Below, piece after piece: positions 1-24,734 of a stretch of 24,734 nucleotides of DNA. Source of the DNA: a virus (taxonomy: Duplodnaviria > Caudoviricetes). Positions within the stretch are counted from its first letter, which is position 1. Each line of letters opens with the position of its first letter. The stretch covers positions 1 through 24,734 of the IMG/VR virus record IMGVR_UViG_3300011339_000604. The stretch is one strand, 5' to 3'. The position numbers and the translations under genes are program-made. A model generated the notes under the pieces. That model had not been told where the DNA came from. It made no database searches and saw only the letters and a list, made by a program, of their open reading frames with translations.

Positions 1-2
1 AC

Positions 3-434
3 ATCGAGGCAAGCATTCAAGCCGAGAAAGATAAACTCAACGCCATCACCAACAATGTAGCCAAGATGTTAGGTAGGCACGTTGCACGGCTTGAATGGCT
101 GGAGGCTCAGTACAACGCCCAGCTGCAAGACTATGCAATTAGCCAACTACCGCGCAAGGCTGACGGAAGCCTGAAGGGTAAGACCTGGACGTGCCCATTC
201 GGATCTATTGGCTTCCGTACGGTTGCCCCACGGGTAGCCGTGGAGTCTGAAGATACAGCGCTGGCATGGGCGCGCAAGAACTGCCCGGCTGCCATCAAGC
301 TCAAAGAATCCATCTTGGTTAGCCAACTACCAGAGCCGATTAAGAGCGCCATGCTTGAGCATCCAGCGGATGCGCTGAAGGCTGGATTTGTGGTTCATCC
401 GGAAGCGCAAGCAGTCACCATCAAGACGGTTTGA
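3..434 (+). CDS. Mu Gam-like host-nuclease inhibitor / DNA end-binding protein (5'-truncated by the window edge)
   Basis: The frame is open from position 3 (IEASIQAEKDKLNAITNNVAKML...). An N-terminal coiled coil is followed by KGKTWTCPFGSIGFRT and a C-terminal GFVVHPE..VTIK, resembling the Gam family. Confidence 0.7.
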   Translation: MEASIQAEKDKLNAITNNVAKMLGRHVARLEWLEAQYNAQLQDYAISQLPRKADGSLKGKTWTCPFGSIGFRTVAPRVAVESEDTALAWARKNCPAAIKLKESILVSQLPEPIKSAMLEHPADALKAGFVVHPEAQAVTIKTV

Positions 435-492
435 CAATCTATACCCACATGGTGTATACACTGTGTGGGTATAACTACCCAAAGGAGATAAG
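431..492 (+). promoter_or_regulatory. Sigma70-like promoter with an overlapping 34-bp palindromic operator and an RBS
   Basis: TTGACA at 431-436 overlaps the upstream stop. Candidate -10 is TATACA (455-460, 18-nt spacer) or TACACT (457-462). Inverted repeat at 440-473. AAGGAG precedes ATG 495. Confidence 0.6.
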
Positions 493-494
493 TA

Positions 495-1163
495 ATGGGA
501 GCAAAGCATACGACTGATAGAGAAAAACAACTCTTTCAGCATTTAGTTTCTACCGGGTTGTCTGTGCGGAATGTATCAAGGCTTACTGGCCGTAGTCATG
601 CCTGTATTACAGATAACCTTACCGACGTGGTACCTACTGCAAATCAAACACATATGACTGAAGAACAAATGTTTTCAGTCTTTGAAAAAGATGCTCAGAA
701 CATTCCGTGTGCTGACATTGCAAGGCAAATCAATAAACCACACTCAACGGTTTATAAAGTCATACGCCGCATTTATCCAAAGCAACAAAGAGCCTATGCA
801 AAATGGCTTGAGTTACAAAAGCAAGCGGAAGCACCGGTTACCCCAGTTGTTCCTCCTGCACTTGCAGCCATACGGGCTGCTCGTGAGGCTGGTCGGATAG
901 CAACACTAAAGCAAGAAGATGAATCACCGGCTCTTGTTATGGAAGTGCAGACGGTTGAAAACAAACCATGTGATTGCGATTGTAACTTTACTGATTCAAA
1001 GATATGTCAGGCAATGAGTTCTTCGATTGATCATCATAGAAAGCTGGTTGCTGAATACAAGGAAACAATCACGAAACAAAATACAACGATAGCAGAGCTG
1101 AAGGAAATCAACGCCATACTAAAGAGCTACGTCAAACACCTGCAAATACTAAACGACCGATAG
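495..1163 (+). CDS. Putative DNA-binding protein: two HTH-like motifs plus a C-terminal coiled coil
   Basis: GLSVRNVSRLTGRSHACI and IPCADIARQINKPHSTVYKVIRR are HTH-like, followed by a CDCDC motif and a heptad-rich C-terminus. Strong RBS. Confidence 0.6.
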   Translation: MGAKHTTDREKQLFQHLVSTGLSVRNVSRLTGRSHACITDNLTDVVPTANQTHMTEEQMFSVFEKDAQNIPCADIARQINKPHSTVYKVIRRIYPKQQRAYAKWLELQKQAEAPVTPVVPPALAAIRAAREAGRIATLKQEDESPALVMEVQTVENKPCDCDCNFTDSKICQAMSSSIDHHRKLVAEYKETITKQNTTIAELKEINAILKSYVKHLQILNDR

Positions 1164-1225
1164 GGTAGAATCTGTTACCCGCAAGGGAAACCAAAACAAC
1201 TATTGGATGCTGAACTGATGGAAGG

Positions 1226-1255
1226 AGACCCGATCTAAACAATCGGGTCTTTTTT
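1226..1255 (+). terminator. Intrinsic terminator
   Basis: Perfect 9-bp stem AGACCCGAT/ATCGGGTCT with a 7-nt loop and a T run. Sits at the convergence of the + and - strand genes. Confidence 0.85.
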
Positions 1256-1258
1256 CGT

Positions 1259-1795
1259 CTACCAGTCGATGTGTACAAAGCCGCCGTTGCTTCCTAGCTC
1301 GCGCCATGCTCTGGCCTTCCTGTAGACCCCGTCACCCTCCCGCGTTACTGCATCTTCATCTTCCATCTCTGGACTTGTGTTACCCTCAACGGTCTTGACA
1401 CCCCAAGGAAATACGCCTATCACAATGCCGATATGAGCAAGCCGGTTCAGCGGGGCAAACCAAAAGCAGCACAGGTCACCGATGCGTACTTTGGTTTGAT
1501 CGGCTTCCGCATCCTTTACGGATAGCCAGTTACCTGTACGCCTGGCCCAGTTGCCATGATCGGGACAGTAAGCCGAGCGTGGCCAGTCAAGGGGGATGCT
1601 TAGGGCTAGGTCATGAGCTGCATTACGCAACCGATAGACCACAAAGGCGGCACACCAAGGGCTGCCGGGTGGCACGGGTGGAACCGTCGAGGCTTGGTAG
1701 GTCTCTACTGCCTTGCCCCTGTTGTCCCCGGTCTCCTGCACACCGACATTATCTAACGCTTCCTTAGCAGCTCTTAAAGCAATCGGTCTTGTCAT
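1259..1795 (-). CDS. CHAP-domain peptidoglycan hydrolase (endolysin)
   Basis: PWCAAFV (catalytic Cys), GD..F, HIGIV (His) and VEGNT motifs. AAGGAG upstream. Confidence 0.85.
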   Translation of the reverse strand: MTRPIALRAAKEALDNVGVQETGDNRGKAVETYQASTVPPVPPGSPWCAAFVVYRLRNAAHDLALSIPLDWPRSAYCPDHGNWARRTGNWLSVKDAEADQTKVRIGDLCCFWFAPLNRLAHIGIVIGVFPWGVKTVEGNTSPEMEDEDAVTREGDGVYRKARAWRELGSNGGFVHIDW

Positions 1796-1886
1796 GGTGG
1801 TATATTCTCCTTGTCGATCTTATCTCCCGACACGCTGGGCAGTCTCCCGGTTGCTGTTTCCTCATCTGCCCAGCACCCTTCTTCCT

Positions 1887-4802
1887 TTAGGCGAATGTCT
1901 CGCCATCATCGACACTAACCAGCTGCGTGATACCTGCCGCTGTGTCATGGTAGTAAAGGTACCAGTTACCAAGCCTCCAGCTAATAGCCGTTTGGTCGTT
2001 CTGTACACCACTGGCTACCACCGCAGATGATGCCGTAATGACGTTACCTTGCGGATCATAGATAACCCTGTGGAGGTCGCTGCCTGTATGCCGGAAGCAA
2101 ACGATACGCTTACCCATGGGGTTGATTCCCACGCTTACGTGTGTCCCTTCTGCACTTACTACTGTTGCCATTGATACGGTTGCTCCTTCGTCATCGGTGT
2201 AGTAGGAATCAATCCCTCCACCTGATTGTTTCTCAACCAAGATATACAACCTGCCGGATGCGCTCGTAGGGTCGTAGGCAATGGCCACGCAGTCAACCTC
2301 AGTTATAGGTGTAGTCACCTCGACAAAGTTGCTAGCGTTCGGACCATCGGCAAAGTGTAGCACCACGGTATGTGATTCCACATTGGCATAGCAAAGCCGT
2401 TGGTTCGGAGCTACATCAACTGACAGACAACCACCTGCAGCCGTCAACGCACGGAACCAAGACCGGAAGCGGTGCGATGTATGCAGCGGATCTATACCGA
2501 TATTGTTGCTACCCTGAATGGCATCGTGGTTGCTTTCGCCAAGCCCCCAGGGAGTGCTAGTGTAATACCGTCCCTCGGCATCTAGGCTGCTATCCGTACC
2601 ACGGTTGGCGCTCGTGGTAGCAAGGAGCAGGTCTACCGTACCGGATGCGGCAGGGTCTCCAGCGCTGTCTAAGATGGCACCGTGAGCGATGCCCCTGAGC
2701 AAACTTCCACCCGCCAAGTATAGCCCCGCTTCGGTGCCACCGTTGACATCGAACGGGTCATTTAGATCCGGTGGAAAGTTGCCATTGATACGGTCAAAGA
2801 GCGTCTGAGCTGTAATGGTGCCAGCCGCTAGTTGATGCCCGTAAGCAAAGTCTGTACCGGTTGTAGCGTGTGGCGTGGCAAGGATACCGCCGCCCCTCAG
2901 CCATGTCGAATAGCCTGTAACGCCGTTGAGGAAACAATCCCGCAGTGGTGGTTGGCTTACCGTACAAGTAGCACCAGCCGGATAGGCAACAGAGTTCGTA
3001 GCCGCCCAGCCGGGATGCCGAACAATGCTATTATCGGATGCGTTGATTTGGTCGCATAGCTCGCTGATGGTTACCGGGTCAACGCTGTAGGTTGTAACCC
3101 CGGTAGCACCGCCGACCGTCTTCTGCCACCAAACATCAGACTCTTCCTCGGTTCTTCCATCGCGATCCTGTTGCCAGAAACGTCTACCGTAGTAGTAGGT
3201 GGTTGTGCCTACCTCTGCAACGATTGCCGGTGTGATTCGCTCAAATTGCGCTGTGAAGGTATCCGGTACGTAAGTAGAATCGGTGTTGGTGTAGGTTAGG
3301 GTTGTTGTACCGATGTCAATAGATCCGCTAGACACCCGTAGTCGCTGGCATGACGTGATGCCCCAGTAAGCCGTATCAACAGACTCACTACCGGCGTAGC
3401 TGCTGGATGTCGTATTCTTCCGAGGGTACGGATTATCCTTGTCTTCGGTTGCCGGTAAGGCACCAAGGCTCCATATGTCAGGGCTGCAAAGGTCAAGGGT
3501 TACGGTGCTGTAGGAGGTCGTAGGCGCCACAACCTGCCATCTTTTCCAGTTGCCGTGGTAATCGGTCAGTTCGATGGTTCCGGAGGCGTTAGTGCCTGAT
3601 TGCGCCTTGATCTGGATTTGCAGGTAACGGTAACCGCTCATGCCTTGGTATGGTGCGTAGGTTCTATCGTTACCTGTACCGGCTATGCTTCGGTTGTTAG
3701 TCTCGGCTATGCTCCAGCCGTTGAAGCGCCAACCTCGGAATAACACTCGGTTGTCCGTGCTACTGTCTCCGTTGGTTGTCAAGCTAGCAGAGGTAAGTTC
3801 CGCATTGATGTATGGCGGTACACCATTCAATGCAGTGGTTAGGTTACTGCTACCGGATGATGTAACAATGGTGGATGCAAAAGAATATTTGTAGAGAGTA
3901 TCTGAACCGCTTATTGATCCGGTTCCTGTTATGTCCCTATAGCCTAGGGTTTCATAATCAAACCCTGTCACACGCATTGTTAGGCTATCCGGGTAGGCTC
4001 CCTCCCAAGCACGTATCCTACTCGTGAGGCTCACAGGAGCGGCTAATCTTGCCGATGATGTCAGGTTAACCGTAGTCTGCTCGGTTGCATATGATGTTCC
4101 ACTTGTTGACCAGTTCCCAGCGGTTTGTCTGTCGTAAGAATGAGAATGTGTTGCTTGATATGGAGTGACACCATTCACCTTTATATTTGTGATTGATGCG
4201 GATGCTGTGCCTGTATCTTCGCAGGTCTGTTGTAGCCCTGCGGTGAAGTCATGGGTGGCAGTTGCACCACCACCCGCTCCAACCGTCCCTGTGGCTGTTG
4301 TAGAGGTTCCTGCAAGGGTTAGGGTAGCTGTACAAGTTGCCGATGGTTTTGCTTGTTCGTAGACTTCGTAAGTTGTATACGGTGGAAACTGCGTTGGTGC
4401 TGAACTTATAGAATATGCCGCCTCACTTATGTTCCATAGTATGTTCGTGTTTACACTTGCCGACCAACTCCCTGTGATTGTTCCAGATATATCAAGATAA
4501 TCAACAGTAGGTGTGCCAGATGCAACCACGATCGTATTACTTGCCGTTTGCCCGTTACCATTTGAGACGCTTACGGACAAAAGGATTTGATATGACCATG
4601 GGTTCCCTGGACGGGCTCTAGGCGTGTTGGTCATACTCATTGACCATGTCCCAGACCATCCCATATGACCATCAACCGAACCGTCAACCTTACCAACTTG
4701 GAGAATAAAAGGAATCAAGTTAGTAGGGTATACAGTCCATGTCCAATCAATCGAAATATCAGCCGCACTGGTCGCAGTACGGCTTATGTCAAGGTATGGC
4801 AT
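1887..4802 (-). CDS. Large minor tail / receptor-binding protein (971 aa) with a C-terminal Asp-box beta-propeller-like region
   Basis: Thr/Ser/Gly-rich beta-type sequence and last gene of the tail module. Asp-box-like YTDDEGAT and SVDDGETF. Confidence 0.6.
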   Translation of the reverse strand: MPYLDISRTATSAADISIDWTWTVYPTNLIPFILQVGKVDGSVDGHMGWSGTWSMSMTNTPRARPGNPWSYQILLSVSVSNGNGQTASNTIVVASGTPTVDYLDISGTITGSWSASVNTNILWNISEAAYSISSAPTQFPPYTTYEVYEQAKPSATCTATLTLAGTSTTATGTVGAGGGATATHDFTAGLQQTCEDTGTASASITNIKVNGVTPYQATHSHSYDRQTAGNWSTSGTSYATEQTTVNLTSSARLAAPVSLTSRIRAWEGAYPDSLTMRVTGFDYETLGYRDITGTGSISGSDTLYKYSFASTIVTSSGSSNLTTALNGVPPYINAELTSASLTTNGDSSTDNRVLFRGWRFNGWSIAETNNRSIAGTGNDRTYAPYQGMSGYRYLQIQIKAQSGTNASGTIELTDYHGNWKRWQVVAPTTSYSTVTLDLCSPDIWSLGALPATEDKDNPYPRKNTTSSSYAGSESVDTAYWGITSCQRLRVSSGSIDIGTTTLTYTNTDSTYVPDTFTAQFERITPAIVAEVGTTTYYYGRRFWQQDRDGRTEEESDVWWQKTVGGATGVTTYSVDPVTISELCDQINASDNSIVRHPGWAATNSVAYPAGATCTVSQPPLRDCFLNGVTGYSTWLRGGGILATPHATTGTDFAYGHQLAAGTITAQTLFDRINGNFPPDLNDPFDVNGGTEAGLYLAGGSLLRGIAHGAILDSAGDPAASGTVDLLLATTSANRGTDSSLDAEGRYYTSTPWGLGESNHDAIQGSNNIGIDPLHTSHRFRSWFRALTAAGGCLSVDVAPNQRLCYANVESHTVVLHFADGPNASNFVEVTTPITEVDCVAIAYDPTSASGRLYILVEKQSGGGIDSYYTDDEGATVSMATVVSAEGTHVSVGINPMGKRIVCFRHTGSDLHRVIYDPQGNVITASSAVVASGVQNDQTAISWRLGNWYLYYHDTAAGITQLVSVDDGETFA

Positions 4803-4804
4803 GG

Positions 4805-7018
4805 CTAGACTTTCTGCCCACGATACACGGCTTTACGTACACTGAAGCCTGATGTCTGCTCGGTTACAAAGTCAATCGACGGGATACCGATAATACGGTA
4901 GTCACCCTTTGTGGTTGTGCCGTCAGGCTCCATAATCCGAACAACATCACCAAGCCAGAGCGGTCGGTTATTACTGCTCAACACCAAGAAATCAGACTCC
5001 CACTCAATAAGAATACGACCTGTTGTCAAACGCTCATAAAGGATGTCGCAAGCAGCATCAACAGCATCCTGTGTCGTTAGGGTTGGGTCACGCAGTTGGT
5101 ACGGTACTGGTCGGCCTCTCCAGTTGTAAGGCCTTGACGCTGGTGCAGTGCTTGCAGTTTCCGCAGCTGAATCAACTCGGCTCTTAGTGATGAATAGGCC
5201 GGTTGCTGGGTCTTGTCCTACAACCTGTACCTGTGTTGCTTCTGGTGTCTCGTAGTGGCTTGACATAGCCCGTACAACACGCTTAGGACGTAGTACTTCA
5301 GTAACACCAGCGGTTGTTGCAGCTGCGATGCTTTGGTAAAGGGTAATCGCTGGAGTGGTTGTAGCCAGTGCCGGGTCAATCCAATAATAAATGTAACCAC
5401 TTAGGCTCGGCATCCAGCCGGTGATGTAGTTAGCGGCATAGTCATTCTTGAGTTTGTCAAGGTAACCACCAACCGTGTCGAAATAGTCAGGAGCCAAGGC
5501 ATACTGACCCTTTGAAATGTTAGGGCTGTAAGGCAAGTCAATAGATGGAAAGTCACCGGCAGCGTAAGGGCCTGAAGAATCCGGATACCCTGCAATTTCT
5601 AGCAAGTCAAAAATAGTATTGCTAAAAAGTAAGCCATCATAAGGGTAAGACTCTACGATGTACGCTAGGTCAAAATCACGGCTACGATCTTGCCCGGCAT
5701 AGACAAAGACCGACCAGTCCCTCGTCGTATCGCCTTGCTCGTATGTAATCTCTGGTGGTGTAAGGGTGCCACGAAATATATCAATGTATGCAGGTGTAGG
5801 CGTTGCTCCATTGCTCAAAGCAATCCGGATGGGTCGGTCTGATGTAATCTGTGGTTGGCCTACTCCGGCATCCGTGATGGGCTTCCTACGAGTTGTAAGT
5901 GAGCAAGTAGCCCTACCATCATCGTCTACGCTGATACTCACCCGCTCAACATCGCAGGTAATGTCTACCGGATCATCAGCGGTTGAACCAGGATCAGGTT
6001 GATAAACCATATCCAGTTCGTAGAATCCAAGTGTAGCTGCACCTGTTGCGCTTGTAAGGCTTACCTTTGCCCGTACGTTAGTGATGACACCATTCGGCGT
6101 GTATGCGGTCAGGTCATCTTTTACCACGCTGTAGGAAGCCGATGCAGTGCCAGTACCTATCTGGTCATATGCATAGGTATTATAAAATGTTGCACCAGTT
6201 GGAGGTGCATAACGTAACTTTTTGACTGGTGAAACACCGTAACCTGAAGTAGTAAATTGCAACTTTGCCAACTGCACAGATGCTTGCCCAGCAGGTACCA
6301 ACCAAGAGAACGCGGCGGCAGGTGTGATCGTATTACTGGTCAATGCGGACAGGTCACCAAAGACATGACTAAAAGCCAAGCCGTTAGATGCAACCACGAC
6401 AAGCTCCCGCCGTCGGCAGGGAATCATCATAATGGTGATGAACTGGGAGTTTACCGAGGATAGAAAAGCAACGTTAGCAGTTGGTGCTATGTTGGAATCA
6501 TTCTTTTGATAACTACCAACCAACACGCCAGACTTGTACACCTGTGCGCTTCCGTTAGCCCCAAACCAAACCTCTACAGAGCCAGCCGAACCAACGCCCC
6601 ACCCTGCCTTTAGAATCGTGCTATCGTCCGAATCCTTTAGCCCCGGTACATAGAGTGAAAGATAGGCTGATTGGTTAGCACTCCATGCCGTGGTAAGCGT
6701 AGCCCGCTCAGTAACGTTCAATGATTGGAGGTAATAATCACCTGATGCTTTGATCTGCATCTGTTTCCACGATGCTGCCGTTGGTAAGGTGTAGTCGGTC
6801 TTTTGGAATCTGGCATAGTTACCAGCAAAGGTTGTACGCCATGCAGCCGTAGTTGGTAGTGGAGCGAGCATCAAGGTTAGGGTAGTAGGGTCAAGCCATA
6901 CACCGCTACTCTTGGCTAAGTCCCATGTAGTACCGTCAGCTGCAACAACCAACCTGCCCTTCTGTGGGCGTGGTTCTGGGCAGTCTACTTCGATCAATAA
7001 AGGCCAAGCGTTCGCCAT
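4805..7018 (-). CDS. Minor tail protein, baseplate hub/Tal-like (737 aa)
   Basis: Directly after the tape measure gene. The C-terminus (VQVVG...LTTQDAVDAAC...PLWLGDVVRI) resembles tail hub proteins. Confidence 0.6.
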   Translation of the reverse strand: MANAWPLLIEVDCPEPRPQKGRLVVAADGTTWDLAKSSGVWLDPTTLTLMLAPLPTTAAWRTTFAGNYARFQKTDYTLPTAASWKQMQIKASGDYYLQSLNVTERATLTTAWSANQSAYLSLYVPGLKDSDDSTILKAGWGVGSAGSVEVWFGANGSAQVYKSGVLVGSYQKNDSNIAPTANVAFLSSVNSQFITIMMIPCRRRELVVVASNGLAFSHVFGDLSALTSNTITPAAAFSWLVPAGQASVQLAKLQFTTSGYGVSPVKKLRYAPPTGATFYNTYAYDQIGTGTASASYSVVKDDLTAYTPNGVITNVRAKVSLTSATGAATLGFYELDMVYQPDPGSTADDPVDITCDVERVSISVDDDGRATCSLTTRRKPITDAGVGQPQITSDRPIRIALSNGATPTPAYIDIFRGTLTPPEITYEQGDTTRDWSVFVYAGQDRSRDFDLAYIVESYPYDGLLFSNTIFDLLEIAGYPDSSGPYAAGDFPSIDLPYSPNISKGQYALAPDYFDTVGGYLDKLKNDYAANYITGWMPSLSGYIYYWIDPALATTTPAITLYQSIAAATTAGVTEVLRPKRVVRAMSSHYETPEATQVQVVGQDPATGLFITKSRVDSAAETASTAPASRPYNWRGRPVPYQLRDPTLTTQDAVDAACDILYERLTTGRILIEWESDFLVLSSNNRPLWLGDVVRIMEPDGTTTKGDYRIIGIPSIDFVTEQTSGFSVRKAVYRGQKV

Positions 7019-8544
7019 CAGAACCTCTTCATAATTCCGGGCGTACCGTTGCGCCTTGCTTCGTCACGGATAACAGATCGCACTGCTCGTTCTAACTCAG
7101 TACCGGCAGGTATCAAGCCACGGTTACCACCGCCCATAAAATCACCAAACCTAAAAGGCCCGCCATTACCACCAGCCATCTCGGCAGCGGTAACGCCCAT
7201 CTGTCCAAGTTGCCCACCACCAAGCGTCTCACGGCGTAGGGTTAGAGCTTCAGCGGTGGTTTTAGTATTGTTTGCAATCTGACCAAGCAAAGAAGACACC
7301 GGGCTAGATGTACCGGCGTTTTCTTTGATGCCTCCAAAATTCAAACCAGCGGGTAATCCTTGTGGACCATAAGCAGCCATAATCTGTTGAAAATAACGCT
7401 CGGCAGTTGCAGCCATATCTACATTGTTCATCTTGGTTTGACCAAGAGTAGCAGATGCAGCGCCGACACCCTTGGCTACACCTATGGTTGTTTCATTGAC
7501 ACCAGAGAACGGAATCAATGCTAAGTTTTCAAGTACACCTATGGTTAGATCGTTGATACCACTTACGATGCTATTCTTGATTGATTGCACCGCATTTTCA
7601 ACGGTAGGAACAATGTCACTAAAGAATGCAAGAATGTTAGCTGCCATCCGTGCAAAGCCTTCAGCGAATCCACCACCACCACCCAACGTCCTAAATAATT
7701 TGTCTAGTGTCTCTTGAATCACACCGCTATTACCGATGGCTGTTAGCACGTTACCGAGTTCCTGCGCTAACCTTCCGACCTGATCTATAAGGCGCTCTGC
7801 ACCACCACTTGATGCACCAAAGATGTCAAGGATGCCTCTACCGATAGGAAGGAAAGCTCGCTCTATTGCATCCTGTAGGTTTTCAAACGTTGTAATCGCA
7901 CCGCCGGTAGCCTTTGGCAGTTGCTCCATCGCACTAATGATTCTTGTGATTGCATCGTTTGCCGATAATCCCATCTTCTGAATGGCTTCGGTTGATGCCG
8001 TACCGAATGCAGTAACCAGTGCTTGACGTACCTGTGGAACACGCTCGGCAATCTGATTGATTTCTTCAGCAGATATCTGACCCTTGGATGCAATCTGACC
8101 AAGTGCAAGAATGACACCGTCCAGTTCAGATTTGCCACGACCTACCAAAGCAAGAGCATTACCAAAAGCCATCAATGCACGTTCTGAAGTCTGAGCGGAT
8201 ATGCCAGCCGCTTCCAACTGTAGAACACCTGCACGGACTTCTTTTAGCCCTAAGCCTGGGAGTTTCGCAATCTCTTGTAGTCTTGCTAATTGTGCTTGCA
8301 ATTCTTCAGCATTACGGGAGTATGCAGCCAAACCACGCACTTGTGAATCATAGGCTTTAGCGGCTTCTATTCCTGTCACGGTTGCGAAGCTCGCCTGCGC
8401 TACTTCAAATAAACGGGTAGCATCAGCAGCTGTTCGGATTGCTTCACCAACGGAACGGGCAGATGTTCCTACACGCTGTAAGGCACGGACAGCAGCAGCC
8501 TCGCCTATGACCGATATCTTGGCTGTGAGTTCTGCTACTGTCAT
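7018..8544 (-). CDS. Tail tape measure protein (508 aa)
   Basis: Ala/Gly-rich helical protein with the tape-measure domain motif ALGQIASKGQISAEEINQIAERVP. Follows the tail chaperone genes. GGAGG RBS. Confidence 0.9.
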   Translation of the reverse strand: MTVAELTAKISVIGEAAAVRALQRVGTSARSVGEAIRTAADATRLFEVAQASFATVTGIEAAKAYDSQVRGLAAYSRNAEELQAQLARLQEIAKLPGLGLKEVRAGVLQLEAAGISAQTSERALMAFGNALALVGRGKSELDGVILALGQIASKGQISAEEINQIAERVPQVRQALVTAFGTASTEAIQKMGLSANDAITRIISAMEQLPKATGGAITTFENLQDAIERAFLPIGRGILDIFGASSGGAERLIDQVGRLAQELGNVLTAIGNSGVIQETLDKLFRTLGGGGGFAEGFARMAANILAFFSDIVPTVENAVQSIKNSIVSGINDLTIGVLENLALIPFSGVNETTIGVAKGVGAASATLGQTKMNNVDMAATAERYFQQIMAAYGPQGLPAGLNFGGIKENAGTSSPVSSLLGQIANNTKTTAEALTLRRETLGGGQLGQMGVTAAEMAGGNGGPFRFGDFMGGGNRGLIPAGTELERAVRSVIRDEARRNGTPGIMKRF

Positions 8545-8718
8545 CTATCTGCCTCCAAACAATGCGCTAACCATCTCGACCTGTTGCTTTTCTATCTCTT
8601 GTCCTATCATCGCAACTTCTGCGATTTGGTCAAGCGTTAGATCGGTCTCTGATGGATGCCGGTTGAGATACTTCACGGTGTAGTAAGCAACCTGACTTGC
8701 TACACCTCTAAGGCGTTT
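8545..8718 (-). CDS. Tail assembly chaperone -1 frameshift extension (gpT-like part of gpGT); missed by the ORF track
   Basis: The -1 frame from A AAA AAC (8721-8715) reads KRLRGVASQVAYYTVKYLNRHPSETDLTLDQIAEVAMIGQEIEKQQVEMVSALFGGR*. Its stop abuts the TMP ATG. Confidence 0.85.
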   Translation of the reverse strand, partial: KRLRGVASQVAYYTVKYLNRHPSETDLTLDQIAEVAMIGQEIEKQQVEMVSALFGGR

Positions 8719-9092
8719 TTTGCTTCTTTTACCCTGCCCTGAAGGTCATCGGTCGGGTACCAAGAAATGAACTCCCCAAGGATTCTAAAGAAGGTTTGTT
8801 TACTGGTACGCGCCAGATTACCAAAAGCCCGCAGTGGTGATTCTTCTAAGCTATCCGCAGGGTCTGCCACATAGCAACGACCAAGCAAGTAGATCTGATA
8901 AAGCATCGCTTCGGGAAACTCGGCAAATGCTACACGCAGTGATCCAAGTTCTTTAGCATCAGGGAAGAGGTCTGCCGCCTTCGGTTCACGGAAGCGGAGT
9001 TCTGCGCCGTCACCAGCGACATCGGACAGGTCTACGGTAAGTAGACCCTTGTCCGTGTCTTTAGGGATTTGTTTTAGGGATTGAAGTGCCAT
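8700..9092 (-). CDS. Tail assembly chaperone (gpG-like)
   Basis: Lies between the tail tube and TMP genes. ELRFREP motif. Slippery heptamer near the 3' end. Confidence 0.85.
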   Translation of the reverse strand: MALQSLKQIPKDTDKGLLTVDLSDVAGDGAELRFREPKAADLFPDAKELGSLRVAFAEFPEAMLYQIYLLGRCYVADPADSLEESPLRAFGNLARTSKQTFFRILGEFISWYPTDDLQGRVKEAKNALEV

Positions 9093-9103
9093 GGCTTAGT
9101 GTA

Positions 9104-9538
9104 CTACGACCAAGCAGTAGTCACGCCATTCGCTCCAAGGGTAATGGTTGCCGACTCGGTTAGCGCTTCCTCGTTTGCGATGTTGAGACCAGTCCCGGTT
9201 ACAACGCCTACAAAGGTCTTAGCGGTAAGGGTTCCGGGTGTAACTACAATCTGGCAGTAGTAACCGTCTTTGCCAAAAAAGATAGGGTTTACAACGCTAT
9301 CAACCAAGAACTCTACTTCAACGGATCCGTTAGCCTTGGTGACCTGTGCTTTATTCTGAGCATCGCAGAGTGCCGAAACATCAACCGTATTGACGGATGA
9401 ACTAAAGCGCACCGAGCGAGCAATACAGGTATAAGTCTCAGCGGTAAAGGCTGAGGGCGTGCCGTCTTGGTATCCACCGAAAGCAACCGTGACAACGCAG
9501 TTTTCCCCGATGAGCGCACTTGTTCTTGTAAAAGGCAT
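9104..9538 (-). CDS. Major tail tube protein
   Basis: Synteny and a beta-rich pattern (SVNTVDVSAL...GSVEVEF...TFVGVVTG...SATITLG). AGGAG RBS. Confidence 0.75.
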   Translation of the reverse strand: MPFTRTSALIGENCVVTVAFGGYQDGTPSAFTAETYTCIARSVRFSSSVNTVDVSALCDAQNKAQVTKANGSVEVEFLVDSVVNPIFFGKDGYYCQIVVTPGTLTAKTFVGVVTGTGLNIANEEALTESATITLGANGVTTAWS

Positions 9539-9547
9539 AATTTACTC

Positions 9548-10027
9548 CTACTGTTGCGTGACGAATCGGTACACCGCTGTCACTCCAAAATCTGTACGAC
9601 CACCACTTTCTAACCCAAACGTTTGAGCAGTTGATTCCCGCCTAACGTAGAACCTTGGCGTGGTACTCGAAACGTGAATATTGTCTAGTAGTGTGTCAAT
9701 ACGGGACATGATGGTAGCAGAGCTTGCCATCGATACCGCACCTGTAGCAGTATCCCACACGGTGATTCTATAGGTTGGGTACGTAAAGACCCGGCTACCG
9801 CATAGCGTGTCTTGGTCTTGCCCAGCACTACCAGCCCGGTCAAAGACAACGTAAGGTGTAACCGGTTGCTTGCGGCTGATGGGGTCTGTCTGCGGGGCTA
9901 TGGTGTTATACACGCCCATCTGGAACCCATTGGGTTTATTGTCAGGAGCAAGTAAACCCATAAGCGTAGTATCGCCGGTTAGAGTTTCATAGATCCACTG
10001 CTCAATCACCGCTGGTTCAAATGCCAT
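9548..10027 (-). CDS. Tail terminator / tail completion protein (DUF3168-like)
   Basis: IYETLTGDTTLMGLL...VYNTIAP...PYVVF...YRITVW...IDTLL pattern, plus synteny. Confidence 0.8.
   Translation of the reverse strand: MAFEPAVIEQWIYETLTGDTTLMGLLAPDNKPNGFQMGVYNTIAPQTDPISRKQPVTPYVVFDRAGSAGQDQDTLCGSRVFTYPTYRITVWDTATGAVSMASSATIMSRIDTLLDNIHVSSTTPRFYVRRESTAQTFGLESGGRTDFGVTAVYRFVTQQ
9749..9759 (-). promoter_or_regulatory. TGTGGGATACT motif copy inside a gene, about 210 nt upstream of the tail tube gene
   Basis: Exact match to the three copies found at gene starts. Confidence 0.45.
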
Positions 10028-10458
10028 TAGCTCTTACCCTTTAGGATTACTTTCACGGCAGCTTGAAACGATGGCGCTACCTTTTCAACCGCTGGACGCA
10101 AGAAAGGTCTTGCCGGTACGTGGTTGCCACCCTTAGACATCCAACCAAGTTCAAGCGGTATTCCATACTTTGCACCGACATTGACTTCGGCTGATGTCTT
10201 GCCGGTCATCTTACTTTGTATGCTGTTTGCAAGTTCACCTAAATCATTATTTGGCGGAGTGACTGGAGGGCTTGACCAGTGAGGATGTTCTTTACGCCCC
10301 GGATACTTTTTGTATTGCCCGCTCGACATCTCTATGCTTTGTTTTGCGTTGCCTTCGATGTTAGCTGCAGCATTACCTACAGCAACAGAAAGTTGGCGTA
10401 GATTCTTCTGATAAGAATCTAGCCTTACTTTCTTCAGGCTGAAGCTCATCTTTATCAA
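10027..10458 (-). CDS. HK97 gp10-like neck/tail completion protein
   Basis: PPNNDLGELANSI, YGIPLELG and PARPFLRPA motifs. Start is uncertain (TTG 10458 or ATG 10449). Confidence 0.85.
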   Translation of the reverse strand: MIKMSFSLKKVRLDSYQKNLRQLSVAVGNAAANIEGNAKQSIEMSSGQYKKYPGRKEHPHWSSPPVTPPNNDLGELANSIQSKMTGKTSAEVNVGAKYGIPLELGWMSKGGNHVPARPFLRPAVEKVAPSFQAAVKVILKGKS

Positions 10459-10808
10459 GGTGCTAGAACCTCAATCTCCAGAGGGCCAAACCTGCGTACC
10501 GTGGTACTCACCGTGAAGGATACGGTAATCCGAATCATTGCCGCCGTGGCATAAGCCGCCGGGTTGAGGATGCTCAGAATACCTTGTGCGCTGTACTGCT
10601 TGGTAAGCGTAACAGATCCGCTAGGAAACGTATAAGCCGACCCGGTCGCGATGTTCGTAAAGGTTACGCCGAGCGTCCCTGTCGTGATGTCGATAGGGCT
10701 GCCGAGTTCATCGACCAAGCGCACCACGTAACTGTGCCAATCACCTACCCATGCGCTCGCTTGTACGACCTGCTGAGGGTCTTCGGTTAGATCAAAGATA
10801 ACTGCCAT
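10455..10808 (-). CDS. Virion structural protein, BppU-N/Ig-like domain
   Basis: VGDWHSYVVRLVDELGSPIDIT...FGPLEIEV. Paralogous to the C-terminus of the upstream gene. Confidence 0.55.
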   Translation of the reverse strand: MAVIFDLTEDPQQVVQASAWVGDWHSYVVRLVDELGSPIDITTGTLGVTFTNIATGSAYTFPSGSVTLTKQYSAQGILSILNPAAYATAAMIRITVSFTVSTTVRRFGPLEIEVLAP

Positions 10809-12739
10809 TAGATGTCCCTCACATAGATGCGTAACGGGCCAAATATCTGCGTGTCAGATGCTCCGGTTGTGCGCGTGATAGTTGCCGTGTAGGTGCCTGG
10901 AGTGTTGGTTACCGTCGTGTCAATCGTAAACGTAGCCCGTCCATCAGCTGCATAAGTTGCCGTACAGGAGTACGTGTCTACCAAGGTAGCACCGCTGTTG
11001 TAGACCTTAGCCGTAACCGTTGCTGAGGTGATATCTATCCCGCTTCCAAAGGCATCCACACACTGGATGTCTACTCCATGCTGTGTGCCCTTCTGGATGT
11101 CTAGCGGGTCACTTGCTCCAAGCCCGTCTGCCTTGACCTCGTAAGGCCCCATGCGTACCAGAGCGGCAGATGTTACCGGGGTAACCAACTCCGCGTTGAC
11201 ATACTGCCCGAAAGTACCGGCTGTCGTATGGCTTGTCCTTGCCTCATCCCACACCGCCGCCGCCGTCTGTGCTTCCGTCAAGCCACCACTGCTCAGTTTG
11301 ACCGTCATTACCGCACCGTTAGTACCGCTTGCACCACGCACCACGATAGTGACATCATCAGCACCAGCAGCCAGTGCAGCGTCGGGAATGTCAAGGCGAT
11401 ACACGCCCGGCATATTCGTTGCGTCTACCTCCGCAAAGCCACCAGCAGTCCACGCCTGAGCGATTGTACGGGCGACCAGCGGGATGCTGACAGAGGCTGT
11501 GCGTGTCCGGTTGTAACGTGCTGAGAGACCAGATGTTGCAAAGGTGAGACCTGTAGCACCAAGGTAGAGTTCGATTGATTGGGAGGTTGAGCCGGGAGCG
11601 ATTGTGATGGTGGATGCGTTGCGCTCAGATGGGTTATACGCGCCAACAGAGGATGCAATCTTGAATGTTGCGGATCCGACATCTGGGTTTGTACTTGACC
11701 AAGCATCACCAAAGATATCTACAGTCGGTGCGCCTGACAATGTGCCTGTATTCTGTGCGATTGACCCATTGTAAGAAGCCCAGAAATCAAGAGCATATAA
11801 ACCAGTAATACGGCTGTAGTCAAAGTCCGAACCAAACACGCCAGACTGTGAGTTACTTCCAGCAGCTGGCCCACTCCTATCGGTCGCACACGAAAACCTG
11901 TTGTAATCTTCGGTCACAGCGTTAGAGCTTGCATCTAAGCCAATACTAGTAAAAGCAACAATTGCATTGTTGTAAAAGAATGTTTTGTTGGTTGTGTTGG
12001 TTGTTCGCAAATACAGCGTTGCTGAACCTTGCAGTATGCAGTTGTAAAACGTAACACCATTACCAACACCAGCACCTTCTGATGGATTTGAAATAATGAC
12101 AGCATTGTTCGCAAGGGTTACAATTGTATCTTTTACGGAAATCGCTAAATCAAATGTTGAGCCAGTGGCTGGACTGACAATGTTTAATCCCGCATATCCA
12201 TTAACGATTACACACTTATCAAACGTGGCGTTTATTGCTGTCGTTGTAGTCGTTGTAACAAATACACAACTTGTACCTGACCCACGTCTGTAATGTGTAA
12301 ACAAACACTTTTCTACTGTGTAGTTTTTGGAGTTTAGAAAGTGTGCAATACCTGTTCCATTTGTTGTCTGATATCCCTCAATGTGCAAATTACGCAACGT
12401 GAAGTAGGTCTTATTGTCACAGGTCAAAGTTTGGCTTGATGTCGGCGTGCCAGTGTTATCCGTCGTAAACGTCGTGATACGAACACGTCCAGCCGTTACA
12501 CCTGTAAACTGTGCGGCTGTAGGGTCACCAGCAACCACCAATGTGTTAGACACACTCGGTGTAATGGACATCGTTACCGAACCACGATAAGTGCCGGGAG
12601 CGATATAGATGGTGTTCGTTGCATCCGGTAACGCGGCATTTGCAAGGGCATACGCAACCGTTGCCCACGCTTGACCAGTGCCTGACCCAGTCCCTGTATT
12701 GGCATTGTTACCATCAGGTCGAACGTAATAAGTTGCCAT
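10808..12739 (-). CDS. Virion appendage/spike with an N-terminal pectin-lyase-like parallel beta-helix and a C-terminal BppU-like domain
   Basis: TYYVRPDGNNANTG...AWATV.YAL...TIYIAPGTY start typical of beta-helix proteins, then Asn-ladder repeats (TLRNLHI, TVEKCLF, TFYNCIL). Confidence 0.7.
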   Translation of the reverse strand: MATYYVRPDGNNANTGTGSGTGQAWATVAYALANAALPDATNTIYIAPGTYRGSVTMSITPSVSNTLVVAGDPTAAQFTGVTAGRVRITTFTTDNTGTPTSSQTLTCDNKTYFTLRNLHIEGYQTTNGTGIAHFLNSKNYTVEKCLFTHYRRGSGTSCVFVTTTTTTAINATFDKCVIVNGYAGLNIVSPATGSTFDLAISVKDTIVTLANNAVIISNPSEGAGVGNGVTFYNCILQGSATLYLRTTNTTNKTFFYNNAIVAFTSIGLDASSNAVTEDYNRFSCATDRSGPAAGSNSQSGVFGSDFDYSRITGLYALDFWASYNGSIAQNTGTLSGAPTVDIFGDAWSSTNPDVGSATFKIASSVGAYNPSERNASTITIAPGSTSQSIELYLGATGLTFATSGLSARYNRTRTASVSIPLVARTIAQAWTAGGFAEVDATNMPGVYRLDIPDAALAAGADDVTIVVRGASGTNGAVMTVKLSSGGLTEAQTAAAVWDEARTSHTTAGTFGQYVNAELVTPVTSAALVRMGPYEVKADGLGASDPLDIQKGTQHGVDIQCVDAFGSGIDITSATVTAKVYNSGATLVDTYSCTATYAADGRATFTIDTTVTNTPGTYTATITRTTGASDTQIFGPLRIYVRDI

Positions 12740-12966
12740 TATTCGGCATCTCCACTTGTAATCTGTTGAGCCATTACAACAGCAAACTGTCTGACAATTT
12801 GCGACTGAAACAACTCATCCTGTGTGACCCACCATACATTGACACTGGTTCCATCTGGCCCAAATGTACCGATAAGGTTGTTTGAATCGTCGTAGATATC
12901 GCCAAAGACACGCCAATCGGTTGATGGTGCTGGTTCCTTGACAATGTCAAAGTTTACAAAGTTCAT
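12739..12966 (-). CDS. Hypothetical protein (75 aa)
   Basis: Translationally coupled on both sides (ATGA and TAATG overlaps). Confidence 0.7.
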   Translation of the reverse strand: MNFVNFDIVKEPAPSTDWRVFGDIYDDSNNLIGTFGPDGTSVNVWWVTQDELFQSQIVRQFAVVMAQQITSGDAE

Positions 12967-13214
12967 TTGCCCACCTTCAGCGCATTCACGCCCGTACCCT
13001 TAAACGGCATCGTCAAGAAGCCCAGCGCAGCAGACATCGCAGCTGTAAGACCAGCCGCTACAGCCTTGCCGCCGTAGACAGCCATCACTGCGCCGAGCTC
13101 GGCTATGTCCTTGGCTTCAGCGGTACGAACGCCATCACCAAAGACCGTGCTAAAGGACGCGACAAAGGCGATCAAGACAACCACGACCAGCCTGCTAATA
13201 CTTATTGAGTTCAT
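12963..13214 (-). CDS. Small two-TM membrane protein, holin-like
   Basis: Two hydrophobic segments and a basic C-terminus. ATGA overlap. Confidence 0.5.
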   Translation of the reverse strand: MNSISISRLVVVVLIAFVASFSTVFGDGVRTAEAKDIAELGAVMAVYGGKAVAAGLTAAMSAALGFLTMPFKGTGVNALKVGK

Positions 13215-13423
13215 CGTTTCGCCTCCAGTTTGGTGATGCTTGTACGCATCTCATCTGTTACAGTTTCTAGCCTACCAATGCGCTCACCGTGGTCTTCAAT
13301 CTTAGCGGTGTCAACGGCTCCCCGTTTGTCCATCCGGTGAAGAAACTTGATGATGTAGGCAAGCAGACTGATGATGCCGGTCACTGCCGCTAATCCTATG
13401 GTTGTCCATTCTGATGCGCCCAT
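13211..13423 (-). CDS. Single-TM plus coiled-coil protein (holin-associated/XhlA-like)
   Basis: N-terminal TM helix, then IEDHGERIGRLE...ITKLEA coiled coil. Confidence 0.5.
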   Translation of the reverse strand: MGASEWTTIGLAAVTGIISLLAYIIKFLHRMDKRGAVDTAKIEDHGERIGRLETVTDEMRTSITKLEAKR

Positions 13424-13788
13424 TATGCCATCCGCTCCACTAGTCCACAGTGTTGAACTAGTAATTCTGTTTGACCAAAGTCTGATCCGACTACATCGTA
13501 ATACTTGGCATCATCGCCTATTCTGTAGACCCTATCCTGTGGCATCACATCAGCCCCTACAGCAATGATAAGCGTCCATTGGGCAGATGATGCGATAGAG
13601 CCACCTACAATGCTCTCTGTGTCACTCTGGTTGGTTAGGCGGGCGTTGTACTCGGCTACCTTGCGCCATGTCTCAGTAACACCACCGCGCCCATCTTCGG
13701 TCAAGGTGAAGCGGTGTATCTCTACCCGGTCTTGGCACAGGTTGCGAACCATACCGGCTTGAATGGTTGAGCGGAGAAGTGGGCTCAT
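13423..13788 (-). CDS. Head closure / head-tail joining protein (SPP1 gp16-like)
   Basis: TEDGRGGVTETW...DVMPQDRV...YDVVG pattern, plus synteny. Confidence 0.85.
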   Translation of the reverse strand: MSPLLRSTIQAGMVRNLCQDRVEIHRFTLTEDGRGGVTETWRKVAEYNARLTNQSDTESIVGGSIASSAQWTLIIAVGADVMPQDRVYRIGDDAKYYDVVGSDFGQTELLVQHCGLVERMA

Positions 13789-14282
13789 GCGAACACCACC
13801 GGTCGGTATTTATCAGCCATGGTTAGGCAGTTTTGCATCAACTGGGAAAGCTTGACATCGGAGGTGCCTTCCTTAGCATCGATGTCTGCCGCTACCCGGC
13901 TGGCCTTGATAAGCCACGCTTGGCGGGTTGCCGTGCGTACGTCGTAACGCTCAACATTGATCGGGCCTTGGTCTACCCACATCAAGGTAGGGTCACCGCT
14001 TCCATCTTCCAAGGTAAAGCCCTTGACTTGGTACGGTGAGTAGACGGGAAAGTCAGGTTGTGTAGCCCCTGAGGTACCGGCTACTCTGCACTCATAAACC
14101 CTGCCGTTGGGTGTTGTAGGTACCACACGGTCACCGACAGCGTAGACCGTTGCCGCTGTCCAAGTTGAGAAGCGGGAAAAGGAATCAAGGATGGAACCGA
14201 TGTCCGTAGTAGACATCTGCGGGTAGGACTGGGCAGACACAAAAAGGCTTACCTGTGCAATCGCCTCGGCTCTGGTCATCAT
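13785..14282 (-). CDS. Head-tail adaptor with an inserted CBM5/12-like module (start revised from 14300 to 14282)
   Basis: First gene after the capsid gene, with an adaptor-like C-terminus YDVRTATRQAWLIKAS. Insert reads WTAATVYAVGDRVVPTTPNGRVYECRVAGTSG. ATG 14282 is 6 nt after the promoter motif. Confidence 0.7.
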   Translation of the reverse strand: MMTRAEAIAQVSLFVSAQSYPQMSTTDIGSILDSFSRFSTWTAATVYAVGDRVVPTTPNGRVYECRVAGTSGATQPDFPVYSPYQVKGFTLEDGSGDPTLMWVDQGPINVERYDVRTATRQAWLIKASRVAADIDAKEGTSDVKLSQLMQNCLTMADKYRPVVFA

Positions 14283-14288
14283 GCTGTA

Positions 14289-14299
14289 AGTATCCCACA
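14289..14299 (-). promoter_or_regulatory. Putative leaderless late promoter TGTGGGATACT
   Basis: TGTGGGATACT-TACAGC-ATG, directly downstream of the capsid terminator. Confidence 0.75.
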
Positions 14300-14320
14300 T
14301 GGGCGTCAGCCCAGATTGAC

Positions 14321-14353
14321 AAAAGAAAAACCCCCGACACGTCTGCCGAGGGT
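14321..14353 (-). terminator. Intrinsic terminator after the major capsid gene
   Basis: ACCCTCGGCA-GACG-TGTCGGGGGT stem (two G-U pairs) followed by TTTTCTTTT. Confidence 0.85.
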
Positions 14354-14375
14354 CTTAGGCTGTGAACCGCTAGGC

Positions 14376-15656
14376 TTATGTAGCTGCGGATGCTCCGACG
14401 ATAAGCGAGCCAGGGACACGGTTGGCTGCGGTTGCATCAACGTTGCCGATGTCAAAGGCTTTGAACGCAAAGCGCTCGGTAGCCTTGAACGCCAACGCGT
14501 CTTGGTTGAAGTAGTACTGGTCAGATACTTCGATCGTAACCGTACGGCGGTCACCGAATGCTGTACCCATGCTCAGGTCACCCAAGAGGATGTAAGGCGT
14601 GGTTGCAGCCAAGGTCTTAGCCATGTTCTGGACGAAAACCACAGGGTAGCCGTAGAGCATAGGCGTTGGGCCGTATGCGCCTTGGATGTCCATGATGGAG
14701 TTACCGCCAAGTGCATCAAGCAGAGGAGCGATGGCGTTGTACCAAATCTCCTTGTGCATGAACCACTTAGCCTGTGCCGCATATGTCGGGAGCTTAGCGA
14801 CCATACCCTTAAGGTTGGCAAGGGTCGGGCTGTACGTGATGGTCTGACCGGTTGTGAACACCTGCAAGGATGCGATGTTAGCCTTGGTAGCGTTAGCACT
14901 GTAGACGGCATAAAGGATACCATCGAGGCCAGATGTGGAGTCTACTGCATTGTTGAAAACAACGCGGTCTTCTTCCTTAGCCAAGACATACGCCATGTCA
15001 CGGGCAAGGGTTGCGCCAAAGTCGATAATCGAATCTTCAGCCAACTCTTTAGAAACCTGAGTAAGCACGGATGGCTTCTTAGCAACCAAGTTCACCTGTG
15101 CAAATGTCAGGTCACTTGGTGTAATAGCCGTGTTCTCTCCAGGGTAGTACACAGTGGTGCTCGCGGTTGCGTTTGGTACGTTGAGAACGTCGCTGCTCAT
15201 CGGGTAGATGCGGCAGTTTTGACGTGCAACACCGAACTGCTCACGCAGGTAGATGAGGTCGGAAGACAGTGGATCCGGTACGGTGAAACCACCAGCGGTT
15301 GTGGTGGCTTCGTTCTGTGCCTTAAGGTTGTTCTTAACCCAGTCAGCTGCTCTGCGGTTGCCCATGATAGAGCGTCCCCACTGACCCCAGCAATATGCTT
15401 TGAAGTTGGCTTCATCACGGGTGCCGGCAAGCGGATTGCGTCCGATACCGCCGCTCTTCCACGGCTGCTCTGCTGGTGCTTCTGTTGCCACTGGGTGTCC
15501 TTGTCCGAGTGCCTTAATGGTCTCGATGCGCTCTTCAATGCCCTTGGCTTCAGCCATCAGGCTCTTGACCTGTGCGAGGTCACCATCACCGGAAGCAAGC
15601 TCCCGTGCGGTAGCAAGCACAGAATCTTTGCGGTTCTGCAATGCGTCAATATTCAT
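14376..15656 (-). CDS. Major capsid protein, HK97 fold, with an N-terminal coiled-coil delta domain
   Basis: AGGFTVP, ENTAITPSDLTFAQVNL, VSKELAEDS, LYGYPV, ILLGDLS and AFKATERF motifs. Confidence 0.95.
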   Translation of the reverse strand: MNIDALQNRKDSVLATARELASGDGDLAQVKSLMAEAKGIEERIETIKALGQGHPVATEAPAEQPWKSGGIGRNPLAGTRDEANFKAYCWGQWGRSIMGNRRAADWVKNNLKAQNEATTTAGGFTVPDPLSSDLIYLREQFGVARQNCRIYPMSSDVLNVPNATASTTVYYPGENTAITPSDLTFAQVNLVAKKPSVLTQVSKELAEDSIIDFGATLARDMAYVLAKEEDRVVFNNAVDSTSGLDGILYAVYSANATKANIASLQVFTTGQTITYSPTLANLKGMVAKLPTYAAQAKWFMHKEIWYNAIAPLLDALGGNSIMDIQGAYGPTPMLYGYPVVFVQNMAKTLAATTPYILLGDLSMGTAFGDRRTVTIEVSDQYYFNQDALAFKATERFAFKAFDIGNVDATAANRVPGSLIVGASAAT

Positions 15657-16609
15657 AGTTGTTGTAGCAACTCCAGACGTGCCAGCAGTTCCTGGCGTTC
15701 GTCTTTGTCATGGGCTTTCGCCTCGACTACGAGTTCCGGTTGCGTCTCTGGTTGGTCTGCGTCCCGCAGTGAATCCCAAACGACAGGGGCAAGGCGCTTT
15801 GCGCTTGACCGGCTAAGACCGACTGCATCCCGCAGCCGACGTTCTACACCCCGCAGGCTTGCAGGGTGAATACACTTGGCACCGTGCATGGCATAAAGCT
15901 GCTTTGCACGTTCCGCGAAAGCATCGACCAAGGCGTTAGCCATGTCGGCACTTTCGATCACTTCCATGGCACCAGACAAAGCATCCCAATAGGCTTCAAG
16001 CCCCTCGTGGATTAGTTCGCCTTCGGCTTCCTTGAATATCTCAGCGGCATACTCTGCGGCGCTCTGGTCTGGCATTGGAGCCATTACCATTTCTTCTTCT
16101 TCCATGTCCATCATGGGTTCCATGCCGTAGTACTCCTTCAGGGTTTTGACGCTGTTCCGGAACTCGGCAGGTGTCGGGGTGATGCTTGCCTCAGCGATAG
16201 GCCAGCGTGTAATCTCAGCGGCTGTACCCATGCTCTTGCGCTCAACCAGATGAGCGGCAGCACCAGAGGAAAAACCCATCTTGCCTTGCTTGCAGAGCTT
16301 CGCAATCATCTTGCCGTATTCGTCGGCTAAGTCTAGCTGCGCCTCATACCATAGCCCAGTATCGTCCATCTTGATGTAGCCAGTACCGATAGACTTCTTG
16401 CCTACCTGAGCATCCATGCCGTGGTGGTAGTAAACATTCAGCGGTACGCGCTTGCCCGCTTCCATAGGGAAACCGTAGTCGGTTGCCTTTGTGAAGTAGT
16501 CCCCTTCAAGGTCAGCGGTCTTCGTATCGCCAAAGCGAACCAGATAACCTTTGACATAGCCAAGCCTGTCGCTCTTGATTCCGTCTACTGTAGATGTCAG
16601 CACGTCCAT
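15653..16609 (-). CDS. Prohead maturation protease, HK97 family, with a C-terminal extension (start revised from 16639 to 16609)
   Basis: VKGY...DLEGDYF, YHH, DDTGLWYEAQL, GFSSG and EASITPTPA motifs. Confidence 0.9.
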   Translation of the reverse strand: MDVLTSTVDGIKSDRLGYVKGYLVRFGDTKTADLEGDYFTKATDYGFPMEAGKRVPLNVYYHHGMDAQVGKKSIGTGYIKMDDTGLWYEAQLDLADEYGKMIAKLCKQGKMGFSSGAAAHLVERKSMGTAAEITRWPIAEASITPTPAEFRNSVKTLKEYYGMEPMMDMEEEEMVMAPMPDQSAAEYAAEIFKEAEGELIHEGLEAYWDALSGAMEVIESADMANALVDAFAERAKQLYAMHGAKCIHPASLRGVERRLRDAVGLSRSSAKRLAPVVWDSLRDADQPETQPELVVEAKAHDKDERQELLARLELLQQL

Positions 16610-16615
16610 ATGATA

Positions 16616-16626
16616 AGTATCCCACA
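16616..16626 (-). promoter_or_regulatory. Putative leaderless late promoter TGTGGGATACT
   Basis: TGTGGGATACT-TATCAT-ATG. Confidence 0.75.
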
Positions 16627-16635
16627 CGCTCATTT

Positions 16636-17742
16636 TCATAGGTAAGTTGTTAGATCCGGTTCGTAGCCTTCAAGCTCTTTGAGTGGCCGTACCCGTGTAG
16701 TAGGCCCCCAGTCAGCATTGGGAACCACGGTAACCATGTCGCTCAGCGGAAGCCCCTCAGCGTAAAGGGCATAGCGTGAAGCGCCCATGATAGCCAACTT
16801 GTCAGACTCTGACAAACCAGCAAGGATGCGATCAGGCGTGGCCATCGCTGGGCGTGTGTCAGGGATGGAAGAATCACCGGTTATCTCTGCCCATGAGAGC
16901 GTTTCCGGGACCATAACGCACCTACAATTTACGTGACTAGGCATGATTTCATCTGTCTTGTGCAATGTTCCCGACAACGCTAAACACGCTAAACAGGTTC
17001 TTGCATCCTGCGTAGCCTGCCGTCGGTATCCCTGCACTGCATAGTTCTCGGTATACAGTTGCCGTTGTGCTTCACGGGCGCTTCGTATCATCTCGGTTCG
17101 TGCAATGGTCTCTGCTCGATACCTACCGATGTCTGCCGCTTTGCGTACACGCCGTGCTACCGTCCGTGGCCCTTCACCAAGTGAAATACCCTGTACAAGT
17201 GCCATCTGCATGGCATCTGTTGTTACTTGGGGGATGGAGTCAAATAAGACAGCCAGAGGGCTACCATCGCCTGCGAACCCGACAAAGGCTTGGAGTTGTT
17301 CATCAGGTAGACGTGTCCATGAACTGCCGAGTGAGACGTTAGCCGGTTTACGACCTGCCGCCGCTTCAACCAAGCGTCCGCTCGTCTCATTCGCAAGGAT
17401 GGCTGATTCGAGTTGTCCATCTGCTGTAATGGTTGCCCCCTCGATTGCAAAGGCTTGTAGGTTCCTGCCTAACTCTTCAATGTTGTCTATGATCCGTTGA
17501 CGCATCCACAGGATGGTTTGGCTTGGGTCTTCACCCTCATCCATCCGATCCTGTATGCGTTCCTCTAGTGCTTCGAGTTCTGCGATGCTTGCCTTTGTAG
17601 CGGCTTTGTATGCGCGTTGCATCCGGCTGATGGCTACGCCTTCACGCTCCAGCAACTCGTTCCTAAACTTCTGTGATGCTGCATAAATACGAGCGGTGCC
17701 GTCATCTACTCGTTTGGTAGTGGCTCCAGCTCGTACCCGTAA
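16636..17742 (-). CDS. Head morphogenesis protein (Mu gpF / SPP1 gp7-like), probably entered by -1 frameshift from the portal gene; alternative start TTG 17655
   Basis: RAETIARTE, DARTCLACLAL.G and PSHVNCRC motifs. The frame is open back to 17790 with no ATG before 17655. Confidence 0.85.
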   Translation of the reverse strand, partial: LRVRAGATTKRVDDGTARIYAASQKFRNELLEREGVAISRMQRAYKAATKASIAELEALEERIQDRMDEGEDPSQTILWMRQRIIDNIEELGRNLQAFAIEGATITADGQLESAILANETSGRLVEAAAGRKPANVSLGSSWTRLPDEQLQAFVGFAGDGSPLAVLFDSIPQVTTDAMQMALVQGISLGEGPRTVARRVRKAADIGRYRAETIARTEMIRSAREAQRQLYTENYAVQGYRRQATQDARTCLACLALSGTLHKTDEIMPSHVNCRCVMVPETLSWAEITGDSSIPDTRPAMATPDRILAGLSESDKLAIMGASRYALYAEGLPLSDMVTVVPNADWGPTTRVRPLKELEGYEPDLTTYL

Positions 17743-17748
17743 AAAGGG
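17688..17748 (-). other. Candidate -1 programmed frameshift signal, portal to MuF
   Basis: C CCT TTT heptamer in the portal frame (17748-17742), a 6-nt spacer, and a hairpin closed by TACGAGC/GCTCGTA. Confidence 0.7.
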
Positions 17749-19442
17749 TGAGACTTGTACACTACCCCCGGAGTGCAGACGTGGTCGGTATCAAGGCTCT
17801 TGCCGTCCGTTTGCATTGCATCCCGCTTAGCAGTAGCCCAGCGGAACCCGGCATCACCGCCCCACAAGTCCCAGGCTACACGCCCCGGTGAAGGGAAACC
17901 CTCTTCACCAGCGTTGAACCCTTCAGCCTTTTTGTCTACTTCGTGGCGGCTAAAGAAAGAATACATCCGGAGAATGGTGTCCTCGCTCAGGGTCTCGCCA
18001 TTGACAATCTGGTTAGCCCTTGCCAAGCCTACCCGCGTGCCTCCATCGAACCCCTCGGCTTTCCAATCCAAAGCACGTTGTGCCGCTTCCTTCATGCCGG
18101 ATGTTGGGCGTGCCTTCATCTCGTACGATCGAACTGCCGGAGCATCAAAGCCACCGGTGCTTTGTACCGGGATGGCTTCCGGGTGTAGCTGCCCGGTGTC
18201 CTCCGGCACGGCTTCAAGGCCTGCTATACGCTTTGCTTCCGCTCTATCAATGATGCCAGCCTTGTACAACCGCTCTGCACGTTCCGCTTCAGCCGCTAGG
18301 TCATCAGCCAAAGCCCGCACGGTTTCCAAGTCATATTGGACAAAGTCACCCTCTTGGGTCTCTGGGTACTCTGGCAGGAGGTCGGCGGTAATCGCATCGG
18401 CAAGGGTACGCAGGAGTGGCACCATGCCATCTTCCCATGCCGCCTGTTGGGCGCGCTCAAAGTTGTTGTAGGTAGACCGGTCAAGCCCTGCGCCAAGCCC
18501 TAAGACCATCGGGTTTATGCCCATGGCTGAACAGATACGCTCCTCCGGTACACGTCTCACAGAGTCTAGTGCAAGCTCTGAAGGCGTAAGGGATACCCTA
18601 TCCATCTTGTAGGCACCAGTCATAACAACGATACCACCGGAACCATCCCCGGTAAGGTCTTCGTGCAGCTGGCGCTTAACCTGCCGGGCATCATCCATGC
18701 TGATATCAACGGTCTGGTCTTTGGCATCAGGCCCGACGATGAGCGATGGCATAGCCCCGTTAGCCAAGAGTCCATAAGCGGTAGTAGATGCGGTGTTGTC
18801 AGTGGCTATCTCACGCAGTACAGCCATGACAGGACTTCGTCCTAAACGGATATCCTGCGGGTCTCGGTTGTAGCGGATGTGGATAATGTCGGATACCGGG
18901 ATATCAAAGGAGCGCCCGTCCGTGGTGTAGACGTAATGCGTCAAAGGGTTTGTGCCGTTACCGACAGGGCGCACCATGTCTTGCGGCAGGAACTGTAACG
19001 CGGTCACCACGCCACGCGTTGTAGATCGAATCTTTCTCAGGTACGTGTTGCCGAAGAGTTTGTAGTCTTGGATGACCCAAGACCAGAAAAGGCTACCCAT
19101 AATCATCGGATCGGGTTGAGCCATGAGCTTGATTACCGGGTGGTCTTCTACCGGCTCGGCTTGCTGGCTATCTACCGGTCGGTAGTATCTCGCGGTGGCC
19201 TGTGGGTAGTTACGAACGTACCAGTCGATGGCAGATGCCACGATGCCGTTTAGCCCAAGGTCACCGGCAATCCTAGACCAGTCTTTAGTGCTTCCAGGAA
19301 GCGCACGGCGCAAGAGTGTTTGCAGCTGACCAGAGCCGTAACCGGTTAGGTAGATGTCCCTACTCTGGCTCAGAGGCAGCGGTAGTGCTTGTGTCGGGTT
19401 GGCTGCGGCTTTACGTCCGAGGAAGCGGTCAAAGATACCCAT
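17706..19442 (-). CDS. Portal protein (HK97-like) with an extra C-terminal ~100-aa domain (start revised from 19481 to 19442)
   Basis: MGIFDRFLGRK start, then HP...L..P, LFGNTY, IIHIR, G.SP, NGAMPSLI and STYNNFE portal motifs. Follows TerL. Confidence 0.92.
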   Translation of the reverse strand: MGIFDRFLGRKAAANPTQALPLPLSQSRDIYLTGYGSGQLQTLLRRALPGSTKDWSRIAGDLGLNGIVASAIDWYVRNYPQATARYYRPVDSQQAEPVEDHPVIKLMAQPDPMIMGSLFWSWVIQDYKLFGNTYLRKIRSTTRGVVTALQFLPQDMVRPVGNGTNPLTHYVYTTDGRSFDIPVSDIIHIRYNRDPQDIRLGRSPVMAVLREIATDNTASTTAYGLLANGAMPSLIVGPDAKDQTVDISMDDARQVKRQLHEDLTGDGSGGIVVMTGAYKMDRVSLTPSELALDSVRRVPEERICSAMGINPMVLGLGAGLDRSTYNNFERAQQAAWEDGMVPLLRTLADAITADLLPEYPETQEGDFVQYDLETVRALADDLAAEAERAERLYKAGIIDRAEAKRIAGLEAVPEDTGQLHPEAIPVQSTGGFDAPAVRSYEMKARPTSGMKEAAQRALDWKAEGFDGGTRVGLARANQIVNGETLSEDTILRMYSFFSRHEVDKKAEGFNAGEEGFPSPGRVAWDLWGGDAGFRWATAKRDAMQTDGKSLDTDHVCTPGVVYKSHPFYGYELEPLPNE

Positions 19443-19448
19443 GCGCTT

Positions 19449-19459
19449 AGTATCCCACA
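19449..19459 (-). promoter_or_regulatory. Putative leaderless late promoter TGTGGGATACT
   Basis: TGTGGGATACT-AAGCGC-ATG. Confidence 0.75.
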
Positions 19460-19465
19460 GAGAAC

Positions 19466-20647
19466 CTAAACCGCTCCCCAACCCTTACGCTGTCCGATCA
19501 CCTGCCAAGCGTAAGCCATCGCGTCCACCACGTCATCATGCCTGCCAACCGGGAAGGATAGCAACTCATCTTGCCAATAAGGTGGCAAGCCGTCAACGTG
19601 TACCACCTGCCCTTGCTCGTACCGGGCTTCCAGTGGCCCAAAGCGGGTCACTTTGTCACGGTCTGGTCTGATGCCCCGTATCGGTAACTTCGTACGCCTC
19701 ATGAGTTCTTGAACAACAGCCGCCTGATACTGCACCTGTTCAATGCCAATCATAACCGGATGCCACTTCTCAGCCATCGCCTCAATGAAGCGCAGGACGG
19801 AAGCAAAGTCAGCGCGGGTACGGTTGACATCCAATACGTAGATCGTGCCATCCTCACCACGGCTCAAAGCAACCACGGCGGTGTAGTCGGCTTCCGCCTT
19901 GGTCGATATAGCAAGGTCAACACCAAGGTAGACCGGCAACCCTTCAGGCGCCTCGCCAAACCTTAGCCACTCCCGCTTGATACGAGCGCCCGCGGCATCA
20001 ACGAACTCCGCCAAGTACTCTTGCCTAAACGCGATGCTCGGCAGTGACTCCCCAGCTTTGGCTACTTCCTCCGGATCAATCCAAGGGTTAGCCGTGGTTG
20101 GCATCTGCCATGACATCCAATCCGGATCTACAGCCGCCATGGCGTGTAGGGTTTTGAAGTAGTTGCTACCCTTGGGAGTGCTCAAGAAGAAAGCATCTCC
20201 ACGGTAGTCGGTTAGTGTTGGTCGAATAGCCTCCGTCCAGGCTTGCTCCAGATGCCTTGCCATTGCCGCCTCATCGATGATGACCCGCTTGTACTTTCGA
20301 CCACGGGCTACGGTTGACGGGTCATCCAAAGTCCAGTAATCGATTGCTGCCCCGGTTATCAACTCGATGCGCGGTGCAGGTGTCTGCACAGCTCGCCGAA
20401 TCACAGGAGCGTAAATCCTTTTATGGTCGTTGTACGCTTCCTCTAGCAACCGGTAGGTAGGTGCAAACCAAGCGCAGGGCAGACCGTCACGCAGTACCGG
20501 ATCCGATAGCAGGTTTCCGCCAAGGGTTGTTTTTCCGAATCTTCGACCTACTCAGCCACAGGCAAGGACGTTGAATCGCCTTGCCTGTGCCATTATCACC
20601 TGCTGTGCTTCATGTGGTCGAGGTAAGACCAATCGTATGTCTGGCAT
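19466..20647 (-). CDS. terL: Terminase large subunit with an in-frame TGA at codon 32 (20554-20552) inside a 9-nt insert in the Walker A region
   Basis: ATG 20647 overlaps the TerS stop (TAATG). Reads MPDIRLVLPRPHEAQQ...FNVLACG*VGRRFGKTT...WFAPTY, in frame with the 327-aa ORF that carries Walker B IIDEAA, LSTPKG, GVDLA and HDDVVDA. Confidence 0.9.
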
Positions 20648-20997
20648 TATGGTTTGTCAGCGTACTCCACGATGACCTTGACCGGGCTACCGTCTGCCCC
20701 GGTCTGCTCTACCCGGCTAGACCACTCTGCTTTGTGCTTCCGTTCAAGCCACCATGCAGCCGCCTGCCATGTGGTGTCAGCTGCTTTTTGAATGATGGCA
20801 ACGTTGCGTACCTCGGCATCAGACTCAGCCTTTTTTACAGCCTCCGCAAATTCCGACTTATCAGCAAGCCAGTTTGCGAATGTGTCTTCTGAGATACCAG
20901 CGTATCCACAAGCGGCTCTGCGTGTATTGCCTGCTCTGAGTGCTTGTGTAATACGTGTTGTTGTTTCTTCGCCGTACTTTGTAGGTCTACCTGCCAT
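20647..20997 (-). CDS. terS: Terminase small subunit
   Basis: GRPTKY start, HTH (ACGYAGISEDTFANW), WQAAAWWLER and EQTGADGSPV tail. Directly upstream of TerL. Confidence 0.85.
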   Translation of the reverse strand: MAGRPTKYGEETTTRITQALRAGNTRRAACGYAGISEDTFANWLADKSEFAEAVKKAESDAEVRNVAIIQKAADTTWQAAAWWLERKHKAEWSSRVEQTGADGSPVKVIVEYADKP

Positions 20998-22204
20998 CTA
21001 GTACCGCCTTCTTGCCTGTCGCGTTTTCCCATCGCTGAATGATTACATCGCAGTACTTGGGGCTGATTTCCATCCCGTAGCAATTGCGCCCCAACTGCTC
21101 TGCTGCAATGAGGGTTGTCCCTGAACCAAGGAATGGATCGTAGACTGAATCACTATCATGGTTGCGCTGAGGTATTGCCATACATTCAAGTGGCTTTTGT
21201 GTACTATGACCAGTTTCACTTTTCATAGGTTTGTCGATTTGCCACAATGTTGTTTGAGACCTATCACCTATAAATTTCGATGTTTTTCCATGACGGTAAA
21301 CATACCAGCATGGTTCATGTTTATGATGATAATGCCCCCTCGAAATGGAAAAGTTACTTTTAGCCCAAACGATTAAGTTCCTTAGTTCAAAACCAGCTGC
21401 TTGTAAGTTACTTGCAACCGTTGGTGATTTAGAATCGGCATGCCAAACGTAAGCAACATCGCCTGGAAATAGTTTCCACGTTTCCGTCCAGTCTGCTTTA
21501 TCATCGTTCGTTACCAACCCTACGGCGCGTTCGCCGTAGGGTTTCCCGTTTTGCCTATCCATTTCGTTTCGCCAGTTAGGGTCGTATTCAACGCCATACG
21601 GTGGGTCGGTGACCATTAGAAATGGAATAGCACCATCCATCAACCGCTCAACATCATCTGCCTTGGTGCTGTCTCCGCAGAGCAATCGATGGTTACCAAG
21701 AATCCAAAGGTCTCCCGGCTTACATCGTGTCTCAACTTCCTCTGGTACTTCATCCGGATCGGTTAGCAGTTCTTCCGGTTCACCTGTCCCGGTCAAGGAA
21801 TCAATAAGCGCATCAAGGTCAACTGCCGAGTATCCAGTACCATCCAAGCCGATAGGCGTATTAGCAAGCTCGGCTAAGATGTCGGTAATCTTGGTCGTGT
21901 CATCCTGCCCGATACGGGTAGTACGGTTATCGACTACAAGAATCCGCAGCTCTTCTTCAGGTGTAACGTCAATCCACTGCACGGGTACGGTTTCCCATCC
22001 TAGCGCCTTGGCAGCCATTACCCGGTGATTTCCCGCTAGGATGTGCTTAGTGGTCAGGTTAGCCACCACAGAGCCGTACCAGCCGTTTACTGCTAGAGAC
22101 TTCTTGATGGCTTCAACGTCTCCATGGTTGGCGTTGCGTGGGTGGTGCTTGAGCAGGTCAATAGCGACCTGCTCAATCCCCTTGTTGATTACTCTACTTG
22201 CCAT
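20987..22204 (-). CDS. ParB/Srx N-terminal domain fused to an N6-adenine/N4-cytosine DNA methyltransferase (beta class)
   Basis: LKHHPRNA...ILAGNHRVMAA...DNR (ParB-N), HRLLCGDS, TDPPY, HSTQKP and DPFLGSGTT motifs. Confidence 0.92.
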   Translation of the reverse strand: MASRVINKGIEQVAIDLLKHHPRNANHGDVEAIKKSLAVNGWYGSVVANLTTKHILAGNHRVMAAKALGWETVPVQWIDVTPEEELRILVVDNRTTRIGQDDTTKITDILAELANTPIGLDGTGYSAVDLDALIDSLTGTGEPEELLTDPDEVPEEVETRCKPGDLWILGNHRLLCGDSTKADDVERLMDGAIPFLMVTDPPYGVEYDPNWRNEMDRQNGKPYGERAVGLVTNDDKADWTETWKLFPGDVAYVWHADSKSPTVASNLQAAGFELRNLIVWAKSNFSISRGHYHHKHEPCWYVYRHGKTSKFIGDRSQTTLWQIDKPMKSETGHSTQKPLECMAIPQRNHDSDSVYDPFLGSGTTLIAAEQLGRNCYGMEISPKYCDVIIQRWENATGKKAVLDGR

Positions 22205-22385
22205 TCCAGCCTGCCTCGATTTTCTCTTGTGTGATTTTGATGACGGCTGCTCTCATTCGTTCCTCGCTGATGCCGTGAGCCTTAGCCCGTTTTTTGACAT
22301 CGTTGTACAACCACTTTGTGTACATCTCGTTATATACCGCCAAGCATCCCGCACCAAGCAGGACACCGAGTGCAAAGAGAATCAT
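22194..22385 (-). CDS. Small membrane-anchored hypothetical protein (start probably 22385)
   Basis: Hydrophobic N-terminus MILFALGVLLGAGCLAVY. ATGA overlap with the upstream stop. Confidence 0.6.
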   Translation of the reverse strand: MILFALGVLLGAGCLAVYNEMYTKWLYNDVKKRAKAHGISEERMRAAVIKITQEKIEAGWNGK

Positions 22386-22654
22386 TGTGCTATCTCCCAA
22401 TCAGTTGCTAGTGTTTCTGCCATGCCGCGTTGTATATGAAATGCTGGCGTAACATTGATTCCAATACGGTCAAAAGCCAAATAGAGTGTTTTTAGATCGT
22501 CGCTAGAGTTTATAAACTCGTGTACTCCGTATCCGTCTTTTCCTGCATCTACCTTGGATAATGAAATCCAAAGGTGTCCGGCATGAACATCCCATGTTTG
22601 CCGTCTAACTTTATGACCTTTACGCATTGCCCTTACGGCTTGTGTCCATGTCAC
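22382..22654 (-). CDS. DUF2829 / Tad2-like protein
   Basis: MTWTQAVRAMRKGHKVRRQTW...TLATDWEI matches the F.EAL..LK.G..V.R.GW...DVLA.DW family pattern. Confidence 0.65.
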   Translation of the reverse strand: MTWTQAVRAMRKGHKVRRQTWDVHAGHLWISLSKVDAGKDGYGVHEFINSSDDLKTLYLAFDRIGINVTPAFHIQRGMAETLATDWEIAQ

Positions 22655-22890
22655 TTGGCTACCTCCCCGGTACGCGGGTCAAGATTGACTACCGCCCAAT
22701 CATTGGCAAACAAATCACCAGGTGATAGGGTCAACTCTTCCATCTGCCGTACCGCTTGCCCGGTTGTGTGTACCTCGAAAGCGTTCCAGAGTTCCGAGTA
22801 CCGCAGGAATACCGAACCTCCCCATTCCTGCCGCCATACGGCATTGCCGCCACCAGCCATCAAGGCTTGAATCACTTCACCAAATCTCAT
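22651..22890 (-). CDS. DUF2829 / Tad2-like protein
   Basis: MRFGEVIQALMAG...VWRQEWGGSVFL...LSPGDLFANDWAVV. Confidence 0.75.
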   Translation of the reverse strand: MRFGEVIQALMAGGGNAVWRQEWGGSVFLRYSELWNAFEVHTTGQAVRQMEELTLSPGDLFANDWAVVNLDPRTGEVAK

Positions 22891-23516
22891 CCCAGTACCC
22901 CTATTGTGATCGGAAGATGTTCAACCATCAAAGCCTTGATGGACTCTGCTATCTGCCTATGTTCCAGCTGCGTATCTTCCTGCGTTCTAAGTTGCACGTA
23001 ATGAATCCAAGACCGTATCGTGCCGCTCATATACATCGTGGTTGGACAGCAAAGCGGTAGAACCATCCTTGCCGTCTCCGCAGCGATACCGGCTTTGATA
23101 AGTTTGTTATATGTCCAATAACTACGAGAGACAGACATTTCAGCGTCTAAAATGACTCCTTGCATTTCTGCATCTAAATCATCCCGTTCTGGCATGAGTT
23201 GTGAGCTTTGTCGGTTAGTTGTACCAGCAAGCCTCATCTGCCCCAGAATGGGGAAGTCGTGAACCTCTGCGTACCGCTGGCTAAACTCTTGGAAACTGAA
23301 GGAACGATGCCTAAGAATCTGCGGAGCGATAGCACGGCTTGTCTTTATCTCAACGCACATAGAAGCCATCTCAAAGATTGACCAGTGACCATGCTTGATG
23401 CAGTAAGCAAGCAACCGGGCTACGTCTGGGTTATCTTGGTTGGCAGGGTTGGACACCCTAGCGCAATAACCGATGACCTGCTCCGCTTCCGGTGTAATCC
23501 AAATAAGCTTTGTCAT
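22887..23516 (-). CDS. thyX: Flavin-dependent thymidylate synthase
   Basis: ThyX signature QILRHRSFSFQEFSQRY, plus HGHWSIFE, ETARMVLP and TQLEHR. Confidence 0.95.
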   Translation of the reverse strand: MTKLIWITPEAEQVIGYCARVSNPANQDNPDVARLLAYCIKHGHWSIFEMASMCVEIKTSRAIAPQILRHRSFSFQEFSQRYAEVHDFPILGQMRLAGTTNRQSSQLMPERDDLDAEMQGVILDAEMSVSRSYWTYNKLIKAGIAAETARMVLPLCCPTTMYMSGTIRSWIHYVQLRTQEDTQLEHRQIAESIKALMVEHLPITIGVLG

Positions 23517-23929
23517 GGCTGGTATATCTCCCAGTCCATCGCCAAGACATCAGGGCTACCGAATGAAGCCACTCGGCTGTATCGTCGATTCCCTGCACCA
23601 TCCAAAGCGTAAAGGCATATCTTGCCATCGATGAGTTCTACGAACCAGCGGGCATCCCTGCGCCTTACCATCTGTCCGGCTCTGAGGCGCTCAAGGGCAG
23701 CTGAAAAGGAGCCACCGGCTAAAGTCATCCGCTTGGCTTCAATCTCGCGCTGTTCTTCCATAGATCGTTCCCGCACCCAGTTCTTTAGTGTGGTGTATGT
23801 GTAGCCGAGCATCTTGGATGCTTCCCGCTGGGATACGCCTTGCGCCTGGAGTTCATCAAACTTCTCCAGCATAATCTTCCGCTTGGCTAGGTTGTATGTA
23901 AGGCTTTCGCTTGGTCTACCTGCTGCCAT
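23513..23929 (-). CDS. HTH domain fused to a DUF2829/Tad2-like domain
   Basis: GVSQREASKMLGYTYTTLKNWVR (HTH), then SFSAALERLRAGQMVRR...SPDVLAMDWEIY. Confidence 0.7.
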   Translation of the reverse strand: MAAGRPSESLTYNLAKRKIMLEKFDELQAQGVSQREASKMLGYTYTTLKNWVRERSMEEQREIEAKRMTLAGGSFSAALERLRAGQMVRRRDARWFVELIDGKICLYALDGAGNRRYSRVASFGSPDVLAMDWEIYQP

Positions 23930-24149
23930 TGATTTCCTCGGCTTCCTTGGCTATGCGATCCGCAAAGGCTACATCCTTGGTGGCGGCATAAGCCATGTAC
24001 CAGAGCGCCTTGATGGCATCGTCTGTAGCTGTTCCTTTGTGCGGGCAACGTTGCAAGTACTTGATGACGTTCCCTGTTACAAAGTCCAACCCCCAGTCAT
24101 CGATGACGCTGAGGGCTTGAATCTTGGTTGTCCGGTAATGACCGGTCAT
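23916..24149 (-). CDS. DUF3310 (T7 gp1.7 / SaV-like) protein
   Basis: HY...IQALSVI...F.TGNVIKYL.R..HKG...DAIKALWY motif. Confidence 0.85.
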   Translation of the reverse strand: MTGHYRTTKIQALSVIDDWGLDFVTGNVIKYLQRCPHKGTATDDAIKALWYMAYAATKDVAFADRIAKEAEEINGSR

Positions 24150-24487
24150 ACGGCAACCGCTACGGTTTGTTTATGCATCATGCGGTCAATGTTGTAGCTC
24201 ACTGCCCAGATGTCAGCAAGCACGTCTGCCACCTTGAGGTTGCCAATCCAGAAAGGATTCTGAATACACTCACCGAACCAAGAGTTGCAGTCAAAGATTC
24301 CGGTGTCTTCGCCGGTCATAGCAACCATCAGGTGAAGGTCACCCTTAGTCAAGTGAATCTCGCTATGGTCGCTTGATACCTGAATCTGCAGCGGGCAATC
24401 GATAACGCCGAACGGCTCAACCCGGTTGATGGTCTGCTGTGCGAGGTCGGTTATAACCTCGGCTAAAGTCTTTGTTGTTTCTGTCAT
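24146..24487 (-). CDS. Hypothetical protein
   Basis: GGGAG RBS and an ATGA overlap with the next gene. Confidence 0.7.
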   Translation of the reverse strand: MTETTKTLAEVITDLAQQTINRVEPFGVIDCPLQIQVSSDHSEIHLTKGDLHLMVAMTGEDTGIFDCNSWFGECIQNPFWIGNLKVADVLADIWAVSYNIDRMMHKQTVAVAV

Positions 24488-24505
24488 CTTTTATCTCCCA
24501 AAGTT

Positions 24506-24530
24506 AGGGGCAAGTTACCCTGCCCCTTTT
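24506..24530. terminator. Intergenic GC-rich hairpin (possible terminator or mRNA-stabilising stem)
   Basis: AGGGGCA/TGCCCCT stem with a short T run on the + strand and a weak U tract on the - strand. Confidence 0.45.
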
Positions 24531-24543
24531 AGTGTTCCCTCGT

Positions 24544-24726
24544 TTAGTCGTCTCTAAACCGCTCATACGGGTCAGATTCACCAAACTTTCTATGAGCTGC
24601 CAACTTGGCTTCGGTTAGAGTCTTACCGTGCTTTGACATAAGCCACTTCACGTATAGCACCTTTCGTTTTGTGATAGGCACCGACTCATCATTGAAGCTT
24701 ACGAAAGGTTTTCTTTCATTCGGCAT
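24544..24726 (-). CDS. Hypothetical protein (60 aa)
   Basis: Same strand as its neighbours and fills the gap. Upstream context is cut by the window edge. Confidence 0.55.
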   Translation of the reverse strand: MPNERKPFVSFNDESVPITKRKVLYVKWLMSKHGKTLTEAKLAAHRKFGESDPYERFRDD

Positions 24727-24734
24727 CGAACGGA

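Follow-up and report, generated by a model that had tools for sequence, protein, structure and literature searches.

How does a phage make its large terminase subunit when a stop codon lies within the Walker A motif of its only terL gene? The window analysed here, meaning the whole 24,734-nt stretch of DNA, is a linear virus record that is about 81% complete and has a single terL match. On the minus strand the terL reading frame runs from the ATG at 20647 through VLACG*VGRRFGKT and is open onward to the TAG at 19468-19466; the lone stop in this frame follows Gly31 (GGC TGA GTA GGT, then RRFGKT). The first-pass annotation had described a 9-nt gap, GGC-UGA-GUA-GGU, with in-frame continuation, a terL start coupled to the terS stop, a 31-residue peptide from ORF1 and a 390-residue product once the gap is left out, and we found the layout and both product sizes to be as claimed (Table 1). 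We propose that ribosomes bypass the nine bases from GGC to GGU, which would give a normal 390-residue TerL; judging from comparative sequence evidence, we put the probability of this reading at about 0.82.

The genes around the gap look functional. Pfam searches of the window recovered both terminase domains in terL and intact terS, portal, protease, capsid and tape-measure genes. No tRNA gene was found in the window. Re-initiation after the stop was considered and rejected: no in-frame start codon precedes Walker A, and initiation at the first TTG would leave the motif out. Two neighbouring genes reach beyond their Pfam matches. The portal protein (577 aa) extends about 170 residues past its portal match at 67-405 (window 17706-18230, minus strand). 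Directly upstream of terS lies a DNA methylase (20987-22204, minus strand), in which PF01555 at residues 196-388 leaves the N-terminal half outside; related loci swap different methylase-like genes at this position.

Table 1. Positions of the terL gap, its hairpin and flanking genes in the window, and of the 8-nt gaps in two distant terminases
Feature	Position	Strand	Remarks
terS	20647..20997	-	TAA overlaps terL ATG (TAATG); PF20901, E 8e-6, just under cut-off
terL ORF1	20552..20647	-	31 codons + UGA; putative cassette-type replacement N-terminus
Predicted hairpin	20555..20591	-	ends on take-off codon
Hairpin 5' arm	20589-20577	-	
Hairpin loop	20576-20571	-	
Hairpin 3' arm	20570-20557	-	one bulged U
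Hairpin outer pair	G20591-C20555	-	
Putative take-off codon GGC	20555..20557	-	Gly31, invariant and followed by RR in Walker A
UGA stop	20552..20554	-	adjoins take-off codon on its 3' side
Gap spacer GUA	20549..20551	-	GAA or GUGUA in relatives
Putative landing codon GGU	20546..20548	-	
terL ORF2	19466..20545	-	resume codon CGA, 359 codons; rest of ATPase + nuclease domain (PF03237, PF17289)
Portal gene	17706..19439	-	intact; intact head genes follow
8-nt gaps	L632:903-913; L637:919-929	-	distant terminases

Conservation of the gap in intact terL genes

The gap is real and conserved. A tblastn search of IMG/VR, whose query held the three extra residues and may therefore favour carriers, showed it in 33 of the 80 best relatives, at 86-98% identity. 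Patterns anchored only on the upstream codons matched 89 viral stretches, 86 of them with the gap, and 40 metagenome stretches, 38 of them with it. This recurrence rules out a sequencing error or a lone nonsense mutation, as the first-pass annotation had argued, and DNA contigs of related sequence (runs X1 and X7) cross the gap site without an indel. The same annotation had pointed to close relatives as a check on the gap: no sense codon replaces the UGA in any of the 86 and 38 stem-anchored carriers, and 47 of the 80 best relatives have no gap. Five pattern stretches likewise have no gap; four of them (L279, L283, L340 and L364) are terL alleles that bear the stem and from which the gap is exactly absent, and the fifth (L329) is a divergent gene. 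The pattern matches L094, L104 and L598, and most matches with a gap length other than 9 or 11 nt, were rejected as chance matches or intact genes. No close cultured phage was found, and a genome search for the host gave a best match of 56%, with no gap in the genomes that have a readable Walker A.

Removal of duplicates left 93 carriers and 47 gap-free genes; L329 was removed before the statistics, and the codon alignment excludes 16 incomplete genes. The Gly-stop-Gly arrangement is conserved across this set. All 93 carriers have GGC-UGA at the take-off site, where gap-free genes use all four Gly codons, and the landing codon is GGU in 86, GGC in six and GAU in one, the GAU genotype being identical in three stretches. 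The proposed matching of landing to take-off codon is thus borne out by GGY in 92 of the 93, and the GAU genotype means that the rule is not absolute. A strict matched-codon rule is hard to reconcile with this allele, and so is readthrough; a hop set by distance, or excision of RNA, is compatible with it.

The worry that the gene belongs to a decayed element was not borne out. In 79 of 79 distinct complete carriers, 359 open codons follow the gap, and purifying selection is about as strong in carriers as in gap-free genes (pN/pS 0.131 versus 0.117, with pS near 0.6; 600 sampled pairs each). An extra nonsense codon occurs in L264, an incomplete stretch. Carriers and gap-free alleles interleave on a FastTree phylogeny of the terL body, over which the gap is scattered with at least 27 changes, at least 19 of them forced by strong branches.

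The upstream hairpin, gap length and the proposed hop

The 11-bp stem that had been placed at 20589-20579 and 20567-20557, ending at the first base of the GGC codon, is found in both the MFE and the centroid structures of the window, where a bulged U is followed by two further inner pairs; for the 161-nt fold, z is -2.38. The predicted energy of the 39-nt hairpin is -23.6 kcal/mol, and none of 1000 shuffles folds as well. The mean hairpin energy is -23.6 in the 93 carriers versus -11.8 in the 47 gap-free genes, and the hairpin is missing from most gap-free alleles. The difference can be followed into the protein: residues 19-23 read M/LAQAR in 93 of 93 carriers versus three of 46 gap-free genes, and gap-free alleles have L[RK]EA[KR] there, mostly LREAK. 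The M/LAQAR replacement builds the 5' arm of the hairpin.

Judged by its codons, the hairpin is under selection. In carriers the ten stem codons have a synonymous diversity of 0.059, versus 0.366 in gap-free genes; an amino-acid-matched null gives 0.418, and none of 100000 draws was as low as the carriers' value. Diversity is normal in the two loop codons between the arms (0.46 and 0.43) and in codons 32-45 after the gap (0.59), and for this reason the frozen stem cannot be put down to a selective sweep. In 24 hand-picked carriers, pairing is kept in 336 of 336 pair cells. The compensatory changes sought by the first-pass annotation are present in two columns, A-U to G-C in six sequences and G-C to A-U in four, which probably reflect few events, and the number of pairs changed on both sides (two) does not by itself beat the shuffles, being reached by 223 of 500. 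The consensus of these 24 carriers holds no pairs in or after the gap, and the pairing of UCGACC with the landing region seen in the MFE structure of the window was discarded, as it is absent from that consensus. A strong Shine-Dalgarno-like AGGUGAU lies just 5' of the hairpin (20601-20595, minus strand); it is also present in many gap-free alleles and altered in many carriers.

Variation in gap length, which had been named as something to look for, was found, with lengths of 8, 9 and 11 nt. The 11-nt allele is carried by two contigs of different assemblies, both copies being otherwise intact. A 5' block of about 130 nt is the same in both, so they represent one mutation rather than two; since their upstream genes differ and their terL bodies stand at a pS of 0.58, one frame-breaking allele has moved between genomes. 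Wider scans gave two true cases among 41 matches (L632 and L637), the other 39 being chance matches or intact genes. Both are distant terminases, whose best segments reach 37% and about 51% identity, and each has an independent 8-nt gap, GGU-UGA-A(C/U)-GGC, at the same Walker A codon. In both, the same upstream hairpin ends on the take-off codon and contains further compensatory changes, and no hairpin among 77 intact distant terL genes is as strong as either; the loop of L632 is one codon shorter. A second frameshift lies downstream in L637, whose gene may be dead or misassembled. Neither 8 nor 11 nt is a multiple of three, so readthrough cannot decode these alleles. The spacing before RR is invariant in all 108 scorable homologues among the 120 listed.

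Since relatives keep the gap in otherwise intact genes, ribosomes likely hop over it. In the mechanism we propose, the ribosome would pause when peptidyl-tRNA-Gly(GCC) occupies GGC and the A site holds UGA. At this point the 14-nt 3' arm of the hairpin would still be inside the ribosome, and its pairing could be completed only after an mRNA advance of about the length of the gap. Zipping of the 3' arm onto the 5' arm outside would pull the mRNA through and capture the take-off codon; tRNA-Gly(GCC) would then re-pair 8-11 bases further on, at GGU in the window, and decoding would resume at Arg. Ribosomes that terminate instead would release the 31-aa peptide. In this model the hop is likely driven by the upstream hairpin. 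A model in which the exiting mRNA is the driver has been put forward for T4, with about 26 nt between the structure and the P site (10.1101/2024.12.09.627546); this is more than the 7-9 nt of the terL gap, so the match in geometry is tentative. The hop from GGC to GGU suggested by the first-pass annotation is favoured by the conserved gap, its 8-, 9- and 11-nt lengths, the compensation in the stem, the lack of sense codons at the UGA in carriers and purifying selection on the gene.

A putative homing cassette and the rival explanations

An antisense 196-aa HNH ORF (PF13392, E 2e-10; weak NUMOD3) lies directly upstream of terL in 10 of 84 carriers and in none of 45 gap-free genes, counting loci with enough flank (Fisher p 0.015, with kinship left uncorrected). 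One copy of the HNH gene occupies L002:2385-2972 on the minus strand. Among the 80 homologue matches listed, the 11 at 66% identity or more are all upstream of a gap-carrying terL. The window itself has no tblastn match to the HNH gene, and 74 of the 84 carriers likewise have the gap and no HNH gene. Four contigs from three genomic backgrounds retain, on the far side of the HNH gene, an old gap-free terL N-terminus that ends exactly at the Cys codon; on the near side of the HNH gene the same contigs have the new N-terminus, the hairpin and the gap. The distant L632 keeps an old N-terminus ending at RRFNVL and has no HNH match, some other loci have the HNH gene and no remnant of the old start, and most loci, including the window, have neither.

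The HNH gene beside carriers and the leftover terL start cut before the Gly codon suggest that the gap is the end of a cassette. We infer an origin in a homing cassette like that of T4 MobA, partly lost in the window, with the HNH gene likely having delivered the gap. Such a cassette would consist of the antisense HNH gene, a replacement N-terminus, the hairpin and, as its 3' end, the gap; its point of insertion would be the Cys|Gly junction in Walker A, where it would supply a new start for terL, and the gap would spoil the nuclease target without changing the protein. By analogy, the purpose of the gap is most likely immunity to the cassette's own predicted nuclease. The window likely lost its HNH gene by recombination between the two N-terminal copies, and the hairpin and gap that it kept would still protect it from HNH-carrying competitors. 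The stages of such an element would all be visible among these loci: newly inserted cassettes, loci that have lost the old start, loci without the nuclease, and alleles from which the gap has gone exactly.

Several further features of this region were observed. Distant relatives of the HNH protein (36-37% identity) lie directly before intact terL genes and in the same sense in L395-L398, at about 2500-3000, a placement that fits an HNH family aimed at the terL start region. The interval between terS and terL is an insertion hotspot in related loci (e.g. L006, L004, L182 and L390), the place being taken in turn by the HNH gene, a tRNA-like stretch, a 123-aa gene or a 132-aa gene that resembles a dUTPase (49 loci). 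A promoter scan of the full cassette gave matches at chance level.

A fuller account would hold that a signal of about 50 nt, in which the coding hairpin alone drives a natural, mostly in-frame stop hop in an essential gene and sets its distance (8-11 nt, even with a mismatched landing codon), was spread through wild phage populations by an HNH cassette whose insertion doubles the terL start, and that orphan gaps are kept as immunity alleles against its nuclease. We give this combined account even odds.

The purpose of the gap could also be regulatory, with the bypass kept mainly because it limits or times TerL production; this would compete with immunity as the purpose and leave the decoding step as it is. 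We consider it rather unlikely. That 74 of 84 carriers keep the gap without an HNH gene speaks for it, as does the rarity of exact gap loss, which the four stem-bearing stretches prove to be possible, and a regulatory role has been proposed for the Hau3 terminase (PMC10732093). However, gap-free alleles are as common in close relatives and are mixed with carriers across the tree, hopping would be set off by a stop rather than by a hungry codon that depends on conditions, and a cassette origin would already account for both position and spread. The gating of the packaging motor suggested by the first-pass annotation found no support, given how many of the best relatives (47 of 80) do without the gap.

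Removal of the 8-11 bases from the RNA before translation, by a micro-intron or a skipping polymerase, is improbable. It would work in any frame and accommodate the GAU allele, and introns are frequent companions of homing nucleases, but so short a gap comes nowhere near the size of a group I or group II ribozyme, and we know of no bacterial enzyme for such a micro-excision. A stop in frame directly after a Gly codon, with GGY at the landing site in 92 of 93 carriers, fits the rules of decoding. Contigs from the RNA libraries X15, X19 and X20 run across the site with 0 gaps and retain the bases in question, and no 9-base skip is listed in six RNA-labelled runs, observations that weigh little because these are contigs and may hold DNA.

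The main alternative named at the outset was UGA readthrough, by near-cognate Trp or by Sec, which would place three additional residues ahead of the P-loop in a 393-aa TerL. The commonest allele (9 nt) is in frame, UGA leaks more than the other stops, and AlphaFold still folds the TGA=W form with a mean pLDDT of 87.1. Several findings make readthrough very unlikely all the same. It would not rescue the 11-nt and 8-nt alleles; neither TGG nor any other sense codon has taken the place of the stop in the 86 and 38 carriers, while the gap is exactly absent from four stem-bearing stretches; extra residues occur at this site in none of the 108 scorable homologues (120 listed); and the GAU allele would place Asp at the invariant Gly. 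The conserved structure lies 5' of the gap. Directly 3' of the UGA there is no conserved structure, codons 32-45 varying as freely as the rest of the gene (0.59) with no consensus helix, which leaves no room for a SECIS or another 3' stimulator. A lesser point is that the pLDDT of residues 31-40 falls from 92 to 71 in the readthrough form. Finally, TGA is the commonest stop in the window, ending 13 of 31 genes, and there are 147 TGG codons; these counts also exclude reassignment of UGA to Trp or Gly. That carriers are defective phages complemented by gap-free helpers, so that the gap is never decoded, is barely credible: the window record is incomplete (81%) and gap-free relatives are common, but all 79 complete carriers are otherwise intact, with a pN/pS of 0.13 at near-saturated synonymous distance, and selection on the hairpin would be senseless in a gene that is not read.

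Comparison with known bypass systems

A ribosomal bypass from GGC to GGU is our preferred reading, and programmed bypassing has been proven for very few natural genes. In the open literature we found no report of an HNH/terL bypass cassette and two precedents, T4 and Hau3. The tiny terL cassette supplies natural variants of gap length, landing codon and stem pairs, which allow a direct test of whether pairing of the exiting mRNA drives forward bypassing, as has been proposed (10.1101/2024.12.09.627546). Gap-carrying terL genes are likely annotated as truncated terminases without Walker A, and entries of 327-352 aa are present among the homologue matches.

Our comparison with T4 gene 60/MobA draws on the published account (10.1101/2022.08.31.505936). 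Both systems have an HNH gene, host codons replaced by codons of the element and a gap that ends at the landing codon; in both, the insertion is at an invariant Gly, a stop comes right after the take-off codon, the Gly codons are wobble-matched, and loss proceeds in stages, the nuclease often being gone while the gap stays. For MobA, the gap is reported there to block self-cleavage. An adjacent HNH gene, a mark of T4/MobA, is present in relatives of the window (10 of 84 carriers) and absent from the window, a state that this account describes for the T4 family as well. The differences are as numerous. The target is the Walker A motif of terL here and the large subunit of topoisomerase in T4/MobA, and the gap is 8-11 nt and mostly in frame, compared with about 50 nt in T4 gene 60/MobA. 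The terL hairpin is wholly coding, precedes the stop and reaches as far as the take-off codon; in the T4 family, by the same account, a stem-loop inside the gap is conserved and the 5' one is not, whereas the terL gap contains none. The only mini-Shine-Dalgarno candidate in terL is GAG, 2 nt before the landing codon, compared with about 6 nt in T4. Finally, the HNH gene is antisense here and the element duplicates a whole N-terminus, in contrast to the two-subunit enzyme of T4. By this comparison the terL gap is not a member of the T4 gene 60/MobA family, and it would work like it.

The terminase sites of phiHau3 and of prophages (PMC10732093) are similar in another way: a short gap follows a Gly codon in the large terminase gene, at a junction where homologues tolerate no insertion, and an RNA structure has been proposed. 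Those gaps are 7-10 nt long, shift the frame, were reported in three of 100 genes and have been proposed to act as a life-cycle sensor; for a UAA variant expressed in E. coli, the junction peptide was found by mass spectrometry (PMC10732093). The trigger differs: the phiHau3 gap opens with a rare UUA codon, and all terL carriers here have UGA. The terL gap, unlike the phiHau3 sites, comes with a large polymorphic population and a nuclease cassette. A third comparison is with a synthetic in-frame stop hop in E. coli, in which 9 nt are read as one residue and six are skipped; the 2016 review that describes it states that a natural in-frame stop hop was not known (PMC5009743). By comparison with that synthetic case, terL would use 12 nt for one residue and skip nine, and its hairpin is under selection.
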